From the NCBI GenBank assembly GCA_020773975.1, contig GCA_020773975.1_3638.1: a stretch of 64,000 nt of DNA; one strand, written 5' to 3'. Origin of the DNA: a phage. The notes beneath the pieces are model-generated. The model worked only from the letters and a program-made list of their open reading frames with translations, did no database searches and had not been told where the DNA came from. Of this stretch, positions 1 to 64,000 are shown in pieces; within the stretch, counting starts at the first letter, position 1, and every line of letters begins with the position of its first letter. The translations under genes were made by a program, and so were the position numbers.

Positions 1-230
1 ACTCACAAGACCCTCCACATTTCGCCATTCAAGGCTACTCTACTCACTTCTTCACATCAGGTGAGGCTGATGCTATGCTTTCGATAGTCGTTAGAGACAA
101 TTTCTTGCCTACGGGGTTAGCTCTGCCCCAACAGGGTTTAGCCTTTCTTACCAGCTTATTGTTTATTCAGCTATGCCCGTTTAGTGGAGTTATTCGACAA
201 CCATCACTGGTTGAAGGCCCAATTGTGTCT
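1..230 (-). mobile_element. Group I intron (intron A, partial, continues past window start) interrupting nrdD
   Basis: nrdD reading frame is lost after ...SLYGTP (exon ends ~231). The region carries the rc R-like motif (tcgatagtcgttag at ~91-104) and the same family motifs as introns B-D. Confidence 0.5.
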
Positions 231-692
231 AGGCGTGCCATATAGGCTAAATGCTAAACCACTTCGCTCTTTAAAATCAGCACAAATATCCTTCATGTAT
301 TTCAAGATATTCATTGCCATCTCTTTACGAACTGGCTCACCATACAAAATTTCAACTGCTTCATAAAGACCCACGTAACCAATACTGATTGATGCGTAGC
401 CATTAAAGAAGAGTTTACTGATCTTCTCATCAGGTCCGAGCCGTGCAATAGCCCCCTCCATAAACATTGTAGGGTTCTGGGATGCTTTTACATCCATCAG
501 TCTACCGACTCTAACCATATGCGCTTTATATGCCATTTCCATGTGCTTTTCAAGCAATTCGGTAAACAGAGTTTTCTTAGATTTTGCTTCTGCTGCAATC
601 ATAGGTAAGTTTAGAGAGACAACACCAAGATTGAATCTACCATCATATTTCTCACCATGTTCTGTTACATAATAAGATAAGAAACTTCTACA
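231..692 (-). CDS. nrdD: Anaerobic ribonucleotide reductase NrdD, exon 4 (CRSFLS...AFSLYGTP)
   Basis: ORF 204..722 translation matches the NrdD C-terminal half (GVVSLNLP, SISIGYVGL, AFSLYGTP). The first 10 codons and last 8 codons of the ORF are intron read-through. Confidence 0.7.
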
Positions 693-942
693 CATTATGT
701 TCAGAGTGGTTCGCAAGTCCACCCCCGCACCACTACGTGCTGCTGCATGTCACCATGCAGATCAGACTATATCTTCACACTTGGTGTGTCTACCATTTCG
801 AGTGTCATCGGCTTACACCCTACTCCGCTACATTCATCACGGTTAGTCGTTAGGCATTTACGGTTGATACCGATTTAGCACGGGATTCCCTCCATAGAGG
901 ATTTCCCCGTTTAGGCAGATTTTACATGAGCAGCTATAGTTT
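693..942 (-). mobile_element. Group I intron B (250 nt, ORF-less, T4-like IA2 type core)
   Basis: On the minus strand: P cuaaacggggaaaucc, Q gggaaucccgug, R gccuaacgacuaacc, S gaagauauagucu. Exon ends with U and intron ends with G. Joining the exons gives ...VTSMG|CRSFLS..., as in T4 NrdD. Confidence 0.65.
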
Positions 943-1242
943 ACCCATACTTGTAACACGCCCGTCTGAAGAACCTGTTACCTTTTTATTCAACGGTACA
1001 GATATGAAATCTGGATAAATCCTTTCAACACAACACTCCATAGCTAATTGCTTTAAGTCGTAGTTTGGATCGCCAGGCTTCATGTTTACACCATCTTCCA
1101 AGAAGAAGATAACTTTTGGAAAAACAGGTGTGACTTTATCTTTGCCAAGTCCGTTTTTGTGAACAAGAAGATAATTCTTTGTAATCATTCTCCCAAAATA
1201 AGAAGTATCAAGCCCAAGACTCAAGGTAATAAATGGGCATTG
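943..1242 (-). CDS. nrdD: NrdD exon 3 (QCPFITL...VTSMG)
   Basis: ORF 934..1245 matches the NrdD central region (GLGKDKVTPVFPK, DPNYDLKQLAMEC). Confidence 0.7.
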
Positions 1243-1521
1243 CATTGCCCACTTTATGTTTCCATAAAGACAGACTATCTCTTAGCATCTCCTAGATGCC
1301 CTCTCCGTTTCGGAGTTGGTATTTCAACCAACCACTACACTACTGGGTTGTGCTTCACAAAATCCATTTCGCACCTTTTCGTTAGTCGTTACAACCGTCA
1401 AGCCAGATGCCTGACTGGTCACGGGATTAGCATAGCTCTATGCCTTAGCGTTCCCCGTTAGCCAGAATATATCTGACCCCACTTGTGTGGTTAGGAGAGT
1501 TTTATAACGGCCATTGTGTTA
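1243..1521 (-). mobile_element. Group I intron C (279 nt, ORF-less)
   Basis: In-frame stop directly after ...NTLMSANG; S-like gagauagucu and R-like aacgacuaacg on the minus strand; splice restores SANG|QCPF. Confidence 0.6.
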
Positions 1522-1890
1522 ACCGTTAGCACTCATCAAGGTATTTACCTGATAAAGCAATGTCTGCATAGCATCGTAAACATCTTTTTCCGTCATCTGC
1601 ATAGCTACACCTTCTGGGTCTGGCAGCCATTGCTCCTGACAAAATTTTAGATTTTTATCGTAGCTTGCCTTGGCATATTGTTTTAATCCTTCATCGATAT
1701 GGGTGTATGACTGCCCCCCGTACTGAGATGAAGAAACTGATTGCGATATTTGGCTAATAATTGTACAGGCAACGCCAATTGATTTGGGTTTTTCTATTTT
1801 TGCGTTGCCAATTTTAAAGCCGTTCTCCAACATATCTCTGTAATCTACAAGACTACAGTTGAAGTGCGGACTTATTAAGTAATCTAAATC
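1522..1890 (-). CDS. nrdD: NrdD exon 2 (DLDYLISPHFNCSLVDYRDMLENGF...SANG)
   Basis: ORF 1519..1833 plus its upstream in-frame extension matches NrdD (MLENGFKIGNA, KPKSIGVA, QYGGQS). Confidence 0.7.
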
Positions 1891-2220
1891 CTTGATTTTC
1901 CTACATTTTTATAGGCAATGACTATATCATAATCTCAAAAGAGATTCTCTGCTTTTCAACTGGTAGCGTCTCCAGCTTACTCCCGAAGGATAGTCGATAC
2001 ACATAACGAAGTCTCACTCAGAATTATTATCTTCACGGAGTGATACTTCGTCTTAGCACGGTATTACCTTGCCCCTTAGCCGAGGGGTTTAGGCTCCCTT
2101 ACTCATAATGCAGTCACCTGCTTCTGAACCGTTAGCACAGTTTTTACTGCACACCGCTTTGCAATCAGCGTTAACAGAGTTATTCAATACTGATCACTCA
2201 GTAAGGCCACGATGTTATTC
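1891..2220 (-). mobile_element. Group I intron D (330 nt, ORF-less)
   Basis: Frame breaks after GYGHVH. Minus strand carries R-like aucgacuaucc and S-like gauauaguc. Exon ends in U, intron ends in G. Splice restores HVH|DLDY. Confidence 0.6.
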
Positions 2221-2718
2221 ATGGACATGACCATACCCGTTTGTATGCCATTCAGCTAATTCTTTTGGTAGAATTTGAGTTAGTGAGACGTGCTTGCTAA
2301 GGATACCAGCAAGAAGATCACGATGGCTACTAACCACCCCACTTGGTTTATTAGCGTTTTCTTTAGTAAATTCATCGGCAGTTTGTTCTAAGAATCCCGT
2401 AATATCTGCAAACAGCTTTCCTTTACCTTCCCTAACGTTATCACGCGTTTTACGATATTCAATATAAGCCCGTGCAGCATTCTTGAGGTCAAGATCCATT
2501 AGTGAATCTTCCACAATGCGGTGAATATCACAAACAGCCACTTTCTCTTGTGGTGGTTCTGATTTTTCCAGAGTCCCATAGACTTGCTCGCCAACTGCAC
2601 ACGCCAGAGGATATGATTTCTCACCATAACCAGCAGCAATCAGAGCAGCTTCTGCCGCTCTAATAACTTTCACACCATCATAATCTTCTTCACGCCCATC
2701 ACGTTTAACAACTTTCAT
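2221..2718 (-). CDS. nrdD: NrdD exon 1 (N-terminal ATP-cone region)
   Basis: MKVVKRDGREE... ATP-cone-like N-terminus, then RDLLAGILSKH...GYGHVH matching the NrdD N-terminal domain. Confidence 0.7.
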
Positions 2719-2721
2719 TGT

Positions 2722-2991
2722 TTATTCCCCCAGTTCAGTATTAATAAACGCAATAAATTCATCTGCCGTACCAACATACACAGTATCGACACCGCACTCA
2801 TAGAAAATCCGTGGGACTGTTTTTGGGATAACAGGGGAACATTTTAAGACCAATTCCTCTTTGGTGAAGTCTTCTCCTAATTTCTTATAGATAAAGTTAA
2901 GTCCTTTTTGTTTTGCAAACTCTTTTGCTCTTACACAATGAGGGCAATTATCTTTTCCATAAATTAAAAACGTGCATTCTTTAAAGTTCAT
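2722..2991 (-). CDS. Glutaredoxin/thioredoxin-like redoxin (NrdH/NrdC-like)
   Basis: CPHC active-site motif in a ~90 aa protein between nrdD and nrdB. Start probably the internal Met (MNFKECTF) rather than 3024. Confidence 0.6.
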   Translation of the reverse strand: MNFKECTFLIYGKDNCPHCVRAKEFAKQKGLNFIYKKLGEDFTKEELVLKCSPVIPKTVPRIFYECGVDTVYVGTADEFIAFINTELGE

Positions 2992-2992
2992 C

Positions 2993-4081
2993 TTAAAAAT
3001 CCCAGATTTCTTCTTCTGCATCATTCACTGTGGTGTTAACACGATAATCTGTGTTAGACATTTCTTGGTTAGCCGTCTGCTGTAGCGCAGGATTCATCCA
3101 TACTTGCATAAACGGCAAAGGGTCTTTGGAAGGAGGGTTGAAGTCTCTATCAAATCCAAAATGATCATAGATAGGAGAACAATTATAGTCAACCCACTCT
3201 TTCAACAATGGTTCGTTAAGGCCAATGATTGCTCTACCATCACTGAAGATATAGTGACTCCAACTATACTCTTTTAGTCTAACTTCGTCAAGAATTTCTT
3301 TCAATTCATGTTTGATGGCATTAAAGCTGTTCAACCATACAGGGTCTTCTAACAGAATTTCAATAATTGCCAAGTCGTTCTTTGTGTGGAGAATCTCATC
3401 AAGCATTATTTTTTGCACAAGTTGTGCCACTTGAACAAAGATCCCTTGTTCAGCCAAGGCAAATGTGCACGCAAAACTGGATATGAACTCTATAGCTTCT
3501 AGGCCAAGCAGGGCAAACATAGCTCTCAGAATGCCTCTACGGGCTTCTTCTTTATCTATAGAAGCAGGATCCAGTCTGTATTTAGCACCAAGAACTTCCA
3601 GTTCGCGCATATATTTGACAATGACACCAGATCTGTTTAAAACTTCTTGGTTGTTTTGTACTTCCTCAATAATTTCTCGTGCATTTGGCAAACACTGTCT
3701 GACAATTTCTGAGTATGTCAAAGCATGAAGCACTTCGATTTCTGCCTGTTTCATCATCAAAGCGTATAATTCACTGTTTGTGATGAATGGGGCAAATAAA
3801 CAGATAATTGATTGCGCTGCAACACTATCAGCTTCCCATTGCCACATCAAAGTTTGCACCATAACATCATAGGTTGATTTACTGCATGTGGTAAAATCTG
3901 AAATTGATTGTACTAAATCAACTTCGTCTTCTGACCAGTCTTGCTCTTTTTGTTTTTTATATAAATCGAAAAGTTTTGGGTATTTTTTATTAATGGAGTC
4001 ATACATCCCCATCTGCTGACCAAGAAACAGAGGGTAATCCCCAGTTTTATGTGCTGTGTTTTCTGTATTGAATAATGCCAT
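2993..4081 (-). CDS. nrdB: Ribonucleotide reductase small subunit NrdB
   Basis: 362 aa; ferritin-like R2 motifs (EAIEFISSFACTFALAEQG, C-terminal tail ending EEEIWDF). Confidence 0.75.
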   Translation of the reverse strand: MALFNTENTAHKTGDYPLFLGQQMGMYDSINKKYPKLFDLYKKQKEQDWSEDEVDLVQSISDFTTCSKSTYDVMVQTLMWQWEADSVAAQSIICLFAPFITNSELYALMMKQAEIEVLHALTYSEIVRQCLPNAREIIEEVQNNQEVLNRSGVIVKYMRELEVLGAKYRLDPASIDKEEARRGILRAMFALLGLEAIEFISSFACTFALAEQGIFVQVAQLVQKIMLDEILHTKNDLAIIEILLEDPVWLNSFNAIKHELKEILDEVRLKEYSWSHYIFSDGRAIIGLNEPLLKEWVDYNCSPIYDHFGFDRDFNPPSKDPLPFMQVWMNPALQQTANQEMSNTDYRVNTTVNDAEEEIWDF

Positions 4082-4094
4082 TTAGACCTCGATG

Positions 4095-4118
4095 AAAAAG
4101 GGGCTTTCGCCCCTTAAT
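4095..4118 (-). terminator. Putative hairpin terminator/attenuator between nrdA and nrdB
   Basis: Minus strand aaggggc-gaaa-gcccc followed by a U-run. Confidence 0.35.
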
Positions 4119-4121
4119 AAA

Positions 4122-7100
4122 TTACAATGCACAACTCTCGCAGTACGGATCTTCAACTGAACTGTCTGCAATCAAAGGATAGTTCTTTTTAGTTTCTTCC
4201 TCAGCTTGTTTCTTCGCGTGAAGTTCCGCTGTCAAAGAATCACCAGCACCAACCTTAGAGTTTAGATAGTACCATGTTTTCATACCCACTTTTGTTGCCT
4301 TGATAAGATATCCTAGCTGTTCTTTCATAGAAATCTTACCATCTTTGTGTTTGGTGTAATCAAGATAGAGATCTGCACTGATCGCCTGTCCAGTAAATTT
4401 CTGGAACAGGGCATAAATATCTATCAGATCATTTGTTGGTGTATCCCAAGCAGATGTGTAGTAATCTTTTAATTTTTCATAATCAGGAACGATAAAAAGA
4501 ACCTGACCTTGAGGTGATTTTTTAAAGATCACATGATCACGAACAGGGTATATACCATTTGTGGTGTTTGTTGCCAAAGACGAACTCTCGTTCGGCATGT
4601 AGGCTTCCAGAACACTGTTCCTGATCCCACCAAAATCAACAATCTCCTTGCGCAAGGACTCCCAATCCTGTTTGAGTGTAGGATCCTTCACCACACTATC
4701 AATCGCTTTGTTGTAAGTATCAATCGGTAGCCAGCCAGATGGGTATTTTGTTTTACCAATCCACTCACAAACACCACGTTCTTTAGCTAACCGCAGACTT
4801 GCCTTATGAAGGCTGTAGCTGTGCAATTCAGCTAAATCATGTACCAACTGTTTGCTCTCAGGAGAACCATAAGGAACTCTATGTGTCGCAATATAATGTG
4901 CCACGTTTGTGATGCCAACACCAATAGACCTACGTTTTTTAACTGTGCTCTCCATATTTTCATACGGATAGGTCATGATATCCATCACGTTGTCAATCAT
5001 GAGCACAGTATAGTATGCCACATCTTCATACTCTTCTGGTTTAACCCTGCCAGCAACCAACGAGGCCAAGAAGCATAAAGCAACTTCACCATCTTCAGCA
5101 TCATACTTGAAGAGGTTACGCATATCTGAATAACCTTTTGTTGGGAGTGATATTTCTTGGCATTGCCCAGTTAGCAAGCCATTAAACACTCCCATATGAC
5201 GTTTTGGCTCAGAAAAACAGTAGGTGTCATCTCTGCGACCATCATCCTTAATACCAACTATTCTTACAAAATGCCCAGCATTCCTGTTAGGTTTGTGTTT
5301 TACCAACACCAGACGGTATAACTTCAAGCCCATTTCTAACAATTTTTGTGTTTCGGTACTTGAGATAAGTAATCTGAAAGCGTCTTTAGTGTTAAAAACC
5401 CCGTAATCTCCAGAGCCATTGTTCAAAGGAAGTAGCTGCGGTCCAGATTTGCTTGCTAAAACAATTTTGCTGTGTACCCCCACCTCTTGAAGAAGGCGTT
5501 GTATCTTAACGAGGAAATTTTTATTTACAGATGCACATGTAAGTTGTTGATTATCACCATTACGGTAAACGCACCCATCAGCATCTAAATAACCAGCAAG
5601 CCATTCAAGTCTGGAATCTAGAGTGTATTCACTGCTAGGCACAAAAAATTTTGTTTTTAAATTATCTTTATAAACCAGAGTGTGTCTATCTTGGAGTTCT
5701 TGGGTTGAAATCTTAAACTCCCCACGAAAACGGCTCAATAAATGTTTTTTACCACCATAGAGATACACTAGCTTTCTATTTTCGCTAACTTCACAACCAT
5801 CACCACTGTAAAATCCGTTTTCATAGGCTAAATCAAGTACCTTAGAACCATGTACCACTTGAGATAATGTGAATTTTACCAATTTATCCCCTGGTTGAAG
5901 ATCTATTGCACGTTTTTCAATCACCCTACCTTTCCCTACAAAACCTTCTTGGATGTAGAATTTATGGTAAGGAGTACATACAAGTTCCTGCCCAGAGTCT
6001 GTTGTCACAGTGATTAGTTTTTGGTCACTACCTGTTTTTCTGACAACAACCTCTGACCACTCTTCACCATTCCACACCTCAACACTACGATCTTTAAGGT
6101 CAGAAATGGTTTGATACCCATCCTTAGTAAGAATTTCCGTTTCTGGTGCAACACACAAATTGCTTGAATAAATAATTTCCTTAAATGGGGTGTGTCTATT
6201 CATCTCGTCAGTCCAGTAAACATAAAGTCTACCCGTTTCTGTACGCTGGGTAAGTATCTCTATTGCCAAATCTCTTGCCTTAATCCAAGTTTTTGGAATA
6301 GAAGCATCCTTGGCAATCTTATCAACTTCAGAGTCAAACTCCTCCATTGTCATAGTGAACATCCCATCATGGAGTTGTGGGGCATCTTTATAAGATACCA
6401 GCATCCAATCCAGGTTTTTCGCAACACGATTGACAAAAGATTTGTTAATACCAACGGAATAATCCATTGTGTTAATCCGCTTAGATGTCACAGTCATAGG
6501 GTTACGTAAGCGAATTAATTCATCAATTTGTGGATCAAGAGCTAAGAAAGAAACTGTTGCTGAACCACCTCTGGACTGTTGCCTATTTTCTTTTACCCCA
6601 GCATCAATACCACGATAATAAGGTAGTTTACCCATATGCTTGATTGTGTTTCCTCTAACACCATCACCAATAGAGCGAGATGCTAGATAATAACCGATAC
6701 CAGCTTGATTAACAGTCATCGTATATGCAACTTCTCGTGCAACACCGATAGATTTAGCTGTATCGTCTGCCTTAATTACACAACACGAAGCATATCCTGT
6801 TTTTCCGGTACGAAGCCCGTTAAGGTATGGTGTCGGGGCGTTGATTTTAAGATCAGACAAATATGTGTACAATTTTGTCACATCTTTAATACGACGATCC
6901 TTAGGCATATTCTTCATAACTGCCATCGCCATCCCCATAAACATCATCTGTGGGGATTCAAAAAGGATGTCATTAACAGCGTCCTTAATACCGTACTTAT
7001 CACGGAACTGTTTCAATACAGCATACCCATAAGACAGATCTTTACTATGGTCGATGACAGCTTCTAATGCTGTTAACTCCAAGCCTGTGTATTTCATATC

Positions 7101-7430
7101 TTCCCAATAGCCTGAATCAACCATACGGTGATAGAAATTTGGCAAACTTGGAATTTTTGTGAACCCACCAAAGGCTTCTTTATAAATCTGCCCGACTAAA
7201 ACTCTACCAGCCATCCGTGCATGTGCTTCATCTTTACGGCTAATACATGCATCTATAATAGCTTGGTTTACTTCTTTTGTTGTGCAACCATCATATAGTC
7301 TTTTATATGCGTCAAGAGCAATGTGTGACCAGTTGCCGTTGCCATCATCACCAAAAATGGCAGCTTTGTTAAGGCGTTCAGGGTCGAATACTACCTCTGA
7401 CCCATCGCTTTTAATAACTTTAGTAATCAA
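4122..7430 (-). CDS. nrdA: Ribonucleotide reductase large subunit NrdA, containing an intein
   Basis: 1102 aa, far longer than a normal NrdA. N-terminal ATP cone; active-site SSNL / CQEISLPT split by a ~331 aa insertion. Confidence 0.8.
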   Translation of the reverse strand: MITKVIKSDGSEVVFDPERLNKAAIFGDDGNGNWSHIALDAYKRLYDGCTTKEVNQAIIDACISRKDEAHARMAGRVLVGQIYKEAFGGFTKIPSLPNFYHRMVDSGYWEDMKYTGLELTALEAVIDHSKDLSYGYAVLKQFRDKYGIKDAVNDILFESPQMMFMGMAMAVMKNMPKDRRIKDVTKLYTYLSDLKINAPTPYLNGLRTGKTGYASCCVIKADDTAKSIGVAREVAYTMTVNQAGIGYYLASRSIGDGVRGNTIKHMGKLPYYRGIDAGVKENRQQSRGGSATVSFLALDPQIDELIRLRNPMTVTSKRINTMDYSVGINKSFVNRVAKNLDWMLVSYKDAPQLHDGMFTMTMEEFDSEVDKIAKDASIPKTWIKARDLAIEILTQRTETGRLYVYWTDEMNRHTPFKEIIYSSNLCVAPETEILTKDGYQTISDLKDRSVEVWNGEEWSEVVVRKTGSDQKLITVTTDSGQELVCTPYHKFYIQEGFVGKGRVIEKRAIDLQPGDKLVKFTLSQVVHGSKVLDLAYENGFYSGDGCEVSENRKLVYLYGGKKHLLSRFRGEFKISTQELQDRHTLVYKDNLKTKFFVPSSEYTLDSRLEWLAGYLDADGCVYRNGDNQQLTCASVNKNFLVKIQRLLQEVGVHSKIVLASKSGPQLLPLNNGSGDYGVFNTKDAFRLLISSTETQKLLEMGLKLYRLVLVKHKPNRNAGHFVRIVGIKDDGRRDDTYCFSEPKRHMGVFNGLLTGQCQEISLPTKGYSDMRNLFKYDAEDGEVALCFLASLVAGRVKPEEYEDVAYYTVLMIDNVMDIMTYPYENMESTVKKRRSIGVGITNVAHYIATHRVPYGSPESKQLVHDLAELHSYSLHKASLRLAKERGVCEWIGKTKYPSGWLPIDTYNKAIDSVVKDPTLKQDWESLRKEIVDFGGIRNSVLEAYMPNESSSLATNTTNGIYPVRDHVIFKKSPQGQVLFIVPDYEKLKDYYTSAWDTPTNDLIDIYALFQKFTGQAISADLYLDYTKHKDGKISMKEQLGYLIKATKVGMKTWYYLNSKVGAGDSLTAELHAKKQAEEETKKNYPLIADSSVEDPYCESCAL
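5163..6155 (-). mobile_element. Intein in NrdA (LAGLIDADG-type homing endonuclease domain)
   Basis: Starts with Cys (CVAPETEIL) directly after SSNL and ends ...HMGVFNGLLTGQ before the +1 Cys of CQEISLPT. LAGYLDADG motif present. Terminal GQ instead of the usual HN. Confidence 0.65.
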
Positions 7431-7705
7431 ACATTCTCCTTCTCTTCTACATCATATTTAGCCAAAAATAAAGCAGCTTCATCATTAAGATCCTCTTTTA
7501 AAGAGTCTCTATCATCTGCAAGGATATTAATTACTTTTCCTGTGTATGCGTCATAATAAACATCATCATACATCTTGCTATCATCTATAAGATCATTAAA
7601 ATATAACCACCCAGCATAATGATATTTATCATCAAAACCGCGATCTTTCCATTTGGTCTTTTCTCGCGCCATTATGCCCCCAGACCAAACATATCGCCAA
7701 GCCAT
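7427..7705 (-). CDS. Hypothetical protein
   Basis: ORF in operon context; no recognisable motif. Confidence 0.35.
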   Translation of the reverse strand: MAWRYVWSGGIMAREKTKWKDRGFDDKYHYAGWLYFNDLIDDSKMYDDVYYDAYTGKVINILADDRDSLKEDLNDEAALFLAKYDVEEKENV

Positions 7706-8148
7706 GATTCATCTTTAGAATCAAAGTTAATATCTAAACTTTGCTTTCTTTCTCCACGCTTTGTGTATTTTCTGACATTGACTTTTTCTGCCACAGGAAG
7801 ATCGTATGGAAGATCAATAACAAATTCCATATCCTTTTCTGAATACATCTCTACATCAAGAATATCTATACCATTATAGATTCCTGCGTATGGATAATCA
7901 TTCCGCATATCACCTACAAAAATTGTTGTTTTTCTATAGGTTGATGGGAAATTGGCACAACGAACATTCTTGTCGTGTAGCATTGTAATATGCTTAGGAA
8001 GTCCATCAGCATCACTGACCTGGAATCCAATAGCATACAACGCAGCACGAAGTTGATTTTCTTCTTTAATATTAAAACCGGGGATTGTGCGAAGAAAGTC
8101 CAGCGTCACAGAAATATGCTGTGTAGGTTTACGTTTTGTTTTTTTCAT
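7672..8148 (-). CDS. Hypothetical protein
   Basis: ORF with upstream promoter-like element; no recognisable motif. Confidence 0.35.
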   Translation of the reverse strand: MKKTKRKPTQHISVTLDFLRTIPGFNIKEENQLRAALYAIGFQVSDADGLPKHITMLHDKNVRCANFPSTYRKTTIFVGDMRNDYPYAGIYNGIDILDVEMYSEKDMEFVIDLPYDLPVAEKVNVRKYTKRGERKQSLDINFDSKDESWLGDMFGLGA

Positions 8149-8206
8149 ATATTCTCCACCACATTTGCAAACTAGGGGACAAATAGCCCCTATACATCAT
8201 GCAAAC

Positions 8207-8235
8207 ATAATATGTATTTTTATTAAATTTGTCAA
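8207..8235 (-). promoter_or_regulatory. Sigma70-like promoter (TTGACA-17-TATTAT) for the leftward genes
   Basis: Consensus -35 and near-consensus -10 with 17 bp spacing on the minus strand. Confidence 0.4.
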
Positions 8236-10118
8236 CCTGCCACAACATTGTTGGGAACTAGTTGGCGGTATTGTACCCACCCACGTAGATTTCCTGACCA
8301 CATATTTCCTTTTCTATCCATATGCGTCACACCGTCACTTGCCTGTCCATCCCACCACAATGAAGCCTCATTCTCCAACATAGGTGTTGCAACATGCTCA
8401 AAAGGAGATGCGTGTACCTTATCACCACTTGTTAGCTTTTTATAGATATCAAGGGCTTTATCCTTAGTGTTGTTAAGCACGCGATAAGATACTTGTGCAC
8501 AACAAGACACAGAAATAGCAATTGCCTCATCAACACGTAGCATCACAGGCTCGTTGTTTTCGTCTAAAACACAATACCCATGAAATTCTCCAACACCATC
8601 ATCAACATCAATTGTGTAGAGGTGCTCTACATATGGGGTGTGCCACTGACCAGGTTCTAATGGCTCAGGTACAGACTCATCCACAGCTTGTTTCATGAGA
8701 GATGCTAGTTTATGGATCGTCGGGTCTGCATCTCCATCTGCACGAAGATGGAAAAAATTATTCCAATCCGTAGCAGTAACAACAGTTTTCATCCTCTGGA
8801 ACGGTTCCAGTAAGCGATTTGCCACCTGCTTGTGGTATCCAGCTTGTGAGTATGCTTCGGCAAAACGTGATGCACTTAAAGCCGCCAATTTCCACCAATC
8901 CTCTGGGGAATATCCAGCATCTATTTCAGCATTGTGATTGCCATCATCTTGCATACCAGGTTTATTCTTACCAAATTGAACAGGCATGGCAGGATTTTTT
9001 CGTACTTGCTCAATCATCTTAGAGATTGGAATTGCTCTGCTGCTCATAGCATTCCTGCTAAACAGTCTATGCGTCATAAGTTCACAGTTCCCACTGATAA
9101 ATACGACACCTTCCCTTCGAACAACCACGTAGGAGGTGTCTACACTTACACAATACACCTTCCCTACATAGTCTTGGTACTCGAAGATATCTTTATCCTT
9201 CCTTAAACTGATGTAGTTCGTAACCTTAAATGAGCATTTATACAGAGAGCCATACTTACGAATATTCACAGAGTCACCATTCAGGTGAGCTAACACCTGA
9301 ATTTGGTTAATCAGTGTTTTGGATGTGGTGTTATACTCCATGTTGTCAATATTGCCGTCTGAGAGTAGCAATGCTCTCTTAAATAAGCGGTACTGCTCAA
9401 TATTTAACCCTCTGATATATTCTGGTAATTTCTTCTCCCCTTCTTCAGTGTAACATGCTTCTGTTAATGGGTTTTTATTAAAACGGATAACTATATCGTC
9501 CCCATATGTAGAGGTGCTATATTCGTATCCACACTCTTCAAGGATACGTGTAACTTCCTGTGCCTTCCGGGGCTTTTTAAAGTGGAAGTTTACCTTATCC
9601 CCCTTTTCTGGAGTATGTCCATCAGCAGCAAACCAAACACAAAATTCAATCTCTGCATCAGAAAGGTCACACTTTACATCCATTACTCCAGATTGCTCAA
9701 TACGTAATGTCCCGTAGTCTTTTACAAGTTCCTCGGCAAGAATCGTCTTACTCACAAATTTACCCCCAGTAGTCCTTTTTTTCGTGAGGACTCGATGCTT
9801 GTCTGTAACAAGCATGGGGAACTTCTTCTTGTTCAGAGATACCATCCGATGATGGCCTTCGTTCTCTATGTGTGCTGAGGGGGTTACAAAGCTAATAGTC
9901 CCTGTTGTATCATCATACTGTGCTACCTTGGCATTGAGTGCAAATACTTCCTTGAAAGACCTGAACTCTGGTAATTCAGAGTTAATCTGACTGAGTATCT
10001 CTGTCTTCTCGTCAAAGCAGTGAATAATGCGGGGGTATTCCAGCTCAAAAGTGGTAATTCTGATACCTTGTGGGGAAATACTGTCAGCTACGATACGCAC
10101 AGAAATCTGATTATTCAT
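8232..10118 (-). CDS. ThyX-like (flavin-dependent thymidylate synthase family) protein containing an intein
   Basis: Extein sequence TTFELEYPRIIH / CELMTHRLFSRNAMSSR resembles the ThyX core (RHR-type motif, here THR) and FHLRADGDA resembles the ThyX LRAD motif. Family assignment is from memory of motifs. Confidence 0.45.
   Translation of the reverse strand: MNNQISVRIVADSISPQGIRITTFELEYPRIIHCFDEKTEILSQINSELPEFRSFKEVFALNAKVAQYDDTTGTISFVTPSAHIENEGHHRMVSLNKKKFPMLVTDKHRVLTKKRTTGGKFVSKTILAEELVKDYGTLRIEQSGVMDVKCDLSDAEIEFCVWFAADGHTPEKGDKVNFHFKKPRKAQEVTRILEECGYEYSTSTYGDDIVIRFNKNPLTEACYTEEGEKKLPEYIRGLNIEQYRLFKRALLLSDGNIDNMEYNTTSKTLINQIQVLAHLNGDSVNIRKYGSLYKCSFKVTNYISLRKDKDIFEYQDYVGKVYCVSVDTSYVVVRREGVVFISGNCELMTHRLFSRNAMSSRAIPISKMIEQVRKNPAMPVQFGKNKPGMQDDGNHNAEIDAGYSPEDWWKLAALSASRFAEAYSQAGYHKQVANRLLEPFQRMKTVVTATDWNNFFHLRADGDADPTIHKLASLMKQAVDESVPEPLEPGQWHTPYVEHLYTIDVDDGVGEFHGYCVLDENNEPVMLRVDEAIAISVSCCAQVSYRVLNNTKDKALDIYKKLTSGDKVHASPFEHVATPMLENEASLWWDGQASDGVTHMDRKGNMWSGNLRGWVQYRQLVPNNVVAG
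9087..10019 (-). mobile_element. Intein in ThyX-like gene (~311 aa, endonuclease-like domain)
   Basis: Begins CFDEKTEIL, ends ...VVFISGN followed by +1 Cys; degenerate LAGLIDADG-like segments (FCVWFAADGH, LLLSDGNID). Confidence 0.55.
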
Positions 10119-10438
10119 TATAAAGCCCCTTCCAGTTTCTTTAGAAAGTCATCTTTAAAACTATCTACCAGTTTCATATATTCTTCTGCAATCATATCCT
10201 CAATAATCCCACGGCGTTCAGAATATTTTTTATCGAAGGAGATCATTTCTTCGATTTCTTCTGCGGTGAAGATTTTTAAGTGCATATCGTTAATAATTTT
10301 AGTAACAAATTCCTCTGTGATACCCAGATCTTCAATTGTGATCCCTGTTCCTTCAAGGCCAAGGATAGGGATGATTTTCCCTGCACGAGCAATCATTTCA
10401 TTCTTAAGGTATTCAAAAGATTCTTTTTTCAACATCAT
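10118..10438 (-). CDS. Hypothetical protein
   Basis: ORF only. Confidence 0.35.
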   Translation of the reverse strand: MMLKKESFEYLKNEMIARAGKIIPILGLEGTGITIEDLGITEEFVTKIINDMHLKIFTAEEIEEMISFDKKYSERRGIIEDMIAEEYMKLVDSFKDDFLKKLEGAL

Positions 10439-10632
10439 CTTCCTCTCTTTTTTATCTTAAACTTTGTTTGCGGATCCATACCCGCTTTAAAAACAAGATA
10501 TCTTGTAAGAATATCATTACACATATCACTGGTAGCTTTAAAAGAGATTAAGAAGTCCTCATCCTCTGTGAAAACTTCCACCCAATCCCCATATTTTACT
10601 ACAAAATCACCTTTTGTGCATCGTCTAATCAT
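10435..10632 (-). CDS. Hypothetical small protein
   Basis: ORF only; translationally coupled to neighbours. Confidence 0.3.
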   Translation of the reverse strand: MIRRCTKGDFVVKYGDWVEVFTEDEDFLISFKATSDMCNDILTRYLVFKAGMDPQTKFKIKKRGR

Positions 10633-11234
10633 GCTATGTCTAAAACAAAATCACGTATTGTATACCAATCATCTGTTTCAAGGTCTAGGGATGTTTTTAA
10701 TTCTTCAGACTGATCATAAGGTGTTTTAAATTTAATTTTAATAACCTCTGGACCAAACTGATTAAGGAACTCATTCCTATCATCAATAATAACATCAACA
10801 TCTACCCCAGCTTTATGCTTTGTTGCATAGAAAGCATGACCGGAACCAAGCTCTAAGCTGAAAAACTCTTCTGTTTCTCTTTTTAGAAAGCGCACTTTAG
10901 ATGAAAAATGACCTTTCATACAATAAGAAACAAAATGATTAAAATGACCAGCTTTAGCCCATGCAGCCACTGCTTCAACTGCACCGGGGAGAGGCTTCAA
11001 CTTATCGTAAAGATAGGGATCCTCCCAAAACTCATAAGGACTAAGCTGATGCACCTTCGCAGGTGGGAAATACTTAGAAACATTGTAATACAGCATACCT
11101 TGCTGGTTTGGTGGTGGTAATGATAAATCCATTTTAACACCATAAACCTTTTCCAACCACTCAATCCAAGGTGTCCCAGAATCAACAAATGTCAAATCCA
11201 CATCAATTCCGATCTTAAGCGTATTCACCTTCAA
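10629..11234 (-). CDS. HAD-superfamily 5'(3')-deoxyribonucleotidase-like protein
   Basis: N-terminal DxD-type motif (GIDVDLTF) typical of HAD phosphatases and nucleotidases. Confidence 0.45.
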   Translation of the reverse strand: MKVNTLKIGIDVDLTFVDSGTPWIEWLEKVYGVKMDLSLPPPNQQGMLYYNVSKYFPPAKVHQLSPYEFWEDPYLYDKLKPLPGAVEAVAAWAKAGHFNHFVSYCMKGHFSSKVRFLKRETEEFFSLELGSGHAFYATKHKAGVDVDVIIDDRNEFLNQFGPEVIKIKFKTPYDQSEELKTSLDLETDDWYTIRDFVLDIA

Positions 11235-11844
11235 ACACTCCCCCTGCTGCCAAAATGTTTTCTAAAACTTTAGCCTTATCCATACAATATTTGTGGATCC
11301 TTTCTTCCACGCAGATAGCATCCTCACTGTCCAAATCCATTTTGATCTTCTCTACTTGGCCTTTCAACCAAGCATGGTGTGCTTCCAGTTCTGTTTCAAA
11401 CGTACCTATGTGCTTAGGATAAGGTTTTGCTAAGACAACCGCTCGCCACTTTTCTTTATTTCTTACTTTAACTGTCCCTATGAGGCCACCACTCTTTGTT
11501 CTTGCTCGTATTGGAAAGTTCACAGCCAACCACTTTGGAACAAAAACCGCGTTTTCAGGATTAAAAATGGTTGTGCCTACCTCCAGGCTAATGTATCTTC
11601 CTGGGTATCCATATTCAAGGAAATATTTTTCAAAATTGCTAAATGTTAACCATTCATCGCAAACTGATTGGTTGGATTCTTCCTCTTGTCCATACACATG
11701 TTCGATAAGATATTTCCAAGCTGCATACGCTCCACGGGACTTACCTTTTAAAGCCTCTTGATCTGAATCGTCCACAGCAATACCGTACAATAAAATACCT
11801 TTCTTATTCATTGTGAAAGCTCCGCAGCGGTAAACACGAACCAC
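11215..11844 (-). CDS. AP2-domain DNA-binding protein (freestanding homing-endonuclease-like)
   Basis: GTVKVRNKEKWRAVV...IGTFETELEAHHAW matches the AP2/ERF-like fold common in phage homing endonucleases; no clear HNH motif. Confidence 0.4.
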   Translation of the reverse strand: MVRVYRCGAFTMNKKGILLYGIAVDDSDQEALKGKSRGAYAAWKYLIEHVYGQEEESNQSVCDEWLTFSNFEKYFLEYGYPGRYISLEVGTTIFNPENAVFVPKWLAVNFPIRARTKSGGLIGTVKVRNKEKWRAVVLAKPYPKHIGTFETELEAHHAWLKGQVEKIKMDLDSEDAICVEERIHKYCMDKAKVLENILAAGGVFEGEYA

Positions 11845-12410
11845 TTATGGATTGACTTGGCACAGTCTTCCATTTTACCATCAATATTCTCGAAATCTCT
11901 TTCGTACCCTCGGATCCCATCTAAATAGAGCCAATTACGACTATCATTTCCCCAGTCACAACCTTCTCTGTGAATACGTGCCAAGAAGAATTTACCACCA
12001 GTTTCATAAGCATAGTTGGAAAGCTCAAGGATCTCTTCCTTAAAACCACCATCTGAAAAAACAACCAACCATGCCTCTTGATGGTTTTTCTTTAAATTCT
12101 CTACAGCAGCTTTGCCAAAAGCATTCTGTCCGAAAATTGGTTTAATCACATTCTCTGAACAATGGATCATCCATTCTCGTGGGGAGACATGTTCTCCATC
12201 AATTTGCAGGTAAGGACAAGGTTTTTCTTTGTATCTACGGTCATAAAGACTGTTCCACAAATCTTTTGAGACTCCAGCAGATCTGATAGCAACTTCAAAA
12301 AGGAGTTTCTTCACTTCTTCATGAAACACACCAGAGATGTTCTCACTCAAATAAGAACAAATAGCGTCTTTTCCAGCACCTGCTGGTGCATTTAAAACAA
12401 GAATATGCAT
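11808..12410 (-). CDS. P-loop nucleotide kinase (dNMP kinase-like)
   Basis: Walker A-like NAPAGAGKD near the N-terminus; ~200 aa. Confidence 0.45.
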   Translation of the reverse strand: MHILVLNAPAGAGKDAICSYLSENISGVFHEEVKKLLFEVAIRSAGVSKDLWNSLYDRRYKEKPCPYLQIDGEHVSPREWMIHCSENVIKPIFGQNAFGKAAVENLKKNHQEAWLVVFSDGGFKEEILELSNYAYETGGKFFLARIHREGCDWGNDSRNWLYLDGIRGYERDFENIDGKMEDCAKSIHKWFVFTAAELSQ

Positions 12411-12424
12411 TCAATCTCCCACAA

Positions 12425-13399
12425 TCAGATGATATTAACAAGAGTATTAGCCATCTCTTCTTTGGTACGGATATTACGTCTATCACGCATAACAGATCCA
12501 CAACATTCGCAACGGTAAGCCTGGAATTTTGATAGATATGTTGTCCCTACCTTACCATCCATAACTGACAAATTATCAGAATTACATCTTACGCAACGAA
12601 GTTCAACACTATCATCCGGCTCATTAAAAAGTGTAACGTTAGGGTGTTTTTTCATAAAAGGTCTTACTTTAAGGTAAATACCTTCCAGTGTCGGAATATC
12701 ACCAATGTTATAATATTCCATTTCCTCAAACGCCTTAACATCTCCGTGGCAGCATCGTTTCCACAAAGAGATCCCTTCGTGGTGTCTTTTACGAGCCTCT
12801 AGTTGAAAGTAGTTACACGCAGCTTCTAAAGAGTTAGAAGGTAACGAAAAAGCATTCTTTAACTCTGCAAGAGTATCAATAACAATATATGGTGATGGGG
12901 GGTTCATACCATGAAAAGCAAATCTTTGGTTTGCCCATCCTTTATCAAATTTAGCATTGTGTGCAATGAAAATATCACACTCATCCAAAATGTGCCACAA
13001 ATCTTCCACAAGCTCTCTGTCATCATGGATATCTGTTTTAAATGTTTCGTAGTCAGGCAATTTACGACTTAATATTGCTGGGTTGTCTAACCACTTCCCT
13101 GCCCATGTCAACATATATGGTTCGCTCTCTACGTGAGACGGAGAGATGTTTTCTTTAATTCTTCTAAATACCCAAGCCAACGTTGGTGCTACTTCCACAT
13201 CACCCAGAAAAATCTTTGCCCCTGGCTTTTTAGTGAGGGTCTCCACAATCTGTTTTGATGCCTCTGTATTCTGAGCGTGAGCTTTAAGAACTAACCTGAT
13301 ATGTGACTCTTTACTTTCTTTTCCCAGATACCGACGAGCTATTTCTCTGTTGCTCAAACCTTTAGACTTTAACTCTAGAATTTCTTCTGCACTAAGCAT
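12425..13399 (-). CDS. DEDD-type 3'-5' exonuclease
   Basis: DnaQ-like Exo motifs (DECDIFIAHNAKFD, YH...D). Confidence 0.5.
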   Translation of the reverse strand: MLSAEEILELKSKGLSNREIARRYLGKESKESHIRLVLKAHAQNTEASKQIVETLTKKPGAKIFLGDVEVAPTLAWVFRRIKENISPSHVESEPYMLTWAGKWLDNPAILSRKLPDYETFKTDIHDDRELVEDLWHILDECDIFIAHNAKFDKGWANQRFAFHGMNPPSPYIVIDTLAELKNAFSLPSNSLEAACNYFQLEARKRHHEGISLWKRCCHGDVKAFEEMEYYNIGDIPTLEGIYLKVRPFMKKHPNVTLFNEPDDSVELRCVRCNSDNLSVMDGKVGTTYLSKFQAYRCECCGSVMRDRRNIRTKEEMANTLVNII

Positions 13400-13611
13400 T
13401 ACACCTCTCTAACAAACTCGATGATATCGTTAACAGCAAAATCACGGACATCACCCTTGTCGATATCGTATGCCCTCATTAGCCATTGAGGTTTTTTGTG
13501 ATAAGGGGTCGTTCCAAACCACATTTTTGGGTCTAAAACATTTCTGTAGCCACACTTACCTTTCCAGTTTTTATAATAAAAACGTAGAGGGTTATTCAAA
13601 TCTCCAGCCAA
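13399..13611 (-). CDS. Hypothetical small protein
   Basis: ORF only. Confidence 0.3.
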   Translation of the reverse strand: MAGDLNNPLRFYYKNWKGKCGYRNVLDPKMWFGTTPYHKKPQWLMRAYDIDKGDVRDFAVNDIIEFVREV

Positions 13612-13891
13612 AATTCTCCTCCGTCTGCCTCACAAATTCCTTCAAATACAAGATAATACTATCCTGTTTCTTAGTTGTTGAAGGAATGTCTAATCCAAGG
13701 TCTTGTTTTGCTCTTTCGATGATCTTTTCATTAGAGCATCTTCTTAAGAACTTTAGCATGTCATCCTTATATGAGGGATGTAAAGGGTAACTGCTAAAAT
13801 CCCTCTCAAGATAATCTGCAAGGTTTCTTAATGCTGTAGACAAAGATGTTTCTGTGTGAAGTGACACATACTTCATCCAAGCCTTCAACAC
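13592..13891 (-). CDS. Hypothetical protein
   Basis: ORF only. Confidence 0.3.
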   Translation of the reverse strand: MLKAWMKYVSLHTETSLSTALRNLADYLERDFSSYPLHPSYKDDMLKFLRRCSNEKIIERAKQDLGLDIPSTTKKQDSIILYLKEFVRQTEENFGWRFE

Positions 13892-14115
13892 GTACCCTTC
13901 GAAAGTGTTAACACACTGACTAAGGACTCCACGGCATTTCCCTTCAAAATGGTCATGATCAAGACAAGGGTTGCGAAGTGGCTCACCTAAAACAGGATCA
14001 AGACCATTCTGGTCTAAGATTAGATATTCTCTAAACTCAGCTATTTGCTTAGGATTTTTTAACCAGAGACTATTGTTGAGAGGGACGCTTACTGCTTTCT
14101 TCCTTGGTTTACGTT

Positions 14116-14745
14116 TTACTTTCTGTTGTTTTTGTCTCTTTCTTGGGATAATTCCTCCAAGAATTTTTTACCTATTAAGTAAGCATCAGCATAATCTGAT
14201 TTACCAGCAGCCAATGTAATACCATCTAACCAACCAGGACAAACACAATCAACAGCCCGTATCATGTGTGATTTTTCCATCTTTACTTTACGAGATGAGT
14301 ATACCTTTTTCCCAGTCTTTTTGTCAAGTCTTTCTTTAACTATTTCTCTATCTTTTTCTGGGAGTAAGTTTCTGGCAAAAGACTTTAGAGAAGTTGGTGG
14401 TATTTTATGTATATTATCAAGCCACTCAGGTGATTTATCACATAAGGCATAGACAATGCAATGGAACAAACCTGCCAAATCACGCGTCGCATTCCCTACA
14501 GATCCGAAACTCAAATCCTCCATCACATACTTATCTATCTTGTACTTATCAACTAATTCCAAGATCTTTTGAACTATGTGTCTGATTTGTTCGTAGACTG
14601 TATCGTAATAAACGACATCTTTATTTTTCTTAGACCTGCTGGAGTTAGATCCTGTTCTAATCATCTCTCTATATATGGGAACACCATGCTCCCATATAAC
14701 AACAGCGCAGTGGGAGATTGACTGGTCAACCGACATCAGTCGCAT
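14116..14745 (-). CDS. Putative RuvC-like Holliday-junction resolvase/nuclease
   Basis: N-terminal MRLMSVDQSISHCAVVIW resembles the RuvC/A22 resolvase first strand with catalytic Asp; weak. Confidence 0.3.
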   Translation of the reverse strand: MRLMSVDQSISHCAVVIWEHGVPIYREMIRTGSNSSRSKKNKDVVYYDTVYEQIRHIVQKILELVDKYKIDKYVMEDLSFGSVGNATRDLAGLFHCIVYALCDKSPEWLDNIHKIPPTSLKSFARNLLPEKDREIVKERLDKKTGKKVYSSRKVKMEKSHMIRAVDCVCPGWLDGITLAAGKSDYADAYLIGKKFLEELSQERDKNNRK

Positions 14746-15055
14746 CTAAACCCCCGCCAAAATCTTCAACAGCCTGATCTTTAAATAAAACTAAACCACA
14801 TTCTAAATCACCATGCAACACACTTGTCAGAAGAACTAGTCTTTCTCCTTCTACCAACTCACAATCTTCTAAAATCTGTGCAGCAAATATTTTATCCTTG
14901 TTTATAAAATCATCCTTAAAAAGGATATGATCACCATTCTCATCTTCTACTAATTTCCACTGCCCTGTACCAACCAAGAACTTCGGTTTCAAAGACGATA
15001 CAGAAAGTGCTTGGGAGTCCCTCATCACAGCTTCTATAATCATCACATCTATCAT
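14726..15055 (-). CDS. Hypothetical protein
   Basis: ORF only. Confidence 0.3.
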   Translation of the reverse strand: MIDVMIIEAVMRDSQALSVSSLKPKFLVGTGQWKLVEDENGDHILFKDDFINKDKIFAAQILEDCELVEGERLVLLTSVLHGDLECGLVLFKDQAVEDFGGGLDATDVG

Positions 15056-16185
15056 AGTACCCCTACCCTTTTCAATTCTGTTGCTAGTGTTGTTTTATCA
15101 TTGGGGTGTCTTTTCATGTAAACCATCTGGAAAATTACAGATGCCCATTGACCAGCACTCATCTTTTTAAGGCTTCCATCCCAAGATGTAAATTCAACCC
15201 CGTTTGGAAACCATGCCTTATACTGGTCAACAATTGCTTCCCACATCTCTTTTTCTGTTCCAAGATGCCCGATCAAATTGAAAGCCGCAGTATCCCCAAA
15301 TCTTCCGTTTATATCAAAGCACTGGTATGGTTTAATATTGTCAGAAATATCACCACAAAGCATCTGATAACCGAAGAACTTTTTGCCCCAGCCTTTAACC
15401 TTATTACCTTCCATCCATATTTCACCCATTGAGTCATCAATCAGCATTGGGGTTGGATGTTTCCACTGCTTCTCTCCGTTATCGCGCATCGTATCAAATA
15501 GCAGACCTGGTGTTCCTTTCTGATCCTTATCGAAGGATGCTATCAGGAAATTAAACTTACCTGTCTTCTTATAATTTTCCCACCCTGTGTACATTAGTAC
15601 GGATAAGTAATCATCTGCTTCAACACCATTGATGACTTTTGCATTGTACTTCTTCTTAACGTAATCTCGCGTTTCCTGTAAAAGCAACGGCCTGAGTAGA
15701 TCTTCCCTATTACCTTTATATCTCTCTGGGGCAGGAAGCATAAGACGGAAATTATTCTCGCCACCAAGAACACTAACACCTTGCTTGCTACTAATTTCAA
15801 GATGATCAAAAATAGCATTGATCTTCATTTTGAGAAGATGAAGGCAATTCTCAACAGGCTCCGGTGTTTGGATATCCTCAACAAGGAAGTCTTCCCTCGT
15901 CCAAGGTGTAAATGATTTTCCTGCGGCCTTTGCTTTCATTTCCATATTGGCATTTTGGTCTTTTAGCCAACCGCCTACAACTTTTTTGGTTGATCCCCAA
16001 AACTCTGTGCGATTACGAAACTCTTTAGATTTCCCAGATTTAATATGCGTCGCTCGGATGGTTCTTTTTTCAGAACCAGCAGCCGATACGTAACATGTTT
16101 GATCTAAATCTAAGACAATTACACAATCATTTGTGATTTTATCTTTCCAGTTTTTATCGTATGGATACCCCACAACACCTCTCAA
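15052..16185 (-). CDS. RNase H / 5'-3' exonuclease (FEN-like)
   Basis: VEADDYLSVLM and IASFDKDQ resemble the T4 RNase H/FEN catalytic motifs. Confidence 0.5.
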   Translation of the reverse strand: MRGVVGYPYDKNWKDKITNDCVIVLDLDQTCYVSAAGSEKRTIRATHIKSGKSKEFRNRTEFWGSTKKVVGGWLKDQNANMEMKAKAAGKSFTPWTREDFLVEDIQTPEPVENCLHLLKMKINAIFDHLEISSKQGVSVLGGENNFRLMLPAPERYKGNREDLLRPLLLQETRDYVKKKYNAKVINGVEADDYLSVLMYTGWENYKKTGKFNFLIASFDKDQKGTPGLLFDTMRDNGEKQWKHPTPMLIDDSMGEIWMEGNKVKGWGKKFFGYQMLCGDISDNIKPYQCFDINGRFGDTAAFNLIGHLGTEKEMWEAIVDQYKAWFPNGVEFTSWDGSLKKMSAGQWASVIFQMVYMKRHPNDKTTLATELKRVGVL

Positions 16186-16619
16186 GTATTACCTAAATAA
16201 TCTTTCAAATAGCTAACGTCAAGTTCCCATTCCTGACGCTTACTTCTCTCACGATACAGAGCAAACGCCTCTTCAACATATTTTTCGGCTACATGTTGAG
16301 GGATGTTGTTAACTTTCATGAAATGCTTCAAAGCTATATGCCCTCTACCTCGTAAACTAGCCAAACCAATATGTTTAACTTCGTGACACGATGGGCATAG
16401 TGCAATAAGACCTTTCAGGGTGATCTTACCATCTTCAAAATCCCATACCTCGTGGCATTCAACAGGGTGTTTATGTCCTTTGCCACCGCAGATTTCACAT
16501 TTATAACCTGCTTCTGCATAACATTTCTTTCTTACCTTGTCCCATTCTGATTTTGATAAGTAAGAACGTAAATTGTTGAACCATGCCGTTTTAGGTACTA
16601 GTTCAATAGTTAATCTCAT
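16182..16619 (-). CDS. HNH-type zinc-finger nuclease-like protein
   Basis: Cys/His-rich (CEICGGKGHKHPVECHEVWD...CPSCHEVKH). Confidence 0.4.
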   Translation of the reverse strand: MRLTIELVPKTAWFNNLRSYLSKSEWDKVRKKCYAEAGYKCEICGGKGHKHPVECHEVWDFEDGKITLKGLIALCPSCHEVKHIGLASLRGRGHIALKHFMKVNNIPQHVAEKYVEEAFALYRERSKRQEWELDVSYLKDYLGNT

Positions 16620-16817
16620 TCCGATTTCTCCCGAAGTACATATGCAAAATTCTCATCCAACTGGGCATTGGTAAAAGAGACAGCAGAGAACATATCATTA
16701 GTGCCTTCAAATCATAATCTTGACAAACAAGCCATCCAATGCTTACCAAACATAAAGACAGGATAAAACTTAACAACACTATTAACATATTTTTCATAAC
16801 AATCTATGTTCTATGTT

Positions 16818-17015
16818 TTAATGAAATATTCTTTTTGATGGGCAGCTTCCAGCACCTTCTTTAACCACTGTTTCTGTCCTATGCCCATCGCTATAAATAC
16901 AGACTTTGGAATCACCATCACGATATTCTGCCTCAAGGCTCAAGGTGTTTGTGGTAGAAATTGCTAGAGGACTAAACAGAAGTGAGGACAGGAGGATAAT
17001 GTTTTTAAATTTCAT
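16818..17015 (-). CDS. Small secreted/exported protein
   Basis: N-terminal signal-peptide-like segment (MKFKNIILLSSLLFSPLA). Confidence 0.3.
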   Translation of the reverse strand: MKFKNIILLSSLLFSPLAISTTNTLSLEAEYRDGDSKVCIYSDGHRTETVVKEGAGSCPSKRIFH

Positions 17016-17066
17016 TTTTACCACCTTTGAAAAAGCCCGATGAAAGCTCATCGGGCATACGGTATA

Positions 17067-17957
17067 TTATTTACCTGTAGGTAATGTTACAAACGGGGCT
17101 TGTGCTCCACTAGTCATATACACAGGTGTTACACCATTCCATTTATTAATGGCTTCAAGCTGCATAATCTCTGGATTTTTACGCAGGGCAGCACCACGTA
17201 GTTCAATAGACTCTGCATCACCTTTGGCAATCAAGATTTTAGCATCTGCTTCGCCTTGTGCCTGTAGGCGTTTAGACTCAGCCTCACCACGAGCAGCCTC
17301 GATACGTTTCTGAGCTTCAGCTTTCACTTGCTGAATTTCGTTTTCACGAAGCAGTGCTTTTTGTGTTGCTTCGATCTTAGCATTGATGGAAGCCGTTACC
17401 TGTGGAGGATACACCAGATCGTCAGTATAAGACAGCTTCACAAGCACAATACCAACAGGATCAAGTTTTTGTTTCAGATGCTTGGTTACACGCTCAAGCA
17501 GTTGTGTTTTTCCATCACCAGCCAGTGTACCGATATCCATTGAACCAGCTTCTTTGATCAAAGCATCAGAGATATTCTGGCGAATGTTTACCTCTGTAAT
17601 TTCTTGCACACCTTTACGGTACGTCTGGAAAATAGTCGTTACTTTAGAACGATCAACATAATACTCAACACCAATTTTCGCAGAAACTGTCATAGAGTCT
17701 TTTGTCTGGAAATTGAATAGTTGGTCATAGTTATGCAACTGGTTAAAAGTCGGGAACTGATAAATCTCTTCGTTCCAAGTCAGCCAGTACTTACCTACCC
17801 CAACCTCTTGTTGCTGGACACCTTTTTCATCACCGTACAGATCAACTTTAACGCCAACGTAACCTGCTGGAACGGTTGCACGCTCACAACCTGTGAGACC
17901 AATTGCAGAGACTGCAAGAATACCTGCAAAAATAACTCGTTTAATAGATTTAAACAT
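17067..17957 (-). CDS. SPFH/band-7 (stomatin/prohibitin/HflKC-like) lipoprotein
   Basis: Lipobox LTGC, band-7 core and coiled-coil AEAQKRIEAARGEAESKR tail. Confidence 0.55.
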   Translation of the reverse strand: MFKSIKRVIFAGILAVSAIGLTGCERATVPAGYVGVKVDLYGDEKGVQQQEVGVGKYWLTWNEEIYQFPTFNQLHNYDQLFNFQTKDSMTVSAKIGVEYYVDRSKVTTIFQTYRKGVQEITEVNIRQNISDALIKEAGSMDIGTLAGDGKTQLLERVTKHLKQKLDPVGIVLVKLSYTDDLVYPPQVTASINAKIEATQKALLRENEIQQVKAEAQKRIEAARGEAESKRLQAQGEADAKILIAKGDAESIELRGAALRKNPEIMQLEAINKWNGVTPVYMTSGAQAPFVTLPTGK

Positions 17958-17970
17958 TAAACCAATCTCC

Positions 17971-18183
17971 TTACTTTTTACGTTTTCCAGTTTTCTTCTT
18001 AGAAGACTTGCCTAAGAAGACCTTACGCCCCCATACAAAAACAATCATCGGAGACACAAACAACATTGCAAAACCACACATTACCATCAGTGTGTCTTTT
18101 GCAGAAAGCATTGTTGGTACTACAAATCCAATGATGACACAGATAAAAACAAGAATACCAACGCAATTTAAATACGTCTTCAC
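17971..18183 (-). CDS. Small membrane protein (possible NfeD-like partner of the SPFH protein)
   Basis: Two hydrophobic helices plus a basic tail; adjacent to the SPFH gene. Confidence 0.35.
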   Translation of the reverse strand: MKTYLNCVGILVFICVIIGFVVPTMLSAKDTLMVMCGFAMLFVSPMIVFVWGRKVFLGKSSKKKTGKRKK

Positions 18184-18185
18184 AA

Positions 18186-18503
18186 TTATCCCTCACGACC
18201 AAACAGAATATCCACCTCAGCCATTTGCTCAACCTTTTCCTCAAGGTCTTTTCGCTTCTTACCAGCTTGGTATTGTCGGTCAAATTCTGCATTTATCATT
18301 GCATTGATAAATTTAGGGTCGTATCCGTGGCTTTCTTTTTCTACGGATACAATATCTTTAAGCATGTCACTTGCGTCTTTTTTCATGATGCGAGCTTCAA
18401 CACCTTCCAAGATGACTTTTTTCAGTCGATCGCGCTCAACAGGATCAGAAGGTAAAGTATTTTTCAGTTCAATTTTTGTTTTAGGCATACGTGGCATTTT
18501 CAT
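18186..18503 (-). CDS. Hypothetical protein
   Basis: ORF only. Confidence 0.35.
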   Translation of the reverse strand: MKMPRMPKTKIELKNTLPSDPVERDRLKKVILEGVEARIMKKDASDMLKDIVSVEKESHGYDPKFINAMINAEFDRQYQAGKKRKDLEEKVEQMAEVDILFGREG

Positions 18504-18561
18504 CTCCTCTGTCTACGTATAAATTTAATTATAAAAATTTTATATGGTTTGTCAAGGGGTA

Positions 18562-18768
18562 TTAAATAAAATCTACACCAATTAAATCACCATCACAACG
18601 AGCAATATTATCTGCCACACTGCTAAGTTCATAGACATAGCAAGTATGAGCATATTTCTTAGCGCCACCCCAACGGCGCTTTACAACAAAGCGTACAACA
18701 CACTTCTGAAACAGTGTTTCTGTACCACCGCGTTGTTCGATCTTCTTGATAAGGTCTTCGATATTCAC
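18562..18768 (-). CDS. Hypothetical small protein
   Basis: ORF only. Confidence 0.3.
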   Translation of the reverse strand: MNIEDLIKKIEQRGGTETLFQKCVVRFVVKRRWGGAKKYAHTCYVYELSSVADNIARCDGDLIGVDFI

Positions 18769-18823
18769 TTTTTACCACACTTCCAAAACAAGCCTCTTAT
18801 AAGGGGCTATTGTTATATATTGA

Positions 18824-19513
18824 TTACACTTTAATAATCGGTTCAACAAAGGTAATTGGTTTCATAATTTTACCATTACCATCCATAAAGGCAACACGTT
18901 CACCTACCTGAACATGGATTACAGAATTATAACGTCCTTTTGAACGCCGTTCAATCTCTTTGCATTCAAACTCCAACATCTCCAGTTCTTTATCCTTGTA
19001 GTCAGGATATTTAACAAGTAGTTGTGTGATTGTTGGGAACTTAGAGTCGTTAGAATTAAGAACCTCTTCCATATTATACCCAAGATTGATATCCAATTTA
19101 TAGCATAAAGCCACAACTTGTTTCAAAATCTCAGCATAATCAGAGATTTTCAACTTATCTTTATGTACCAAGTCAAGCAAACTACCGATTTGCAACTCAA
19201 CCGTGTCTGAGGGAACCATGCATGACTCCCATTTTTCAGTGTCCCACTGCACCAAACGCAAAGCGTAAGAGCTTACGACAAAAAGATCACAGGCTGCATC
19301 AATAACCGCTGCCTTGTCGGATGATGATAAGGCTTCAATAAGCTCAGAAAGCTCCTCTTTAATAAGATTTGTTTGTAGTTTAATATCTGTTGACATCCCA
19401 CCACGACCAATTCTTGCCACCTCATTCCATTTGGCAACACGATGACCATATGCAATCATGTTATCAGGCTTGCTCATGGTTTCAAGTGTGGAATACATAT
19501 TTTTTAAATTCAT
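18824..19513 (-). CDS. Putative MazG-like nucleotide pyrophosphohydrolase
   Basis: EExxE...D pattern (LIKEELSELIEAL ... DAACDLF); weak. Confidence 0.3.
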   Translation of the reverse strand: MNLKNMYSTLETMSKPDNMIAYGHRVAKWNEVARIGRGGMSTDIKLQTNLIKEELSELIEALSSSDKAAVIDAACDLFVVSSYALRLVQWDTEKWESCMVPSDTVELQIGSLLDLVHKDKLKISDYAEILKQVVALCYKLDINLGYNMEEVLNSNDSKFPTITQLLVKYPDYKDKELEMLEFECKEIERRSKGRYNSVIHVQVGERVAFMDGNGKIMKPITFVEPIIKV

Positions 19514-19522
19514 CTCTTCTCC

Positions 19523-19894
19523 TTAATTTACTGCATCTGGTATATGATCACCATCTGGTTGATCACGAATTATTCTTAGAGGTAACAAAGCACCATTTTT
19601 TCCTGTGAACAGACATTTATCTGCATAGCTACCATTCTTGTACCAAGAGTATGATGTATTAACTTTATAAGTCATACCATCAAACTGGCAAGCAACAGTG
19701 TTAATTATTGGCCTAATAAGACAAAATGTAAGGATACCAATAACAACAAACCATGCGATAATAATCTTGCGAATATTTGGTTTTACCCAATCAATAAAAT
19801 CATCTAATTTATCCCGTCTGAACCTATATGCCAGATACACACATACAGAGAACAGTATAGTAGTCAGTAGAACGAACACCCAATACCAAATCAT
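19523..19894 (-). CDS. Membrane protein
   Basis: Two or three predicted transmembrane helices. Confidence 0.35.
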   Translation of the reverse strand: MIWYWVFVLLTTILFSVCVYLAYRFRRDKLDDFIDWVKPNIRKIIIAWFVVIGILTFCLIRPIINTVACQFDGMTYKVNTSYSWYKNGSYADKCLFTGKNGALLPLRIIRDQPDGDHIPDAVN

Positions 19895-19906
19895 AATTAT
19901 TAACCT

Positions 19907-21232
19907 TTAATATATAGGATCCCACGTCAAAGAATCTACCTCACGAACACATTTGCCAACAGGAAATTGCGGAACACCGTCATCGGTCCTTGCTTGGTAT
20001 GTAAAAGTTATATACTTGCCGATAAGTTTTTTCATATTCTCTTGTGAGCGTTCTTCGTGTGTGCCTCTCATCTTACAGTTAAATTGTGTACCATCCTTCT
20101 CAGCACACAACAGGACACCTTCTCCATTCTTATCCTCAAAGGAATCAAGAACTCTGGCCTCACCATCCTGAAACAATTTCCACTTTTGAAGATCAGACGA
20201 TCTTTGTCCAAACTCATACTTTCCGTGAAAGTTCCTTATTACAACACCCTCATAACCTGCTTCCATGAACTCACTGATAAGCATCTTAACACGATCCTCA
20301 CCAGATACAATTGTTCCGTGTACCACTTTAATTAGGTGATGAGGCCACGCATATTCAGATACTTTCTGTAAATTATTAAACCTACACTTGTTTGTGTCAG
20401 AAGACATCCATGGTGTGTCATCTTCCGAAGGGATATCGAAAATATGATATTCTAAGTCTAAACTTGAATAACCACAATACTTATTAATATTTTTCTCTGG
20501 TTTCTTTGTGATAGGATGTTCTAACCCTTCGGAGTCTTTCCAAAATTCATCACCATTGTTAATTGCTTTTTCAAATCGCTTTATGTCTGATTGATAGTCT
20601 TTTTCTATCTCACACTCTATCTCTTCTGGTGTTCTCCATTTCTTAGCCAAAGAGACTATTTTCTGGAGACTTAACCCATGAATATACAACTCACCATCAA
20701 ACATTTTCAACCCTGTCTTTTTGGCTAGCTTAGACATCTGATCAAGCAATTGGCCTTGTACAGGATATGTTTTATTGCCACGACTATTAAACACAGGTAC
20801 ACCATCATCACCAACAAGAACAAGTGCTCTGACACCATCGAGTTTTGGTTGAACATGCACAGGGTACACTAAAGAGCTTTTCCTTTTAATAGCATCATGT
20901 GCAAGCATTGGTGAGAAATCTTGTGTTTTTGTAAGATCATCCTTTGATACACGATACCCAAGGCGTACTTGTTTTTCCCACTTAGATTTTGCCTCCAAAA
21001 CAGCTTGTTCTGTATCAGTTGTCTCATTTTTCTTACCGATGTTTTTGGCAAAGCATTTTGTGCGTTTATACTGCATTTTACCGTTTTCTTTACCAAACTC
21101 AACAACAGTTTCTGATCCATCTACCCACACATTCCACACTTGATATGTACCATCCCTGTTTATGGCGTACAGTGTTGGGAGGTTATTTTCAAGCATTAAA
21201 TACCTCGCTTGTGACAACAGATTTTCCTTCAA
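19907..21232 (-). CDS. ATP-dependent DNA ligase
   Basis: Motif I KLDGVRAL (KxDG) and nucleotidyltransferase architecture; 441 aa. Confidence 0.65.
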   Translation of the reverse strand: MKENLLSQARYLMLENNLPTLYAINRDGTYQVWNVWVDGSETVVEFGKENGKMQYKRTKCFAKNIGKKNETTDTEQAVLEAKSKWEKQVRLGYRVSKDDLTKTQDFSPMLAHDAIKRKSSLVYPVHVQPKLDGVRALVLVGDDGVPVFNSRGNKTYPVQGQLLDQMSKLAKKTGLKMFDGELYIHGLSLQKIVSLAKKWRTPEEIECEIEKDYQSDIKRFEKAINNGDEFWKDSEGLEHPITKKPEKNINKYCGYSSLDLEYHIFDIPSEDDTPWMSSDTNKCRFNNLQKVSEYAWPHHLIKVVHGTIVSGEDRVKMLISEFMEAGYEGVVIRNFHGKYEFGQRSSDLQKWKLFQDGEARVLDSFEDKNGEGVLLCAEKDGTQFNCKMRGTHEERSQENMKKLIGKYITFTYQARTDDGVPQFPVGKCVREVDSLTWDPIY

Positions 21233-21974
21233 GGTGATTCTCTACCAACTCGATAAGTTTTTGGTTGCTGAATGCTTCAACTGCTCCACAGCGCATTTGG
21301 TACACACCATATTTATCATACTGCTCTTGTTCAAAGTAATTGATCGCTGGGTTTATTACAACCAGTTTAATACCTCGTTTTGCGATTGCATGCAGCAATT
21401 CCCAGTTAAAGTCGATAACCTGATTAGAGCAGCCAACCAGAAGTACAAGATCTTGAGTATTCAAGTCATCAAGCATGGTAAACATGTCCTGATAAAGTGG
21501 TGCATTCTCACCGAAAAATACCACATTTGGCTTGCACCACCAGTAATCATCAGGGTCAACAACCGCATATCCGACATCAATCACACGTTTAGGAAACTCT
21601 TCACCATTCTGTACAACAAGCTCTTTGAGAAAACCATGTACATGGAGAATATCCTTCTTTTCAATGCCAGCACGTTCAAGCAGATCGTCAACGTTTGTCG
21701 TAAGATTACGTACTTGTCCAGGATAACGGTTATACCATTCTGCTACACGAAGATGTGCCATGTTGGGATGAACAGTCTTCAATTCTTCACGGCGTTTGTT
21801 ATAAAATTCGTGTGTTTTGTGATAGAAATTGCCACGAAATGCATGGATATTGCACACCTCTTCAAGATCATATTCGTCCCAGAGGGCTTTACCTGACGAA
21901 GTATCTGTACGGAATGTACGAATACCGCTTTCTGTTGACATACCTGCACCACTAATCACAAGTAATCGACGCAT
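21189..21974 (-). CDS. Sir2-family (sirtuin-like) NAD-dependent protein
   Basis: Canonical Sir2 NAD-binding motif GAGMSTESGIRTFR near the N-terminus; 261 aa. Confidence 0.7.
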   Translation of the reverse strand: MRRLLVISGAGMSTESGIRTFRTDTSSGKALWDEYDLEEVCNIHAFRGNFYHKTHEFYNKRREELKTVHPNMAHLRVAEWYNRYPGQVRNLTTNVDDLLERAGIEKKDILHVHGFLKELVVQNGEEFPKRVIDVGYAVVDPDDYWWCKPNVVFFGENAPLYQDMFTMLDDLNTQDLVLLVGCSNQVIDFNWELLHAIAKRGIKLVVINPAINYFEQEQYDKYGVYQMRCGAVEAFSNQKLIELVENHLEGKSVVTSEVFNA

Positions 21975-21982
21975 ATAACCAC

Positions 21983-22390
21983 CTATTGTAATTTTAAAGA
22001 GTTACGTAAACGTGCTTCTTGACGATCACGAATAAACTGCGGGACATCATGAATGCTTTCGTTACCATGATAATTTTCCACAACTACAGATGTTACATCA
22101 TAGCAGTACCTTTCTGCTAAGTCAAGATAAGGTTTTAACTCTTTTACAGAAGTTGTTGTGTTTGAAACAATAACCTTTTCAACTTCATTCTGCATGTGGA
22201 GTTCTACTTTGTCACGACACCATTGATGAGCTTTGTGGACATTTTCTTCCTTCCACTCATACACACCTTCTTCGGTGTAATGAAATTGGTCAGCTTCGCA
22301 TACAGGCCAACGACCACCATCAGCCAACTCTTTAGCCAAAGTTGACTTTCCTGACCCAGAAACACCACGTAAAATAAATAACTTTTTCAT
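21983..22390 (-). CDS. P-loop kinase (polynucleotide-kinase-like)
   Basis: Walker A GVSGSGKST; 135 aa. Confidence 0.45.
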   Translation of the reverse strand: MKKLFILRGVSGSGKSTLAKELADGGRWPVCEADQFHYTEEGVYEWKEENVHKAHQWCRDKVELHMQNEVEKVIVSNTTTSVKELKPYLDLAERYCYDVTSVVVENYHGNESIHDVPQFIRDRQEARLRNSLKLQ

Positions 22391-22400
22391 TAGTTTCCCT

Positions 22401-22733
22401 TTAGTATTGGTGGCGGTAGAATTTTATACCTAGAGTATTTTCAAAATATTCTCTCGCCAACATGAATTTGTTCACAGCAGATGGATTAGAGCTATGTACG
22501 TGAATCTCCTTAAGATTCATAAACTTACCATCATGAAGCTCACGTTCAATATAGATGAAAGCATCGTAACCTTCCTCATCACCACCCAAGTCATTATCAA
22601 AATGGATGGAATCAATGTCACTATCACTCATAAATTTTAGTAATGAGTAGAAGCTAGAGAGATTCTTACACCATAAGGCATTAGGGTATCCATAATCTAC
22701 TGGATTTCGCAGATCATCCAACCACAGTTTCAA
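22401..22733 (-). CDS. Hypothetical protein
   Basis: ORF only. Confidence 0.3.
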   Translation of the reverse strand: MKLWLDDLRNPVDYGYPNALWCKNLSSFYSLLKFMSDSDIDSIHFDNDLGGDEEGYDAFIYIERELHDGKFMNLKEIHVHSSNPSAVNKFMLAREYFENTLGIKFYRHQY

Positions 22734-23662
22734 ATTGTACCTCCGAAAAAATCCTCAATGATTTCACGACGGAATTGTTCATGCAAACATTCCCAATGTT
22801 CTTTAGAATAGTTATCACGCAAATAGTTTAGAAGTTTATAATACTCTTCGTCAACTTTCTTCTTAGCTTCTTCTGGATTTCCCCAAATCATATCCCACTT
22901 GTTCTTACCACCACGCATCAAGAATTTCTTCGCCAAATAGTGTGGAGATTTTATTTTCAATAGAAGATCTTGTTGCCCTGTGGCAGCACGTACAACAAAT
23001 CCCTCATGTTTGCATTCCTTAGACATTTTAAGGATGTCTGAAAAGTGCATATTTATGTAAATCTCCGGTCGTTTAAAACCGAACTCTTTTGCGATAAGAT
23101 CAAGAGCTTTTTCACTAAGCATAGAAGTTAATTTGTCTTTGTGAAAGCGAACACCAATCAAATACACACCAGATTTTTCAGGTACAATGTGTGGATCTGA
23201 AGGAGCACAAATCTCAAAGATAAATGTTGTCTTTGGTTCTTCCACACATGATAACAACATTGGCAAATTAGTACATTCAGCCATAATCATGCCTTTTGCA
23301 AGTTTTGCAAAATCTGAATCTAAAGTTCCTGTTGTTGAAACAATTAGCTCACCATTGTATGAGCTTACTGCTGCCATAAAGCCATTAACTTTACGTGCTG
23401 CATTTACAGCCATATCTTTTGGCAGGTCAGTACCGTTCTCTAAATGATTGAAAATCTTTGTAAAAGGCCAAACAATAATGTTGTCATCACTGTCCACAAC
23501 CATACCACGGCAATCAAGTAAGCGACTGTCTTGATCCCACAAGTTTTCCCAGAAAACTTTGTTACTGTATTTCAAAACAGACAAACCTTTAAACTCACCA
23601 CTGGTATAAGTCTTCTTTTTAACAAGACCTTTTGCCACTAAATCTTCAACATTAAATTTCAT
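22730..23662 (-). CDS. Putative RNA ligase (nucleotidyltransferase superfamily)
   Basis: KVNG (KxNG-type motif I lysine); sits with the kinase and phosphatase genes. Confidence 0.4.
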   Translation of the reverse strand: MKFNVEDLVAKGLVKKKTYTSGEFKGLSVLKYSNKVFWENLWDQDSRLLDCRGMVVDSDDNIIVWPFTKIFNHLENGTDLPKDMAVNAARKVNGFMAAVSSYNGELIVSTTGTLDSDFAKLAKGMIMAECTNLPMLLSCVEEPKTTFIFEICAPSDPHIVPEKSGVYLIGVRFHKDKLTSMLSEKALDLIAKEFGFKRPEIYINMHFSDILKMSKECKHEGFVVRAATGQQDLLLKIKSPHYLAKKFLMRGGKNKWDMIWGNPEEAKKKVDEEYYKLLNYLRDNYSKEHWECLHEQFRREIIEDFFGGTI

Positions 23663-23859
23663 AAGTCTTCACCACCACTATTGTAGGTTTGTTTATTCAA
23701 TAACTCAATTATACATAGCGATCGTCTTGCGTCAACAGATTGGCTTGTTGAGTTTTTAGCAACAACCAGCTTGTCCACATCTTCTTTCTTGATGGATCCG
23801 TAAGCACCAGAATCCATCATGAAGAATATTTTATCGTCTGTTATCTTGTATATTTTCAT
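23659..23859 (-). CDS. Hypothetical small protein
   Basis: ORF only. Confidence 0.3.
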   Translation of the reverse strand: MKIYKITDDKIFFMMDSGAYGSIKKEDVDKLVVAKNSTSQSVDARRSLCIIELLNKQTYNSGGEDL

Positions 23860-23880
23860 TCATAAACTCTGAATAATTAT

Positions 23881-24459
23881 TCAATGACCATCAGCGGTGA
23901 AAACGTCTTTTTCCATGCACATTTGGTATGCTTCTGGTAGATCCAAAATTCTCCCATGTACATCCCAACCCACATCAAGGATCCGTCCTTTCGCACTGTA
24001 AGAGCCGTGGCAATGACCGTGCAAGAACACAGACCCAAAGTGGGATTTATTCCATGCGGCAAACGGATAATGACTCATACAAATTTTTTGTTCATAATCG
24101 TTAAATTCGTAATAATCGCACACATCATGACCACGTTTTTTGAATGTTTTAATCGCATCAAAATTGTCATGATTACCTTTGACAAGGACGATATGCCCAA
24201 CAAGTTCATCAAGAATTTCTTCAAGTCTTTTAATAACTTGCTTGCCATGACCGAAACAGAAATCACCAAGCACAAAAGTCACAGTGTCAGCATCTGCACC
24301 ATGGTTAAATTTCACTGTGAGGTCTTGGTTCATTTGTTCAACTGTTTTGTACAAATCACCACGAAAACGTTTTGAACTCTCAAAGTTAAGGATGTTTTTA
24401 TGCCAGTAATGTAAATCAGATGTTACACGGTATTTGGTTCCCATTTCTCTCTCCCACAC
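23881..24459 (-). CDS. Calcineurin-like metallophosphoesterase
   Basis: Motifs GD...G, GNHD and GHCHG. Confidence 0.6.
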   Translation of the reverse strand: MWEREMGTKYRVTSDLHYWHKNILNFESSKRFRGDLYKTVEQMNQDLTVKFNHGADADTVTFVLGDFCFGHGKQVIKRLEEILDELVGHIVLVKGNHDNFDAIKTFKKRGHDVCDYYEFNDYEQKICMSHYPFAAWNKSHFGSVFLHGHCHGSYSAKGRILDVGWDVHGRILDLPEAYQMCMEKDVFTADGH

Positions 24460-24469
24460 ACAACAAAAA

Positions 24470-24748
24470 TCACTGTCGCTCTAACAAATCTTCTGCTGGA
24501 TAAGCATACAGCATGTATTCCCAACCACGATGATAGTGTCTGTGCTGCCAGTTGATTAATTTTAGGCACACAATGTTCACCACGTTCCTGTCCCCATGGA
24601 TAAAAACACAAGTCTCAAGGATTGACTTTCCAAACTCAACATGACTGTCAAGATACAGTTTTGTGTTGTATCTTTTTTCAGCATCTAGCATGATCTGTTT
24701 CAGAGCCAGAAATGCCTCACGACACACAGATTTTTCATCAGAAATCAT
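24470..24748 (-). CDS. Hypothetical protein (first gene of the leftward unit; start trimmed to internal Met)
   Basis: C-terminal 92 aa of ORF 24470..25060. The N-terminal part of the ORF runs through the repeat-rich non-coding region and is Cys-rich junk. Confidence 0.3.
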   Translation of the reverse strand: MISDEKSVCREAFLALKQIMLDAEKRYNTKLYLDSHVEFGKSILETCVFIHGDRNVVNIVCLKLINWQHRHYHRGWEYMLYAYPAEDLLERQ

Positions 24749-25188
24749 TTTGATATTCAAGCATTTCCCCCACACAGGCAACCACGTAAATCGTGTCTGA
24801 TCACCACAACACAATCGGTTTGAAACAAACCTGTTTGACACACAACTGAATCGTCGTAGTGTCATGCCAAAACACAGACAGACATGATACGACGAAGATC
24901 CCCACACAGAGTCACATAGTGACTTGTGACAACCCGAATCCATGATTGAGATCAACACACAGAGACAAACCTGTAGGGTTTGTTGATGTGGGTTTATCTC
25001 AGAATGGCTCATGAGGGTTAGATGGTCACAAGCTATCAGCGCAGTGAGCATCTTACACACTCACGTATTGCCTGAAGAGTCTCATCGACTCACACTTTCA
25101 GGCAAAACACTATGAACTCTATGATTCGAAATCATCGAACCATACGATTCGACTCAATCGAATCATATCAACAAAAATATTTAAAATC

Positions 25189-25222
25189 AAGTCTTGACAT
25201 TCTTCAAGACTTAGTGTATTTT
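25189..25222 (+). promoter_or_regulatory. Sigma70-like promoter (TTGACA-17-TATTTT) overlapped by a 9-6-9 palindrome
   Basis: TTGACA at 25194-25199; palindrome AAGTCTTGA-cattct-TCAAGACTT spans 25189-25211. Confidence 0.45.
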
Positions 25223-25253
25223 AAATAAATTTTATATAATATATTATTATATA

Positions 25254-25384
25254 TATAATACGTAGTATTATATTAAATTATATTATATAATTTATATTAT
25301 ATTAGATCATATTAAATTATATTATACGTAGTATAATATATTATATTAAATAGATCATAGTATTATAATACGTAGTATTATATT
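25254..25384. repeat. AT tract with three copies of an ~20 bp repeat containing palindromic TACGTA, and clustered GATC sites
   Basis: ataatacgtagtattatatt at ~25255 and ~25365 (exact) and a variant at ~25322. GATC at 25305, 25353, 25390 and 25413. Confidence 0.55.
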
Positions 25385-25427
25385 TAATAGATCTTATATG
25401 TTAGTTTAATTTGATCAGTTAGTATTG

Positions 25428-25471
25428 TGTCCCTGAAACGGGGACATACCCATGTCCCTGAAACGGGGACA
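25428..25471. repeat. Two tandem 19 bp hairpin repeats (tgtccc-tgaaacg-gggaca), 25 bp period
   Basis: Exact direct repeat at 25428-25446 and 25453-25471; each is an inverted repeat GTCCC/GGGAC. Confidence 0.6.
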
Positions 25472-25481
25472 TATGGGAGGG

Positions 25482-25510
25482 TTGACATTGTGTGGGGTTA
25501 TGGGTAGCAT
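25482..25510 (+). promoter_or_regulatory. Sigma70-like promoter (TTGACA-17-TAGCAT) for the rightward gene block
   Basis: Consensus -35, weaker -10, immediately downstream of the hairpin repeats. Confidence 0.4.
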
Positions 25511-25917
25511 TCTCGGTGTTGGATTACACACCGGAGTTTGCCTTGAAATCTATTGTTGGGGGTTTCCATGTAAATCCGAAACCTGGGTCGTACATCGCTG
25601 TCCCGACAGAGTGGGTTTTTGATGAACGCTTATCACCAAGCGATCTGCAAAGACTGATACGCTTGTTGTGGAGGTACGAGTATTTCAAGAATCTGAACCC
25701 TCTGGGTGGGGAACTGGTATTCTTTCCGTCACAACAATCCTTGTGTGGCCTGTTGGGGTGGAATGAAAACTCACGAACCAAAGTGTCTGAATTTCTGTCC
25801 CGGATGGAGAGCTTTGGTTATATCAGGCGTGTTAGATCAGGATTTCAGGATTCTGATGGTAACGTGAAACCAAGAAATTATATTATCGTCAATCGTATCA
25901 GAGGGGATAAATCATGA
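25492..25917 (+). CDS. Hypothetical protein (true start probably TTG ~25543 after GGAG)
   Basis: The ORF-track start lies inside the promoter spacer. Stop overlaps the start of the next gene. Confidence 0.35.
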   Translation: MGLWVAFSVLDYTPEFALKSIVGGFHVNPKPGSYIAVPTEWVFDERLSPSDLQRLIRLLWRYEYFKNLNPLGGELVFFPSQQSLCGLLGWNENSRTKVSEFLSRMESFGYIRRVRSGFQDSDGNVKPRNYIIVNRIRGDKS

Positions 25918-26723
25918 ATATTCGTTTGAGTTTGAACAAGCTACATGTGCCAGTTGACCATTTCACATTTAGTGGTGGTGAGGAGCAGATTAAGATCGAT
26001 ATGCGTCATGTTCCGCATGGTTCGATAGGTTTTGTTGATATCTTCGCTAGACTCAAGAACTCACAGGATGTGATGTGTTTGGCACTGCTTGTTGATGCAG
26101 TTAATCGTCTTGGCAATTTGGATGTTGGTGTGGAAAAGGTTTTACACCTGCCGTACATTCCGTATGCTCGACAAGACCGAGTTATGAACCCTGGAGAATC
26201 TCTGTCGGTGAAAGTCTTTGCCACAATGATTAACTCGCTTGGTTTCCACAAAGTCATCGTCGATGATCCACACAGTGACGTATCCGCAGCACTGATTGAT
26301 AACGTGAAAATTCGTTCTCAGACTGATTTGTTCTTGAACATGAATTTTGATTTTGATCTGCTTACGGACGAATCGCTTGTGTTGGTTGCTCCAGATGCAG
26401 GTGCACGCAAGAAGACCCAGAAGGTTGCTGATACCTTGGAACTATCTGTGGTTGAAGCAGGTAAAGTCCGTGATGTTTCGACAGGGGCAATCACAGGTAC
26501 AACAGTGTTTGGTGATGTCGATGGGAAGACATGCCTGGTTGTCGATGATATCTGCGATGGTGGGTTTACGTTTACAAACTTAGCTCAAGCCTTGAAAGCT
26601 GCTGGTGCAAAACGTGTTATTTTGTATGTTACGCATGGAATTTTCTCTCGTGGGAAAGAATTTATTCTCGACGGTGGTGTTGACGAAATTTATGCGTATT
26701 ACGACTGGACAGAAAATTTTTAA
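25914..26723 (+). CDS. Ribose-phosphate pyrophosphokinase (PRPP synthetase) family protein; candidate ADP-ribose pyrophosphate synthetase
   Basis: Prs motifs PYARQDR and PRPP-binding VDDICDGG; 269 aa. Confidence 0.65.
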   Translation: MNIRLSLNKLHVPVDHFTFSGGEEQIKIDMRHVPHGSIGFVDIFARLKNSQDVMCLALLVDAVNRLGNLDVGVEKVLHLPYIPYARQDRVMNPGESLSVKVFATMINSLGFHKVIVDDPHSDVSAALIDNVKIRSQTDLFLNMNFDFDLLTDESLVLVAPDAGARKKTQKVADTLELSVVEAGKVRDVSTGAITGTTVFGDVDGKTCLVVDDICDGGFTFTNLAQALKAAGAKRVILYVTHGIFSRGKEFILDGGVDEIYAYYDWTENF

Positions 26724-26788
26724 GTAGGTATTGACAAAGATACGTTTTAGTGAAAAAATACGCTTTTTAGGATTGGAGGGTTGAGACC

Positions 26789-28504
26789 ATGCTTCACAAA
26801 GAAAGTCCATTGCTGTTTGCAGATTTTTATAAACCAAGTCACATCTCGATGTACGACAAACGTTCACAGTTTGTTCAAGACAACATGACACCACGCAATG
26901 CGAAACACTTTGTACACTTTGCAGATGATGACCATCGTGTGATGTTTGCTGGTCTTCAGGGATTTATCAAGTGGTTCCTGATTGACATGTTTAATAATAA
27001 TTTCTTTGCTTTACCGAAAGAAAAGGCGATTCAGGATTACAAAGAGATTTGTGATTTGAGCATTGGGAAGGATGCTGTTGAAACTTGGGGTTTTGAGAGA
27101 TTGCATGATCTTGGCTATCTCCCAATTGAAATTAGAGCCTTGCCTGAAGGAACTCTTGTTCCTGTTCAGGTTCCTATGTTCACGATTCAGAATACGCACC
27201 CTGATTTTTACTGGCTGCCAAACTTCCTTGAGAGCGTGATCTCCTCGGAGACTTGGAAGACAATTACCACGGCAACGACTTTCTGGCAATACCGTAAACT
27301 ATCAGAACTGTGGGCAAAGAAAACATGTGATAACAACGATCACGTTCCTTTCCAGAACCATTGTTTTGCATACCGTGGTGAAGCTGGAACACATGACGCA
27401 GCACAGAGCGAATTTGGGCAACTGATTAGCTCAATGGGCACAGATACAATTCCAGCGATTGTTTACGCAAATCGCTATTACAACATGAAAGGTCGCTTTG
27501 TTGCTGGGTCTATTCCCGCATCTGAGCATAGCGTAGCGACAACGAACATTGGTTTTATTGTTGAGCGTATCCAGCAGGAAAATCCTGATATGTCGCTTGC
27601 TGAAGTACGTTTTCGTGCTGAAGTTGAGTTCTTAAAGCGTTATGCAACAGAGATTTTTCCGTCAGGCTATGCTTCATACGTCGCAGACAGCTATGATTTT
27701 TGGGCAATCATTACACAGGCAGCCAAAATCCTGAAAGATGAGATTATGTCTCGTGATGGCAAGCTGGTCTTTCGACCGGACAGTGGGATCCCAGAGCACA
27801 TTATTGCTGGCTATCGTGTGTGCTCCCAGGAAGAATGGGCAACTGGTCAGTGCTGTGATATGGATGCTGTGCTGTTTAAAAATGGCAAATATGTCACTCT
27901 GCACGAGATGTCCAGAGACACTTCCTGGATGCGAGATTCGGAAGGAAACCTCGTAGATTGGAAATCTTTGACAGGTGATGAGTTTACAAATTATCTGACC
28001 AAAGAGGAGGTTAAGGGTGCTGTACAATGCTTGTGGGAAATCTTTGGTGGTAGTGTAAACTCTTTGGGTTACAAAGTTCTTGATAGCCATGTTGGTTTAA
28101 TCTACGGAGACTCTATCACAATCTCTCGTGCTAAAGAGATCTTTGAGCGCCTTGAAGAACGAGGCTTTGCTTCCAGCAACATTGTGTTTGGTGTAGGATC
28201 TTATACAACGCAATATACAACTCGTGATTCTCTTGGGATGGCTGTAAAAGCTACTGGTGCTGTGATTGATGGCAGACAAGTAATGGTTGTAAAAGAGCCT
28301 AAGACTGATCTTGGGAAGAAATCTGCGAAAGGTTTTGTTAAAGTTATTCGTGGTGATGATGGTGAGTTGAAGCTGGTAGATAATCTTGGTATTAATCAGG
28401 TATCTGACCCTGATAACGAGCTTAGAACAGTTTTTGTTAATGGTAAGCTGCTTGTGGATGAGGATCTTGAAGAAATTCGCCAAAGAGCTTTGTCACAGCT
28501 TTAA
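26789..28504 (+). CDS. Nicotinamide phosphoribosyltransferase (NAMPT) family protein; candidate nicotinamide ADP-ribose transferase
   Basis: 571 aa with type II phosphoribosyltransferase features; directly downstream of the Prs-like gene. Confidence 0.6.
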   Translation: MLHKESPLLFADFYKPSHISMYDKRSQFVQDNMTPRNAKHFVHFADDDHRVMFAGLQGFIKWFLIDMFNNNFFALPKEKAIQDYKEICDLSIGKDAVETWGFERLHDLGYLPIEIRALPEGTLVPVQVPMFTIQNTHPDFYWLPNFLESVISSETWKTITTATTFWQYRKLSELWAKKTCDNNDHVPFQNHCFAYRGEAGTHDAAQSEFGQLISSMGTDTIPAIVYANRYYNMKGRFVAGSIPASEHSVATTNIGFIVERIQQENPDMSLAEVRFRAEVEFLKRYATEIFPSGYASYVADSYDFWAIITQAAKILKDEIMSRDGKLVFRPDSGIPEHIIAGYRVCSQEEWATGQCCDMDAVLFKNGKYVTLHEMSRDTSWMRDSEGNLVDWKSLTGDEFTNYLTKEEVKGAVQCLWEIFGGSVNSLGYKVLDSHVGLIYGDSITISRAKEIFERLEERGFASSNIVFGVGSYTTQYTTRDSLGMAVKATGAVIDGRQVMVVKEPKTDLGKKSAKGFVKVIRGDDGELKLVDNLGINQVSDPDNELRTVFVNGKLLVDEDLEEIRQRALSQL

Positions 28505-28517
28505 CAGCATAATCATT

Positions 28518-28541
28518 CCCCTCCGTGCGGAGGGGTTTTTC
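28518..28541 (+). terminator. Rho-independent terminator
   Basis: ccctccg-tg-cggaggg hairpin followed by ttttt. Confidence 0.55.
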
Positions 28542-28558
28542 ATCTCTAGGAGAGCGTT

Positions 28559-28765
28559 TTGAGAAATTTCGTAGTGAAGCACGACAGAAACCGTGCATCA
28601 GTCCACACGGACATGAAAAAAGCGTGGGAGCCAGATATCCTTGACGGGCTAGAAGAACATTACATCGAAGTCGGTCTTTGCAAGGATGCATCCTGTGACC
28701 TTTCCCCTCATGAGATTGCAGTAGCAGAATACGAGCGTGGTGTCAAGGCTTCTGGAATAGTTTAA
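28559..28765 (+). CDS. Hypothetical small protein
   Basis: ORF only. Confidence 0.3.
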   Translation: MRNFVVKHDRNRASVHTDMKKAWEPDILDGLEEHYIEVGLCKDASCDLSPHEIAVAEYERGVKASGIV

Positions 28766-28833
28766 TTGACAAAAATAAACACCACTGATAAGATCTAATA
28801 ACAAGATAAAAATAAAGTTAGTGGTGATTTGTT

Positions 28834-29082
28834 ATGTTTAAATTAAAAATGGTTCTTAAGTCTGATAACGGGGAGTACGTAGAACATGAGTCTTTTCATA
28901 AAACACATGATGATGCGCTTGAAGAAGCGGATGATGTCGCTTTTTCTACAACTGGTTTTGGAATTGAATCCTGGAAATATATTGCATCGTTCGGTGAAGA
29001 AGGCGGGTTATATTATTTCTACCCCATCGAAGGGATTAGTACAACAAAGTACGTTATCAGGATCCTTAGAACAACCGTATAA
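28834..29082 (+). CDS. Hypothetical small protein
   Basis: ORF; an alternative overlapping frame exists at 28886..29143. Confidence 0.25.
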   Translation: MFKLKMVLKSDNGEYVEHESFHKTHDDALEEADDVAFSTTGFGIESWKYIASFGEEGGLYYFYPIEGISTTKYVIRILRTTV

Positions 29083-29415
29083 AAATCGTAAACAAAGACG
29101 TGCAGAAGCTGCAATGAAAAGATCGCGGAGAAAAGCAAGATGACCAAAACGTATACTGAAGAGACGCATAGACAAGTTGAGTTGTTGCTTTGTAGATTAC
29201 AACAATGCATTGACAGAGTTCGTATTTTACGTTTTGAGTTTGAAAATAATATCTCTTAATGTGAGGAATGTATGAAAAAAGGTATTGATTTTGAAAAAGA
29301 AGTTGGTTTCGGGGAAGGGTGTCATCAAGAAGAAAACTGGGATGTATGAAATTTTAAAATATCTCTTGACAATGTAGATCATACAGGATAACATCATCTC
29401 ATACCAAAGAGATAC

Positions 29416-29488
29416 GGCCCCTTAGCTCAGTGGTTAGAGCAGGTGACTCATAATCGCTTGGTCGCTGGTTCAAGTCCAGCAGGGGCCA
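29416..29488 (+). tRNA. tRNA-Met (anticodon CAT; could be initiator, elongator or lysidine-modified Ile2)
   Basis: Cloverleaf by eye: acceptor ggcccct/aggggcc, anticodon loop cuCAUaa, T-loop ttcaagt, 3' CCA encoded. Confidence 0.75.
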
Positions 29489-29543
29489 CCAAATGTGGCA
29501 CACGAAATAAACTAGGTTTATTGTTTTCGGAGGAGAAAACTTA

Positions 29544-29867
29544 ATGGCTAAGAAACAGTCTGCTAAAAAGGTATCAGCTATCGAGGCGATCAAGCAACCT
29601 TTTCAGTTTGAATCAAAATCCACGCAGACACATTCTGCACCGCACGATGTGCGTCTTGGTGGCAAAACGCAAACTGTAGCAGTTCTGAAAAAACGCAAAG
29701 ATGAAGACGGTAATACTGAAATGTATTATGAATCTGTGTCTCGTGTCATTGGTGGTGAAGTGATTTCTGCTTCCTATCGTATCCGTACTGGGAAAACAAA
29801 GCGTGAACGAGAAGTGAAACAGAAAACAAGCACTCCTGTAGAAAACGTTAAGAAAACTAAAAAATAA
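29544..29867 (+). CDS. Hypothetical basic protein
   Basis: ORF with RBS; lysine-rich. Confidence 0.35.
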   Translation: MAKKQSAKKVSAIEAIKQPFQFESKSTQTHSAPHDVRLGGKTQTVAVLKKRKDEDGNTEMYYESVSRVIGGEVISASYRIRTGKTKREREVKQKTSTPVENVKKTKK

Positions 29868-29943
29868 TTTACTGACGAGAGTGCCACCGTGAGCCAGCGT
29901 CATTAAACAAAGGGAATCACGGACATTCAGGAGGGTTGAGATT

Positions 29944-30138
29944 ATGATAGGATCTTTGCTTAAGATTGCAAGCGATGTAACAACAACGGCTGTTGAAGTG
30001 ACTGCTGCGGTAACAACTCCGTTTGTTGATTTAGCATCAGATGCTATAGCAGCAGCAGCAGACGAGATGATTTTGTCACCGACATCTGATCTTGTCCAAG
30101 ATCTTTGTGATTCTATAAAAGATGCTGTAAAAGATTAA
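29944..30138 (+). CDS. Hypothetical small protein
   Basis: ORF only. Confidence 0.3.
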   Translation: MIGSLLKIASDVTTTAVEVTAAVTTPFVDLASDAIAAAADEMILSPTSDLVQDLCDSIKDAVKD

Positions 30139-30211
30139 AATTTTTCTTGACATAGTTTTTGTTTTTCTGTATAGTTACTTTATCAAAGCTAATTTACATA
30201 TGAGAGATTGA

Positions 30212-30859
30212 ATGTCTACTAAGATTTCCGTAACTCGTGCACTTGCTTCTATCTCTAAGATTGAAGATAAGATCAATAAGCGTATTTATAACCTTGAATG
30301 TATTAAGATTGCAAAAGGAACTGAGAATAATTGTAAGATTCCTGGTTATATCGGCTCTGTTGATGATTTTAAGAAATCTGCGATCAACGACTATCAAAGT
30401 CTGCAAGACCTCTTGGCAGTTCGCGATGAACTGAAGGCAAAAATTGTCAAGTCTAATGCTGAGACAATTGTCAAAATTGGTAAGGTGTCTATGACAGTTG
30501 CTGAGGCAATCGAACGCAAACGGACGATTTGCTTTAAACAAGAGTTGTTAAACAAACTTTGTGCACAGCGTGCTTCTGCACAGCTTCTTCTGGCAAAAGA
30601 AGAAAAATCTCTGGAAGATAAACTTGAAAATGCCAGAGCGCCATATATCCAACGTGATAAAGCGCCAGATGCAGAGCAGATTAAGACTGTGGAAGCTCCC
30701 ATTCGAATGATGAACACACCATCGGTTGTGGATCCTCTTGAACTGGCTTCTAAGATTCGTTCTCTTGAAGAAGAGATTGAAGATTTCTTGTCTAACGTTG
30801 ATTTTGCGTTGTCTGAGTCAAACGCTAAGACAGAAATTGAGATTGAGCACTCTCTCTAA
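30212..30859 (+). CDS. Hypothetical protein (coiled-coil)
   Basis: ORF only. Confidence 0.35.
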   Translation: MSTKISVTRALASISKIEDKINKRIYNLECIKIAKGTENNCKIPGYIGSVDDFKKSAINDYQSLQDLLAVRDELKAKIVKSNAETIVKIGKVSMTVAEAIERKRTICFKQELLNKLCAQRASAQLLLAKEEKSLEDKLENARAPYIQRDKAPDAEQIKTVEAPIRMMNTPSVVDPLELASKIRSLEEEIEDFLSNVDFALSESNAKTEIEIEHSL

Positions 30860-31224
30860 AAGGCTCTGATAATATCATTATCGTTCCTTTGTTTTGAAAT
30901 TTAAAACATTGCTTTTGATTAACGAAGTTTACATCATCTTGCCTCCTGGGGATTGGAGGTTAAATATTCCCCACCATGTATCGTATATGTATGAGGATAA
31001 TACAGGACATAGATGCAGCGAGGCACACTAAGATGCCTTGTTGTTTCTACTAAGTAAAAGTTCATACAATAAAGGTCAATGGTCAAATGTAAAAGATGAA
31101 ACTTGAAAGTTAATTCTTGAAAGATAAAATTTCGTTTATCATCTGAAATCCTTGGCACAGGTTATGGCTCACAAGATATGGTCTGTAAAGCCTCAAGGCT
31201 GTTAATCGGAAGCAATGTCTTATT

Positions 31225-31296
31225 GCTCGTATAGCTCAACGGTAGAGCACCTGCCTTGTAAGCAGGGGGTTGCAGGTTCGAAACCTGCTGCGAGCA
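31225..31296 (+). tRNA. tRNA-Thr (anticodon TGT)
   Basis: Anticodon loop cuUGUaa, T-loop ttcgaaa, CCA encoded. Confidence 0.7.
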
Positions 31297-31301
31297 CCAA
31301 T

Positions 31302-31398
31302 GCTGGGTAAGCCCCTTGGCAAGGGCGAGGATTTATAATCCTGAAAATAGACGGGCTAGCCGTTGAATACATAGGTGGTTCGATTCCATCGCCCAGCT
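31302..31398 (+). tRNA. Atypical tRNA-like gene (~97 nt; canonical acceptor and T-arm, anticodon not confidently assignable)
   Basis: Acceptor gctgggt/gcccagc and T-arm ggtgg-ttcgatt-ccatc are canonical; the central region holds the palindrome aggatt-TAT-aatcct and a hairpin acgg-gctag-ccgt. Confidence 0.35.
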
Positions 31399-31598
31399 AC
31401 AAGTTTGTTTTATAGTGTATTAGCTTATATTATTCGATATAAATGCCTGATCAGCATTTGTTGGGAATGAGGCATACAATGCGTGAGAAAGCTATCGGTG
31501 CGCAACGTTGATTTCAAACGTATTCATGCTCGTAGAGCACCAACTGTGGAAGTTGGGGTGAGGTTGAGTAACCATACACTATAAAGCATTCTTATTCT

Positions 31599-31672
31599 CG
31601 GGGTGTAGCTCAGTTGGATAGAGCAGCGGCCTTCTAAGCCGTAGGTCACAGGTTCGAATCCTGTCTCCTCGA
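31599..31672 (+). tRNA. tRNA-Arg (anticodon TCT)
   Basis: D-arm tagctcagttggatagagca, anticodon loop cuUCUaa, T-loop ttcgaat, CCA encoded. Confidence 0.7.
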
Positions 31673-31751
31673 CCAGATTAACCCCAACTTGAGAATCGTC
31701 AGCGCGGCTCGTAAGACCCACTCTATAGGTTCTCTACTCGGGGTACTTATT

Positions 31752-31825
31752 GCACGGTTGCCGGAATTTGGTTACGGGTCTGTCTGCAAAACGGATATAT
31801 GTCGGTTCAAGTCCGACACCGTGCT
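31752..31825 (+). tRNA. tRNA-Cys (anticodon GCA)
   Basis: Acceptor gcacggt/accgtgc, anticodon loop cuGCAaa, T-loop ttcaagt, CCA encoded. Confidence 0.6.
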
Positions 31826-31865
31826 CCAAACTTTCAATTTCTTGGTAAATATGTTAAAATACCAC

Positions 31866-31894
31866 TTGACAGATATGTTTTTATTTGATAATAT
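31866..31894 (+). promoter_or_regulatory. Sigma70-like promoter (TTGACA-17-TAATAT)
   Basis: Near-consensus hexamers with 17 bp spacer ~20 nt upstream of the RBS/ATG at 31914. Confidence 0.55.
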
Positions 31895-31913
31895 CATTAA
31901 GTGGGGTTTTAAA

Positions 31914-32261
31914 ATGGCTACCAAGCAGCTTACAAAACGTAGAAGAGGAAAAGGTCGTCCTCTGAAAGAGGAATCTAATGCAATTCAGTTAGAGAAAAAT
32001 ATCCTAGATTTGAAAACGAATCTGATTGCAATGATTCCTGAAGCTCATCAGGTTCTTAGGGATTTGATGAAGAATGTGAATACAAAAGACAATATCAGAG
32101 AAAATATCGCTCGTTATGTTATTGAGAAAGGTGAGCAGATGCTTTCTGATTACTTTGATGAGGAAAACGAAGAGTTACTCGAAAAAGATAACTCAGAAAA
32201 AGCTCCTATTAAGGCAGCTAAACCATTCTCGACGGATATTGTTCAATTCAAACAAGGTTAA
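31914..32261 (+). CDS. Hypothetical basic protein (115 aa) inside the tRNA array
   Basis: ATG with upstream promoter; the longer ORF-track start at 31689 overlaps tRNA-Cys and is rejected. Confidence 0.4.
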   Translation: MATKQLTKRRRGKGRPLKEESNAIQLEKNILDLKTNLIAMIPEAHQVLRDLMKNVNTKDNIRENIARYVIEKGEQMLSDYFDEENEELLEKDNSEKAPIKAAKPFSTDIVQFKQG

Positions 32262-32262
32262 T

Positions 32263-32349
32263 GTGTCGTTAGACCGTAGGGGTAGCTGGGGAGACTGTAA
32301 ATCTCCTGTCTCGAAAGGGACTCGGGTAGTTCGACTCTATCACGGCACA
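32263..32349 (+). tRNA. tRNA-Tyr (anticodon GTA), class II with long variable arm
   Basis: Anticodon arm ggaga-cuGUAaa-tctcc, variable arm, T-loop ttcgact, CCA encoded. Confidence 0.65.
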
Positions 32350-32420
32350 CCAACTGAATCTGTACTGGCTTTGATGTGTGACGATACCCTCCAATCGTGG
32401 TTGTTGGGCCAGTACAGTTT

Positions 32421-32493
32421 GGGAGTGTAGATCAGTTAGTAGATCGCTCGACCGATAATCGAGAGGACGTAGGGGCAGAGCCTACCACTCCCA
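32421..32493 (+). tRNA. tRNA-like, apparent anticodon GAT (Ile), with non-canonical T-loop (possible pseudo-tRNA)
   Basis: Acceptor gggagtg/cactccc, anticodon arm ctcga-ccGAUaa-tcgag (C33), T-arm gtagg-GGCAGAG-cctac lacks the TTCRA consensus. Confidence 0.4.
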
Positions 32494-32501
32494 CCAAATA
32501 T

Positions 32502-32573
32502 GCATCCATAGTTTAATTGGGAAAACTACAGCCTTCCAAGCTGAAGTCGAGGGTTCGATACCCTCTGGATGCT
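32502..32573 (+). tRNA. tRNA-Gly (anticodon TCC)
   Basis: Acceptor gcatcca/tggatgc, anticodon loop cuUCCaa, T-loop ttcgata, CCA encoded. Confidence 0.65.
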
Positions 32574-32687
32574 CCAGTTAAAAGATGTCAATGAAATCCG
32601 CTTGGGTCAACTGAAGACCGTAACAAATTCCATGGTGTTGTGTTTGCGGTCCAACACCAGACATCTTCTATCTATGTACAGGCTTGA

Positions 32688-33251
32688 GTGCGTATGAGAT
32701 ACTTGAAATATTTATCGTGGATTCTGTTAGCACCTCTTGACCCAATTATGTCGGTTCTATGTGTTATTCTGGCTCCTTTTGTTGTTCCGTTCTATAATGA
32801 GAAGACAGGGCATCTACCTTATATTTTCAGGTGGATGGAAACATATGATAATCCTATAGATGGTGACAGAGGACACATAGAGAGATGGGAAGAAGTCCGT
32901 AAAATAGGAAGTTTTGGTGTTTACCTACAACGAGTTGCTTGGTTGTGGAGAAATAAAGCCTACAATTTTTCCTATCACGTACTTGGACGTGAAATCACAT
33001 CTGTGACAAAGTGGAAAGGAAACATCCATGTAAGCTCTGATGTGGAGGATAATCAACAAGGCTATTTGTTGATGTGGAATGACAATGCGTGGGGTGTATT
33101 CGCGTTTGTCCCGTCTTTTAGATTGTTTGGAAAACAATTTTACTGGCGAATTTATGTCGGTTGGAAACTGAAGAGTGTGGTTCCTGAAGACAGAGCTTTT
33201 TCAAGAGAGAGAGTGATGTTGGCATTTTTCATAAGTCCTTTCCGAAAATAG
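32688..33251 (+). CDS. Hypothetical membrane protein inside the tRNA array
   Basis: N-terminal hydrophobic helices (LSWILLAPLDPIMSVLCVILAPFVVPF); 187 aa. Confidence 0.4.
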   Translation: MRMRYLKYLSWILLAPLDPIMSVLCVILAPFVVPFYNEKTGHLPYIFRWMETYDNPIDGDRGHIERWEEVRKIGSFGVYLQRVAWLWRNKAYNFSYHVLGREITSVTKWKGNIHVSSDVEDNQQGYLLMWNDNAWGVFAFVPSFRLFGKQFYWRIYVGWKLKSVVPEDRAFSRERVMLAFFISPFRK

Positions 33252-33256
33252 TTTTT

Positions 33257-33336
33257 AATGAGAGTAGCGTAACTTCACTGGGTGAAGGCTGGCCTCCAAA
33301 ACCAGTGACTAAGAGGTTCGATTCCTCACTCTCGTG
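33257..33336 (+). tRNA. Non-canonical tRNA-like gene with apparent 8-bp acceptor / 4-bp T-stem, 6-bp D-stem; possible anticodon CCA
   Basis: Hand fold: acceptor atgagagt/actctcgt, D hairpin cttcac-tgg-gtgaag, anticodon arm gctgg(c)-cuCCAaa-(a)ccagt, T-arm gagg-ttcgatt-cctc. No CCA encoded. Confidence 0.35.
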
Positions 33337-33340
33337 CAAA

Positions 33341-33413
33341 AGGGGATTAGCATAGTGGCCTAATGCAACGGGCTTTGACCCCGTGATCGGTTGTTCGAAT
33401 CAACCATCCCCTG
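33341..33413 (+). tRNA. tRNA-Gln (anticodon TTG)
   Basis: Acceptor aggggat/atcccct, anticodon arm acggg-cuUUGac-cccgt, T-loop ttcgaat, CCA encoded. Confidence 0.7.
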
Positions 33414-33425
33414 CCAAGTTAAAAC

Positions 33426-33512
33426 GGAGAAGCAAATCGATTGGCGACGAAAACACATTGGAAATGTGCTGACTGGTAAAACGGATTGAGAGTTCGATTC
33501 TCTCCTTCTCCG
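33426..33512 (+). tRNA. tRNA-Ser (anticodon GGA), class II
   Basis: Acceptor ggagaag/cttctcc, anticodon loop uuGGAaa, long variable region, T-arm gagag-ttcgatt-ctctc, G73, CCA encoded. Confidence 0.6.
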
Positions 33513-33549
33513 CCAGTTTTTAATTACTAAGGTATTGGAAGATTAACCC

Positions 33550-33627
33550 TAATTTGGTAAGGGGTCTCCCTGCTGAGGAGATAGTAACCCAGAAATGGGT
33601 GTGACAGTTCGATTCTGTCAGCCTCCT
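33550..33627 (+). tRNA. tRNA-like element with canonical T-arm, acceptor 3' strand and CCA but non-canonical 5' half (GNRA hairpin where the anticodon arm should be)
   Basis: T-arm gacag-ttcgatt-ctgtc, then agcctcc-t-cca; upstream hairpin accca-GAAA-tgggt. The 5' boundary is uncertain. Confidence 0.3.
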
Positions 33628-33857
33628 CCAAGTTATCTTTAATGTAGCTTGTTATTCTTACTTTAGCAGAGTAAATCTTCGGCAAGTGGCGGTAACCACT
33701 TTACCGATACCCCAGAGCAGTCCGCTCTTTACTGGCGTAAGTCAAACACTCATGATGGTCATGTAATCGTAATCTATCATTAGTGTGCCCTCCCTAGAGG
33801 GCTGTTGCGTATAGCTAATTATGTGCGAGTAATTAGCTATTTTAAAGATAATTTAAA

Positions 33858-33931
33858 GGATCTGTAGCCAAATGGTTTAAGGCACTCGACTTTTAATCGA
33901 GGGATTGTTAGTTCGAATCTAACCAGATCCA
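33858..33931 (+). tRNA. tRNA-Lys (anticodon TTT)
   Basis: Acceptor ggatctg/cagatcc, anticodon arm ctcga-cuUUUaa-tcgag, T-loop ttcgaat, CCA encoded. Confidence 0.75.
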
Positions 33932-33953
33932 CCAAAATATTCTGGTTCTTTGA

Positions 33954-34041
33954 CCGAGTGGTCGATGGTGACGGCCTGTTAAGCCGTTGGGAGGAATCTC
34001 CCCACCGAAGGTTCGAATCCTTCAGGAACCGCCAATTCTTG
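33954..34041 (+). tRNA. Class II (Ser-like, long variable arm, G73) tRNA carrying apparent anticodon GTT (Asn codons)
   Basis: Acceptor ggttctt/aggaacc, D-arm acc-gagtggtcgat-ggt, anticodon arm acggc-cuGUUaa-gccgt, variable hairpin gggag-gaat-ctccc, T-arm gaagg-ttcgaat-ccttc, G73, CCA encoded. Confidence 0.5.
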
Positions 34042-34120
34042 ACTTAATCAAGTCACAGATATCACCTAGCCAGCGATACCAGTTAGTAGATTCTGGGACA
34101 ATTAAAATCTACATCTCTCT

Positions 34121-34195
34121 CTGTCCGTAGCGCAGCTTGGGTAGCGCGGGTCACTTGGGATGATCAGGTCGTTGGTTCAAATCCAACCGGACAGA
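34121..34195 (+). tRNA. tRNA-Pro (anticodon TGG)
   Basis: D-arm gcgc-agcttgggta-gcgc, anticodon arm ggtca-cuUGGga-tgatc, T-loop ttcaaat, CCA encoded. Confidence 0.7.
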
Positions 34196-34240
34196 CCAAC
34201 AAACATATACATATCAAAGCAGAAATGTACAGAGGATACC

Positions 34241-34432
34241 ATGTTAACAGTTAAAGTCGTATCTCCAAATGATGAACAAATTTTTTGTGGCAAAATTGTT
34301 GGGTATTGTGCTCATCAAAAGTCTATAGCTATTTCAGGTATTGACCAAAAAGTGTTTTTGTCTGAGGATCAGACAGCTTATGTTATCAATGCCAATGGGA
34401 AAACTATTTCTGTGTATCGTGGAAAACCATAA
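34241..34432 (+). CDS. Hypothetical small protein (63 aa)
   Basis: ATG with SD agagga; the longer ORF-track start overlaps tRNA-Pro and is rejected. Confidence 0.35.
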   Translation: MLTVKVVSPNDEQIFCGKIVGYCAHQKSIAISGIDQKVFLSEDQTAYVINANGKTISVYRGKP

Positions 34433-34446
34433 CTGTTGATATAAAT

Positions 34447-34520
34447 GGGCGATTGATGGAATTGGTATACATGTCAGGCTTAGAACCTGAATTTTGGGGG
34501 TTCGAGTCCCTCATCGCCTA
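34447..34520 (+). tRNA. Class I tRNA with apparent anticodon TAG (Leu codon CUA) but no long variable arm; A73
   Basis: Acceptor gggcgat/atcgcct, anticodon arm tcagg-cuUAGaa-cctga, 5-nt variable loop, T-arm ggggg-ttcgagt-ccctc, CCA encoded. Confidence 0.5.
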
Positions 34521-34528
34521 CCAATCAT

Positions 34529-34601
34529 GTGACGGTAACTCAGTTGGTAGAGTGCCTTGCTGAAGACTAGGTGGTCACAGGTTCGAACCCTGTCCGTCAC
34601 A
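34529..34601 (+). tRNA. tRNA-Phe (anticodon GAA)
   Basis: Acceptor gtgacgg/ccgtcac, D-arm actc-agttggta-gagt, anticodon loop cuGAAga, T-loop ttcgaac, CCA encoded. Confidence 0.7.
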
Positions 34602-34610
34602 CCAAATTAT

Positions 34611-34686
34611 TGCAGAGTGGTGGAAATGGATTTACCATGTTAGGTTCATACCCTGAAGATTGCAGGTTCGACTCCTGCCTCTGCAT
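34611..34686 (+). tRNA. Second CAT-anticodon tRNA (Met or Ile2)
   Basis: Acceptor tgcagag/ctctgca, anticodon arm ttagg-uuCAUac-cctga, T-loop ttcgact, CCA encoded. Confidence 0.6.
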
Positions 34687-34707
34687 CCAAGAATAAGAGA
34701 GAGTATT

Positions 34708-35133
34708 TTGAAAATATGTGGTTGTTGTAATAAATTAAAGGATTTCTCTGAGTTTAGTAAAAAATCAGCAGCAAAAGACGGTTATGCAAGTAAATGTAAA
34801 GAGTGCCACAATAACTATGTTAGAACTAAATGGTATCCTAGGAATAAAAAGAAGCACATCTCTTCCGTAGCTAAATATAAGAAGCTAAACCCTTATAAAA
34901 TAATTTCACATAGGTATGGTATACCAGAAGATATTGTTGAAAATATAATGTCAAAAGGTGAATGCGAGATTTGTGGCTCAACAGAAAATCTTGTTTTTGA
35001 TCATATACATCTGACAAATACTGCTAGAGGATGTCTTTGTACTCTATGTAATATAATGATTGGAAGATTGGGTGATACGAACGAAGAGATTTTAGAAAAA
35101 CTCCCTAAAATTTTAGCCTATGTAAGTAAATAA
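34708..35133 (+). CDS. Endonuclease VII-like (HNH/His-Cys box) nuclease, possible freestanding homing endonuclease
   Basis: C-terminal VFDHIHLTNTARGCLCTLCNIMIG matches the T4 endonuclease VII family signature. Probable TTG start after the GAGAG RBS; the ORF-track start overlaps the tRNA. Confidence 0.5.
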   Translation: MKICGCCNKLKDFSEFSKKSAAKDGYASKCKECHNNYVRTKWYPRNKKKHISSVAKYKKLNPYKIISHRYGIPEDIVENIMSKGECEICGSTENLVFDHIHLTNTARGCLCTLCNIMIGRLGDTNEEILEKLPKILAYVSK

Positions 35134-35140
35134 AATTTTG

Positions 35141-35165
35141 ATTGGTTCGATTCCAATACTCGCAA
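35141..35165 (+). pseudogene. Orphan tRNA 3' fragment (T-arm plus acceptor 3' strand plus CCA) without a matching 5' half
   Basis: attgg-ttcgatt-ccaat-actcgca-a-cca directly after the endonuclease VII-like ORF. Confidence 0.4.
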
Positions 35166-35298
35166 CCAGAATTAAAGTGGACACTAAGGAAGGTCGTGGC
35201 TGAGTAAACGGTAAGACACTCTCGACATGTAAAGGTTCCTTCGCCACTTTTCTCAAATAACTATAATAATAATCCAATCAATCTCCTCTCCTATGCCT

Positions 35299-35326
35299 AA
35301 CCCCGCCTCTTGCGGGGTTTTTCTTT
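35299..35326 (+). terminator. Rho-independent terminator closing the tRNA array
   Basis: ccccgc-ctctt-gcgggg hairpin followed by tttttcttt. Confidence 0.6.
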
Positions 35327-35373
35327 ATGTGCTAGTCTTTACGCATCTTGTTTTGTACTCAAGGATAGCTAAG

Positions 35374-36711
35374 ATGTTGCATGTTTTCAAAAAAGAAGAT
35401 TTTCAAAGAGAGTACGACATTTTGTGCTCTTTTATACCAAAAGGTGTTTATGATTTATTGTCGAAGCTGGATGTTAAGATAGCTGGCGGTGCAATAACCT
35501 CTTTGTTCTCTAATAGTAAAGTCAACGATCTTGATTTGTATTTCCCATCTTGGGAAAGCCTTGAGATATTCATTGCGTACATGATGGATAAAAATCTCTT
35601 AGGTGGAAAGTATGATTTAGCCGCACAGACAAACGGATGGGGAAATCAAAAAAGAACTTTTAGGTATTTTTATAACCTTGATAATGGGCAGGGTTCTCAT
35701 TTAGGTTTCACAGATCCTTTGTCAAGATGTAAAAATCTTCATTTTGAAGATGAAGATCTTCCAAACCTTACCAGAGTTGGTGTAACCGATAAGAGTGTGA
35801 TGCTGTACTTTGGGAAAGACCCTGTATTACAGTGTGTTGCTGTGGATGTGTTCAAAACAACAGAAGATATCTTTAGCAAAGTTGATTTTACAATCAACAT
35901 GGGCGCTTTTAACTTCAAGGATGGTGTGTGGGAATTTGATAGCAATTTCTTAAAACATATTGCTCAAAGGGTTTTAGTTGTAAATCATAAGACTGAATAC
36001 CCGATTATATCACTTTTGAGATCTGAAAAATATAAATCTCGTGGTTATACAATTTCGAAAAAAGAGACAATGAAACTGGCTATGACCATTGCTAGCCTTC
36101 AGATACAAAGTTGGGAATCGGCAAAGTCACATCTTAGCGGGATGTACGGAATGAAACTGTCTGATATCTTTGATGAGACAAAGCCGTTTTCACTTGATTT
36201 TTTGGTTGAGTGTCTAGACAGATTAGAATCTGGTTGCCAGCAGATAGACAAAAATGTTACCCCTGTGCAACCGTTGCCGTTTAATGATGTGTCCCAAGTT
36301 AATATGTTCAGTATTTTCCAAAGATTAAGAAAAGCAACAGGCAGGAAATACTTTACAAAACTATATGGGGTTTGTCCTGCTGAAGTTTTCTATCTTATGA
36401 TGCCAACAAAAGATACACATTATGTTGGGCTTCACAAAGAAGATATAGCAAATAATTTTCCAACTCTCAGACTTTATGTTGATGAAACGGAGGCAAGAGG
36501 AGAGTACAAAATTCTGTGTGAGAACGGAGAGATAGATGGCTATGGGTTTACAATATATCGGCCAGGTGCAGTTCTGTTAAAGGTTTCTGTAAGCGATACG
36601 TCAAAGATCCAATACGATATAGGTTATTTTAATGATTTGTGTATTTCTGAAAACAGAAAAACAACACTGAAAATTGAAAACATTATTGAGTGTGATGGGG
36701 ATATATCATGA
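35374..36711 (+). CDS. Hypothetical protein with possible minimal nucleotidyltransferase-fold motif
   Basis: 445 aa from internal Met (MLHVFKKEDF). IAGGAITS...x12...DLDLYF resembles the [GS]-x(9-13)-Dh[DE] motif of Pol-beta-type NTases; weak. Confidence 0.35.
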   Translation: MLHVFKKEDFQREYDILCSFIPKGVYDLLSKLDVKIAGGAITSLFSNSKVNDLDLYFPSWESLEIFIAYMMDKNLLGGKYDLAAQTNGWGNQKRTFRYFYNLDNGQGSHLGFTDPLSRCKNLHFEDEDLPNLTRVGVTDKSVMLYFGKDPVLQCVAVDVFKTTEDIFSKVDFTINMGAFNFKDGVWEFDSNFLKHIAQRVLVVNHKTEYPIISLLRSEKYKSRGYTISKKETMKLAMTIASLQIQSWESAKSHLSGMYGMKLSDIFDETKPFSLDFLVECLDRLESGCQQIDKNVTPVQPLPFNDVSQVNMFSIFQRLRKATGRKYFTKLYGVCPAEVFYLMMPTKDTHYVGLHKEDIANNFPTLRLYVDETEARGEYKILCENGEIDGYGFTIYRPGAVLLKVSVSDTSKIQYDIGYFNDLCISENRKTTLKIENIIECDGDIS

Positions 36712-37109
36712 TATGGTTTAAAACGCTGTTAACTTTCTTTTCTAAGAACATAAAACAGATAGGTGTTGTTTTGTGTTGTGTGATGCTCGTTTGGGGTGTT
36801 GTGGAGATAAAGCATTGGTATAATGACCAGTTAACATCGTCATACAACGCAGGTGTCAGCGACACTGATCTTAAATGGGAGAGGATTAACCAGCAAGTTC
36901 GGGATCATAATAACGCTTTTAAAAAACAACAGCAGGATAAGATCGATGAGTTGTCAACCATGTTGGTGAAAGAGAGAGAAATTAATAACCAACTGAAAGA
37001 AGACCTTGATAAAAAGGTTAAAAGTTATAGCAAAACACAAGCAGGAAAACAGGTTTGCCTAGATAACCAGTTTGTTGATATTTATAACGATAGTCTGGGG
37101 GTGAAATGA
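36708..37109 (+). CDS. Putative i-spanin (Rz-like)
   Basis: N-terminal TM helix plus coiled-coil periplasmic domain; immediately upstream of a lipoprotein gene. Confidence 0.45.
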   Translation: MIWFKTLLTFFSKNIKQIGVVLCCVMLVWGVVEIKHWYNDQLTSSYNAGVSDTDLKWERINQQVRDHNNAFKKQQQDKIDELSTMLVKEREINNQLKEDLDKKVKSYSKTQAGKQVCLDNQFVDIYNDSLGVK

Positions 37110-37399
37110 AAAAGTGTGTCATCATGGTTCCTTTTCTATTATTGATGTTAATAGGGTGCACTTCACCACCTGAGAGAGTTGTTCCTGTTGCAAAAGAGAT
37201 CATAATAAGCGATATCTTAGCAAGACCACCCGCTGAGGCTATGATACCACCGAAAGAACCTGAAAAATTGCCAGGTGGTCTTAGTAATGCAGATGCTATC
37301 GAGGTGATTAAGAAAAACAACATTAAGGCTGCTGAAGATCGTATGAGATTAAGAACGTTACAGCAGTATGTGAAGACAATATTTTCTTCAGATAAGTAG
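37106..37399 (+). CDS. Putative o-spanin (Rz1-like outer-membrane lipoprotein)
   Basis: Lipobox LIGC after the signal peptide, proline-rich, 97 aa. Confidence 0.5.
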   Translation: MKKCVIMVPFLLLMLIGCTSPPERVVPVAKEIIISDILARPPAEAMIPPKEPEKLPGGLSNADAIEVIKKNNIKAAEDRMRLRTLQQYVKTIFSSDK

Positions 37400-37494
37400 T
37401 TGACAATGCCCTTATTTAATGATAAGGGCTTTATTTTTATCGTTATTCGTGGTAAACTACCTTCTATGGTAGGAATAGAAAATATGGAGGTCTT

Positions 37495-38823
37495 TTGAGT
37501 AAAGTATTTGGACCTGCCAGTCCTAAACAAAAAATGATTTTGGAGAGTAAAGCCCAAATTCTAATAATTGGCGGGGCCGCCGGGTGTTTGTCTAAAGACC
37601 ACGAGGTGTTGACACCATCTGGCTGGATTAAGATATCAGAATGGTCAGGGCAGGACATTCTGCAATATGATAAAGCCACTGGGGAGGCTAAATTTATCCC
37701 TCCTTTAGAGTTTGTTAAACTCCCTTGCGACAAACTTACAAGAATAGAAGGTAATGGCATTTGTCAAGAGCTATCTGACGAACATACTGTGATTTATAAA
37801 CCAGACTATAAATCACAGCCAAGAACACTTTCTTTTTCTGAAGTGGCAGAAAGACATAACAACTCTGTTAAAAAAGGTTGGACAGGTAAGTTCATAACTA
37901 CATTTAACTATGATGGGCCTGGGATAGACATGACAGAAGGGGAATTAAGGCTTCAGGTTGCTGTCATGGCTGATGGGAGAGTTGTTAAAGAAGGGAAAGA
38001 TAATTATACACAGATGCGCTTTGCTAAAAAGCGTAAATATGACCGCTTAATCGAACTTTGTAAAAAGTTTGGATTAAGATATGAAGACAGAGGATCAAAA
38101 CCCAGTGAAAGATATACCACTGGGGAACAGTACGAGGTCATTGTATGGCCTAAATATCCTGATAAAAAATTTACAGAGAAATACTATCAGTGTTCAAATG
38201 AACAACTGGAGATAATACTTGATGAGATTTTTCATTGGGATGGTTCTTTTTGTAAGCCATATGGCGGTAAAACACATAACAGCTTTACAGGTAGATATTT
38301 TACTGCTCATAAGACGAACGCTGATTTTATTCAGTTTGTAGGATCTTCTCTTGGTTATAATACCACCATAAGCCATGACACAAGAAGTGGAAAGGACAGT
38401 TATACTGTTAATATTATGGCTAGAGGAAAAGGATTAAGGTCACTGGCTAATAAAGACAGAAAAGCTGAGTTTAAAGCGTTTACACCTACGGATGGGTTTA
38501 AATACTGCTTTGTAACACAAACAGGTTTCTTTGTTACCAGACTGGAAGATTGTGTGGTTGTCACTGGGAATAGTGGAAAATCATATCTCCTACAATTGAT
38601 GCCGCTTGCTTATGTCGATGACCCGCAGACAGCATGTATAATGTTTCGTAGGACAACACCTCAATTGACAGGTGCAGGTGGACTTTTTGATACAGCGAAA
38701 AGTATTTATTTGCAACTCGATAAGGAATGGAAGCCGAAGTTCAGGGAGAAAGCTCTGGAAGCAATTTTCCCATCTGGGGCAAAGGTGTTGTGGAGACACA
38801 TGGAGTATGAGAATAACAAATTA
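37495..38823 (+). CDS. terL: Terminase large subunit, exon 1 (contains an in-frame intein; 3' boundary ~38806-38823)
   Basis: Walker A GAAG|SGKSY restored across the intein; then ...AIFPSGAKVLWRHMEY. TTG start after GGAGG. ORF continues as intron read-through to 38841. Confidence 0.65.
37585..38571 (+). mobile_element. Intein in terminase Walker A motif (329 aa, LAGLIDADG-like domain)
   Basis: Starts Cys (CLSKDHEVLTPSGW), ends ...CVVVTGN followed by Ser. Removal gives a perfect P-loop GAAGSGKS. Confidence 0.7.
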
Positions 38824-39081
38824 GATCATCAGGGTGAATAGCTTGCCCTTCGTGCCTATAACGGTGGAACTCCCTATGGGAAAATACCGTGCCACAGAAT
38901 ATGGAAATATAAACTCTGGGTGTAACGACTATCTCCGATGAGTGTAGGAGAGTAGAATCACAAGCGATTGGTGATCCAAACGGCACGCCAAGGATGGAAG
39001 ATATAGTCTGTTCCACATGGAAACATGTGGCGGGTGTTTTAGCACACCGCCTCAGTGTAGCGAACTGAGGGGACAATAAGT
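38824..39081 (+). mobile_element. Group I intron 1 in terL (~260 nt, ORF-less; boundaries +/-17 nt)
   Basis: R-like guguaacgacuaucu (~38918) and S gaagauauagucu (~38998). The frame resumes in ...QYTFIGFDEG (Walker B-like). Confidence 0.55.
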
Positions 39082-39111
39082 TGCAATATACCTTTATAGG
39101 TTTCGATGAGG
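39082..39111 (+). CDS. terL: Terminase large subunit, micro-exon 2a (Walker B region ...QYTFIGFDEG)
   Basis: In-frame segment between two intron cores encoding a hhhhDE Walker B-like motif; stop follows within 6 codons unless spliced. Confidence 0.45.
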
Positions 39112-39462
39112 GTAGAACAGTGTGCTCTCTATAAACCCCTTTAATTGACGGGTAACTCTTTATACATATCACCACTAAGTAGGTATGGTAACATATTTAT
39201 GGTCAACGGTAATGACGTTGAGTATAGTAACAGTGTGAATGTTTAGACAATCCGCAGCGAAGCATCCCTACGGGATGAACGTTCAACGACTATCGCTTAC
39301 GGGCGTTAGGGCCAAGCGGTGAGGGAAACCTCCGGTTGATTATCAACCGCCGAAACAGGGGGGTGTGTAATAACACACAAGATATAGTCTGATCTGCATG
39401 GTGACATGCAGCAGCACGTAGTGGTGCGGGATAAGAGTAGCGATCTTATCTGAACAAAAACG
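39112..39462 (+). mobile_element. Group I intron 2 in terL (~351 nt, ORF-less)
   Basis: Q aauccgcagc (39246), R guucaacgacuaucg, S aagauauagucu (39381), then the shared block cugcauggugacaugcagcagcacguaguggugcggg. Ends in G before ACA CAA TTC... Confidence 0.6.
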
Positions 39463-39752
39463 ACACAATTCACATGGTCACAGATAGATTATCTGATATC
39501 TCGTCTACGTTCAAACTCTAAATATCCGAGCAGGATGGTTATCTCTTGTAACCCTGATCCAGATCATAAGATCAAGGAGTTGATTTCTTGGTATTTAGAT
39601 GATGAGGGATATCCTATACCTGAACGCGATGGGGTGATTAGATGGTTTATAAGACGTGACGGGGAGTTTATCTGGGGTGAATCAGAGCAAGAATTAATTG
39701 AAAAGTATTGGGATGGCAAGGATGAGAAAAGAAAGCCTAAACCACTTTCATT
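39463..39752 (+). CDS. terL: Terminase large subunit, exon 2b (TQFTWSQIDYLISRL...VISCNPDPDH...)
   Basis: Spacing and residues between Walker B and the SCNP motif mirror T4 gp17 (DE-x28-TTTPNG). ORF 39535..39846 is the tail of this exon plus intron read-through; 3' boundary +/-6 nt. Confidence 0.5.
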
Positions 39753-40755
39753 TTCCTTCATTTCCGCAACCATTAAAAGAATAGTGGCTTCATGCAGTAA
39801 TGCATGTCGAATAACTTCGTTAATTGCTGGGAAACCCTTTGTATAAGGGCAATCAGCAGCTATAATTACTTTTCCGAAACTGTAGTAGGGAGAATGTTTG
39901 AGATGAAAAATTTAGGATTTTTAGGGTATTCCCATTATTGTGCGACGTATGATGGAAGAATTTATAGTTTGTATTCCCACAAATTTTTACATCCTAATGT
40001 CCATAAGAAAACTGGCTATGCAATGTTAACGTTGTGTGAGGATGGTAAAAAGTTTCAAGTTCTTGTCCATAGGGTTATTGCTTTTGCTTTTGTCGAGAAT
40101 GATAGCCCTGATACAAAAACTCAAGTGAACCATTTAGATGGAAACAAACTTAATAACGCAGCGTGGAATCTTGAGTGGACAACTGCAAAGGAAAACACAC
40201 ATCACGCACATGAAATAGGGCTTAAGAAGTCTTATGTAAACAGTTACAGGCCTCTTGATGATAACACTGCCCTTGAGATATGCAGATTACTTGAGCAGGG
40301 TGCTAGAGTAAAGGATATCAGTGAGATGTTTGGTATTGGGCAGACTGTGGTTAGTAGTATCAAAGCTGGGAGAGTCTACCCAGACATTTCTAAAGAGTTT
40401 AATTTCAGGATGGTTCCTTCTTCCAACAGAATTAGTGAATCCAAAGTTATAGGGATATGTGAAGATCTGAGAGACGGTATCCTAAGCATTAATAAGATAT
40501 CTAAAAAATGGGGTGTTAGTTTTAATCTTGTTAGAAGAATAAAAGATAGAAAAACTTACATCTATATCTCAAACAACTATGAATGGTAATGTAGTTCAAC
40601 GACTATCCCGCAAGGGAGTAGATCGCAAGCTAATGGCGTTCGAAAAGCGAAGCACCCATTATGTGTGGGTGGTGATATAGTCTACTCTGCATGGTGACAT
40701 GCAGCAGCACGTAGTGGTGCGGGGGTTGGCGTTGCGTCCAACCTTGAATACAAGG
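39753..40755 (+). mobile_element. Group I intron 3 in terL (~1 kb) carrying an HNH homing endonuclease ORF
   Basis: P aauugcugggaaaccc (39822), Q aaucagcagc (39851), ORF in a peripheral loop, R guucaacgacuaucc (~40596), S gauauagucu (~40674), shared P9 block, ends in G. Confidence 0.6.
39894..40589 (+). CDS. Intron-encoded HNH homing endonuclease
   Basis: HNH motif QVNHLDGNKLNNAAWNLEWTTAKENTHHA plus C-terminal helix-turn-helix-like repeats; lies inside intron 3. Confidence 0.65.
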   Translation: MFEMKNLGFLGYSHYCATYDGRIYSLYSHKFLHPNVHKKTGYAMLTLCEDGKKFQVLVHRVIAFAFVENDSPDTKTQVNHLDGNKLNNAAWNLEWTTAKENTHHAHEIGLKKSYVNSYRPLDDNTALEICRLLEQGARVKDISEMFGIGQTVVSSIKAGRVYPDISKEFNFRMVPSSNRISESKVIGICEDLRDGILSINKISKKWGVSFNLVRRIKDRKTYIYISNNYEW

Positions 40756-41557
40756 ATTCGATAATCCTCCCATGCTGGAGAATAACCCAGATTATCTAGC
40801 ATTCCTTGAAGGTCTTCCAGAGGTAGAAAAAGCCCAGTTGTTGCATGGGAACTGGAACGCAAGACCTGAAGGGGCAAACTATTTCCAGAGATCTTATTTA
40901 AAAGAGGTTCCCTGCTTACCTCTCGGTGTTGTATCTGTTCGCCCGTATGATAAAGCAGGTACAGAAAGAACATCTGGAAACAGATATCCTGACTTTACAG
41001 CATCTGTTAAGGTAAGTAAAGACAATGATGGCTTTTACTACTTGTCTGGTGATTATTGTCCTGAATTTTTTGATGATGGTAGATATTCGACTCAAACGCA
41101 GGGAAGATTCTGTAAAAAAGCTGGGGAACGTGATGTTATCATTAAGAAACAGGCTTATTTTGATGGTGATGATGTCACTATAATTTTCAGTGTTGACCCA
41201 GGACAAGCAGGAATAAGTGAATTTTTAACAAGCTCTCGTGAACTAATAGCGGAAGGGTTTACAGTAGAAAAAGATCCTACACCAAGCAATAAATCAAAAT
41301 TAACACGATTCACACCGTTTGCAAAACTTGCTCAAGCAGGTATGGTGAGAATAGTTCGTGATAGTTTTGATCCTAAAACTTATGAAGCCCTTATGACAGA
41401 GCTTGAAAAGTTCAATGGGGAAAGGAGTACGACGACAAGAAAAGACGATTGGGTCGACGCCATTTCTTCTGGGATAAATTATCTTGAAAAAGAAGAAATA
41501 GTCAAACCTGTTGTTATTCCAAAAATTGTAGCTCCTACCTTGTATAAAAGAATATAA
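40756..41557 (+). CDS. terL: Terminase large subunit, exon 3 (C-terminal nuclease domain)
   Basis: ...FDNPPMLENNPDYLAFL..., IIFSVDPGQAG and RKDDWVDAISSGINY are typical RNase H-fold terminase nuclease motifs. Confidence 0.6.
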
Positions 41558-41572
41558 CAGAGGGGATAATTC

Positions 41573-43114
41573 GTGTCAACAAGATTTGCACAACAAGAAG
41601 AGATTTCTAAAGCAGGTAATGAGAGACTTGCTGTTAGTCGTCTTCGCACCGGAGAGTTAGGCTCTGGTGCTCTTTCTCAACTTAGGGCTGAATCAGAGAT
41701 TATGAAAGTTAAGGAGTTGAGATGGCCTAATTTCATCGCCACTGTTGAAGCCATGAAGCAAGACCATACAGTTTCCACAGCCCTTGATACAAAGTATGTC
41801 TTTGTAACTAAAGCATTCAATGATTTTAAAATCTTGTATAACAGAGATAGCAGAAAATCTAAGAAAGCTGCTGAGTTTGTGGAGTATGCGCTGAAGAATC
41901 TTGCTAACCAACAAACTCTACGTGACATAGCCCGAAGCGCAGCAACGTTCAATGAGTATGGGTTTTCGATATTTGAAAAAGTTTATCGTACTGAGCCAGA
42001 GACTTCAAGGTATGCTGGGTATATTACGATTGATAAAATTGCATTCAGGCCACAGTGCAGTCTTTCTAGATCAAAGCCTTGGGTATTTGATGCCGATGGT
42101 AAGACGCTGAAGGGCATTAACCAAAGCAGTTTGGCTTTCTCCAATTTACAAAACGGAATGCTGGGGGATACTTTAAACATTATCCGTAAATTGACTAATG
42201 GTGATGATGTTTTTATTCCAGTTAATAAGTTGATGATAATGAGTTTGGGGGGTACGGAATCCAACCCTGCTGGGTTATCACCTTTGGTTGGTTGTTATAG
42301 GGCATTCCGAGAGAAGATCCTTATAGAAAATTTGGAGACTATCGGAGCATCTAAAGATCTTGGTGGTATCATAGAACTTAAGATACCCTCCCAGATCCTT
42401 AATAAAGCAGCAATAGACCCAACATCACCAGAAGCTGCTATGGTGCAAGGACTAATGGCAGATGCTGCAAACGCACACGCTGGGGAACAAGCCTATTTTA
42501 TCTTACCATCTGACCTCAATAATCAAGGTGGTAAACAATATGAAATGTCCCTTAAAGGGATCGATGGCGCAGGTAAACAATACAGCACACAAGAGCTTGT
42601 TAACTCTCGCAAGAAGGCTATTCTTGATCGTTTTGGTGCGGGGTTTATTAACTTAGGTAACGATGGGCAAGGATCTTATAATCTTTCAGAATCAAAACAA
42701 ACTATTCATGGTCATTTTGTCCAGAGAGATATTGATATTATTGTTGAGGCGTTCAATAAGAACTTAATACCTCAACTTCTTGCTTTGAACGATATAAGAT
42801 TGTCTGACGAAGATATGCCAAGACTGAAACCTGGGCTTATTCAAGAAGTCGATATGGAAGGCTTCTCTAAATTTGTTCAGCGTATTGGTGCTGTTGGGTA
42901 TTTGCCTAAAACACCTACAGTTATTAATAAAATTCTTGAGGTTGGTGGCTTTGACGAAGAAATCCCTGAAGATATGGAGCTTGATGAATTGTTGCAAATT
43001 CTTGGTCAGGATGTAAGCCGTTCTGGAGATGGTATGACACCAGGATCAACAGGTAACGGAACATCAAAAATATCTACTGTCAGGGATAATTCTGTTTCTA
43101 ATTTAGAGAATTAA
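41573..43114 (+). CDS. Putative portal protein
   Basis: 513 aa ORF immediately downstream of terL; position and size only. Confidence 0.45.
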   Translation: MSTRFAQQEEISKAGNERLAVSRLRTGELGSGALSQLRAESEIMKVKELRWPNFIATVEAMKQDHTVSTALDTKYVFVTKAFNDFKILYNRDSRKSKKAAEFVEYALKNLANQQTLRDIARSAATFNEYGFSIFEKVYRTEPETSRYAGYITIDKIAFRPQCSLSRSKPWVFDADGKTLKGINQSSLAFSNLQNGMLGDTLNIIRKLTNGDDVFIPVNKLMIMSLGGTESNPAGLSPLVGCYRAFREKILIENLETIGASKDLGGIIELKIPSQILNKAAIDPTSPEAAMVQGLMADAANAHAGEQAYFILPSDLNNQGGKQYEMSLKGIDGAGKQYSTQELVNSRKKAILDRFGAGFINLGNDGQGSYNLSESKQTIHGHFVQRDIDIIVEAFNKNLIPQLLALNDIRLSDEDMPRLKPGLIQEVDMEGFSKFVQRIGAVGYLPKTPTVINKILEVGGFDEEIPEDMELDELLQILGQDVSRSGDGMTPGSTGNGTSKISTVRDNSVSNLEN

Positions 43115-43182
43115 CACTCAACCTTCTGAAATAACTTGCAAAAGAAAAAGAACGATGTTAAAATAACTGTTATGGGGAAATA

Positions 43183-43824
43183 ATGAAATTTAAAAGCATT
43201 AAAGACCTTCCTTCATCAGTATCTGATCTGTCTCTTGTTCAAAAGAGCAAGATACTGAATATCGCTAATGGCCTGATTGCTTCAGGCCATTCTCCAGAAA
43301 TTTCTGTAGAAAAGGCTTCTGAGAGAGTTTTATCTCTAAATCTTAAAAAGAGTCTTAATAAAGAAACATCTGTAGTTAATATCCAAAAAGATGCGGAACA
43401 AATGATCTCTTATGAGGTTATTTATGAGCCAAACACCAAGGATGCCCATGGAGAGTGGATGTCTCCTGAAACGATAGTAAAGGCAAAAGAATCTTACGAT
43501 AAGGCACTCGCTGCTGGTTTGGTGAAAGAAAATTTATTCCATCTTAGCGAGACTGATGCATTCACTATTGAAAAAACTTGGATTCAAGAAGAACTGGATG
43601 TTGTGGTCATTGGGACGGAACAGATAATTAAAGCAGGAACATGGGTAGCCAAGGTTAAGTATAATGATCCTGATTTGTGGAATTTGAAAAAAGCAAATGT
43701 TGTTGGTGGTTTAAGCATCCAGTGCTCTGGGCGTGTGGACACAGCAACAGGAGAAATAACAGATGTTGATTTCGGTATCGAATGTCTGGGTTATCTAGAT
43801 GAAACAGAGGAAGAGGACGAATGA
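43183..43824 (+). CDS. Head morphogenesis protein (possible prohead protease/core)
   Basis: Position between portal and scaffold-like gene; acidic C-terminus. Confidence 0.3.
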   Translation: MKFKSIKDLPSSVSDLSLVQKSKILNIANGLIASGHSPEISVEKASERVLSLNLKKSLNKETSVVNIQKDAEQMISYEVIYEPNTKDAHGEWMSPETIVKAKESYDKALAAGLVKENLFHLSETDAFTIEKTWIQEELDVVVIGTEQIIKAGTWVAKVKYNDPDLWNLKKANVVGGLSIQCSGRVDTATGEITDVDFGIECLGYLDETEEEDE

Positions 43825-44822
43825 CAATTGTAAAGGCCAAAGCCATTAAGGAGAAGGGTATTGCACTGTGTCATGAGCTTCAAGGGTATTCTGCTAATTT
43901 AAGACCAGTATCACTTCTTATGAAGTCTGATCTTAAACCTGAGCAGCTTACTAAAGACGTTATCAAAGCCCTCCAGCAAGTAACTGTTACAATGAGCTTT
44001 GAAGAATTTCTGCGTAGATTCTTCTACATGTGGCATGATGATGCAGAACTGCTGGCAAAACTTCTTGGTTTTGAAACTGAACTTGAATACGATGCGGCGC
44101 AAAACCCTGATGATGAATTTATTGTGGCGTGGAATGCACAACATCAAGAATTTCTTGAAGAACGCGTGCAAGCAATAACAATTGCTAAAGCTGCTCACGA
44201 AGGTAAAGAATTAGATCTCGCTAAACAATATGAGTTGCTAAAATTACAACAATTGTTTGAAAAAGGTGTTGCAGAATTAGGAGTCACTTTCGTAGAGGGT
44301 GATGATAAAGATCTCCAGGTGACTGGGGTCGTCAAAGAAGCAGGTTCAAAACCTGTAGTTGATAAATCCAAGAAAAAAGAGGAGACCTCAGTGTCTAATA
44401 ATGTTGATGTGACCAAATCTCAGGAATATCTGGATCTGGTTAAAAAATTAGAAGAAGCTGAAGCCAAAGCTGCTAAAGCTGATGAAATTATCAAAGCTGC
44501 CGTTGAAGTGGAAAAGAAAGAAGCTCTGAATAAAGCAAAAACTTTCACTTTCGCTGCTGACTCTGATCATGAAGCACTGGCTAACTTTATTATCGAGAAA
44601 GCTAATGCTCCTGTGGTGACTATTCTGGAAAAAGCACAAGCTCGTATTAAGGAGCTTGAAGAAGAAGTTAAGACTGTGAAAAAAGAATTTGCTACCGCTG
44701 AACATGGTTCCGGTGCTGAAGCTACTACAGACGACATTAATAAGTCTGCTGAAGATATTCTGAAAGCCAACGTAGAAAAAGCTCGCGCCCGTGCACGCGA
44801 AGCGGCTGCAATGAACGCGTAA
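43821..44822 (+). CDS. Putative scaffolding protein
   Basis: Highly charged, alpha-helical/coiled-coil (EEAEAKAAKADEIIKAAVEVEKKEALNKAK); upstream of the capsid gene. Confidence 0.4.
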   Translation: MTIVKAKAIKEKGIALCHELQGYSANLRPVSLLMKSDLKPEQLTKDVIKALQQVTVTMSFEEFLRRFFYMWHDDAELLAKLLGFETELEYDAAQNPDDEFIVAWNAQHQEFLEERVQAITIAKAAHEGKELDLAKQYELLKLQQLFEKGVAELGVTFVEGDDKDLQVTGVVKEAGSKPVVDKSKKKEETSVSNNVDVTKSQEYLDLVKKLEEAEAKAAKADEIIKAAVEVEKKEALNKAKTFTFAADSDHEALANFIIEKANAPVVTILEKAQARIKELEEEVKTVKKEFATAEHGSGAEATTDDINKSAEDILKANVEKARARAREAAAMNA

Positions 44823-44840
44823 TTCGAGGAGATTAAATAA

Positions 44841-45263
44841 ATGGCTAATCCAATTCAAGGTTTCTACTCTGACATTGTACTGGGTAAAGTTGATTCTTCT
44901 GACCAAGGCTATAGCTTCAAGGAAATGGAGATTCAGTACGCAGCAGGTATGAAAGCAGGTATGATCGTTAAAGAAGATGGTACTCTAGCTGCATCTGGTG
45001 ATGCTGCGCAGGCTTATGGTGTTCTGGTTGACCATGACCTTGTACCTGCATACGAACCTGTTACCCCGTTCAAAGTAGGAACTAAATATAATTTTGTTGT
45101 TGCTGTTCGTGGCCTTACTCTGAATAAGTCCAAGATTGTGTTCTCTGATGGTTCTACTGGAATTGACGAGACTGCTATTAAAGCTCTTGAGGCAAGAGGT
45201 CTGAAAATCACCGATAAATATTACGATGGTTCTGAAGATATTAAAGTAACGGCTATCAGCTAA
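44841..45263 (+). CDS. Putative head decoration/auxiliary capsid protein
   Basis: 140 aa ORF directly upstream of the major capsid gene with strong RBS. Confidence 0.3.
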   Translation: MANPIQGFYSDIVLGKVDSSDQGYSFKEMEIQYAAGMKAGMIVKEDGTLAASGDAAQAYGVLVDHDLVPAYEPVTPFKVGTKYNFVVAVRGLTLNKSKIVFSDGSTGIDETAIKALEARGLKITDKYYDGSEDIKVTAIS

Positions 45264-45286
45264 TTTGCATCAAGGAGAATTTATAA

Positions 45287-46300
45287 ATGGCAGCAGTACA
45301 GACTAACGACTTTCAAATCGTAAACCTTGGCGCAGCACTGGAACTTGTTCCACGTCAGTATCGCCTGATTACCAACATGGATCTGTTCACCGCTTACCAT
45401 GGTGAAACCACAATTGCTCGTGTTGAGCGTGTTGACGAAATTGTTGCGGATATTCCTGCACGTCGTCGTGGTGGAGAACGTAACTATGTGGGTAGTGAAA
45501 AAGCCCAAATCAAGAACTTCAACATTCCGTTCTTCCCTCTGGATCGTCAGATCACTGCGGCAGATGTTCAGAACTTCCGTAAATACTTCACTACGGACGC
45601 TCCGAGAACTGTTGAAGACGTAGTTGCTCGCGTAGTTAAGCGTATTCGCGTTTCTCATGAACAACTGAAAGAAAAAGCAATGGTTCAGGCAATCATGGGT
45701 AAATCATGGTCTCCACAAGATCCGACCGCACAGTACAACTACTTTACTGAGTGGGGAGTTACCCAGCATACTGCCAATATCAACTTCACAGATGTTGCAG
45801 TTGACCCGTCTGACCTGATTGAGAAAGACGCTCGTGCATACATTATCGACAATGCAGGTGATAACGGCAATAACTACAATATCATTGTTCTGGCTTCTCG
45901 TAAATGGTTCTCTGCTCTGATCGCCCATCCGCTGATCATGAACGCTTACCAGTATTACTCTTCTACCCAAGAGCCGCTGCGTCGTCGTCTGGGTATGGGT
46001 TCTGAGAATGCCAACAACCGTATGTTTGTTCATAAGAACGTAACCTACATTGAAGACATCTCTGGATATATCCCAGATGGTGAGGCGTACATCCTGCCGC
46101 AAGGTATTGATGATATGTTCCAGATCCATTACGCTCCGGCAGACGATGTTCGTGAAGCGAACACTGTAGCTGAAGAACTGTACCTGTGGTACAAATCTTC
46201 TGCATATCTGCGTGAAGAGAAAGTTGAATCTGAGACTTCCTTCTTGACGGTTAACACCCGTCCTGAACTGGTTGTACGTTCTACAGGTACTTTCGCATAA
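45287..46300 (+). CDS. Putative major capsid protein
   Basis: 337 aa, strong RBS, biased codon usage, followed by a strong terminator. Confidence 0.5.
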   Translation: MAAVQTNDFQIVNLGAALELVPRQYRLITNMDLFTAYHGETTIARVERVDEIVADIPARRRGGERNYVGSEKAQIKNFNIPFFPLDRQITAADVQNFRKYFTTDAPRTVEDVVARVVKRIRVSHEQLKEKAMVQAIMGKSWSPQDPTAQYNYFTEWGVTQHTANINFTDVAVDPSDLIEKDARAYIIDNAGDNGNNYNIIVLASRKWFSALIAHPLIMNAYQYYSSTQEPLRRRLGMGSENANNRMFVHKNVTYIEDISGYIPDGEAYILPQGIDDMFQIHYAPADDVREANTVAEELYLWYKSSAYLREEKVESETSFLTVNTRPELVVRSTGTFA

Positions 46301-46324
46301 GATAGCTTAAATGCTACCTCTAAT

Positions 46325-46356
46325 GAGGGGAGGTGATAATTCACCTCCCCTTTTTC
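46325..46356 (+). terminator. Strong rho-independent terminator after the capsid gene
   Basis: 10 bp stem ggggaggtga/tcacctcccc with taat loop, followed by ttttt. Confidence 0.65.
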
Positions 46357-46431
46357 ACATTCTGACTTTAATAATAACCACTTATCCTGTATTGTAAAGT
46401 GGTTTTTACTAAGGAATAAAAAGGAGAATTT

Positions 46432-46938
46432 ATGGCGAATCAAAATTATCGTATTTTCCCTAACAAAGTTGAGCTGTTTAAATTTTTCGGAGCATATGCA
46501 CCACAATTGAATGCAGCAGTATCTGCAAGACTGCCTTTGAACGGTTTGTGTGTGGGGACACAACACAAGGCATTCCGAAATACGGTTGAATTTTTCACTG
46601 CTCTTGCTGAGATGTCTGGTCTGGATGTTGATGCGCAGCATTCTACCATTCGTATGGGTTCTTATATCGTATTCTTTAATAAAGATATTCCTAATCCAAA
46701 CAGTATGGGTAAGATAGTTGATGCTAAGATTGTTACAGCACAAGAGAAGAAAGATGGAGAGCCACTTTCAGTTGAAGAGATTTTGGCTGAAGCAGAGAAG
46801 TTGAATGACGAAACTGATAAGAAAGGTAGTAAGGATAAACTGGCTGAGTTTGCACTCTCTAAAGGTGTTACATTGGCTAAGAATAAATCTTTTGAGAAGA
46901 TGATTGCTGATTTAAAATCTGAATTAGAAGTATCCTAA
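46432..46938 (+). CDS. Hypothetical structural protein
   Basis: ORF with RBS aaggag. Confidence 0.35.
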   Translation: MANQNYRIFPNKVELFKFFGAYAPQLNAAVSARLPLNGLCVGTQHKAFRNTVEFFTALAEMSGLDVDAQHSTIRMGSYIVFFNKDIPNPNSMGKIVDAKIVTAQEKKDGEPLSVEEILAEAEKLNDETDKKGSKDKLAEFALSKGVTLAKNKSFEKMIADLKSELEVS

Positions 46939-46956
46939 TTTTTAAGGAGTTAAGCC

Positions 46957-48234
46957 ATGACAGCAACTACAGGTGTTGGCGGGTTAATTTATGGTCGTGC
47001 ATTAGTTGACCAGAAAACAGGAAAGAAAATAAATTTTGATGAGTTGGGTGGTGGGAATATCCCAGAAGATATAACAGAACTTATTGCATCTAAAGCCCCA
47101 ATAGAAAGCCCTTCATTTACAGGGAAACCTCAAGCACCAACACCATCGGATGATGCGGTAGGGAAGGAAATAACTAATGTAGAGTATGTTAAAAATCTAA
47201 TTGCAAAACTAGTTAACTCAGCACCTGAGACATTGGACACTCTCAATGAGTTGGCAAAAGCATTAGGTGATGACCCCAATTTTGCGACAACGGTCACTAA
47301 TGAACTGGCAGGTAAACAGCCGCTGAACGACGTGCTGACGGCAATCAGTGAACTGAAGCAACGGGCAGATAATCTTCTGTGCTTTAATCAGGACGGGAAT
47401 GCTTCACTGTCCCCGCTGTCAGAAAAAGCCCGGTCACTGCTGGCACTGGACACGACAGAAGCCATGCGCACGGAGCTTGAACTGAAGGCTGCCGCGACAA
47501 TGGATGTTCAGAGCGATATCCGTGACCGCACAGAAGGGCGTCTGGCCCTGCCGGGAGCATATGGTTACGGGCGTCTGTTCGCGTACGATGAGCACCTTTA
47601 CGTGAACGACGAACCCCAGGGCAGGAACTGGATAAAGAGTGCCACGCCGGGACGGTATGCGCTTACTTTTCGCGATGTCTCCTGGCTGCTTCCCGGCGTG
47701 AAAACATTTTCCGGCATTATTGATGTACTCCAGTCACCATTCACCATCAGTGATGATGAGCGTGGTGCCAAAAACATGACACTGGTCTGTTATAACCAGC
47801 GTGGTGATGGTGAAAACAGCATTCATATAGTCAGCTACAGTGTTTCCGGTGATGAGCTGAGCTTCACATCGTCCACTGTTGTCTCAGACGGTCTTTCACT
47901 GGCCCGGTTGATGTCGGTGACGACAGGAGAGGGGCCGTCATCCTGGTACAGGTATCCGGATGTTGGCGCGCCAGTTCTGGCTGTGTATCAGGGAACAGCG
48001 GCCGGAGATAACTCAGTCAAAATAGGCCTGGGAGATACGGTGCCGGGGTCACGACTTGGTCCGGTGAGTATTACCTGTACATTCAGTCAGTCTGGCATAT
48101 CGGAGTCCACACCGTCTGTAAACACAGGAGGTGCAGGTGCATACAGTTTTCCGGGGCGTTATCAGGCGCTGTCCGGGTGGAAGCAGGGAGGGTCAGCCCG
48201 TGGCTGTATCTGCCTGTTCGTGCGCATTGAGTAA
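46957..48234 (+). CDS. Tail fibre protein (chimeric: AT-rich N-terminal part, GC-rich C-terminal part from ~47330)
   Basis: N-terminal SPSFTGKPQAPTP...NELAGKQPLNDVLTAISEL resembles the conserved joint of T4 gp37/lambda Stf-type fibres; abrupt rise in GC after ~47330. Confidence 0.55.
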   Translation: MTATTGVGGLIYGRALVDQKTGKKINFDELGGGNIPEDITELIASKAPIESPSFTGKPQAPTPSDDAVGKEITNVEYVKNLIAKLVNSAPETLDTLNELAKALGDDPNFATTVTNELAGKQPLNDVLTAISELKQRADNLLCFNQDGNASLSPLSEKARSLLALDTTEAMRTELELKAAATMDVQSDIRDRTEGRLALPGAYGYGRLFAYDEHLYVNDEPQGRNWIKSATPGRYALTFRDVSWLLPGVKTFSGIIDVLQSPFTISDDERGAKNMTLVCYNQRGDGENSIHIVSYSVSGDELSFTSSTVVSDGLSLARLMSVTTGEGPSSWYRYPDVGAPVLAVYQGTAAGDNSVKIGLGDTVPGSRLGPVSITCTFSQSGISESTPSVNTGGAGAYSFPGRYQALSGWKQGGSARGCICLFVRIE

Positions 48235-48249
48235 CGGGGTAAATAAGGC

Positions 48250-48825
48250 ATGAAAATCAGAGCGGTAAAAGGCATCAGAAACGCACATTATCTTGAAAAT
48301 GGTGCGGTTGACTGCGAGGTGTTATTTGAAGGCGAAACGGAATTCGTTCCGTATACCGCCATGCGTGACGACAGCGCCCGGACAGGGCGGTATATCTGGC
48401 GGGAGCTGCAAAGCGGCAAATGGGGTGAAGTCGCGCCGTTTACCGTCACGCCTGAACGTATCGCTGCGGCAAAAGCAGCCAAAAAACAGGAAATCGAGGC
48501 ATGGCAAACAGAGCAGGAAGCGCTGGCGTTCACGTTCGAATGGAACGGTCGAACGTGGAATGGAGGTGCGTCCTCAGTATCCCGTCTCACGCCAGCGGTG
48601 ATGACGGCAAAGTCAGAGAGTCGCGAGGAGACAGAGTGGAGTGATGCGGAAAACAGGCGGGTGAAGCTGTCGTTGCAGAAACTGGAAGAGTTGCTTACAG
48701 CGATGGTGCAGGAGCAGGTTATTCGCAACGATGAGATTTATCGCCGGCAGCGGGAGATGAAGGATGAACTGAATAACCTGGAGGATTTAAGCTCAATCAG
48801 AGCGATGACGATTAGCAGCAGTTAG
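48250..48825 (+). CDS. Tail fibre assembly protein (Tfa-like chaperone)
   Basis: C-terminal ...NDEIYRRQREMKDELNNLEDLSSIRAMT typical of lambda/Mu-type Tfa; GC-rich like the fibre 3' end. Confidence 0.55.
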   Translation: MKIRAVKGIRNAHYLENGAVDCEVLFEGETEFVPYTAMRDDSARTGRYIWRELQSGKWGEVAPFTVTPERIAAAKAAKKQEIEAWQTEQEALAFTFEWNGRTWNGGASSVSRLTPAVMTAKSESREETEWSDAENRRVKLSLQKLEELLTAMVQEQVIRNDEIYRRQREMKDELNNLEDLSSIRAMTISSS

Positions 48826-49192
48826 CGGTCAATTAGCCCAGAAAAAAAAACGCGAAGTTACAAAAGAGTGGAGAAAACGGGAAGAAAGCTCTACAACTAT
48901 TGTTTCCTATAATGGTGCAAGGTATGATGTTGATAATGCAACTCTTGATCGTATTTATCCAGTATTATTAGCACAAAAAGCATCCTCGGCTAGGCAAGCT
49001 GTGATTTGGAGAGATGTTGATAACAGACCTGTTGAGATGAGTAGCTCTGAATTTGAAAATCTTGTTGTAGCTATGTCTTCCGAGTTGGCAACCAAGAATG
49101 ATACAATATACACTAGGCAACGAGAGATGAAAGACCAAGTGCTTTCAGCCTCTACAGTTGAGGAATTGCAAAGTATAACAATTGGGTGGTAG
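48809..49192 (+). pseudogene. Remnant of a second, AT-rich tfa paralogue (C-terminal part, no start codon, different frame)
   Basis: Frame translation ...DVDNRPVEMSSSEFENLVVAMSSELATKNDTIYTRQREMKDQVLSASTVEELQSI parallels the Tfa C-terminus; only a GTG at 49001 is available as start. Confidence 0.4.
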
Positions 49193-49494
49193 CTACGGAT
49201 TATAAGGATAAAGTTGTCAATGCTGAAGTTATACTTCCAGATGGGCATAGTATTGGAGGATCAGGACTCCCAAACCAATCTTTTAAATTATACACAGAAG
49301 ACACCGCGACCATAAAACTTTCAGGTAATGGTGAAAAAGCAACACCACTTAAAGGTGTTGTTGTGGTGGCAGAAGATGAAAATAATGCTCTCCAAGCTGG
49401 AGATAATGGGTTAGCTGGAGTAATACCCGAAGCAGGTGCTGATGAAGCCTCACATGAATTTAATTATGTTGTTCAATATAGTTACACAAGTTAA
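49186..49494 (+). CDS. Hypothetical protein
   Basis: ORF only. Confidence 0.3.
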   Translation: MVATDYKDKVVNAEVILPDGHSIGGSGLPNQSFKLYTEDTATIKLSGNGEKATPLKGVVVVAEDENNALQAGDNGLAGVIPEAGADEASHEFNYVVQYSYTS

Positions 49495-49505
49495 AAGGAG
49501 AAAAT

Positions 49506-49763
49506 ATGGCAACAAATGGCGTAGCAGGTAAAGTATATGCATCAAGCCTTATTGATATAAAAACTGGAAAATCTGTGAAAATCGAAGATATTGTTGCTGG
49601 AGGCTCAGATAGCTATGTTCTTCCAGCGGCTACGGAATCAGTATTAGGAGGTGTTAAGAAAGCACAAACACAAGCAGATTCTGTGGCTTCAGATGTCTCT
49701 ACGTTGGTCAACGATTTTAATGCTTTGCTTGCCAAATTGAAAGCCGCTGGTATTATGTCGTGA
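49506..49763 (+). CDS. Small protein similar to the tail-fibre N-terminus
   Basis: MATNGVAGKVYASSLIDIKTGKSVKIEDIVAGG parallels MTATTGVGGLIYGRALVDQKTGKKINFDELGGG of the 46957 fibre. Confidence 0.35.
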   Translation: MATNGVAGKVYASSLIDIKTGKSVKIEDIVAGGSDSYVLPAATESVLGGVKKAQTQADSVASDVSTLVNDFNALLAKLKAAGIMS

Positions 49764-49765
49764 TA

Positions 49766-49792
49766 AAAAGACCCTTCGGGGTCTTTTATTTT
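49766..49792. terminator. Bidirectional rho-independent terminator
   Basis: gaccc-ttcg-gggtc hairpin flanked by A-run and T-run; between convergent genes. Confidence 0.6.
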
Positions 49793-50190
49793 AGGATTCC
49801 TTGCACTCCTTTATCCAAGTTTGCATTAATATACACTTCCCGCCCATCTTTGTAAAAAGTGCAGATGTATTTTCCAGTGTAAGATTGTTTTCCTGAGATA
49901 ATTGCGACATCATCAAAATATTGATATGCTTCCGCCTGTTCTGCTATCCTACCCTCGAAACCTGATGACACAACAATAACGCCTGGTTTAAATGCTTCTC
50001 TAAATCTCTTATCGCAAGATAATTGTACAATACGGCTAATTGCCTCATCTTTTTCTTCTGGCGACAACCAACTTGCCTCGACAGATTTATAATCATTAAT
50101 ATCTGGGTTCTTTTTCACATATTGGAAAGTTCCCGCTGCAATAACAGCACAGACGCACAGACCAATTGTAATTTTTAAAATATTTTTCAT
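49786..50190 (-). CDS. Reverse-oriented lipoprotein (moron-like insertion in the structural module)
   Basis: Signal peptide with lipobox-like LCVCAV; own promoter-like element at ~50200-50260 (rc TTGACA); opposite strand to all neighbours. Confidence 0.45.
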   Translation of the reverse strand: MKNILKITIGLCVCAVIAAGTFQYVKKNPDINDYKSVEASWLSPEEKDEAISRIVQLSCDKRFREAFKPGVIVVSSGFEGRIAEQAEAYQYFDDVAIISGKQSYTGKYICTFYKDGREVYINANLDKGVQGILK

Positions 50191-50317
50191 AAATCCTCCA
50201 TAGCAATTGTTGTGTTTATCTTACCTACGGAATTTTTCGTGTCAAGCGTTTTTAATGACAAAAATTGTATTTTGTGATAATATAGTTACTGACAAGTAAC
50301 ATAAAATGGAGAGTTAG

Positions 50318-50836
50318 ATGACAGACCAAGAAATTGTTGATTACATCAGGCTCCTGCTTGGGTCAATATCCCCAGAGGCACTACCTGATGAAGTTATCAT
50401 GGCATTCCTTGAGATGGAGAAAAAAAGAGCAAACTGGCCTAACCCATCATCCACGCCTTGCGACATGTGGAAAGTGGTCTATAACACAATGGTGGCTGTA
50501 TTAAGATGGTTAATTCTTCAAGAGATAAATTCTGGCGAGGCATCCATCACAGAAAGATTGGAAAAGATAGGTGATGAGACAATACAGGTGAAAGGCGGCT
50601 CATCATACCAGAACTGGAAAGATTTTCTGGACTGGCTACTGCAAAACCCTGATTACGTCAATAGTTGTCTGAATGGTGTCTCTGGTTTGATTATTGTAGG
50701 TGGTGTGCGGCAGGATGAGTTTTGGCGTGTCAAGAACAATCCAAACTCCAGAAGCCCGTTTGATGTTTCTGGTATAGTTCCTCAAACAGGAGTCCCCGGT
50801 ATTCCTCGGAGATACCCAAAACACAGGTATTATTGA
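50318..50836 (+). CDS. Hypothetical structural protein
   Basis: ORF in the late operon. Confidence 0.3.
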   Translation: MTDQEIVDYIRLLLGSISPEALPDEVIMAFLEMEKKRANWPNPSSTPCDMWKVVYNTMVAVLRWLILQEINSGEASITERLEKIGDETIQVKGGSSYQNWKDFLDWLLQNPDYVNSCLNGVSGLIIVGGVRQDEFWRVKNNPNSRSPFDVSGIVPQTGVPGIPRRYPKHRYY

Positions 50837-50901
50837 CAATCGTATTCCTAATTATTGATTTTGCTTGGATAATGTGGTAAAATACCTTAACGGGAGTTCT
50901 T

Positions 50902-51378
50902 ATGAGAACAAAATTTAAATCTCATCAAGATTTAAGTGCTTTGGAGAATTTTTATAACTCTGTACAGCAACTTGATAAAAAACAAGTCTCCTATGGTTAT
51001 TATGATGACCCACACTATTCAGGACTAAATACTGCAACTCTGGCAGCTATCCATGAACAAGGCTGGAATAATCTTCCAGCCCGTACATTCATAACTAGCG
51101 CGGCTGTGTCCTTTCAAAAGGATTTGGAGAAATTACAGAAGGAGTTATTCGGCACGTTAGCATCTGGAAGTAATAATCCAACCCCAATGCTGAAAAAAAT
51201 TGGTAAAGCAGGTGCTGAAAAAATTAAGTTTGTAATAGACTCTGGTCTTTTCCCTCATAATACTGTATCAGATGCATGGGCAGATGTCAAAGGTTTTAGC
51301 GCAGCTATGTATCATTATGGGGATTTAAGAGATTCCACAACTTATAAAATTTCGAACAGAAGAGGTTCAGGGGCGTAA
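50902..51378 (+). CDS. Hypothetical structural protein
   Basis: ORF in the late operon. Confidence 0.3.
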   Translation: MRTKFKSHQDLSALENFYNSVQQLDKKQVSYGYYDDPHYSGLNTATLAAIHEQGWNNLPARTFITSAAVSFQKDLEKLQKELFGTLASGSNNPTPMLKKIGKAGAEKIKFVIDSGLFPHNTVSDAWADVKGFSAAMYHYGDLRDSTTYKISNRRGSGA

Positions 51379-51381
51379 ATT

Positions 51382-51816
51382 ATGGCGGGATACAAACTTA
51401 TAGGCAAGAACAAATTGATACCCAGAGTCACCATGAAAGGTAGACACAGACAGTTCAAAAAGACAGACTTAGATAATCCATTTGAAAATGGTGGGTTGGA
51501 TATTGAGTATGTTGAATTTGATGTACCTGAATGTGTCGTTCAACCTATTAGTGGTAAAGCAGCTAGGGATTATACGTCCCAATTAGTTCCTGAAGGTGGT
51601 AGGCAGTATGATTCCTTTACTGTGTATTCATCTGTGATGTTGAAAGGCCCAGTTGAAGGGTCTGATAACATGGCTGATCAGATCCTATTAATGAACTCTC
51701 GTGGTGAGATGGAGTGGTTCACAGTTATTAAATCTGATTTGTATCAGACCACAGGTGTCTCTAGGTTCAGAGCTTATGTGGTGGCAATACCAGAAGGGAC
51801 AAACGGAGGTATTTAA
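51382..51816 (+). CDS. Hypothetical structural protein
   Basis: ORF in the late operon. Confidence 0.3.
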   Translation: MAGYKLIGKNKLIPRVTMKGRHRQFKKTDLDNPFENGGLDIEYVEFDVPECVVQPISGKAARDYTSQLVPEGGRQYDSFTVYSSVMLKGPVEGSDNMADQILLMNSRGEMEWFTVIKSDLYQTTGVSRFRAYVVAIPEGTNGGI

Positions 51817-52346
51817 TGACTGATTTTATCAGTACAGATGAAATCTTCGATGCTTTGACGAAAACAATAGGTTCTTTTTGTAAAGAAGTTACTGGTAGGA
51901 AAGTCGTGCTGGCAGGGGAAGATGAAATACCTAAAGTTGATGGTGAGTTTATTCTAGTGGATCTTACTGCTGTAGATCAGCTTGACTGGCAATCAGACGA
52001 TGGATTTACTGATGATGGTCGAGCGATGACAGTTCATAACTATGAAATTGTATATACATTGACTGCTTATCGTGGTAAAGCACCAAATGCCCTAAGTCGT
52101 ATTTTACAAGCTATGAACTTACCTTTTATATACGATAAGTATTTCCCAACTAATTCACCTTTTGCATATTCCTCCTCTTCAACAATATCTCGGTTGAGAG
52201 TTCCTTTGAATGTCCAAAAATATGAAACTCGGGCTGTAGTGCTGATAACTTTTAATGTTTGCTTTGCAGAAACAGACACTGGAGTTTTCGAAGATTTGGA
52301 AACCCTCAATGCGCAACTTTCATATCATTTTCCGAAAGAGGATTAA
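51816..52346 (+). CDS. Hypothetical structural protein
   Basis: ORF in the late operon. Confidence 0.3.
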   Translation: MTDFISTDEIFDALTKTIGSFCKEVTGRKVVLAGEDEIPKVDGEFILVDLTAVDQLDWQSDDGFTDDGRAMTVHNYEIVYTLTAYRGKAPNALSRILQAMNLPFIYDKYFPTNSPFAYSSSSTISRLRVPLNVQKYETRAVVLITFNVCFAETDTGVFEDLETLNAQLSYHFPKED

Positions 52347-52472
52347 AAGAAATATTTTGGTTATTGATAAGCACTGGCTTATTGGTGATCACGATGTGGA
52401 GAAATAACCCACAACACAGCACAAATAAGTGCTGGTCAATAACTGTACGTACAGAAATAAAAGAGGAAATCG

Positions 52473-53885
52473 ATGGCTTATAATGACAAGGTGGTTGATG
52501 TAACAGTCACACTTGGTACTCAACCAATCGACACAAAAGGGTTTGAAACCCCACTGTTCCTTGCGATCCATAATGTCTTCCCAGAAAGAGTTCGTGCTTA
52601 TACCGAACTTAGTCAATTAGTTGATGATGGATTTGCTGTTGGAACACCTGCATATAATTATGCATCTAAGGCATTTTCTGGAACATTCCGTCCACAATAT
52701 CTGATGATTGGTCGCCAAGGCTTCACCAATACGATTGTGGATTTTACAGACCAGACAAACACAGACCCAGAAACACCTGTAGCTCTAAACTTTGTGACAG
52801 GGGCTTATCAAAAGAGCATACTTGTCAATGTAAATGCATCTTCAGAGCCTTCTACAATTGCTACATCTCTGGCTAACGCTATTAATGCGGATACAACGCT
52901 GAAGACTGTACTTACGGCAACAGCAAGCAAGGCTAAAGTAACAATTGCCCCAAAAGATAGTGGCAAGTTTAGTGTTGGTAAAGACAGCGGAAATATGGTC
53001 ATCACCAATACCTCCGATGAGACAGTTTCTTCTGTTCTTCCGCAGGTTATGACCGCAAATGAGAACTGGTATTTTGTCAGCACTGAGTCACACACAAAAA
53101 CATCTATCTTAAGTGCCGCCGCATTCGCCGCTGCAAATTACAAGATGCATGTCTACTCAACTGCGGATGAAAAATCTAAAACTGCTGATAGTGATTCCAT
53201 CGCAGATGAACTGAAAGCTCTGCAATACGACACCTCTATTGGTATGTACGATCCGCTGGCAGACAGTGCCTATCCAGAAGGAGGAATTATCGGGGCGATG
53301 GCCTCAAATGATCCTTCCTATGGGGATTCTATCCACCTGAAGACTATGGACGGGGTTGTTGCTCCAACCTTGAGTGCAACGGAACGTATGACTATCTGGG
53401 GTAAGAATCTGAACTTCTACCGCATGATTAATGGTGTAGGATCCTTCTATGAAGGCAAATGTGCTTCCGGCAATTATGTAGATGTTGTGAGATTTGGTCA
53501 CTGGCTTAAGTTCCGCACCGAAGAAAGTGTTTTCGGATATATGTCCCGCAGATCCAACATGGGACTGTCTGTTAAAATGAGTGATGATGACCTCCCTAAC
53601 CTGAAGTCTGTCATCATGAATAACCCTATCAACGTAGGTATTTCTAACGGAGCTATTTTAACAGGTTATGATGAGGTTAACAAGGTCTTCTTCGACCCTG
53701 TAATCACAATCCCTCTGCGTGGAAGCATACCTACTAACGATCTGGCAGCACGTACACTTAACAACGTGAAAGTGGAACTGGTATACAACACACCACTACA
53801 TTTTGTCAAGATCCGTATGACTGTCATGCTGGACAAAACAGGTTCAAATTCTGGTAACGCACAGACAGTAACAGCAGGAGTGTAA
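52473..53885 (+). CDS. Putative tail sheath protein
   Basis: 470 aa ORF followed by a ~157 aa ORF, chaperone-like ORFs and a tape measure gene (myovirus order). Confidence 0.45.
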   Translation: MAYNDKVVDVTVTLGTQPIDTKGFETPLFLAIHNVFPERVRAYTELSQLVDDGFAVGTPAYNYASKAFSGTFRPQYLMIGRQGFTNTIVDFTDQTNTDPETPVALNFVTGAYQKSILVNVNASSEPSTIATSLANAINADTTLKTVLTATASKAKVTIAPKDSGKFSVGKDSGNMVITNTSDETVSSVLPQVMTANENWYFVSTESHTKTSILSAAAFAAANYKMHVYSTADEKSKTADSDSIADELKALQYDTSIGMYDPLADSAYPEGGIIGAMASNDPSYGDSIHLKTMDGVVAPTLSATERMTIWGKNLNFYRMINGVGSFYEGKCASGNYVDVVRFGHWLKFRTEESVFGYMSRRSNMGLSVKMSDDDLPNLKSVIMNNPINVGISNGAILTGYDEVNKVFFDPVITIPLRGSIPTNDLAARTLNNVKVELVYNTPLHFVKIRMTVMLDKTGSNSGNAQTVTAGV

Positions 53886-53888
53886 TAA

Positions 53889-54362
53889 ATGAATACAGCT
53901 ATTCTAACGCCGTATGCATATGACCCTAAAAAAGTAAAATTGTATCTGATGACTCAAAGAGTAACAGGATTCGCAGCGGACACGAAAATTGTTGTGTCCC
54001 GTAATGAAGACAATATCATCCCCCACATGGGGGTTGATGGTGAGCTATCTGCTGCACTGTCCCGTAACCAATCTGGTGTTATGACGGTTTCTCTTCAGAA
54101 TACAGCATCATGGAATGGTAATTTAGCAAACTGGCAAAAACAAGCATCCGTAACTGGCCTTATTTTCTTCCCTGTTCTTCTGGAAGGTTCTCAAGGTATG
54201 GGCTTGAGTACAATTGGATGGATTCAGAAACAGCCTGACCTTACTTACGGAACGGAAGTTGGTCAGATGGACTGGGAAATTGGTATTCTGGATGCTTGGT
54301 TGAGTCCTGATACTCTGTCCTCTGTTGGCTTCGGCCTCGCTGGACTTTCCGGTATTATTTAA
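53889..54362 (+). CDS. Putative tail tube protein
   Basis: 157 aa ORF immediately after the sheath candidate. Confidence 0.4.
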   Translation: MNTAILTPYAYDPKKVKLYLMTQRVTGFAADTKIVVSRNEDNIIPHMGVDGELSAALSRNQSGVMTVSLQNTASWNGNLANWQKQASVTGLIFFPVLLEGSQGMGLSTIGWIQKQPDLTYGTEVGQMDWEIGILDAWLSPDTLSSVGFGLAGLSGII

Positions 54363-54371
54363 TAATTTCGT

Positions 54372-54905
54372 GTGCCACATGGATGTGGCCTTTATACACG
54401 TAAGGATAGTTCAACTTCTAAAGACGCAGGAGCGTGCATGAAAATCAGACAAACAACTGAAATTGACCTAGCGGGTCACAACTTTGTTATTACACATTGG
54501 TCCCCAACAAAAGCATTTAAAAATATTCCTAAGATAGGACGTTATATTGCTGTTCCAATGGCATCCATTTCTGGAGCACTTATGTCTGGTGGGCAGAATC
54601 TTTCGGATGCTATTCCAACAGCAGTATTATACCTATTTGACCAGATGGAGCAAGATAATATTGAAGAACTTTTTGCCTTAATTCTGGACGATGTATCTGT
54701 TGATGGTATGGCAGGTAAGGTAGACATTGATGATATTTTCCAAGGGAAGATGATGGACCTTATCAAACTCGTGGCAAAAGTGCTGGAGGTTAACTACGGC
54801 TGTTTTTTCACGAAAGACGGTTTCGCAAGCCTTCAGGATCTTCTGGGACGCCTGGGTCAGACCCATCAACTGAACACGATGGATCAGGCAGAGGAAGCGG
54901 AGTAA
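54372..54905 (+). CDS. Putative tail assembly chaperone (start probably internal Met ~54438)
   Basis: Acidic ~155 aa ORF upstream of the tape measure gene. Confidence 0.3.
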   Translation: MPHGCGLYTRKDSSTSKDAGACMKIRQTTEIDLAGHNFVITHWSPTKAFKNIPKIGRYIAVPMASISGALMSGGQNLSDAIPTAVLYLFDQMEQDNIEELFALILDDVSVDGMAGKVDIDDIFQGKMMDLIKLVAKVLEVNYGCFFTKDGFASLQDLLGRLGQTHQLNTMDQAEEAE

Positions 54906-54940
54906 CACCGTCTAATATTTCGAAAGTTGTCCTGAGAGCT

Positions 54941-55183
54941 ATGAACTATGCAAGAAAAAATAGCTCATTGACTTGGTTCGATTATTTGTGGTGTCGTGCT
55001 CTGAAGAGTTTTAAAGGTGAGTCTTATTCCTCACTTGAGTCTGCTGACATGGCCTACCTGCTTAAACTGAACGAATATCTTGATATCGAAGAGTTTATCC
55101 AAGACGTACAGGAGAGAGAGGAACAAAGTGCAGCCAATGCTGCCGCCGCTGCAAATAGGTCGCGCCGAGGTAGAAGAGGTTAA
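54941..55183 (+). CDS. Small protein upstream of tape measure (possible chaperone partner)
   Basis: Position only. Confidence 0.25.
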   Translation: MNYARKNSSLTWFDYLWCRALKSFKGESYSSLESADMAYLLKLNEYLDIEEFIQDVQEREEQSAANAAAAANRSRRGRRG

Positions 55184-55234
55184 TCTCAAGCCAGGTTCCT
55201 TCTCGGAACCTGGCTTTTTTATTGAGGAAAATCT

Positions 55235-57619
55235 ATGGCGAATATCATAGTAACTAAAACCGTAAATGCTGTCGAGTGGTCTGTAGATCGCACCAGTTAC
55301 GGTCGTGCAATGAAAGCTATAAAATCCCTGAAGAAGGAATGGGAAAAGACTAACAGAGCTTTCACTTCTAATAAAAGTAATCCGGCAGCAATTTATAAAC
55401 GTTCTGCGCAAGAGGCTCGTCTTGTAGCTAAAAGATTACACCAAACTGAACGTGCAGAGCAAGCAAAATCTACGGCACATGCTATTGCAATGGCAAAAAA
55501 GGAAGCTCGTGCTCGTGAACAAATAGCCAAAGTTGAGAGCGCGAGAAGAAAGCAAGCAGTAGCCAGACTAACAAACAGAAGAACACCTGAAGAACAAAAA
55601 GAATATAATGCATTAAAATCAAAGTTGAAGCAGATGGAAAAAACAGGTTCTGGATATGGAACAAATCCAGAAATATCTGCTGCCCGTCAAGCAAGATTGC
55701 AGCAAGAACTTGCAGCAAGAAAGTCTTCAGGGTCTGCCTCTGGTATTGTTGGGGATCCTAATAGTCGTCACGATCCAAGTCTTGTGGCTGCCCAGAACTC
55801 TGCTATGGAACGCTATCATAAATCTATTCCGAAAGAAAAAACAGCGGATGAGATTAAGGCAGAAAAAGATGCTAATAAGAAGAAAGAAAGAGAAGCGTTA
55901 AGAGCAGAAAGGATAAAGGCTGCAAAACAATCAACAATTGCTAATGCTGCTGTAAGACTTCGTGCTAAGTATGGTGATGATTTCAGGTCTAAAATTAAAG
56001 GTTATGATGATCTGGAAAAGAGATTTATGCAAAGCCAGACTATGAGAGCTTCTAATTTCCGTGCTGAATTGGCAGCAATGGAAACAGGACTCCGCAAAGC
56101 TAAGGCAAATACACTATCTCTTGATCAAGGATTGAAAAACCTTCGTAGCACATTAATTAGTGTTTCTGCTGCATACGGAGCTTTTAATGCTGCCGCAAGT
56201 GTTGTGAAAACAGGACAATTCTTTCAAGGCATGGAAGCTACCATGTTAATGGTTTCTGATGACTCAGAAGAAGCAGCGAAAAGAATACAGTTTGTTCGGG
56301 AGCAATCTTACAGATTGGGTTTGGATTTAAAAACCGCCGCCCAAGGTTATACCCAAATGTCCATATCTGCCAAAGGTGTTTTGAGCAAGGCGCAAAATGA
56401 CGAACTGTTCAAAGGTTTCTCAGAATATGCTACTGCACTTCAGGTTGATCCTGTAAAATACCAGCGTGGTATTACCGCTATCCAACAAATGATGGGTAAA
56501 GGTCAGATCATGGCTGAAGAATTAAAACAGCAGTTAGCCGAGGGTATTCCTGGTTCTCTTGATGTATTCCTTAAAGCCACACAAGAAGCATTCAATGATT
56601 CATCTATAGACATTGCAAAATTAATGGATATGATGAAGAATGGAGAGCTAAAGGCTTCAAAAATTCTTCCTTTGGTCGCTAAGTATTATGCCGAGGCTGC
56701 AAGAAAAGGTGGTGCACTTACCAAGGCACAACAAAGCAACCGTGTTGCTATGCAGCGTTTACAACAAACATGGATGAACTTTCAAAATAAGATATTCGAG
56801 AGTGGATTCGGGGATGAATTAACTAAAACGTTTAATACTCTAGCTGACGTATTGGATACCAATGGAGAGTTAGCCACTAATCTAGGGGAATTTGTTGCAG
56901 GATTTATACAGGGGTTTAAGGATATATCCCTAACGGTGGTAGATACACTTCTGTTTATCAACTTGGCAATAAAAAATTCTATACCACAGTGGGTAAAAGA
57001 GAGTGAGACATTCCAAAAAGCGACTAACTGGGTAGGTTGGGGTCTCGGTGCTCTATTCTTCGCGACTTCCTTGGTTAGAGTATTCAGAATCTTGGCTAAA
57101 ATTGCTGGAATAACGGGAACATTGAAAGTATTGAAGGATATCTTTGGTGATGGTGACGGCTCTGGAGGTGATAAACCTAAAAATCCAAGAAAACCAAGAA
57201 TACCAAAATTCCTGAGACGCGGGAAAGGTTGGCTCGGTTTAATAGCAACAGCCGCTATAGCAGCAACAGGTTTGGATGTTGATGACTCCGAAGAACCAAG
57301 TTCTGACCAAATACCTACAAAATCAATGCAGGAAGATTTTGTTAAGAATAGGAGTGTTTCAGGCGGCCTTTCTCAATGGTGGGATAGTTTATGGGCTGGG
57401 CATATGCAGGATAAAGCCAACTATCTTCAATCCCATAATCTAATGCCCGGCGGATCTGCTACAGGTCAAACTGTAGCTCCTATGGTTATTCCTACCGAAC
57501 CTGTCAGTGGTGAAATAACAATTAAAATAGATGCTGGAGAATTACGTAATATGATTGATCAGCAAATAGAGACAGCTAACATGGATAACATTAATCTTAT
57601 TCTCGCTGTCCCTCAATAA
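55235..57619 (+). CDS. Tail tape measure protein
   Basis: 794 aa, alpha-helical, Ala/Lys/Gln-rich with hydrophobic segments. Confidence 0.55.
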   Translation: MANIIVTKTVNAVEWSVDRTSYGRAMKAIKSLKKEWEKTNRAFTSNKSNPAAIYKRSAQEARLVAKRLHQTERAEQAKSTAHAIAMAKKEARAREQIAKVESARRKQAVARLTNRRTPEEQKEYNALKSKLKQMEKTGSGYGTNPEISAARQARLQQELAARKSSGSASGIVGDPNSRHDPSLVAAQNSAMERYHKSIPKEKTADEIKAEKDANKKKEREALRAERIKAAKQSTIANAAVRLRAKYGDDFRSKIKGYDDLEKRFMQSQTMRASNFRAELAAMETGLRKAKANTLSLDQGLKNLRSTLISVSAAYGAFNAAASVVKTGQFFQGMEATMLMVSDDSEEAAKRIQFVREQSYRLGLDLKTAAQGYTQMSISAKGVLSKAQNDELFKGFSEYATALQVDPVKYQRGITAIQQMMGKGQIMAEELKQQLAEGIPGSLDVFLKATQEAFNDSSIDIAKLMDMMKNGELKASKILPLVAKYYAEAARKGGALTKAQQSNRVAMQRLQQTWMNFQNKIFESGFGDELTKTFNTLADVLDTNGELATNLGEFVAGFIQGFKDISLTVVDTLLFINLAIKNSIPQWVKESETFQKATNWVGWGLGALFFATSLVRVFRILAKIAGITGTLKVLKDIFGDGDGSGGDKPKNPRKPRIPKFLRRGKGWLGLIATAAIAATGLDVDDSEEPSSDQIPTKSMQEDFVKNRSVSGGLSQWWDSLWAGHMQDKANYLQSHNLMPGGSATGQTVAPMVIPTEPVSGEITIKIDAGELRNMIDQQIETANMDNINLILAVPQ

Positions 57620-57622
57620 TTT

Positions 57623-57646
57623 GAAGGGGCTTTTGCCCCTTTTTGT
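57623..57646 (+). terminator. Rho-independent terminator
   Basis: aggggc-tttt-gcccct followed by a T-run. Confidence 0.55.
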
Positions 57647-57698
57647 TGTTTTAATAAAATATTTATGATAAAATCATACAATAACAAGTGAGGTTTTT

Positions 57699-58550
57699 AT
57701 GGCTTCAGTTTCCAATAACCAGTCAAAACCACAGCAAGGGAAAGCTACAGCAAATGTCGAAAGAAAGGTGAGTAGTGCACAGGAAACAAGTTCCGGCATT
57801 AAGTATACACTTTTCGCAAGTGGCTTGAATTATGGTGGGCGTAATATTGAACTGAAAGATAAAAATTATACAGATGATTTAGCTATAATTTTTGATGTTG
57901 TTGAAGAACACTCCTATACAAGAACTGTGGATAAAACTTCGTATGCAGTTGAAGATAGGGTTAAGTTCAGTGACCACGGTGTAATAGGAGATGGGAAATT
58001 CTCTTTTAGTGCAAGGGTTAGCTCATCACCACTTTCAATTATTCAGTTTAATTATATAGATAAAGATACCGATAATCAGAACCCCGCTGCCTCAAAAAGA
58101 CCAGAAAAAGCTCTGGAAGTGCTTGAGCGTCTCATAGACCAACGACAAATTGTAACCCTTGTGACAGAGGATAGAATCTTAGATAATTATATCCTTACTT
58201 CAATGGAGGCATCTCGTAGCAATTCAGATGGTGCGGCATTAGTTTTTCAATTAGAGTTTACAGAGTTCCGTACATTCACATTAGGAAAGACTGTTTTAGC
58301 TACTATCTACACAGATCCTAAAAAATCAGGTAAAACAAAACAAAAAGGCGCTGTCCAGTCATCTGCTACACAACAAGAAGTTGATATCATGGTGCATAAA
58401 AGTATTTTTAATGGTCCTTGGACAAAAGATGCGTATGCACAAATGGCTAAAGATATGCATTGGGATGGTGCGACAGTATTACGCAAAGCAGGTACATACA
58501 ATCCTACAACAGGCCAATGGAAGGATTTGGATGGTAATCCTATGAAATAA
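57699..58550 (+). CDS. Tail/baseplate protein
   Basis: Position downstream of the tape measure gene. Confidence 0.3.
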   Translation: MASVSNNQSKPQQGKATANVERKVSSAQETSSGIKYTLFASGLNYGGRNIELKDKNYTDDLAIIFDVVEEHSYTRTVDKTSYAVEDRVKFSDHGVIGDGKFSFSARVSSSPLSIIQFNYIDKDTDNQNPAASKRPEKALEVLERLIDQRQIVTLVTEDRILDNYILTSMEASRSNSDGAALVFQLEFTEFRTFTLGKTVLATIYTDPKKSGKTKQKGAVQSSATQQEVDIMVHKSIFNGPWTKDAYAQMAKDMHWDGATVLRKAGTYNPTTGQWKDLDGNPMK

Positions 58551-58572
58551 TTTTGCAAACAGGAGAATACAT

Positions 58573-58923
58573 ATGTCCAAAATAACTTTTGTGTGGGATA
58601 TAGATGGTTTTGCTGATCAAACAATGAGAGTTGTCTTGGACAGCCAAACATACGAGATGAGATTTCAATGGAATGAGAGAGATGAATCTTGGTTGGTATA
58701 TTTTGGTGATGTTGGAGCAACACCAACAATTTCTTTTAAGTTGACAACTATATTTGATATCTTCGAGCCTTTCAAGTATCTTGAAAATATTCCGTCTGGG
58801 CAATTAAGGGTCTTTTCTTTTAAACAGTCTACAAAACGTGTCGGAAGATACAATATCGGATTTCTTGCAGATCTCCAACTTCTTTATTCATCTCCTGACG
58901 AGGAGTTAACAGGTGAGGAGTAA
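58573..58923 (+). CDS. Tail/baseplate protein
   Basis: Position only. Confidence 0.3.
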   Translation: MSKITFVWDIDGFADQTMRVVLDSQTYEMRFQWNERDESWLVYFGDVGATPTISFKLTTIFDIFEPFKYLENIPSGQLRVFSFKQSTKRVGRYNIGFLADLQLLYSSPDEELTGEE

Positions 58924-58928
58924 TAATT

Positions 58929-59927
58929 ATGCCATCTTACAGAACAAGAACATATAAACTAACAATAGGTAAACCAATATACATTGGAGAGAAGCCAACG
59001 AATATTTCAGATTATACAAATCAGAATAATAAGGATGCTTATGTTGTAAGTAACGAGTACGGTTCTGCAAATATAGAATTTGAAGTTAAAAAAGACAACT
59101 CAAAAGACCCCAACAAAGGTTACGTAACAATTTACAATTTAAGTGATGAGACCGTTAGCTATCTAGATGCTAATCAGAGAGAATCTCTAGCCATAGTGTT
59201 GGAGGCTGGGTTTGATGGTGAAAACCAAATGTTATTCTCTGGGACAGTAGAGTTTGTTCAGGATAAATGGGATGGAAATACTCGCCAAACAAAAATGATC
59301 CTTGGTGATGCAACCACAAATATTATGACTGCTAAAACAGCAAGATCATATAAAAAAGGAACACCTTTAGATACTGTTCTTAATGATTTAATTTCTGATT
59401 TAAAATTACCTATCGGAAAAGTTGTTAAATTCGGGAATAAGACTCTTCAACAATCAATGGCATTCACAGGGAATGCTGCTAATAATCTTGAGAGGTTAGC
59501 TAGAAATACAGGTTCCACATTTAGTGTCCAAGACGGTGCTGTGTACTGGACAACCCAAGGTAAAAGATTTAAGAACGCTGTTTTTGAAATAAGCGCAGAA
59601 TCTGGGATGCATGATTCTCCAACCCCACAAAATCCAGAACCTGCTAAAAGAAGACTTGAGAAAGAAAGCAAAAAGAAAAAAAGGAAACCTAAACCTGGCA
59701 CGGATACAAGACCAAGTAGAGCAAGAATAAAAGAAGACGCTGGGTTGGTTGTAACCACAGAGCTTAATGGGGCAATTATTCCTGAGAGCACAATTTATTT
59801 GAAGAGTCATAAATATACAGGTTTTTATAAAGTAGTATATTTGACACACAAAGGGCAACTTGAAGGTGGAGATTGGATTTCCGAAATTGGCCTTGCTGAA
59901 GCCCGTGGTGGTGTTGTGGAGGAATAA
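58929..59927 (+). CDS. Tail/baseplate protein
   Basis: Position only; lysine-rich internal linker. Confidence 0.3.
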   Translation: MPSYRTRTYKLTIGKPIYIGEKPTNISDYTNQNNKDAYVVSNEYGSANIEFEVKKDNSKDPNKGYVTIYNLSDETVSYLDANQRESLAIVLEAGFDGENQMLFSGTVEFVQDKWDGNTRQTKMILGDATTNIMTAKTARSYKKGTPLDTVLNDLISDLKLPIGKVVKFGNKTLQQSMAFTGNAANNLERLARNTGSTFSVQDGAVYWTTQGKRFKNAVFEISAESGMHDSPTPQNPEPAKRRLEKESKKKKRKPKPGTDTRPSRARIKEDAGLVVTTELNGAIIPESTIYLKSHKYTGFYKVVYLTHKGQLEGGDWISEIGLAEARGGVVEE

Positions 59928-60628
59928 TGGCAGCAATTCAAAGAATGGACGCAGCATTGAATCAGTGGTTTGCGAGACAAGCTAGAGACATCCACACAGG
60001 ATTAAGGGCGAAGGTTGTTGAGGTTGATTATAGCATACCCTCAGCAACTGTACAACCTTTAGCATCCACTAATTTCGATGACGGAACAGTAGATGCATAT
60101 CCTGCTGTTTTCGATGTGCCGCTTTCGATGCCAAGCGCAAACGGCGGTAAGGCAAGACTTACATTGCCTGTTAAACCAGGTGATATTGTCGGGTTATCTT
60201 TTTCAGAGAGAAATGAGTCAGATGCTAATGACTTAACGACACACGGTTTATTTCCTGGGTGGTCAATCATTGGTGTTCACAGTGATGGGAATGCAATGGT
60301 TATCGACCCAAACAATGTGGAATTATGGAACGACCAAGTTCATTTCTCTCTTGCCCCTGAAGGAGATTTTGTATTAAAAGGCCCAGTGGGAACATTTACT
60401 GTTGATAAAGATGGTAAAATGTCTTTTACCAACGGGTCTGCGACATTGACAGCGAAGCCTGATGGGAATATAGAGATGAATGGGGCGAAGGTTACACCAG
60501 ATGGGAATATCGTGACAGCTAGAGGTGTGAATCTAAATGATTTCTACGACTGGTTTACAAGACACACACATCACTATGTTTGGACAGACCCATCTGGTGA
60601 AAGTGACACAAATGCCCCTAACAAATGA
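59927..60628 (+). CDS. Putative baseplate spike/hub protein (gpV-like)
   Basis: Gly-rich beta-strand repeats; weak. Confidence 0.3.
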   Translation: MAAIQRMDAALNQWFARQARDIHTGLRAKVVEVDYSIPSATVQPLASTNFDDGTVDAYPAVFDVPLSMPSANGGKARLTLPVKPGDIVGLSFSERNESDANDLTTHGLFPGWSIIGVHSDGNAMVIDPNNVELWNDQVHFSLAPEGDFVLKGPVGTFTVDKDGKMSFTNGSATLTAKPDGNIEMNGAKVTPDGNIVTARGVNLNDFYDWFTRHTHHYVWTDPSGESDTNAPNK

Positions 60629-60637
60629 GGAGTGTAA

Positions 60638-61165
60638 ATGGCAACTCTCTATTCTGATTTATTAATGGATCCTGTTACTGGGGATCTCGATGTCTCAGAA
60701 GGTCTTAAACTGATAGAATCAAACCAAGTTAGTCTTCGTCAACGTTTGTGGCTAAGGTTTAATGTCTGGCAAGGAGACTGGTATTTCGATGAGACATTCG
60801 GATTTCCATATCGAACATATATTAGCAAGAAGGTTATGAAGACTGTACTTGATAATAAGATAAAAGAGGTAACAAGGCAGGAACCGGACGTTTTGGAAAT
60901 AACTTATTTTCATTCCACAATGGATTCAGGGACAAGAAGCTATCAAGCATATTTTGAAGTGACAACCAAAGAACAAGAGGTTGTTAGGATTGCCTTTATA
61001 GGGCAGGATGAGTATTATTATCCAGAAGCTGATGCAGGGACAACAATCCTTTGCGATGATGATGGCTGGATACTTTGGGCTAACAAACTCTATTACCTCA
61101 TTAATTTCCGTTTACCTCGTACAGGTGACGCAACTTGGTGGAATAAGTGGGCAACTAATGAATAA
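60638..61165 (+). CDS. Putative baseplate protein
   Basis: Position only. Confidence 0.3.
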   Translation: MATLYSDLLMDPVTGDLDVSEGLKLIESNQVSLRQRLWLRFNVWQGDWYFDETFGFPYRTYISKKVMKTVLDNKIKEVTRQEPDVLEITYFHSTMDSGTRSYQAYFEVTTKEQEVVRIAFIGQDEYYYPEADAGTTILCDDDGWILWANKLYYLINFRLPRTGDATWWNKWATNE

Positions 61166-61168
61166 TGG

Positions 61169-61192
61169 AAAGGGGCTTATGCCCCTTTATTT
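61169..61192 (+). terminator. Rho-independent terminator
   Basis: aggggc-ttat-gcccct followed by tttatttg. Confidence 0.5.
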
Positions 61193-61270
61193 GTGTTTAC
61201 TATTTATAATTAAGACATATTGTGGTAAAATAACCACATCTTATAATAATTTACAAGAGGAGGCATAATC

Positions 61271-62764
61271 GTGGCTGCTCAATTTGGATTAAATGACTAC
61301 GGTTTTTCAATTCCGTCCCTTGATGACTTGATAACAGACACTAAGCAATCCCTTATTAGAGCTTTTGGTGAAAACTTTAACACCCAAACTAACTCTGTTG
61401 TTGATAAGATCACTACTATTTTCAACGAAAGGGAATATCAATTAATTCTTTTGGCTGCATCTATTTATGCAGCACAAACGCTAGCAGGGGCAGAAGGTAT
61501 ATATCTTGACGAGATTCTTGGTCGTCGTGGCATATTCCGTAGAGGAAAAGCCAAAGGGTCCGGTACTGTTCAAATGGTAATTAATAACACAGTGCCGTAT
61601 AACATGATTTATGATACCGCAACATACAGTATTGACGGTGGAAATTTTGTGTTAACAGAAGATACCGCCGTTGCTGGCAATATCATAGCGCAGCAAATAA
61701 CCAATCAAGATTGGGTTCTTGGTAACTACACCATCCAGATAGTTAACCAGAATGATGAGACAACAAAGACACTGAACCTATCTCTGAAAAACAAAACTCC
61801 AAACAGTACCGAATTAAACTCTTTTATGATGGCTATGAAAAAGTTTATAGTCGATAATACAACTTATCTGAACGAAGATAAGATCTTTATCGAATCTTCT
61901 TCAGGAAGTATGTTTATAGGTTATGATCAAAATAAGAAAATGATTGGTCTTAATGCTCCTGTGGACTTTAGAACATCACCCCTACTTGGTCAAAGAACAA
62001 TAACCATGGATGTTATTGCTGTTGAAGCAGGAGAAATATCTAGAGAAGCAGAGACAGTTACTAACATAAGCCCGACACCAAGTGGTTTTGTTAGCTTGAC
62101 GAACAGGGAAGCATTTAGTGATGGTACAGATGTTGAGACGGATACAGAATATAAGCTGAGGGCTTCGAACACCACATCAGCGGGCGCTGCCGCAACACGA
62201 CCTGCTATTGTTTCTGCTGTTTTAAATGTGCCTGGTGTAAGTAAGGTTAAAATTTTCTCCAACAATACTGGTGTGACAAACGAGTACGGTGTTCCAGCGT
62301 ATAAGTTTGAGACAGTAGTCCATGGTGGGGCCACAGAAGATATCAGTAAGGCACTTTATAATACTATAGCACTCTCTAATGCTACTTATGGTGATGTATT
62401 CTATGATGTGACTACAGAAGATGACCAAGTAGAAAGAATTTATCATAGCAAGGCAAAAGTAAGGCAACTTGAAATTCGTGTCAGATATAAAGGTAAATTA
62501 CTATCCCTTACAGAACAGAACACGATCAGGGATTCCCTTAAAGCTGTTGTTGATCCTCTTAACATTGCAGATACGTTGTACAATATCCAACTTGTTTCTG
62601 CTGTGGGGTCATCCATCTCATCAGGCAGATTTACTCAACTTTTAGTAGATGTCAAAAACAAAGGTGAGCCAGACAGTACGTACACTAATGATGATATTGT
62701 TGCTACTATGACAGAAGTTTTCGCTGTAGAGTTAAATGACATAACTTTCCAGCAAGTTCTTTAA
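61271..62764 (+). CDS. Putative baseplate J-like protein
   Basis: 497 aa ORF (GTG start) in the baseplate cluster. Confidence 0.3.
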   Translation: MAAQFGLNDYGFSIPSLDDLITDTKQSLIRAFGENFNTQTNSVVDKITTIFNEREYQLILLAASIYAAQTLAGAEGIYLDEILGRRGIFRRGKAKGSGTVQMVINNTVPYNMIYDTATYSIDGGNFVLTEDTAVAGNIIAQQITNQDWVLGNYTIQIVNQNDETTKTLNLSLKNKTPNSTELNSFMMAMKKFIVDNTTYLNEDKIFIESSSGSMFIGYDQNKKMIGLNAPVDFRTSPLLGQRTITMDVIAVEAGEISREAETVTNISPTPSGFVSLTNREAFSDGTDVETDTEYKLRASNTTSAGAAATRPAIVSAVLNVPGVSKVKIFSNNTGVTNEYGVPAYKFETVVHGGATEDISKALYNTIALSNATYGDVFYDVTTEDDQVERIYHSKAKVRQLEIRVRYKGKLLSLTEQNTIRDSLKAVVDPLNIADTLYNIQLVSAVGSSISSGRFTQLLVDVKNKGEPDSTYTNDDIVATMTEVFAVELNDITFQQVL

Positions 62765-62774
62765 GGATGTTATT

Positions 62775-63452
62775 ATGGCAGACTATTTAAAAGATGTAAA
62801 TCATATACACACACTGCCAGATTTCGTTGAGGGAGGTATTGATTATCTCCCTGGTGATTTTCTGAAAGAGAAAAAGAATCTTGTAAAATTTCTGACAATA
62901 TACCTTGAAAGATTGAAAGCTATTGATGAGATGCTTGTAAAGCTATCAGAAGGTAGATTATTAAGGAATGCCGCAGGGCTGAATCTTGATGAGATAGGTA
63001 ATCAGGTTGGTATTGAGAGAAACGGGCTTGATGATGCCACCTATAGGGCAATAATAATGATCTTGGCTGCTGGATCTGCAAGACACGGTACAAGACCAGA
63101 GTTTATTGAAACATTAGATCAACTGTTTGGTGTTGGAAATTTTACAACTTACAAAGGGGATAATTACCGTTTTGACGTAAACGTATCGAAAAGCTGTTTC
63201 GACTTAGCAGCAGCGATAGATGAGATACTTGACCTATTACCGTTACCAACTCACCTTAGACTAACAGAGTCTGTGGGTTTGGCGTTTGGTTTTAAGAATG
63301 ACAAACATGCACTTGGATTAGGATCTGTGGCAGAGAAATCAAGAACTGGGGATGGTGGTTTAGCCCATCTAGTTTACGTACCGGATCCACCAAGAACATC
63401 GGATGACATCCTTATTTATGTTGACAATATTTCTGTAGATGCAACAGAGTAG
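62775..63452 (+). CDS. Putative baseplate/tail fibre-associated protein
   Basis: Position only. Confidence 0.3.
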   Translation: MADYLKDVNHIHTLPDFVEGGIDYLPGDFLKEKKNLVKFLTIYLERLKAIDEMLVKLSEGRLLRNAAGLNLDEIGNQVGIERNGLDDATYRAIIMILAAGSARHGTRPEFIETLDQLFGVGNFTTYKGDNYRFDVNVSKSCFDLAAAIDEILDLLPLPTHLRLTESVGLAFGFKNDKHALGLGSVAEKSRTGDGGLAHLVYVPDPPRTSDDILIYVDNISVDATE

Positions 63453-63464
63453 AGGAGACCACAT

Positions 63465-64000
63465 ATGGCAGAGGCTATTTTCACAGCCAGAAGAGAAGAT
63501 GACTCTGTAGCTGTCAGCTTTGACTATGAAACAATATCAAACACAGCTATTGCTGGAAGAGATTATACACCCAAAGTAGGTACGGCAACAATTCCTAAAG
63601 GGGAAAAGTCTGTACAGATACCTGTGAAGATAAAACAACATCCTAAAAACTCATTACCAAGAGAATTTACCTTAAAAATGAGTAATCCGTCTTTTGGTGC
63701 AAGGCTAGACAGGCTGGCTTCCAGATGTGTTATTAGCACCAAGGAGGATATGTCTGAGTTGGGGTGGGGAACAAAAGAAGAGAAAATGTTTCTACCTAAA
63801 TATTGGACAATTGATTCTCAACCCACAGAAAGTTGCTCTATAATATCTAATGGTAATATACTTACAGCTTATATGACTAATAGAACTGTAAGCGGTTTAG
63901 CAGGGGTTATTTGGAGCACAAAAGATAAGTATGATCATAAAGGGATCTCTTTTCAAGATCACGCAGATCTTCGAAACGCTAAACTGTGGTTCGATATAGA
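63465..64000 (+). CDS. Structural protein with Calx-beta-like motif (partial, runs off window)
   Basis: AIAGRDYTPKVGTATIPKGEKSVQIPVKI resembles the Calx-beta/adhesion-domain motif; open to the window end. Confidence 0.3.
   Translation, partial: MAEAIFTARREDDSVAVSFDYETISNTAIAGRDYTPKVGTATIPKGEKSVQIPVKIKQHPKNSLPREFTLKMSNPSFGARLDRLASRCVISTKEDMSELGWGTKEEKMFLPKYWTIDSQPTESCSIISNGNILTAYMTNRTVSGLAGVIWSTKDKYDHKGISFQDHADLRNAKLWFDI

What the first reader, a model, noticed from the sequence alone, without database searches (positions are those of the whole stretch)
34447..34520. Class I tRNA with a leucine anticodon (UAG) lacking the long variable arm
The fold is a standard 74 nt class I cloverleaf (5-nt variable loop) with A73, yet the anticodon loop CUUAGAA gives anticodon UAG (codon CUA), which normally belongs to class II tRNA-Leu. 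Together with 33954-34041 this suggests the array contains tRNAs whose body type and anticodon are mismatched, possibly anticodon-switched copies.
Basis: partly seen in the sequence, partly recalled or inferred. Interest (0 to 1): 0.5.

Follow-up and report, generated by a model that had tools for sequence, protein, structure and literature searches.

The report
Phage leucine tRNA without long arm
This is a real, conserved phage tRNA that reads leucine codons but lacks the long extra arm that bacterial leucine tRNAs normally carry; it keeps every feature the E. coli leucine-charging enzyme is reported to need, and it belongs to a large family of such tRNAs in phages that the searched literature does not describe.

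Summary
Window 34447-34520, with an encoded CCA to 34523, is a 74-nt tRNA with anticodon UAG, a 5-nt variable loop (AUUUU) and A73 (ARAGORN; Rfam tRNA 60.7 bits).

The interpretation as a body/anticodon mismatch or anticodon-switched copy is not supported for this gene. The body is a tRNALeu body minus the arm. Its D region matches E. coli tRNALeu best (15/20; most other isotypes 11 or fewer). It carries the reported E. coli LeuRS identity set: A73, U8:A14, A15:U48, G18G19, A20a.

Among about 970 tRNAs in related phage arrays, this D arm at 18/20 or better occurs only with Leu anticodons (UAG, UAA, CAA).

The short form is widespread in Vequintavirinae, T5-like phages, Vibrio and Aeromonas phages and many uncultured viral contigs. 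Covariation is strong (98.7% paired; 13 of 20 pairs with compensatory changes).

Most likely it is charged with leucine by host LeuRS and supplies CUA/CUU/CUG decoding for a 40% GC phage. Charging is inferred, not shown. It is a new member of the known type-I tRNALeu kind, of moderate interest.

The parts
34447..34520 (+). Class I (type I) tRNALeu(UAG), 74 nt up to discriminator A73
   Evidence: ARAGORN; Rfam RF00005 at 60.7 bits; 100% identical in Escherichia phage Av-05.
34521..34523 (+). Genome-encoded 3' CCA
   Evidence: Sequence. CCA is encoded in most family members.
34447..34453 (+). Acceptor stem 5' strand, pairing with 34513-34519; the first pair is G1.U72
   Evidence: All 7 acceptor pairs show compensatory changes across 26 homologues. 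Phage TH18 has C72 instead of U72.
34454..34473 (+). U8 G9, the tRNALeu-type D arm (A10-U25, U11-A24, G12-C23, G13.A22; loop A14 A15 U16 U17 G18 G19 U20 A20a U21) and G26
   Evidence: Identity to E. coli Leu(CAG) and Leu(UAA) is 15/20, versus 11 or fewer for most other isotypes. At 18/20 or better, this arm occurs only with Leu anticodons among about 970 phage tRNAs.
34474..34490 (+). Anticodon arm; loop C32 U33 U34 A35 G36 A37 A38; anticodon UAG at 34481-34483
   Evidence: Four of 5 stem pairs covary. Position 37 is A, whereas E. coli leuW has G37.
34491..34495 (+). 5-nt variable loop A44 U45 U46 U47 U48; U48 can pair with A15
   Evidence: U48 was present in 42/42 class I sequences in a scan that did not fix the loop sequence.
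34496..34512 (+). T arm, GGGGG UUCGAGU CCCUC
   Evidence: U54, U55, C56 and A58 are present for the D/T-loop tertiary pairs.
34513..34519 (+). Acceptor stem 3' strand
34529..34604 (+). Neighbouring tRNA-Phe(GAA); the order Leu-(Val)-Phe-tRNA(CAU) is shared with Cronobacter phage GAP31

Best explanation
This is a functional phage tRNALeu(UAG) that has lost the long variable arm but kept the rest of the bacterial tRNALeu recognition surface. Host LeuRS, which ignores both the anticodon and the arm, would charge it with leucine through A73 and the D-loop and tertiary core: U8:A14, A15:U48, G18G19, A20a and the D/T-loop pairs. It would then decode CUA and CUG, and also CUU if U34 is modified as in the host. 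These codons are far more used by this 40% GC phage than by E. coli. Shown here: the gene, its fold, its conservation and covariation, its Leu-type body, and the codon-usage difference. Inferred: aminoacylation with Leu, U34/A37 modification status, and the benefit to the phage.
For: The gene and fold are supported.

The family is under purifying selection on the class I cloverleaf. Across 26 distinct sequences, 98.7% of cells are paired. Thirteen of 20 pairs change on both sides. The covariation score is 0.734 against 0.224 for shuffles (0/500 reach it) and 0.143 or less for slid registers.

A73 is invariant, and U8, G9, A14, G12 and G13 are invariant in columns not fixed by the search pattern. 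U48 is 42/42 and A73 is 42/42 in a second scan that did not fix them.

The reported E. coli LeuRS identity set is A73, A15-U48, G18G19 and A20a, with the D/T tertiary pairs. The long arm and the anticodon are not part of it, and variants lacking the arm stay active (Giege & Eriani 2023, PMC9976931).

The D region is closest to E. coli tRNALeu. The same body is tied only to Leu anticodons UAG, UAA and CAA in phage arrays.

CUU plus CUA make up 36.6% of Leu codons in window ORFs, against 14% in an E. coli sample.

The short form has class-specific core changes: A10-U25 in 40/42 and U21 in 41/42, versus G10-C25 and G21 in class II relatives. This indicates an adapted lineage, not sporadic deletion mutants.
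Against: No aminoacylation or expression data exist for this tRNA or any close homologue.

Fan et al. 2019 (PMC6614811) state that E. coli LeuRS charges only type II tRNALeu. It failed on the Streptomyces type I tRNALeu(CAA). That tRNA has C48, so it cannot form A15:U48.

The E. coli LeuRS C-terminal domain contacts the arm tip in the crystal complex, so charging efficiency may be reduced.

Position 37 is A. The host CUN-reading tRNALeu genes examined have G37.

The experimental amber-suppressor note in the T5 record concerns T5's own Leu(UAG), which turned out to be class II at 85 nt. It therefore does not test the short form.
Confidence: 0.8

Rival explanations
1. Loss of the arm is adaptive. 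The class I shape, and the altered anticodon loop (C32, A37, A38), would let the phage tRNALeu escape a host or phage nuclease or other factor that recognises class II tRNAs or the host Leu anticodon loop. Leucine decoding would then survive when host tRNALeu is attacked. This adds to the best explanation and does not replace it.
For: Variable-region length was bimodal, at 5 versus 11-16 nt. Human SLFN11 cleaves type II tRNAs. Bacterial Schlafens are anti-phage tRNases (PMC13056530). Phage tRNAs are known to evade anticodon nucleases through loop changes (reference cited). The Sf14 study notes the CTTAGAA loop against host TTTAGGT. In Marinicella marina a lone copy sits just upstream of an RtcB RNA ligase gene.
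Against: No bacterial nuclease specific for class II tRNAs or for tRNALeu was found in the searched literature. The one bacterial Schlafen characterised cuts the anticodon stem of several tRNAs. Many phages keep class II Leu(UAA) beside class I Leu(UAG). A37 is shared by the class II phage copies.
Confidence: 0.1
2. One reading: an anticodon-switched copy of some other class I tRNA, charged with a non-leucine amino acid and mis-decoding or recoding CUA.
For: The overall shape is class I. G1.U72 is slightly unusual. The array does hold a class II tRNA with an Asn anticodon.
Against: The D arm is Leu-type and unlike any other E. coli isotype except weakly Trp at 13/20. The body is found only with Leu anticodons. 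A73 and A15:U48 are conserved. There is no G3:U70. From established identity rules, UAG is not the recognition anticodon of any anticodon-reading synthetase.
Confidence: 0.04
3. A decaying or non-functional tRNA gene, that is, a deletion mutant of a class II tRNALeu.
For: G1.U72 wobble in this copy. The gene is not annotated in the Av-05 or TH18 records.
Against: The sequence is identical in Av-05, and homologues occur across several phage families with fully compensated stems. CCA is retained. The Rfam score is typical of the neighbouring tRNAs.
Confidence: 0.03
4. A real tRNA that host LeuRS cannot charge on its own, so that a phage factor or another enzyme is needed.
For: Fan et al. 2019 report that E. 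coli LeuRS does not charge a natural type I tRNALeu.
Against: That substrate lacks A15:U48. Minimal E. coli tRNALeu variants without the arm are charged. No synthetase-like gene was noticed near the array, although the rest of the window was not screened.
Confidence: 0.03

Closest known systems
E. coli class II tRNALeu (leuW UAG, leuT CAG, leuZ UAA)
   Same: A73, U8:A14, A15:U48, G18G19 and A20a in a 9-nt D loop, a 3-bp D stem with G13.A22, G9, and a GGGGG/UUC.A.U T arm. D-region identity is 13-15/20.
   Different: There is no 13-15 nt variable arm. Position 37 is A, not G. The loop is C32/A38, not U32/U38. The core has A10-U25 and U21, not G10-C25 and G21. The acceptor has G2-C71, not C2-G71.
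Streptomyces coelicolor type I tRNALeu(CAA) (Fan et al. 2019, PMC6614811)
   Same: A bacterial-system tRNALeu with a 5-nt variable loop that coexists with class II tRNALeu and a single LeuRS.
   Different: The Streptomyces loop is ACAGC (C48), the anticodon is CAA, the gene is chromosomal, and E. coli LeuRS does not charge it. The phage family has U48 with A15 and lives in phages of Gammaproteobacteria.
Animal mitochondrial tRNALeu
   Same: Short variable loop; identity rests on A73 and A14.
   Different: It is an organellar tRNA with its own LeuRS, and no sequence relationship is implied.
Class II phage tRNALeu(UAG) of T5 and Pseudomonas phage JG004
   Same: Same anticodon loop type (CUUAGAU or CUUAGAA, with A37), a Leu-type D arm, and the same slot after tRNA-Ala in T5-like genomes.
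   Different: They keep a 13-nt variable arm. The T5 copy has been converted to an amber suppressor according to its record; the short form has not.
Other class I tRNALeu lineages in phages (Shigella phage Sf14 Leu UAG/CAA/UAA; GAP31 Leu UAA)
   Same: 77-79 nt, A73, A15 and U48. The published tRNAscan-SE isotype scores rank Leu first for all three Sf14 genes.
   Different: Only 43-49/77 identity to the window tRNA. They have an ordinary 4-bp D stem, so those isotype scores do not transfer directly.

Membership tests
Bacterial tRNALeu as recognised by E. coli-type LeuRS | Discriminator A73 | tested here: met
   A at 34520. Invariant in 26/26 and 42/42 family members.
Bacterial tRNALeu as recognised by E. 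coli-type LeuRS | U8:A14 and the A15:U48 trans-Levitt pair | tested here: met
   U8, A14, A15 and U48 are present. A14 is invariant and A15 is at 90% or more in columns not fixed by the pattern. U48 is 42/42 when not fixed. The determinants are listed in PMC9976931.
Bacterial tRNALeu as recognised by E. coli-type LeuRS | G18G19 placement and A20a in the D loop; G18:U55, G19:C56 and U54:A58 | tested here: met
   The D loop AAUUGGUAU differs from E. coli leuT and leuW (AAUUGGUAG) only at its last base, position 21. The T loop is UUCGAGU. Conservation in the family is partly forced by the search patterns.
Bacterial tRNALeu as recognised by E. coli-type LeuRS | Long variable arm (class II architecture) | tested here: not met
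   The loop is 5 nt, AUUUU. The arm is a hallmark of the family, but it is reported not to be an identity determinant for E. coli LeuRS.
Bacterial tRNALeu as recognised by E. coli-type LeuRS | G37 (m1G37) in CUN-reading isoacceptors | tested here: not met
   Position 37 is A. E. coli leuW and leuT have G37. A37 is also found in class II phage Leu(UAG) genes.
Bacterial tRNALeu as recognised by E. coli-type LeuRS | Actual leucylation by LeuRS | not testable with these tools
   This needs an aminoacylation assay or charged-tRNA sequencing.
Type I (class I) tRNALeu, as in mitochondria and Streptomyces | Leu anticodon, short (4-5 nt) variable loop and A73 in a canonical cloverleaf | tested here: met
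Canonical tRNA (Rfam RF00005) | Score above the gathering threshold with a full-length match | tested here: met
   60.7 bits against a threshold of 29, model positions 1-71.
tRNASer-like class II body (to exclude serylation) | Long variable arm plus G73 | tested here: not met
   There is no arm, and the discriminator is A73.

The most novel reading that the evidence does not exclude
Phages of Gammaproteobacteria have evolved and spread a dedicated arm-less tRNALeu lineage, with anticodons UAG, UAA and CAA. Its class I shape and altered anticodon loop would make it invisible to host or competitor factors that target class II tRNAs or host tRNALeu, while it is still charged by host LeuRS. That would be a structural immune-evasion strategy at the level of tRNA architecture.
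Probability: 0.1. Interest if true: 0.7.

Novelty: new member of a known kind. Interest (0 to 1): 0.42.

Why it matters
[quoted passage not shown] The only bacterial exception found in the searched literature is one Streptomyces isoacceptor, and E. coli LeuRS was reported not to charge it.

A large natural family of arm-less tRNALeu in phages of E. coli and its relatives would be a ready-made test of which features LeuRS really needs in vivo. It would also explain why annotation pipelines still call these genes Leu. It could supply compact tRNALeu scaffolds for engineering.

It also bears on why phages carry tRNAs: codon supply against defence evasion.

Tried and rejected
- **BLAST against E. 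coli genomes.** Sensitive blastn of the 77-nt gene against all complete E. coli genomes gave no hit. I therefore fetched E. coli K-12 tRNA genes by coordinate and compared them segment by segment.
- **Single-sequence folding.** The minimum-energy fold did not give a cloverleaf for the window copy. I relied on alignment-based folding and pair counts instead.
- **T5 suppressor data.** I hoped the T5 RefSeq note that an anticodon replacement converts this tRNA into an amber suppressor would be in vivo evidence for the short form. T5's own Leu(UAG) is an 85-nt class II tRNA. Only other T5-like phages have the short one.
- **Larkin et al. 2002.** PMC115294 is not held, so its result is cited through the 2023 review.
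- **Sf14 isotype scores.** The published tRNAscan-SE scores concern a different class I lineage, only 43/77 identical. They are supportive, not a direct test. tRNAscan-SE itself is not available here.
- **Literature searches.** Searches for a description of class I tRNALeu in phages found none. This is absence in the held library only.
- **Bacterial-genome hits.** Most are MAG contigs with phage-like tRNA arrays. They are not good evidence for a cellular version.

Full report
**What is there**

ARAGORN finds 15 tRNA genes on the + strand between 29.4 and 34.7 kb of the window. One is tRNA-Leu(tag) at 34447-34523. Rfam's tRNA model matches 34447-34520 over its full length at 60.7 bits, in the same range as the neighbouring tRNAs.

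Read from the sequence, the gene is GGGCGAU UG AUGG AAUUGGUAU ACAU G UCAGG CUUAGAA CCUGA AUUUU GGGGG UUCGAGU CCCUC AUCGCCU A CCA. The anticodon is UAG, the variable loop has 5 nt, the discriminator is A73, and CCA is encoded.

**Where the window comes from**

The region is 94-96% identical to Escherichia phages Av-05, TH18 and relatives in the Vequintavirinae. Those records do not annotate their tRNAs, but they carry the same array. The Leu gene is 100% identical in Av-05. TH18 differs only at position 72, with C instead of U.

**Is it a one-off?**

No. Sensitive BLAST of the 77 nt finds full-length, gap-free homologues annotated tRNA-Leu in these groups:
- Cronobacter phage GAP31, Klebsiella phage KB57 and Salmonella Seunavirus phages
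- Vibrio phage Thalassa and Aeromonas phages
- many T5-like phages

A strict pattern scan of IMG/VR gave 48 contigs and 32 distinct sequences, some from contigs over 270 kb.

In an alignment of 26 distinct sequences, the class I cloverleaf is 98.7% paired. All 7 acceptor pairs and 4 of 5 anticodon-stem pairs show changes on both sides. The covariation score is 0.734, against 0.224 for shuffles (0 of 500 reach it) and 0.143 or less for slid registers. RNAalifold predicts the same structure independently. The gene is thus a member of a conserved, selected family, not a broken copy.

**Is the body mismatched to the anticodon?**

I fetched E. coli K-12 tRNA genes covering all 20 isotypes and compared segments.
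- The D region (positions 8-26) matches Leu(CAG) and Leu(UAA) at 15/20, and Leu(UAG) and Trp at 13/20. All other isotypes score 11 or fewer.
- The D loop AAUUGGUAU matches that of E. coli leuT and leuW (AAUUGGUAG) except at its last base, position 21. It includes the extra A20a and the 3-bp stem closed by G13.A22.
- Across about 970 tRNAs predicted in the phage arrays fetched here, identity of 18/20 or more to this D region occurs only with anticodons UAG, UAA and CAA. The best non-Leu tRNA scores 17/20.
- Several arrays carry the very same class I body (UGAUGGAAUUGGUAUACGUG, loop AUUCU or AUUUU, A73) with CAA or UAA anticodons.

Natural anticodon swaps therefore stayed within the leucine box. 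That fits an enzyme that does not read the anticodon.

**Identity elements**

According to the 2023 identity review (PMC9976931), E. coli LeuRS depends on these features:
- A73
- the A15-U48 trans-Levitt pair
- G18G19 and A20a in the D loop
- the D/T-loop tertiary pairs

The anticodon and the long arm are not determinants, and truncated tRNALeu without the arm remains active.

All of these elements are present in the window gene. In scans that did not fix the relevant columns, A73, A14, U8, G9, G12 and G13 were invariant and A15 was at least 90% conserved. U48 and A73 were each 42/42.

The one caution is Fan et al. 2019 (PMC6614811). E. coli LeuRS did not charge the Streptomyces type I tRNALeu(CAA). 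That tRNA has the loop ACAGC, so C48, and cannot form A15:U48.

**How common is the short form?**

A looser scan fixed only the Leu D loop, UUAGA and the start of the T arm, and allowed any variable-region length. Among the 122 matches, 70 had a 5-nt loop. The rest clustered at 11-16 nt, with almost nothing in between.

The short form also has its own core signature: A10-U25 in 40/42 and U21 in 41/42. Class II relatives mostly have G10-C25 and G21. This suggests a core re-fitted to class I geometry.

T5 itself has a class II Leu(UAG) of 85 nt at the slot after tRNA-Ala, whereas other Tequintaviruses have the class I gene there. The stems differ, so this looks like replacement rather than simple deletion.

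A second, unrelated class I Leu lineage exists in Shigella phage Sf14 (three genes of 77-79 nt) and in GAP31. Published tRNAscan-SE isotype scores rank Leu first for all three Sf14 genes.

**Likely use**

The window is 40% GC. In 72 long ORFs, CUU is 27.8% and CUA 8.8% of Leu codons. A sample of E. coli genes gives 10.2% and 3.8%, with CUG at 54%.

From established knowledge, the host tRNALeu(UAG) is a minor species whose cmo5U34 reads CUA, CUG and CUU. A phage copy would supply exactly the under-served codons. Whether U34 is modified in the phage tRNA is unknown.

Position 37 is A, as in every phage Leu(UAG) seen here including class II ones. The host CUN-reading tRNALeu genes have G37. The Sf14 study also notes the CTTAGAA loop against host TTTAGGT.

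**Why lose the arm?**

This is not answered. Genome economy, relaxed constraint, or escape from factors that recognise class II tRNAs are all possible. Human SLFN11 cleaves type II tRNAs, and bacterial Schlafens are anti-phage tRNases. No bacterial enzyme with class II specificity was found, so I give the evasion idea about 10%.

**Known or new?**

Homologues are annotated simply as tRNA-Leu in public records. Five searches of the held literature found no description of class I tRNALeu in phages. Type I tRNALeu as a kind is known from mitochondria and Streptomyces.

I therefore file this as a new member of a known kind. The interest is moderate: it contradicts a textbook generalisation and is easy to test, but the most likely function is ordinary.

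Noticed in passing
window 33944-34034 (+): A 91-nt class II tRNA with anticodon GUU (Asn), discriminator G73 and a 19-nt variable arm. It is conserved in Av-05, TH18, GAP31, 4MG and PVP-SE1, with compensatory changes in the arm stem and acceptor stem. Other phages and E. coli have ordinary class I tRNAAsn. Whether AsnRS (GUU plus G73) or SerRS (long arm) charges it is open. This is the more puzzling of the two odd tRNAs in the array.
   Followed up: partly
window 34611-34689 (+): A 79-nt tRNA with anticodon CAU, discriminator U73, U1-A72, an 11-nt D loop and a D region 17/20 identical to that of the Leu tRNA. Its identity (Met, Ile2 or other) is unclear. The TH18 copy has a diverged 3' half. 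Its 3' end is overlapped by the start of an ORF at 34660-35133 whose C-terminal Cys/His pattern looked HNH-endonuclease-like by eye; no domain search was run.
   Followed up: partly
window 32421-32493, 33262-33333, 31301-31398 (+): Rfam tRNA-clan matches that ARAGORN did not call: RF00005 at 53.4 bits, and two weak tRNA-Sec-model matches at 34.4 and 25.9 bits, below threshold. These may be additional or degenerate tRNA genes in the array.
   Followed up: no
L061 870-946 and 1065-2270 (Marinicella marina scaffold_1): This is the only hit in an isolate genome. A lone class I tRNALeu(UAG) of this family lies about 120 nt upstream of an RtcB RNA ligase gene (Pfam E=3e-129), with a terminator-like hairpin before the tRNA. 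The other six bacterial-genome hits are on MAG contigs, four of them (L055, L056, L058, L060) with 6-31 tRNAs per locus, which looks phage-like.
   Followed up: partly
L007, L015, L020, L022, L034, L044, L048, L053, L005 and others: Many environmental phage tRNA arrays, and Vibrio phage Thalassa, carry a 91-99 nt tRNA called Ile(UAU). That is far longer than a class I tRNAIle, so it has an intron or a long arm.
   Followed up: no
L070 31624-31708 versus L004 2997-3073: Within Tequintavirus the Leu(UAG) slot after tRNA-Ala holds a class II gene in T5 and a class I gene in saus47N, DT57C, AKFV33 and others. The stems are unrelated, which suggests gene replacement within one genus.
   Followed up: partly

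What the first reader, a model, noticed from the sequence alone, without database searches (positions are those of the whole stretch)
34708..35165. Endonuclease VII-like nuclease gene followed by an orphan tRNA 3' half
A His-Cys box / endonuclease VII-family ORF sits inside the tRNA array and is immediately followed by a perfect T-arm, acceptor 3' strand and CCA with no corresponding 5' half. This is the footprint expected if a homing-endonuclease-type gene inserted into, or recombined away, part of a tRNA gene.
Basis: partly seen in the sequence, partly recalled or inferred. Interest (0 to 1): 0.4.

Follow-up and report, generated by a model that had tools for sequence, protein, structure and literature searches.

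The report
Nuclease cassette that overwrote a phage tRNA
A small mobile nuclease gene, travelling together with its own tRNA gene, has replaced most of a resident tRNA gene in this phage and left that gene's last 29 bases behind as a scar; this is a new example of a known kind of selfish element.

Summary
ORF 34708-35133 (141 aa, TTG start) is an Endonuclease VII-motif (DHHRN, beta-beta-alpha-Me) nuclease. It is followed at 35140-35168 by a perfect T-arm, acceptor 3' strand and ACCA with no 5' half. This is the only orphan of that motif in the window.

Related phages explain it.
- Av-05 lacks the nuclease and has an intact tRNA(CAT) whose 3' end matches the orphan.
- An otherwise unrelated 144-kb phage contig carries the same 533-bp unit (34607-35139: tRNA(CAT) "A1", spacer, nuclease), followed by a different orphan.
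- In another relative the nuclease sits between the 5' and 3' parts of one tRNA(CAT) gene.
- Phage 18-1-2 and three others have lost the nuclease by recombination between the two GGTTCGA T-loops, leaving a misfolding chimeric tRNA.

All nine examined genomic contexts of homologs with at least 47% identity lie in tRNA arrays. Six carry a T-loop-to-CCA remnant 3-12 nt after the stop codon. None of 38 distant homologs does.

Best reading: a free-standing homing endonuclease cassette that targets phage tRNA(CAT) genes, analogous to T4 SegB but from the F-CphI nuclease family. Cleavage specificity is inferred, not shown. It is a new member of a known kind and of moderate interest.

The parts
34529..34604 (+). 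tRNA-Phe(GAA). Its 3' end (CACCAAA, to 34606) is the last base shared with Av-05 before the cassette, so it marks the left flank.
   Evidence: ARAGORN; Rfam 66 bits; homology with Av-05 ends at 34606.
34607..35139 (+). The 533-bp mobile unit: TTAT, tRNA(CAT) A1, an 18-nt spacer, the nuclease ORF, then AATTTT.
   Evidence: Two independent comparisons give the same two boundaries. Av-05 lacks the unit, and homology breaks at 34606|34607 and 35139|35140. L049 is an otherwise unrelated contig that carries it: tRNA and spacer are 100% identical apart from one extra T, the ORF matches at 410 of 426 nt, and similarity ends just past 35139.
34611..34689 (+). Intact tRNA(CAT) 'A1'. It is cargo of the cassette and a functional replacement candidate for the destroyed resident tRNA(CAT).
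   Evidence: ARAGORN; Rfam 52.1 bits; the minimum-energy fold is a cloverleaf. It is 100% identical in L049, 92% in L052 and 84% in KP13-26, but only 43-47% identical to class B tRNAs.
34690..34707 (+). Spacer AGAATAAGAGAGAGTATT carrying a purine-rich, Shine-Dalgarno-like (GA)n run. The run length differs among close relatives.
   Evidence: Sequence; L009 and L010 have one and two extra GA.
34708..35133 (+). Nuclease gene, 141 aa. It has an N-terminal CxxC...CxxC zinc-ribbon-like region and a C-terminal Endo VII/DHHRN beta-beta-alpha-Me catalytic motif: C86, C89, D98, H99, H101, R107, C111, C114, N115.
   Evidence: Pfam PF02945, E 1e-11; the listed residues are invariant in 10 homologs; profile match to Hpy99I at E 6e-11 and alignment to T4 Endo VII residues C23/C26, D40, H41, H43, R54, C58/C61, N62; the predicted fold matches Hpy99I (prob 1.0) and T4 Endo VII (prob 0.82).
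35140..35168 (+). Orphan 3' part (about positions 48-76) of the resident class B tRNA(CAT): T arm, acceptor 3' strand, discriminator A, CCA. It is the scar of the replaced gene.
   Evidence: Over 35140-35170 it matches the 3' end of the intact Av-05 tRNA at 30 of 31 positions; it is the only orphan of this motif in the window; no tRNA is called there.
34665..34671 (+). GGTTCGA in the T loop of tRNA A1: left copy of the 7-nt direct repeat across which the nuclease was deleted in phages 18-1-2, 19-1-2, 24-2-1 and TH18.
   Evidence: The two alignment blocks against L001 overlap by 11 nt at L001 3862-3872; alignment; coordinates.
35144..35150 (+). GGTTCGA in the T loop of the orphan: right copy of the same direct repeat. 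The repeats are 479 bp apart.
35171..35298 (+). Highly conserved non-coding stretch between the orphan and the terminator. It is the right-hand anchor shared by all Vequintavirinae compared. It is context, not part of the cassette.
   Evidence: Nine-genome alignment, mean column identity 87%; consensus structure with few compensatory pairs.
35299..35319 (+). Intrinsic terminator-like hairpin plus T run that ends the tRNA operon. The nuclease ORF therefore lies inside the tRNA transcription unit.
   Evidence: conserved with one compensatory pair.

Best explanation
The segment 34607-35139 is a mobile cassette. It consists of an intact tRNA(CAT) gene (A1) followed by a free-standing homing-endonuclease-type gene of the Endo VII-motif (DHHRN, F-CphI/Hpy99I-like) family.

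In an ancestor of this Avunavirus phage the cassette replaced everything between the 3' end of tRNA-Phe and about position 47 of a resident class B tRNA(CAT) gene. The last 29 bases of that gene (T arm, acceptor 3' strand, ACCA) remain at 35140-35168 as a non-functional scar.

The inferred mechanism is intronless homing.
1. In a mixed infection the nuclease cuts the intact class B tRNA(CAT) gene of a cassette-free phage, in or near its variable-loop/T-arm region.
2. The break is resected.
3. It is repaired from the cassette-bearing genome, using the short conserved tRNA sequences on either side as homology: the ...CACCAAA end of the upstream tRNA, and the T arm with the acceptor 3' end.
4. The carrier genome is immune because its target is destroyed. 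It keeps a CAT-anticodon tRNA because the cassette brings A1.

The nuclease is probably transcribed as part of the tRNA operon and translated weakly from a TTG start.

Shown: the boundaries of the unit, its presence in unrelated genomes, the intact target in a sister phage, the split target in a relative, the secondary loss, and the conserved catalytic residues.

Inferred: that the protein is an active, site-specific DNA endonuclease; where it cuts; and that the spread is nuclease-driven.
For: 1. Empty site. Av-05 is 97% identical up to 34606 and again from 35140. In between it has a small unrelated ORF (phrog_7065) and a complete 76-nt tRNA(CAT). That tRNA folds as a cloverleaf (-27.6 kcal/mol, z -3.6), matches the tRNA clan at E 1e-4, and its 3' end is the orphan.

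2. The same unit elsewhere. L049 comes from a 144-kb contig with no other nucleotide or translated similarity to the window beyond short tRNA-gene matches. Its tRNA A1 and spacer are 100% identical apart from one extra T, and its ORF is 96% identical (9 synonymous and 7 non-synonymous codon differences). Its orphan matches the window's at only 25 of 31 positions, with a compensatory T-stem change (ATTGG/CCAAT versus ATGGG/CCCAT). Similarity stops at the CCA. The two orphans therefore descend from different functional resident tRNAs hit at the same position.

3. Split target. In L051 the nuclease lies between positions 1-38 and about 48-76 of one class B tRNA(CAT); TGCGAGT pairs with ACTCGCA.

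4. Recurrence. All nine contexts of homologs with at least 47% identity lie in tRNA arrays. Six have a T-loop/acceptor/CCA remnant starting 3-12 nt after the stop. KpS8 and LNA4 have a 12-nt acceptor/CCA remnant of the other tRNA(CAT) class. None of 38 homologs at 51% identity or less (at most 38% for those matching most of the protein) has such a remnant or a tRNA within 1.3 kb.

5. Secondary loss. 18-1-2 and three other records carry the A1 5' part fused to the class B 3' part across the 7-nt GGTTCGA repeat. The chimera does not fold as a cloverleaf and falls below Rfam's tRNA threshold. A1 is absent from Av-05, so the chimera can only derive from a cassette-bearing ancestor.

6. The protein. 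D98, H99, H101, R107, N115 and four zinc cysteines are invariant. The motif is C-terminal, as in the endonuclease clade of Fang et al. 2018 (PMC6083498). Av-05 and 18-1-2 lack the gene, so it is dispensable.

7. Precedent. T4 SegB lies in a tRNA cluster, recognises the T-psi-C stem-loop DNA, cuts the 3' ends of tRNA genes and drags neighbouring tRNA genes along (PMC2330249).

8. Operon context. A terminator follows at 35299, and no better-than-background promoter lies between the tRNAs and the ORF.
Against: - No cleavage assay or cross exists, so activity and target site are inferred from scars alone.
- The flanking homology available for repair is very short, which makes classical homing inefficient. 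Some events may have been illegitimate recombination.
- The upstream companion tRNA is not universal. APT65, L050 and L053 have no CAT tRNA directly upstream. In LNA4 the upstream class B tRNA is resident (99% identical to that of nuclease-free NINP13076), and there the short A2 remnant appears to have travelled with the nuclease rather than marking an in-situ hit.
- tRNA arrays recombine through T-loop microhomology without any nuclease. The 18-1-2 deletion shows this, and NDO71 has an orphan T-arm-like piece with no nuclease nearby.
- Nucleotide identity in the nuclease region is not clearly higher than in the neighbouring tRNA region among the closest relatives, so there is no sharp sweep signature within the genus.
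- Only one of five structure models was confident.
Confidence: 0.75

Rival explanations
1. Bystander nuclease. The tRNA fragment is a product of ordinary recombination among tRNA genes in a plastic array, through T-loop microhomology. The Endo VII-like gene is an unrelated accessory gene (for repair, recombination or anti-competitor functions) that happens to sit in the gap.
For: A 7-nt T-loop repeat was enough to delete 479 bp in the 18-1-2 lineage. NDO71 has another orphan T-arm-like piece with no nuclease beside it. Content between the tRNAs differs widely among relatives.
Against: The remnant starts 3-12 nt after the stop codon in six of nine close-clade contexts from at least four unrelated phage backgrounds, and in none of 38 distant homologs. 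The same 533-bp unit has the same two boundaries in two unrelated genomes. In L051 the ORF lies exactly between the two parts of one tRNA gene. Chance juxtaposition does not predict any of this.
Confidence: 0.12
2. Exapted RNA element. The retained T-arm hairpin plus ACCA is kept because it works in the transcript. It could protect the 3' end of the nuclease mRNA or act as a processing signal, by analogy with the proposed control of segB by tRNA maturation cleavage next to its stop codon. It would then be more than a neutral scar.
For: A perfect 5-bp T stem is kept in the window, L049, L051 and L053, with a compensatory change between the window and L049. The element always abuts the stop codon. 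The SegB paper proposes that tRNA processing beside the stop codon modulates segB expression.
Against: L009 and L010 have CCA changed to CTA. L052 and APT65 have imperfect stems. KpS8 and LNA4 keep only 12 nt. The isolated element folds weakly (-6.3 kcal/mol, z -1.3). The compensatory change is equally well explained by descent from two functional tRNAs. Without the acceptor 5' strand it is not an RNase P minihelix substrate (established knowledge, not tested here).
Confidence: 0.08
3. Interrupted but functional tRNA. The ORF lies in an intron, or the tRNA is assembled from separately encoded halves, and a mature tRNA containing the orphan is made.
For: Group I introns occur in bacterial tRNA genes and elsewhere in this very window (743-981 and 39086-39411). 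L051 keeps both halves around the ORF.
Against: The window has no 5' half. ARAGORN in intron mode is negative. No group I or other ribozyme match lies between 34690 and 35140, or around the L051 ORF, at permissive thresholds. In L051 the anticodon-stem 3' strand and variable loop (about 10 nt) are missing, so splicing could not restore a cloverleaf. The ORF fills almost the whole insert, leaving no room for a ribozyme core.
Confidence: 0.02
4. The ORF is the phage's Holliday-junction resolvase (the T4 gp49 function), and its position is incidental.
For: It is named 'endonuclease VII' in Pfam, PHROGs and GenBank annotations of homologs.
Against: The gene is missing from Av-05 and the 18-1-2 group. 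Of these, Av-05 (complete circular record) and TH18 (133.9 kb) are full-length or near-full-length records. Only the 39-residue catalytic motif aligns with T4 Endo VII, at E 0.94, and no counterpart of its C-terminal dimerisation domain is present. The best structural and sequence relative is the site-specific enzyme Hpy99I. The motif is C-terminal, as in the endonuclease clade rather than the resolvase clade.
Confidence: 0.03

Closest known systems
T4 SegB, a free-standing GIY-YIG homing endonuclease in the T4 tRNA gene cluster (Brok-Volchanskaya et al. 2008, PMC2330249; Chihara et al. 2026, PMC13096335)
   Same: It is a free-standing nuclease gene inside a phage tRNA operon. It is absent from close relatives. 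It is associated with replacement of the neighbour's tRNA genes and with co-transfer of flanking tRNA genes. SegB recognises T-psi-C stem-loop DNA and cuts at the 3' ends of tRNA genes, which is where the junctions lie here. Expression is probably by read-through of the tRNA operon.
   Different: The catalytic family is unrelated (Endo VII/DHHRN beta-beta-alpha-Me, not GIY-YIG). The scars point mainly to one tRNA type (CAT anticodon, ...CGCA-N-CCA end), whereas SegB-associated tRNAs show no isotype preference. Here a specific replacement tRNA is physically part of a compact 533-bp unit. Activity is untested.
F-CphI (cyanophage S-PM2 ORF177) and the DHHRN homing endonuclease family (Fang et al. 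2018, PMC6083498)
   Same: It has the same catalytic motif (CxxC, D-H-x-H, R, CxxC-N) in the C-terminal half of a small protein. Phage-encoded homologs are free-standing or intron-encoded. It clusters with Hpy99I-like site-specific enzymes rather than with resolvases.
   Different: F-CphI targets the intron insertion site of psbA and cooperates with a group I intron. Here the target is a tRNA gene and no intron is involved. Sequence identity to cyanophage homologs is only about 30-35%.
T5 F-TflI, F-TflII and F-TflIV, HNH endonucleases encoded in the T5 tRNA gene region (cited in PMC2330249)
   Same: They are beta-beta-alpha-Me superfamily nucleases encoded among phage tRNA genes.
   Different: They belong to a different HNH subfamily. 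No described scar or companion-tRNA architecture is known to me. I did not compare the sequences here.
Genes split by insertion of a free-standing homing endonuclease gene, such as nrdA split by mobE in phage Aeh1 (reviewed in Edgell et al. 2010, PMC2988022; recalled from that literature, not re-read in detail)
   Same: Insertion of a homing endonuclease gene divides a host gene into two pieces. L051 shows exactly this for a tRNA gene.
   Different: The split protein gene remains functional as two polypeptides. A tRNA cut in this way is dead, so function must be supplied by another copy: here, the companion tRNA A1.
Integrase-mediated insertion into tRNA genes, which leaves a duplicated tRNA 3' end at the far attachment site
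   Same: A tRNA 3' fragment lies at one end of an inserted element, next to an intact tRNA at the other end.
   Different: There is no integrase. The intact tRNA (A1) and the fragment (class B) are different genes, 43-47% identical as classes, not a duplication. The element is 533 bp and sits in a lytic phage genome.

Membership tests
Endo VII-motif (DHHRN) homing/site-specific endonuclease clade, Pfam PF02945 | Endonuclease_7 domain above Pfam's gathering score | tested here: met
   44.9 bits against a cut-off of 23.6, E 1.1e-11, residues 69-128.
Endo VII-motif (DHHRN) homing/site-specific endonuclease clade, Pfam PF02945 | Conserved D, H, H, R, N catalytic residues and two CxxC zinc ligand pairs | tested here: met
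   C86/C89, D98, H99, H101, R107, C111/C114 and N115 are invariant in 10 homologs. They align with T4 Endo VII C23/C26, D40, H41, H43, R54, C58/C61 and N62. The definition comes from PMC6083498.
Endo VII-motif (DHHRN) homing/site-specific endonuclease clade, Pfam PF02945 | Motif in the C-terminal part of the protein (endonuclease clade), not N-terminal with a C-terminal dimerisation domain (resolvase clade) | tested here: met
   The motif occupies residues 86-115 of 141. The best solved relative is Hpy99I (E 5.8e-11), which also matches the N-terminal CxxC region. T4 Endo VII matches only at E 0.94 over 39 residues.
Endo VII-motif (DHHRN) homing/site-specific endonuclease clade, Pfam PF02945 | Beta-beta-alpha-Me fold | tested here: met
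   The AlphaFold2 model has mean pLDDT 91.7, but the other four models reach only 66-70. Foldseek matches Hpy99I at prob 1.00 and T4 Endo VII at prob 0.82.
Endo VII-motif (DHHRN) homing/site-specific endonuclease clade, Pfam PF02945 | Site-specific double-strand cleavage of the allele that lacks the gene | not testable with these tools
   This needs purified protein and Av-05-type target DNA.
Free-standing homing endonuclease gene (functional class) | Patchy presence among otherwise collinear close relatives, and presence in unrelated genomes | tested here: met
   Absent from Av-05 and the 18-1-2 group. Present with an identical protein in L008-L010, and at 95% amino-acid identity in the unrelated L049.
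Free-standing homing endonuclease gene (functional class) | Defined insertion boundaries, with the target sequence disrupted in carriers and intact in non-carriers | tested here: met
   The boundaries 34606|34607 and 35139|35140 are seen in two independent comparisons. The class B tRNA is intact in Av-05, truncated here and split in L051.
Free-standing homing endonuclease gene (functional class) | Nuclease-dependent super-Mendelian inheritance in mixed infection | not testable with these tools
   This needs phage crosses.
SegB family (GIY-YIG) | GIY-YIG catalytic domain | tested here: not met
   Pfam and PHROGs give only Endo VII/HNH-type matches. The ORF is analogous to SegB, not homologous.
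Intron-containing or split tRNA gene | Both tRNA halves present, and an intervening self-splicing ribozyme or a splice-competent junction | tested here: not met
   The window has no 5' half. ARAGORN intron mode is negative. No ribozyme match is found. In L051 about 10 nt of the tRNA are missing.
T4 endonuclease VII-type Holliday junction resolvase | Full-length similarity to gp49, including the C-terminal dimerisation domain, and conservation in all relatives | tested here: not met
   Only the catalytic motif aligns. The gene is absent from sister phages, including the complete Av-05 genome.
Integrase-borne island in a tRNA gene | Adjacent integrase, and a duplicated tRNA 3' end identical to that of the intact tRNA | tested here: not met
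   There is no integrase among the flanking ORFs. The orphan belongs to class B, which is 43-47% identical to class A1 tRNAs.

The most novel reading that the evidence does not exclude
The cassette may act as a 'poison plus spare part' unit: a nuclease that destroys one allele of a phage tRNA(CAT) gene and carries a resistant, functionally equivalent tRNA(CAT) allele. Mirror-image arrangements may then compete at one locus. The window has tRNA-Phe | A1 + nuclease | class B remnant. KpS8 has tRNA-Phe | class B + nuclease | class A2 remnant. Related nuclease-free phages have either A2 alone (PVP-SE1, KP12) or B alone (NINP13076). If so, nucleases of this clade drive reciprocal allele replacement and horizontal spread of tRNA genes across unrelated phage families (Vequintavirinae, phi92-like phages, Aeromonas phage APT65). 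Given the recent SegB results, they might also supply tRNAs that counter tRNA-targeting host defences.
Probability: 0.3. Interest if true: 0.6.

Novelty: new member of a known kind. Interest (0 to 1): 0.42.

Why it matters
The result gives a clean, sequence-resolved series for a selfish nuclease acting on a non-coding RNA gene. The series has four states: intact target (Av-05), split target (L051), target overwritten by nuclease plus replacement tRNA (this window and L049), and nuclease lost with a chimeric dead tRNA left behind (18-1-2).

It extends the SegB paradigm of homing endonucleases living in, and reshuffling, phage tRNA arrays to a second, unrelated nuclease family. It also shows that a tRNA gene can be moved between unrelated phages as cargo of a roughly 0.5-kb unit.

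There are practical consequences for annotation.
- The 'endonuclease VII' labels on these genes are best read as a probable homing endonuclease, not a resolvase.
- ARAGORN calls the chimeric tRNA-Met in 18-1-2 (these records carry no tRNA features), but it is probably a pseudogene.
- Orphan tRNA 3' ends next to such ORFs are scars, not genes.

Tried and rejected
- **Search for the missing 5' half in the window.** The only other TGCGAGT (33824) is the loop side of a local hairpin, ATAGCTAATTA...TAATTAGCTAT, and 2 hits is below the chance expectation of 4.2. Rejected.
- **ARAGORN with introns allowed up to 1 kb.** It called nothing new. At an 80% threshold it called a 93-nt 'tRNA-Stop(tta)' at 35076-35168, with a 4 of 7 acceptor stem built from ORF sequence. 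Rejected.
- **Rfam at E<=10 over 29000-36000.** No RNA family matched the orphan, and the only match inside the ORF is an E 1.6 chance snoRNA hit. Around the L051 and L053 ORFs there is no ribozyme match; Rfam gives only a 17-nt tmRNA-model match on the L053 remnant.
- **IMG/VR scan with a four-protein alignment.** It returned only distant homologs (at most 51% identity, and at most 38% for those matching most of the protein), none near tRNAs. I used them as a negative control, not as relatives.
- **Exact-pattern scans for the ORF-end/junction 23-mer.** IMG/VR gave none. JGI metagenomes gave one hit, which was a chance match in unrelated DNA.
- **Sliding identity among the closest relatives, looking for a sweep signature.** The nuclease region is about 100% identical, but so are the neighbouring tRNAs. 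Uninformative.
- **Av-05 ORF005 as a possible degenerate nuclease.** It is a conserved phage ORF of unknown function (phrog_7065) with no nuclease signal.
- **Conserved stretch 35171-35262 as a structured RNA.** The single-sequence fold is unremarkable (z -0.35). The alignment gives a plausible structure with only two or three compensatory pairs. Left as a side note.
- **Paralogs of the nuclease in the window.** A profile of the clade searched against all six-frame ORFs of at least 50 aa found only the ORF itself.
Full report
**What is in the sequence**

The window is part of an Avunavirus-like coliphage (Vequintavirinae). The best nucleotide matches are Escherichia phages 18-1-2, 19-1-2, 24-2-1 and TH18 (96%) and Av-05 (92%).

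A co-oriented tRNA array runs from 29416 to 34689. Directly after the last intact tRNA, a CAT-anticodon tRNA at 34611-34689, come:
- an 18-nt purine-rich spacer;
- an ORF from a TTG at 34708 to a TAA at 35131-35133;
- six bases further on, G-ATTGG-TTCGATT-CCAAT-ACTCGCA-A-CCA at 35140-35168.

About 130 nt further on there is an intrinsic terminator at 35299-35319.

The orphan is the only one of 16 T-arm/acceptor/CCA motifs in the window that lies outside a tRNA, and the minus strand has none. No program finds a complete tRNA over it.

**The protein**

The 141-aa product matches Pfam Endonuclease_7 (E 1e-11) and PHROG 'endonuclease VII' families.

In ten homologs the residues C86, C89, D98, H99, H101, R107, C111, C114 and N115 are invariant. 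A profile aligns them with the zinc ligands and catalytic residues of T4 endonuclease VII (C23/C26, D40, H41, H43, R54, C58/C61, N62). The only strong solved relative, however, is the site-specific restriction enzyme Hpy99I (E 6e-11), which also matches the N-terminal CxxC...CxxC region. A structure model agrees: Hpy99I at prob 1.0 and T4 Endo VII at prob 0.82. Only one of the five models was confident.

This is the 'DHHRN' arrangement that Fang et al. defined for the cyanophage homing endonuclease F-CphI. The motif is C-terminal, as in their endonuclease clade and unlike their resolvase clade (PMC6083498). The gene is absent from Av-05 and the 18-1-2 group, so it is not an essential resolvase. 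No paralog lies in the window.

**Comparative anatomy of the locus**

In the Vequintavirinae compared, the locus reads tRNA-Phe | X | a highly conserved non-coding stretch | terminator. Three classes of CAT-anticodon tRNA occupy X:
- **A1:** the window, L049, L052, KP13-26.
- **A2:** PVP-SE1, EspYZU15, KP12, NDO71.
- **B:** Av-05, KpS8, LNA4, NINP13076.

Av-05 is collinear with the window up to 34606 and again from 35140. In between it has a small ORF of unknown function (phrog_7065) and an intact 76-nt class B tRNA at L002 4054-4129. That tRNA has a cloverleaf minimum-energy fold (z -3.6) and a tRNA-clan match at E 1e-4. Its 3' end is the window's orphan, matching at 30 of 31 positions over 35140-35170. 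This is the 'empty site'.

**The mobile unit**

A protein search found only seven close relatives, all in tRNA arrays.

The 95%-identical protein lies on a 144-kb contig, L049. That contig shares nothing else with the window at nucleotide or translated level beyond short tRNA-gene matches. From ...CACCAAATTAT through tRNA A1 and the spacer it is identical to the window apart from one extra T. The ORF matches at 410 of 426 nt (9 synonymous and 7 non-synonymous codon differences). Identity continues to TAAAATTTTGAT.

The following orphan in L049 matches the window's at only 25 of 31 positions, with a compensatory change in the T stem, and all similarity ends at the CCA. Two independent comparisons therefore give the same boundaries, 34607 and 35139, for a 533-bp unit made of a tRNA gene and the nuclease gene. 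The two orphans must derive from two different, once-functional resident tRNAs truncated at the same position.

The window's A1 is closest to the tRNAs of L052 and the phi92-like phage KP13-26 (92% and 84% identical) and only 60-67% identical to the Vequintavirinae A2 class. This suggests the cassette came from outside the subfamily.

**Split target and recurrence**

In L051 (72% identical nuclease) positions 1-38 of a class B tRNA(CAT) lie 27 nt upstream of the ORF. The sequence is TGCGAGT-TA-GAAT-TCTGGTGA-ATTC-G-TGGGT-CTCATAA. G-AGTTG-TTCGATT-CAACT-ACTCGCA-T-CCA follows the stop codon directly. About 10 nt of the tRNA are missing, and there is no ribozyme match. This is a tRNA gene physically split by the nuclease gene.

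Remnants of the same kind start 3-12 nt after the stop in L052, L053 and Aeromonas phage APT65. KpS8 and LNA4 keep only the last 12 nt of an A2 tRNA, inside an extended ORF end. L050 has no clear remnant.

The totals are:
- nine of nine close-clade contexts lie in tRNA arrays;
- six of nine carry the full T-loop-to-CCA motif;
- none of 38 distant homologs from IMG/VR has the motif or a tRNA within 1.3 kb.

All but one remnant end in ...CGCA-[A/T]-CCA, which points to one target tRNA family.

**Secondary loss**

Phages 18-1-2, 19-1-2, 24-2-1 and TH18 lack the nuclease. At the same place they carry a 79-nt sequence made of the 5' part of A1 joined, inside the shared GGTTCGA of the T loop, to the 3' part of class B. 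The two repeat copies lie at 34665-34671 and 35144-35150, 479 bp apart.

The chimera has a mismatched T stem and acceptor stem. It does not fold as a cloverleaf and is below Rfam's tRNA threshold, although ARAGORN calls it tRNA-Met. A1 is otherwise absent from Av-05, so this state can only descend from a cassette-bearing genome.

In L009 and L010, which encode the identical nuclease protein, the orphan has drifted from CCA to CTA. That is expected of a pseudogene.

**Mechanism**

The best-supported reading is a free-standing homing endonuclease cassette that targets phage tRNA(CAT) genes.

T4 SegB is the precedent. It is encoded in a tRNA cluster, recognises the T-psi-C stem-loop DNA, cuts the 3' ends of tRNA genes, and carries neighbouring tRNA genes into T2 (PMC2330249). 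SegB homologs are generally associated with tRNAs (PMC13096335).

Here the junctions cluster at tRNA positions about 44-51, just 5' of or inside the T stem. This is where I would place the cleavage or recombination site, by inference only. The carrier is immune because the target is destroyed, and it keeps a CAT tRNA because A1 comes with the nuclease. Location inside the tRNA operon, the lack of a promoter of its own and a non-ATG start in most members fit low, controlled expression.

Not shown: enzymatic activity, the recognition site, and nuclease dependence of the spread.

Complications:
- The companion tRNA is not universal.
- In LNA4 the short remnant seems to have travelled with the nuclease into a genome whose class B tRNA is intact.
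- The flanking homologies are short.
- T-loop microhomology alone can rearrange these arrays.

**Rivals**

I considered four alternatives and rate all of them low; the reasons are in the rival section.
- A bystander nuclease sitting in a recombining array.
- An exapted RNA end-protection or processing element.
- An intron or split but functional tRNA.
- A Holliday-junction resolvase.

**Novelty**

Homing endonucleases in phage tRNA clusters are known (SegB, the T5 F-Tfl enzymes), and so are Endo VII-motif homing endonucleases (F-CphI). I found no paper describing this clade, its tRNA(CAT) scars or the tRNA-plus-nuclease unit. GenBank records label the homologs 'endonuclease VII' or 'hypothetical protein'.

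I therefore class it as a new member of a known kind. The possible added twist is a nuclease-plus-replacement-tRNA unit and mirror-image arrangements at one locus. Interest is moderate.

Noticed in passing
window 35171-35298 (terminator at 35299-35319): The non-coding stretch between the orphan and the terminator is almost invariant across Avunavirus, Seunavirus and Mydovirus genomes, far more conserved than the neighbouring coding DNA. RNAalifold proposes a nested structure with two inner pairs that change on both sides. A single-sequence fold is unremarkable (z -0.35), and no Rfam family matches. Its position, at the end of the tRNA operon, recalls the T4 species I and II RNAs.
   Followed up: partly
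window 35368-36711: The next gene carries a precomputed Pfam PF26128 (Gad2, anti-Gabija) hit in the contig index. The local Pfam copy gives no hit. It has a GG...DLD nucleotidyltransferase-like motif near its N-terminus. Two blocks (about 35600-35800 and 36450-36650) drop to 63-80% identity among relatives that are otherwise 94-100% identical.
   Followed up: partly
window 743-981 (-) and 39086-39411 (+): Two group I intron matches score above the Rfam gathering threshold (74.7 and 67.9 bits). The second probably lies in the large terminase gene, where Av-05 also has a match (L002 7532 onward).
   Followed up: no
window 32421-32493; also 33262-33333 and 31301-31398: Rfam finds a good tRNA (53.4 bits) at 32421-32493 that ARAGORN misses. 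The other two sites give weaker tRNA-clan matches.
   Followed up: no
window 34697-34704; L009 and L010 about 2985-3000: The (GA)n run in the Shine-Dalgarno-like spacer before the nuclease start varies in length: the window has AAGAGAGAG, L009 one more GA, and L010 two more. This could tune translation of the nuclease.
   Followed up: no
window 33631-33857, compared with L001 2734-2822 and L002 2748-2836: 18-1-2 and Av-05 have a tRNA-Ser(TGA) between tRNA-Ser(GCT) and tRNA-Lys that is not called in the window. Identity of L001, L002 and L010 to the window drops to 70-77% at 33601-33750.
   Followed up: no
L057 (Klebsiella phage NDO71) about 970-1000: Another orphan T-arm-like piece (GCAGG-TTCAAGT-CCTGT) follows tRNA-Phe inside a roughly 170-nt insert with no nuclease gene nearby. 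tRNA fragments can therefore arise or persist here without this nuclease.
   Followed up: no
L010 2951-2967: In one metagenomic relative the cassette's tRNA A1 has a T loop of TTAGACT, so the conserved C56 is replaced by A. The companion tRNA may be decaying in that lineage.
   Followed up: no
L055 (NINP13076) 1131-1195 and L006 (LNA4) 1915-1980: A small, conserved element of about 60 nt ending in CCACCA (GTGGTATCCAGGAACAGTCCTGCACCGTAAG.GTCCCTCA.TAGGGA.CACCCCACCA) lies between the CAT tRNA or nuclease and the conserved stretch in some Seunavirus genomes. It is not called as a tRNA.
   Followed up: no

What the first reader, a model, noticed from the sequence alone, without database searches (positions are those of the whole stretch)
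37495..41557. Large terminase gene interrupted by one intein plus three group I introns, with a micro-exon encoding Walker B
The ATPase P-loop is split by a 329 aa intein (GAAG|intein|SGKSY gives GAAGSGKS). Downstream the frame is interrupted three times by sequences with canonical Q/R/S elements. Between introns 1 and 2 lies a ~30 nt micro-exon encoding ...FIGFDEG, the Walker B motif. Intron 3 carries an HNH homing endonuclease. An essential packaging ATPase therefore depends on four independent splicing events.
Basis: partly seen in the sequence, partly recalled or inferred. Interest (0 to 1): 0.85.

Follow-up and report, generated by a model that had tools for sequence, protein, structure and literature searches.

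The report
Phage terminase gene: intein plus three introns
The DNA-packaging motor gene (terL) of this rV5/Av-05-like coliphage is interrupted by one protein-splicing intein and three self-splicing group I introns, one pair leaving only a 33-base exon that encodes the ATPase Walker B motif; every part is of a known kind, but this dense a combination in one terminase gene is not annotated or described in what I searched.

Summary

**Structure.** Removing three intervening RNAs and one in-frame 329-aa insert gives an in-frame 2487-nt mRNA.
- Intron 1: 38836-39080
- Intron 2: 39114-39462
- Intron 3: 39774-40755
- Intein DNA: 37585-38571

**Product.** The 499-aa mature protein aligns gap-free, end to end, with the uninterrupted 499-aa TerL of Salmonella phage SPLA5a (86% identity). 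All four junctions fall in conserved sequence.

**Boundaries.** Natural alleles fix two introns to the base: Av-05 lacks intron 1 and the TH18 group lacks intron 2. Between them lies a 33-nt exon encoding LQYTFIGFDEG (Walker B).

**Introns.** All three match Rfam Intron_gpI, at 33.9, 67.9 and 31.6 bits. Only intron 2 passes the curated cutoff of 50. Each follows a U in a U•G P1 pair and ends in G. Intron 3 carries an HNH ORF.

**Intein.**
- It has Cys1 and a C-terminal Asn followed by Ser.
- Its AlphaFold model (pLDDT 90.7) matches PI-SceI-type and VMA inteins.
- Relatives sit in the P-loops of unrelated ATPases.

**Novelty.** Introns 2 and 3 occupy the same sites as the two published rV5 terL introns. 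The intein and intron 1 are present but unrecognised in GenBank relatives. I rate it a new member of a known kind. Splicing itself is inferred, not shown.

The parts
37495..37584 (+). terL exon 1, N-extein part (TTG start; MSKVFGPASPKQKMILESKAQILIIGGAAG, first half of Walker A)
   Evidence: ORF. GGAGG lies 4 nt upstream of the TTG (alignment). The N-terminus aligns with SPLA5a, KpS8 and isim TerL.
37585..38571 (+). Intein coding sequence, 329 aa (Cys1 ... VVVTGN, followed by Ser+1), with a two-motif LAGLIDADG endonuclease domain (LRLQVAVMADGR, LEIILDEIFHWDGS)
   Evidence: Absent from SPLA5a, KpS8, isim and rV5 TerL, and its removal restores GGAAGSGKS. C1 and H67 are invariant in 18 homologues. 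Homologues sit in P-loops of unrelated ATPases. The AF2 model has pLDDT 90.7. Foldseek top hits are the TliVMA intein (8e-14), PI-SceI and PI-PfuI, with I-DmoI for the middle domain.
38572..38835 (+). terL exon 1, C-extein part (SGKSYLLQ...NKLDHQG), ending CAGGGU at the 5' splice site
   Evidence: Av-05 reads CAGGGT directly into TTGCAG. Protein alignment.
38836..39080 (+). Group I intron 1 (245 nt, no ORF); P1 is AGGGU|GA...UUGCCCU with U•G at the splice site, and the intron ends in G
   Evidence: Precisely absent in Av-05. Rfam Intron_gpI 33.9 bits, E 4.7e-6, below the cutoff of 50. The MFE fold recovers P1. Cognate exon-end/guide duplex is -6.9 kcal/mol.
39081..39113 (+). Micro-exon 2, 33 nt, LQYTFIGFDEG (Walker B hhhhDE)
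   Evidence: Bounded by the Av-05 (no intron 1) and TH18 (no intron 2) alleles. F126, D127, E128 and G129 are invariant in the TerL alignment. An identical sequence with both flanking introns occurs in Logan contig SRR16760863_75.
39114..39462 (+). Group I intron 2 (349 nt, no ORF); P1 is GAGGGU|...GCUCUC, and the intron ends in G
   Evidence: Rfam Intron_gpI 67.9 bits, above the cutoff of 50. Precisely absent in TH18. rV5 has an intron at the same site with the same guide sequence GCUCUC but a different P1 loop.
39463..39773 (+). terL exon 3 (TQFTWSQIDYL...SFSFISATI, includes the VISCNP coupling motif), ending ACCAU
   Evidence: TH18 junction. Terminase_6N match. Alignment.
39774..40755 (+). 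Group I intron 3 (982 nt) with the HNH ORF placed between the 5' core elements and the R/P7 element; P1 is CCAU|...GUGG, and the intron ends in G
   Evidence: Rfam hits on the 3' half at 40513-40704 (31.6 bits, E 2.2e-5) and the 5' half at 39764-39971 (21.4 bits). rV5 has an intron at the same site, with an A-U to G-C compensatory change in the P2 hairpin. The spliced junction ACCAT|ATTCGAT matches isim ACAATATTCGAT. A 1-nt alternative placement gives the same protein but breaks the terminal-G rule.
39903..40589 (+). Intron-encoded HNH homing endonuclease ORF (228 aa from the ATG at 39903; the longest ORF starts at 39804)
   Evidence: Pfam HNH_3 2.9e-7, 30.4 bits against a cutoff of 24.8, plus weak helix-turn-helix matches. 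Annotated as an HNH homing endonuclease in TH18 and rV5.
40756..41557 (+). terL exon 4 (FDNPPMLENNPDYL... to the stop codon; nuclease domain)
   Evidence: Terminase_6C 1e-7. 100% identical to the Av-05 exon. Alignment.

Best explanation
This is the single, functional terL gene of a Vequintavirinae coliphage, colonised by four selfish self-splicing elements. All four sit at the most conserved sites of the ATPase domain.

**RNA step.** The pre-mRNA carries three group I introns. Each is expected to excise itself by the standard guanosine-initiated two-step transesterification. That joins exon 1, the 33-nt Walker B micro-exon, exon 3 and exon 4 into a 2487-nt reading frame.

**Protein step.** The 828-aa translation product carries a 329-aa class-1-like intein inside Walker A. 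Protein splicing (Cys1 acyl shift, Ser+1 transesterification, Asn cyclisation) should release it and ligate GGAAG to SGKS. The result is a 499-aa TerL.

**Mobility.** The intein's LAGLIDADG domain and intron 3's HNH enzyme are the likely homing nucleases that spread these elements during co-infection. Introns 1 and 2 have no ORF and must rely on co-conversion or nucleases acting in trans.

**Shown versus inferred.** Shown: the anatomy, the boundaries, conservation of the spliced product, and family and fold assignments. Inferred: that each splicing reaction actually occurs and is efficient.
For: - **Reading frame.** The in-silico spliced mRNA is in frame (2487 nt), and the mature product is 499 aa.
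- **Collinearity.** The product aligns without gaps to SPLA5a TerL (499 aa, 86% identity) and also to KpS8 and isim. The junction sequences GGAAG|SGKS, HQG|LQYTF(I/V)GFDEG|TQF and SATI|FDNP are conserved.
- **Family.** Pfam on the spliced product gives Terminase_6N at 1.3e-24 over residues 24-281 and Terminase_6C at 1e-7. The unspliced first fragment gave no hit.
- **Independent elements.** Alleles differ in which elements they carry:
  - Av-05 lacks intron 1.
  - TH18, 18-1-2, 19-1-2 and 24-2-1 lack intron 2.
  - rV5 has only introns 2 and 3.
  - SPLA5a, KpS8 and isim have none.
- **Intron features.** All three introns hit the Rfam group I model. Each follows a U paired with G in P1 and ends in G.
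- **Intein fold.** The AF2 model has pLDDT 90.7 and matches endonuclease-bearing inteins with Foldseek E-values of 8e-14 to 1e-9.
- **Intein distribution.** Family members occur in primase-helicase, PhoH-like, RtcB, RecD-like and RNR genes of 226 phage records. They also occur in the P-loops of unrelated ATPases, all ending (T/I)(G/Q)N followed by S or C.
- **Experimental precedent in relatives.** The HNH intron in terL of the Vequintavirinae phage CB7 splices in vivo by RT-PCR and sequencing (PMC7344957). Mycobacteriophage TerL inteins splice efficiently (PMC5050341).
Against: - No transcript or protein data exist for this phage.
- Introns 1 and 3 score below Rfam's gathering cutoff (33.9 and 31.6 against 50).
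- Pfam detects no intein domain, and LAGLIDADG_3 reaches only E 0.17.
- The intein's penultimate residue is Gly, not the usual His.
- No record in the phage collection carries introns 1 and 2 together.
- IMG/VR holds no exact match to a 46-nt probe across the intron 1 / micro-exon / intron 2 junctions.
- The only other instance is a Logan contig that might derive from the same sample as the window.
- Exon skipping has been seen in other multi-intron phage genes (PMC11878797). Splicing may therefore not be fully faithful.
Confidence: 0.88

Rival explanations
1. Decayed copy: the locus is a terL pseudogene overrun by mobile elements, and a functional TerL is encoded elsewhere in the genome.
For: The gene is broken into four pieces. 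GenBank annotators of near-identical phages left it as three separate 'terminase large subunit' CDSs. Only 64 kb of the genome is visible.
Against: - The exons carry no stop or frameshift.
- The spliced product is gap-free and 86% identical to an intact TerL, with all catalytic motifs.
- No second terL is in the window.
- The partial (77-kb) record of the near-identical phage 19-1-2 holds only one terL place.
- The gene sits in the conserved position between the spanin genes and the gene downstream of terL, as in rV5 and KpS8.
Confidence: 0.03
2. Fragmented gene without splicing: the pieces are translated as separate polypeptides that assemble non-covalently, as for Aeromonas phage Aeh1 NrdA split by mobE.
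For: A precedent for non-spliced split phage genes is cited in PMC7344957. In CB7, one HNH-associated interruption did not splice in that study.
Against: - The 33-nt Walker B segment has no start codon or ribosome-binding site, so it could not be expressed alone.
- Exon 3 and exon 4 begin upstream of any ATG.
- All three interruptions carry group I catalytic cores with correct U and G splice-site nucleotides.
- A Walker A motif split by 329 aa would not bind ATP.
Confidence: 0.03
3. Assembly chimera: introns 1 and 2 come from two co-occurring phage variants (TH18-like with intron 1, Av-05-like with intron 2) and were joined across the short shared micro-exon, so no single genome carries all four elements.
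For: - No record in the phage collection has both introns.
- An exact 46-nt probe across the junctions finds nothing in IMG/VR.
- Repeats in these introns do break or scramble assemblies: the Av-05 record has an inverted segment, and the Logan contig ends in the shared hairpin.
Against: - An assembled Logan contig is identical through intein, intron 1, micro-exon and intron 2.
- The window's micro-exon has CAA where both TH18 and Av-05 have CAG, so it is not a simple splice of those two types.
- The 33-nt exon is far shorter than a sequencing read, so reads would span both junctions.
Confidence: 0.04
4. Partly defective or regulated splicing: one element (for example sub-threshold intron 1, or the intein with its Gly-Asn terminus) splices poorly, or the micro-exon is often skipped, so that only a fraction of transcripts yields active TerL.
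For: - Exon skipping was the dominant in vitro product for SIOphi terL and was seen in Twort orf142 (PMC11878797).
- Exon 1 ends CAGGGU and can pair with intron 2's guide sequence (-3.9 kcal/mol, against -7.4 for the cognate exon 2 end).
- Skipping 33 nt stays in frame.
- The micro-exon can fold on itself (-6.3 kcal/mol).
Against: - TerL is essential, and this architecture persists with intact exons.
- Cognate P1 pairings are stronger than the skipping pairing.
- The TGN terminus is conserved across the whole intein family, so it is unlikely to be a defect.
Confidence: 0.15

Closest known systems
Escherichia phage rV5 terL (ORF64ABC, NC_011041; Kropinski et al. 2013, PMC3606486)
   Same: The TerL is orthologous (69% identity). 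It has two introns at exactly the sites of window introns 2 and 3. The first has the same guide sequence GCUCUC, and the second carries an HNH ORF.
   Different: rV5 has no intein and no intron 1, and therefore no micro-exon. Its first exon runs uninterrupted from Walker A through Walker B.
Mycobacteriophage TerL inteins (Kelley et al. 2016, PMC5050341)
   Same: These inteins sit in the TerL ATPase domain, most commonly in the Walker A P-loop. They were shown to splice, and some have active endonucleases. Splicing is considered necessary for the active site and for pentamer assembly.
   Different: - The P-loop inteins there are in terminase_1 proteins, inserted between Lys and Thr or one residue away. 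Here the host is a Terminase_6N protein and the site is GAAG|SGKS.
- The intein family is different, ending TGN.
- No introns are reported in the passages I read.
Multi-intron phage genes: Twort orf142 (three group I introns, exon skipping; Landthaler & Shub 1999) and Bastillevirinae terL and DNA polymerase (PMC11878797)
   Same: Two or three group I introns occur in one phage gene, including terL. A small internal exon lies between two introns (phiNIT1 RNR). Exon skipping occurs.
   Different: These are Gram-positive phages with unrelated TerL lineages. No intein shares the gene, and the small exon is not reported to encode a catalytic motif. The Twort paper itself could not be opened; I cite it through PMC11878797 and from my own knowledge.
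Genes carrying both an intein and a group I intron: SPβ nrdE (cited in PMC3653736) and Pectobacterium phage CB7 nrdA and nrdB (PMC7344957)
   Same: RNA-level and protein-level self-splicing elements coexist in one essential phage gene. CB7 belongs to the same subfamily, and its terL HNH intron splices in vivo.
   Different: The host genes are ribonucleotide reductases, with one intron plus one intein each. CB7 terL has only the single HNH intron.
crAss-like phages of the Delta and Zeta groups (Yutin et al. 2021, PMC7886860)
   Same: Core genes are densely infested: an MCP gene is split into five fragments, with three of the four intervening segments encoding domains typical of group I introns. 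TerL carries two inteins.
   Different: These are uncultured Bacteroidetes phages with alternative genetic codes. Introns and inteins are not reported together in terL.

Membership tests
Group I intron (Rfam RF00028): intron 2 | Covariance-model match to the catalytic core at or above the curated threshold | tested here: met
   67.9 bits against a gathering score of 50, covering the full model 1-253. The P1 in that alignment is misplaced.
Group I intron: introns 1 and 3 | Covariance-model match to the catalytic core at or above the curated threshold | tested here: inconclusive
   33.9 bits (E 4.7e-6) and 31.6 bits (E 2.2e-5), both below the cutoff of 50. Intron 3 is penalised by its 687-nt ORF insert. 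Both carry the conserved R (GUUCAACGACUA-like) and S (AAGAUAUAGUC) elements.
Group I intron: all three | 5' splice site after a U that forms a U•G wobble in P1 with an internal guide sequence, and a 3'-terminal G | tested here: met
   - Intron 1: AGGGU/GCCCU.
- Intron 2: GAGGGU/GCUCUC, conserved in rV5.
- Intron 3: CCAU/GUGG, conserved in rV5.
- All three introns end in G.
Group I intron: all three | Precise removal restores an uninterrupted, conserved reading frame; intron-less alleles exist | tested here: met
   Av-05 lacks intron 1, TH18 lacks intron 2, and isim, SPLA5a and KpS8 lack all three.
Group I intron: all three | Guanosine-dependent self-splicing | not testable with these tools
   Needs in vitro transcription with GTP, or RT-PCR from infected cells.
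Intein (Hint domain with nested homing endonuclease) | In-frame insertion at a conserved site, absent from orthologues; N-terminal Cys/Ser; C-terminal Asn followed by Cys/Ser/Thr | tested here: met
   GGAAG|C...N|SGKS. The insert is absent in four orthologues. Cys1 is invariant in 18 homologues. All readable homologues end N followed by S or C.
Intein | Block B (T/S)xxH with a conserved His | tested here: met
   SDEH at intein residues 64-67, with H67 invariant. It aligns to the SPNH of the AceL NrdHF intein.
Intein | Penultimate His (block G, HN) | tested here: not met
   The terminus is TGN, and (G/Q)N throughout the family. From my own knowledge, penultimate His is common but not universal in active inteins.
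Intein | Hint fold | tested here: met
   The AF2 model has pLDDT 90.7 and pTM 0.89. Foldseek against the PDB gives TliVMA intein 8.3e-14, PI-SceI 5.7e-12 and PI-PfuI 3.7e-10, all at probability 1.00.
Intein | Match to curated intein sequence profiles (Pfam) | tested here: not met
   No Pfam intein or Hint family was reported even at E <= 10. Only LAGLIDADG_3 appeared, at E 0.17. The best PDB sequence hit is the AceL NrdHF intein at E 0.09.
Intein | Same element found in unrelated host proteins (mobility) | tested here: met
   Homologues occur in primase-helicase, PhoH/AAA_19, DnaB/KaiC-like, RtcB, RecD-like and RNR genes, and in other terminases.
Intein | Protein-splicing activity | not testable with these tools
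   Needs expression (for example an MBP-intein-GFP reporter) or mass spectrometry.
LAGLIDADG homing endonuclease (intein-nested) | Two LAGLIDADG motifs with acidic residues, and an alpha-beta-beta-alpha-beta-beta-alpha fold | tested here: inconclusive
   - Motifs LRLQVAVMADGR and LEIILDEIFHWDGS are present.
- The middle domain matches I-DmoI, I-SceI and I-Tsp061I at Foldseek E-values of 5.5e-6 to 3e-4.
- The Pfam match is only E 0.17.
- Av-05 and P0016 have lost the first half-domain.
Terminase large subunit (Terminase_6N / Terminase_6C) | Profile matches above the curated cutoffs; Walker A, Walker B and nuclease domain in one polypeptide | tested here: met
   On the in-silico spliced protein, Terminase_6N scores 87.5 bits (cutoff 22) and Terminase_6C 32.5 bits (cutoff 22.6). 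GAAGSGKS and FIGFDEG are conserved.
HNH homing endonuclease (intron-encoded) | HNH motif profile match above the cutoff, and location inside an intron | tested here: met
   HNH_3 scores 30.4 bits against a cutoff of 24.8. The ORF at 39903-40589 lies within intron 3 (39774-40755). Nuclease activity was not tested.

The most novel reading that the evidence does not exclude
The 33-nt Walker B micro-exon, flanked by two self-splicing introns whose 5' exon ends are nearly identical (CAGGGU and GAGGGU), may act as a cassette. Intron 2's guide sequence could capture the end of exon 1 and skip the micro-exon. Skipping stays in frame and would produce a TerL that lacks only Walker B. Such an ATPase-dead subunit could poison or time the pentameric packaging motor. 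Together with the GTP-dependent introns and the P-loop intein, terL expression would then be gated at several post-transcriptional and post-translational steps, rather than merely parasitised.
Probability: 0.06. Interest if true: 0.75.

Novelty: new member of a known kind. Interest (0 to 1): 0.45.

Why it matters
**Annotation.** Near-identical GenBank phages (TH18, 18-1-2, 19-1-2, 24-2-1, Av-05) list this gene as two or three separate "terminase large subunit" CDSs. The intein and intron 1 go unrecognised there, so the correct gene model is worth recording. terL is also a standard marker for phage phylogeny and packaging-type prediction. Fragmented or intein-bearing models distort both uses.

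**Biology.** This is a compact natural example of four selfish elements stacked in one essential ATPase domain. Each is polymorphic among close relatives, at Walker A, on both sides of Walker B, and at the ATIFDNP junction. That makes it a convenient system for three questions:
- homing and co-conversion between co-infecting coliphages;
- mobilisation of introns that lack an ORF;
- fidelity of splicing around a very short exon.

It does not reveal a new mechanism.

Tried and rejected
- **Pfam on the raw first ORF** (448 aa) returned nothing. Pfam on the isolated intein gave only LAGLIDADG_3 at E 0.17. Intein identity therefore had to come from structure prediction and distribution.
- **PDB sequence search with the mature TerL** found nothing at E <= 0.01. 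The Walker B assignment rests on the hhhhDE pattern, its invariance in the alignment, and the Pfam Terminase_6N alignment.
- **Rfam's P1 for intron 2** (ACCUUUAU/AUGAGGGU) was rejected. It puts the splice site on the wrong strand of the helix, and the TH18 allele fixes the junction after GGGU. The alternative GAGGGU/GCUCUC is conserved in rV5.
- **IMG/VR scan** for an exact 46-nt probe across the intron 1 / micro-exon / intron 2 junctions gave 0 hits.
- **Using Av-05 to test intron 3** failed. That RefSeq record starts inside intron 2 and has the exon 3 segment inverted.
- **The Twort orf142 paper** (PMC22036) is not held.
- **Intron 3 boundaries.** An alternative placement one base to the right gives the same protein. 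I rejected it because the intron would then end in A.
- **HNH as a packaging cofactor.** I considered that the HNH ORF might be a terminase-associated packaging factor (the HK97-type HNH cited in PMC7344957). I rejected this because the ORF lies inside a group I intron and is absent from intron-less relatives.

Full report
**What is there**

The window is a Vequintavirinae-type coliphage. The region is 98.6% identical to Escherichia phages vB_EcoM_TH18, 18-1-2, 19-1-2 and 24-2-1, and 98% identical to Av-05 where they overlap.

On the + strand between 37495 and 41557, ORF listing shows three long TerL-like fragments and an HNH ORF. Pfam assigns Terminase_6N to the middle fragment, Terminase_6C to the last, and HNH_3 (30.4 bits, cutoff 24.8) to the ORF at 39804-40589. 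It finds nothing in the 448-aa first ORF.

Rfam finds Intron_gpI above its curated cutoff at 39086-39411 (67.9 bits). A focused scan adds three further matches:
- 38780-39030 at 33.9 bits, E 4.7e-6;
- 40513-40704 at 31.6 bits, E 2.2e-5;
- a weak 5' half at 39764-39971.

The R-like and S-like core elements each occur three times, once per intron.

**Exact boundaries from natural alleles**

- **Intron 1.** Av-05 reads ...GATCATCAGGGT directly into TTGCAGTATACC.... This defines intron 1 as 38836-39080 (245 nt), after a U and ending in G.
- **Intron 2.** TH18 reads ...GATGAGGG(A) directly into ACACAATTC.... This defines intron 2 as 39114-39462 (349 nt), which equals the 349-nt length difference between the two loci.
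- **Micro-exon.** Between them lies a 33-nt exon, 39081-39113, TTGCAATATACCTTTATAGGTTTCGATGAGGGT, encoding LQYTFIGFDEG.
- **Intron 3.** It is placed at 39774-40755 (982 nt). The placement follows the U and G rules, the P1 pairing CCAU/GUGG, and the match of the spliced junction ACCAT|ATTCGAT to intron-less isim (ACAATATTCGAT). A one-base shift would give the same protein but a terminal A.

Joining the four exons gives 2487 nt, in frame.

**The spliced and intein-free product is a normal TerL**

Removing the 329 aa between GGAAG and SGKSY gives 499 aa. tblastn finds the uninterrupted TerL of Salmonella phage SPLA5a as a single 499-aa, gap-free match at 86% identity. Uninterrupted homologues also occur in Klebsiella phage KpS8 and Escherichia phage isim.

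In the four-way alignment the junction contexts are conserved: GGAAG|SGKS, HQG|LQYTF(I/V)GFDEG|TQF and SATI|FDNP. F126, D127, E128 and G129 (Walker B) are invariant.

Pfam on the reconstructed protein gives Terminase_6N at 1.3e-24 across residues 24-281, and Terminase_6C. No other terL or intein copy is in the window.

**The introns**

Each intron follows a U that can wobble-pair with a G in a guide sequence a few bases downstream.
- Intron 1: AGGGU/GCCCU, recovered by the MFE fold.
- Intron 2: GAGGGU/GCUCUC.
- Intron 3: CCAU/GUGG.

rV5 has introns at the intron 2 and intron 3 sites with the same guide sequences. Its P1 loop differs, and there is an A-U to G-C compensatory change in the intron 3 P2 hairpin.

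Rfam's own P1 for intron 2 lies within the micro-exon and is incompatible with the TH18 junction, so I reject it. Cognate exon-end/guide duplexes are -6.9 and -7.4 kcal/mol for introns 1 and 2.

All three introns have extra sequence between the R/P7 element and P3' in the Rfam alignments. From my own knowledge this is the P7.1/P7.2 position typical of subgroup IA2 phage introns. That is an inference, not a test.

The HNH ORF probably starts at 39903, as annotated in TH18, and ends at 40589. It sits between the 5' core and the R element of intron 3.

**The intein**

Sequence profiles barely see it. Pfam gives only LAGLIDADG_3 at E 0.17. The best PDB sequence hit is the AceL NrdHF intein at E 0.09, over block B. 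Four other lines of evidence support it.

1. **Junction chemistry.** It has Cys1, a C-terminal Asn and Ser+1, and block B reads SDEH.
2. **Conservation.** In an alignment of 18 homologues, C1 and H67 are invariant.
3. **Distribution.** Homologues sit in the P-loops of unrelated ATPases (PhoH/AAA_19, DnaB/KaiC-like, primase-helicase, SNF2-like) and in other terminases. All end (T/I)(G/Q)N followed by S or C. tblastn finds the family in 226 phage records, within primase/helicase, RtcB, RecD-like, PhoH-like and RNR genes.
4. **Fold.** An AlphaFold2 model built from that alignment has mean pLDDT 90.7. Its best PDB matches are endonuclease-bearing inteins: TliVMA 8.3e-14, PI-SceI 5.7e-12 and PI-PfuI 3.7e-10. 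I-DmoI-type LAGLIDADG enzymes match the middle domain.

The penultimate residue is Gly rather than His across the whole family. Av-05 and a large metagenomic cluster (P0016, 432 members) carry a 240-241-aa version that has lost the first LAGLIDADG half-domain. This is the expected decay stage of a homing element.

**Distribution of the four elements**

| Phage | Intein | Intron 1 | Intron 2 | Intron 3 |
|---|---|---|---|---|
| SPLA5a, KpS8, isim | no | no | no | no |
| rV5 | no | no | yes | yes |
| TH18 group | yes | yes | no | yes |
| Av-05 | short form | no | yes | not determined (record scrambled) |
| Window | yes | yes | yes | yes |

Each element is therefore independently gained or lost.

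The 33-nt micro-exon region of TH18 differs from the window at five synonymous positions, against 98.6% identity overall. The Gly codon is GGT only in alleles that carry intron 2. This fits co-conversion of flanking exon sequence, guide-sequence matching, or both.

No record in the phage collection has introns 1 and 2 together, and an exact 46-nt junction probe finds nothing in IMG/VR. A Logan assembly contig (SRR16760863_75) is identical from the intein through intron 1, the micro-exon and intron 2. It ends in the hairpin shared by introns 2 and 3. I cannot exclude that this contig comes from the same sample as the window.

**How it most likely works**

The gene is transcribed as one pre-mRNA. 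Three group I ribozymes excise themselves. Translation gives an 828-aa precursor. The intein then splices out of Walker A to give a 499-aa TerL.

The anatomy and homology are shown. The reactions are inferred from family membership and from experiments on relatives. The terL HNH intron of the Vequintavirinae phage CB7 splices in vivo (PMC7344957). Bastillevirinae terL introns splice in vitro and in vivo (PMC11878797). Mycobacteriophage TerL inteins splice efficiently (PMC5050341).

**Rivals**

- A pseudogene with a functional copy elsewhere.
- Unspliced fragments that assemble non-covalently.
- An assembly chimera.

Each is disfavoured for the reasons given under the rival explanations. A more realistic caveat is imperfect splicing around the micro-exon. 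Exon skipping is documented for SIOphi terL and Twort orf142. Exon 1's end can also pair, more weakly, with intron 2's guide sequence (-3.9 kcal/mol).

**Comparison with what is known, and novelty**

- Kropinski et al. described rV5 terL as divided into three segments, with a homing endonuclease in one intervening sequence (PMC3606486). Those introns are orthologous to introns 2 and 3 here.
- TerL P-loop inteins are well known in mycobacteriophages.
- An intein and a group I intron coexist in SPβ nrdE and in CB7 nrdA and nrdB.
- Genes with three introns and small internal exons are known in Twort and Bastillevirinae.
- crAss-like phages show comparable densities of such elements.

What appears undescribed in the searched literature and unannotated in GenBank relatives is threefold:
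- the intein and intron 1 in Vequintavirinae terL;
- the resulting four-element architecture;
- a 33-nt exon that carries exactly Walker B.

I rate it a new member of a known kind. It has moderate interest, mainly for annotation and as a tractable homing and splicing model.

Noticed in passing
window 204-2718 (- strand): An nrdD-like (anaerobic ribonucleotide reductase) gene is broken into at least four ORF pieces. Rfam group I intron matches lie at 743-981 (74.7 bits), 1252-1531 (41.3 bits, E 2e-8) and 1899-2230 (21.7 bits, E 0.015). This is probably a second gene in the genome with up to three group I introns.
   Followed up: partly
window 39379-39430, 40674-40723 and ~724-775 (- strand): A 52-nt 3' module (P7' through the P9 hairpin and beyond: AAGATATAGTCTGATCTGCATGGTGACATGCAGCAGCACGTAGTGGTGCGGG) is 100% identical between terL intron 2 and the nrdD intron, and 96% identical in terL intron 3. 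This suggests recent common origin or recombination between introns in different genes.
   Followed up: partly
L003 and L007 (Av-05, NC_025830: record start, and 120303-120938): The Av-05 RefSeq record is opened inside the intron 2 P9 hairpin. The exon 3 segment lies in inverted orientation, with a 'terminase large subunit' CDS on the opposite strand. This is most likely a misassembly at the hairpin repeated in introns 2 and 3. The Logan contig also breaks at the same hairpin.
   Followed up: partly
L003 3186-3908 (Av-05) and protein P0016: A shorter allele of the same intein (240-241 aa) lacks the first LAGLIDADG half-domain and the second motif's DG. It is a degenerate endonuclease form with identical splicing ends, and cluster P0016 has 432 member sequences.
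   Followed up: yes
window 39081-39113 versus L001 (TH18): Five synonymous differences are concentrated in the 33-nt micro-exon region between the window (intron 2 present) and TH18 (intron 2 absent), against 98.6% identity overall. Alleles with intron 2 (window, Av-05, rV5) have GGT at the splice site, while alleles without it have GGA or GGC.
   Followed up: partly
window 37585-38571 (intein blocks F and G): The intein family has a conserved Cys in block F (KYCF) and a Thr three residues from the end (VTGN). Its nearest solved sequence relative is the class-3 AceL NrdHF intein, yet Cys1 is invariant. The mechanistic class cannot be settled from sequence.
   Followed up: no
window 29416-34686 (+ strand): A cluster of 15 tRNA genes lies upstream of the lysis and terL region, as in rV5.
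   Followed up: no
L001 (TH18, ON075799) and OK136180, OK181858, OK181861: GenBank annotation of these near-identical phages lists terL as three separate 'terminase large subunit' CDSs, with no intein, intron or join feature. tblastn also reports a second, more distant place matching the intein elsewhere in those genomes, which I did not examine.
   Followed up: no
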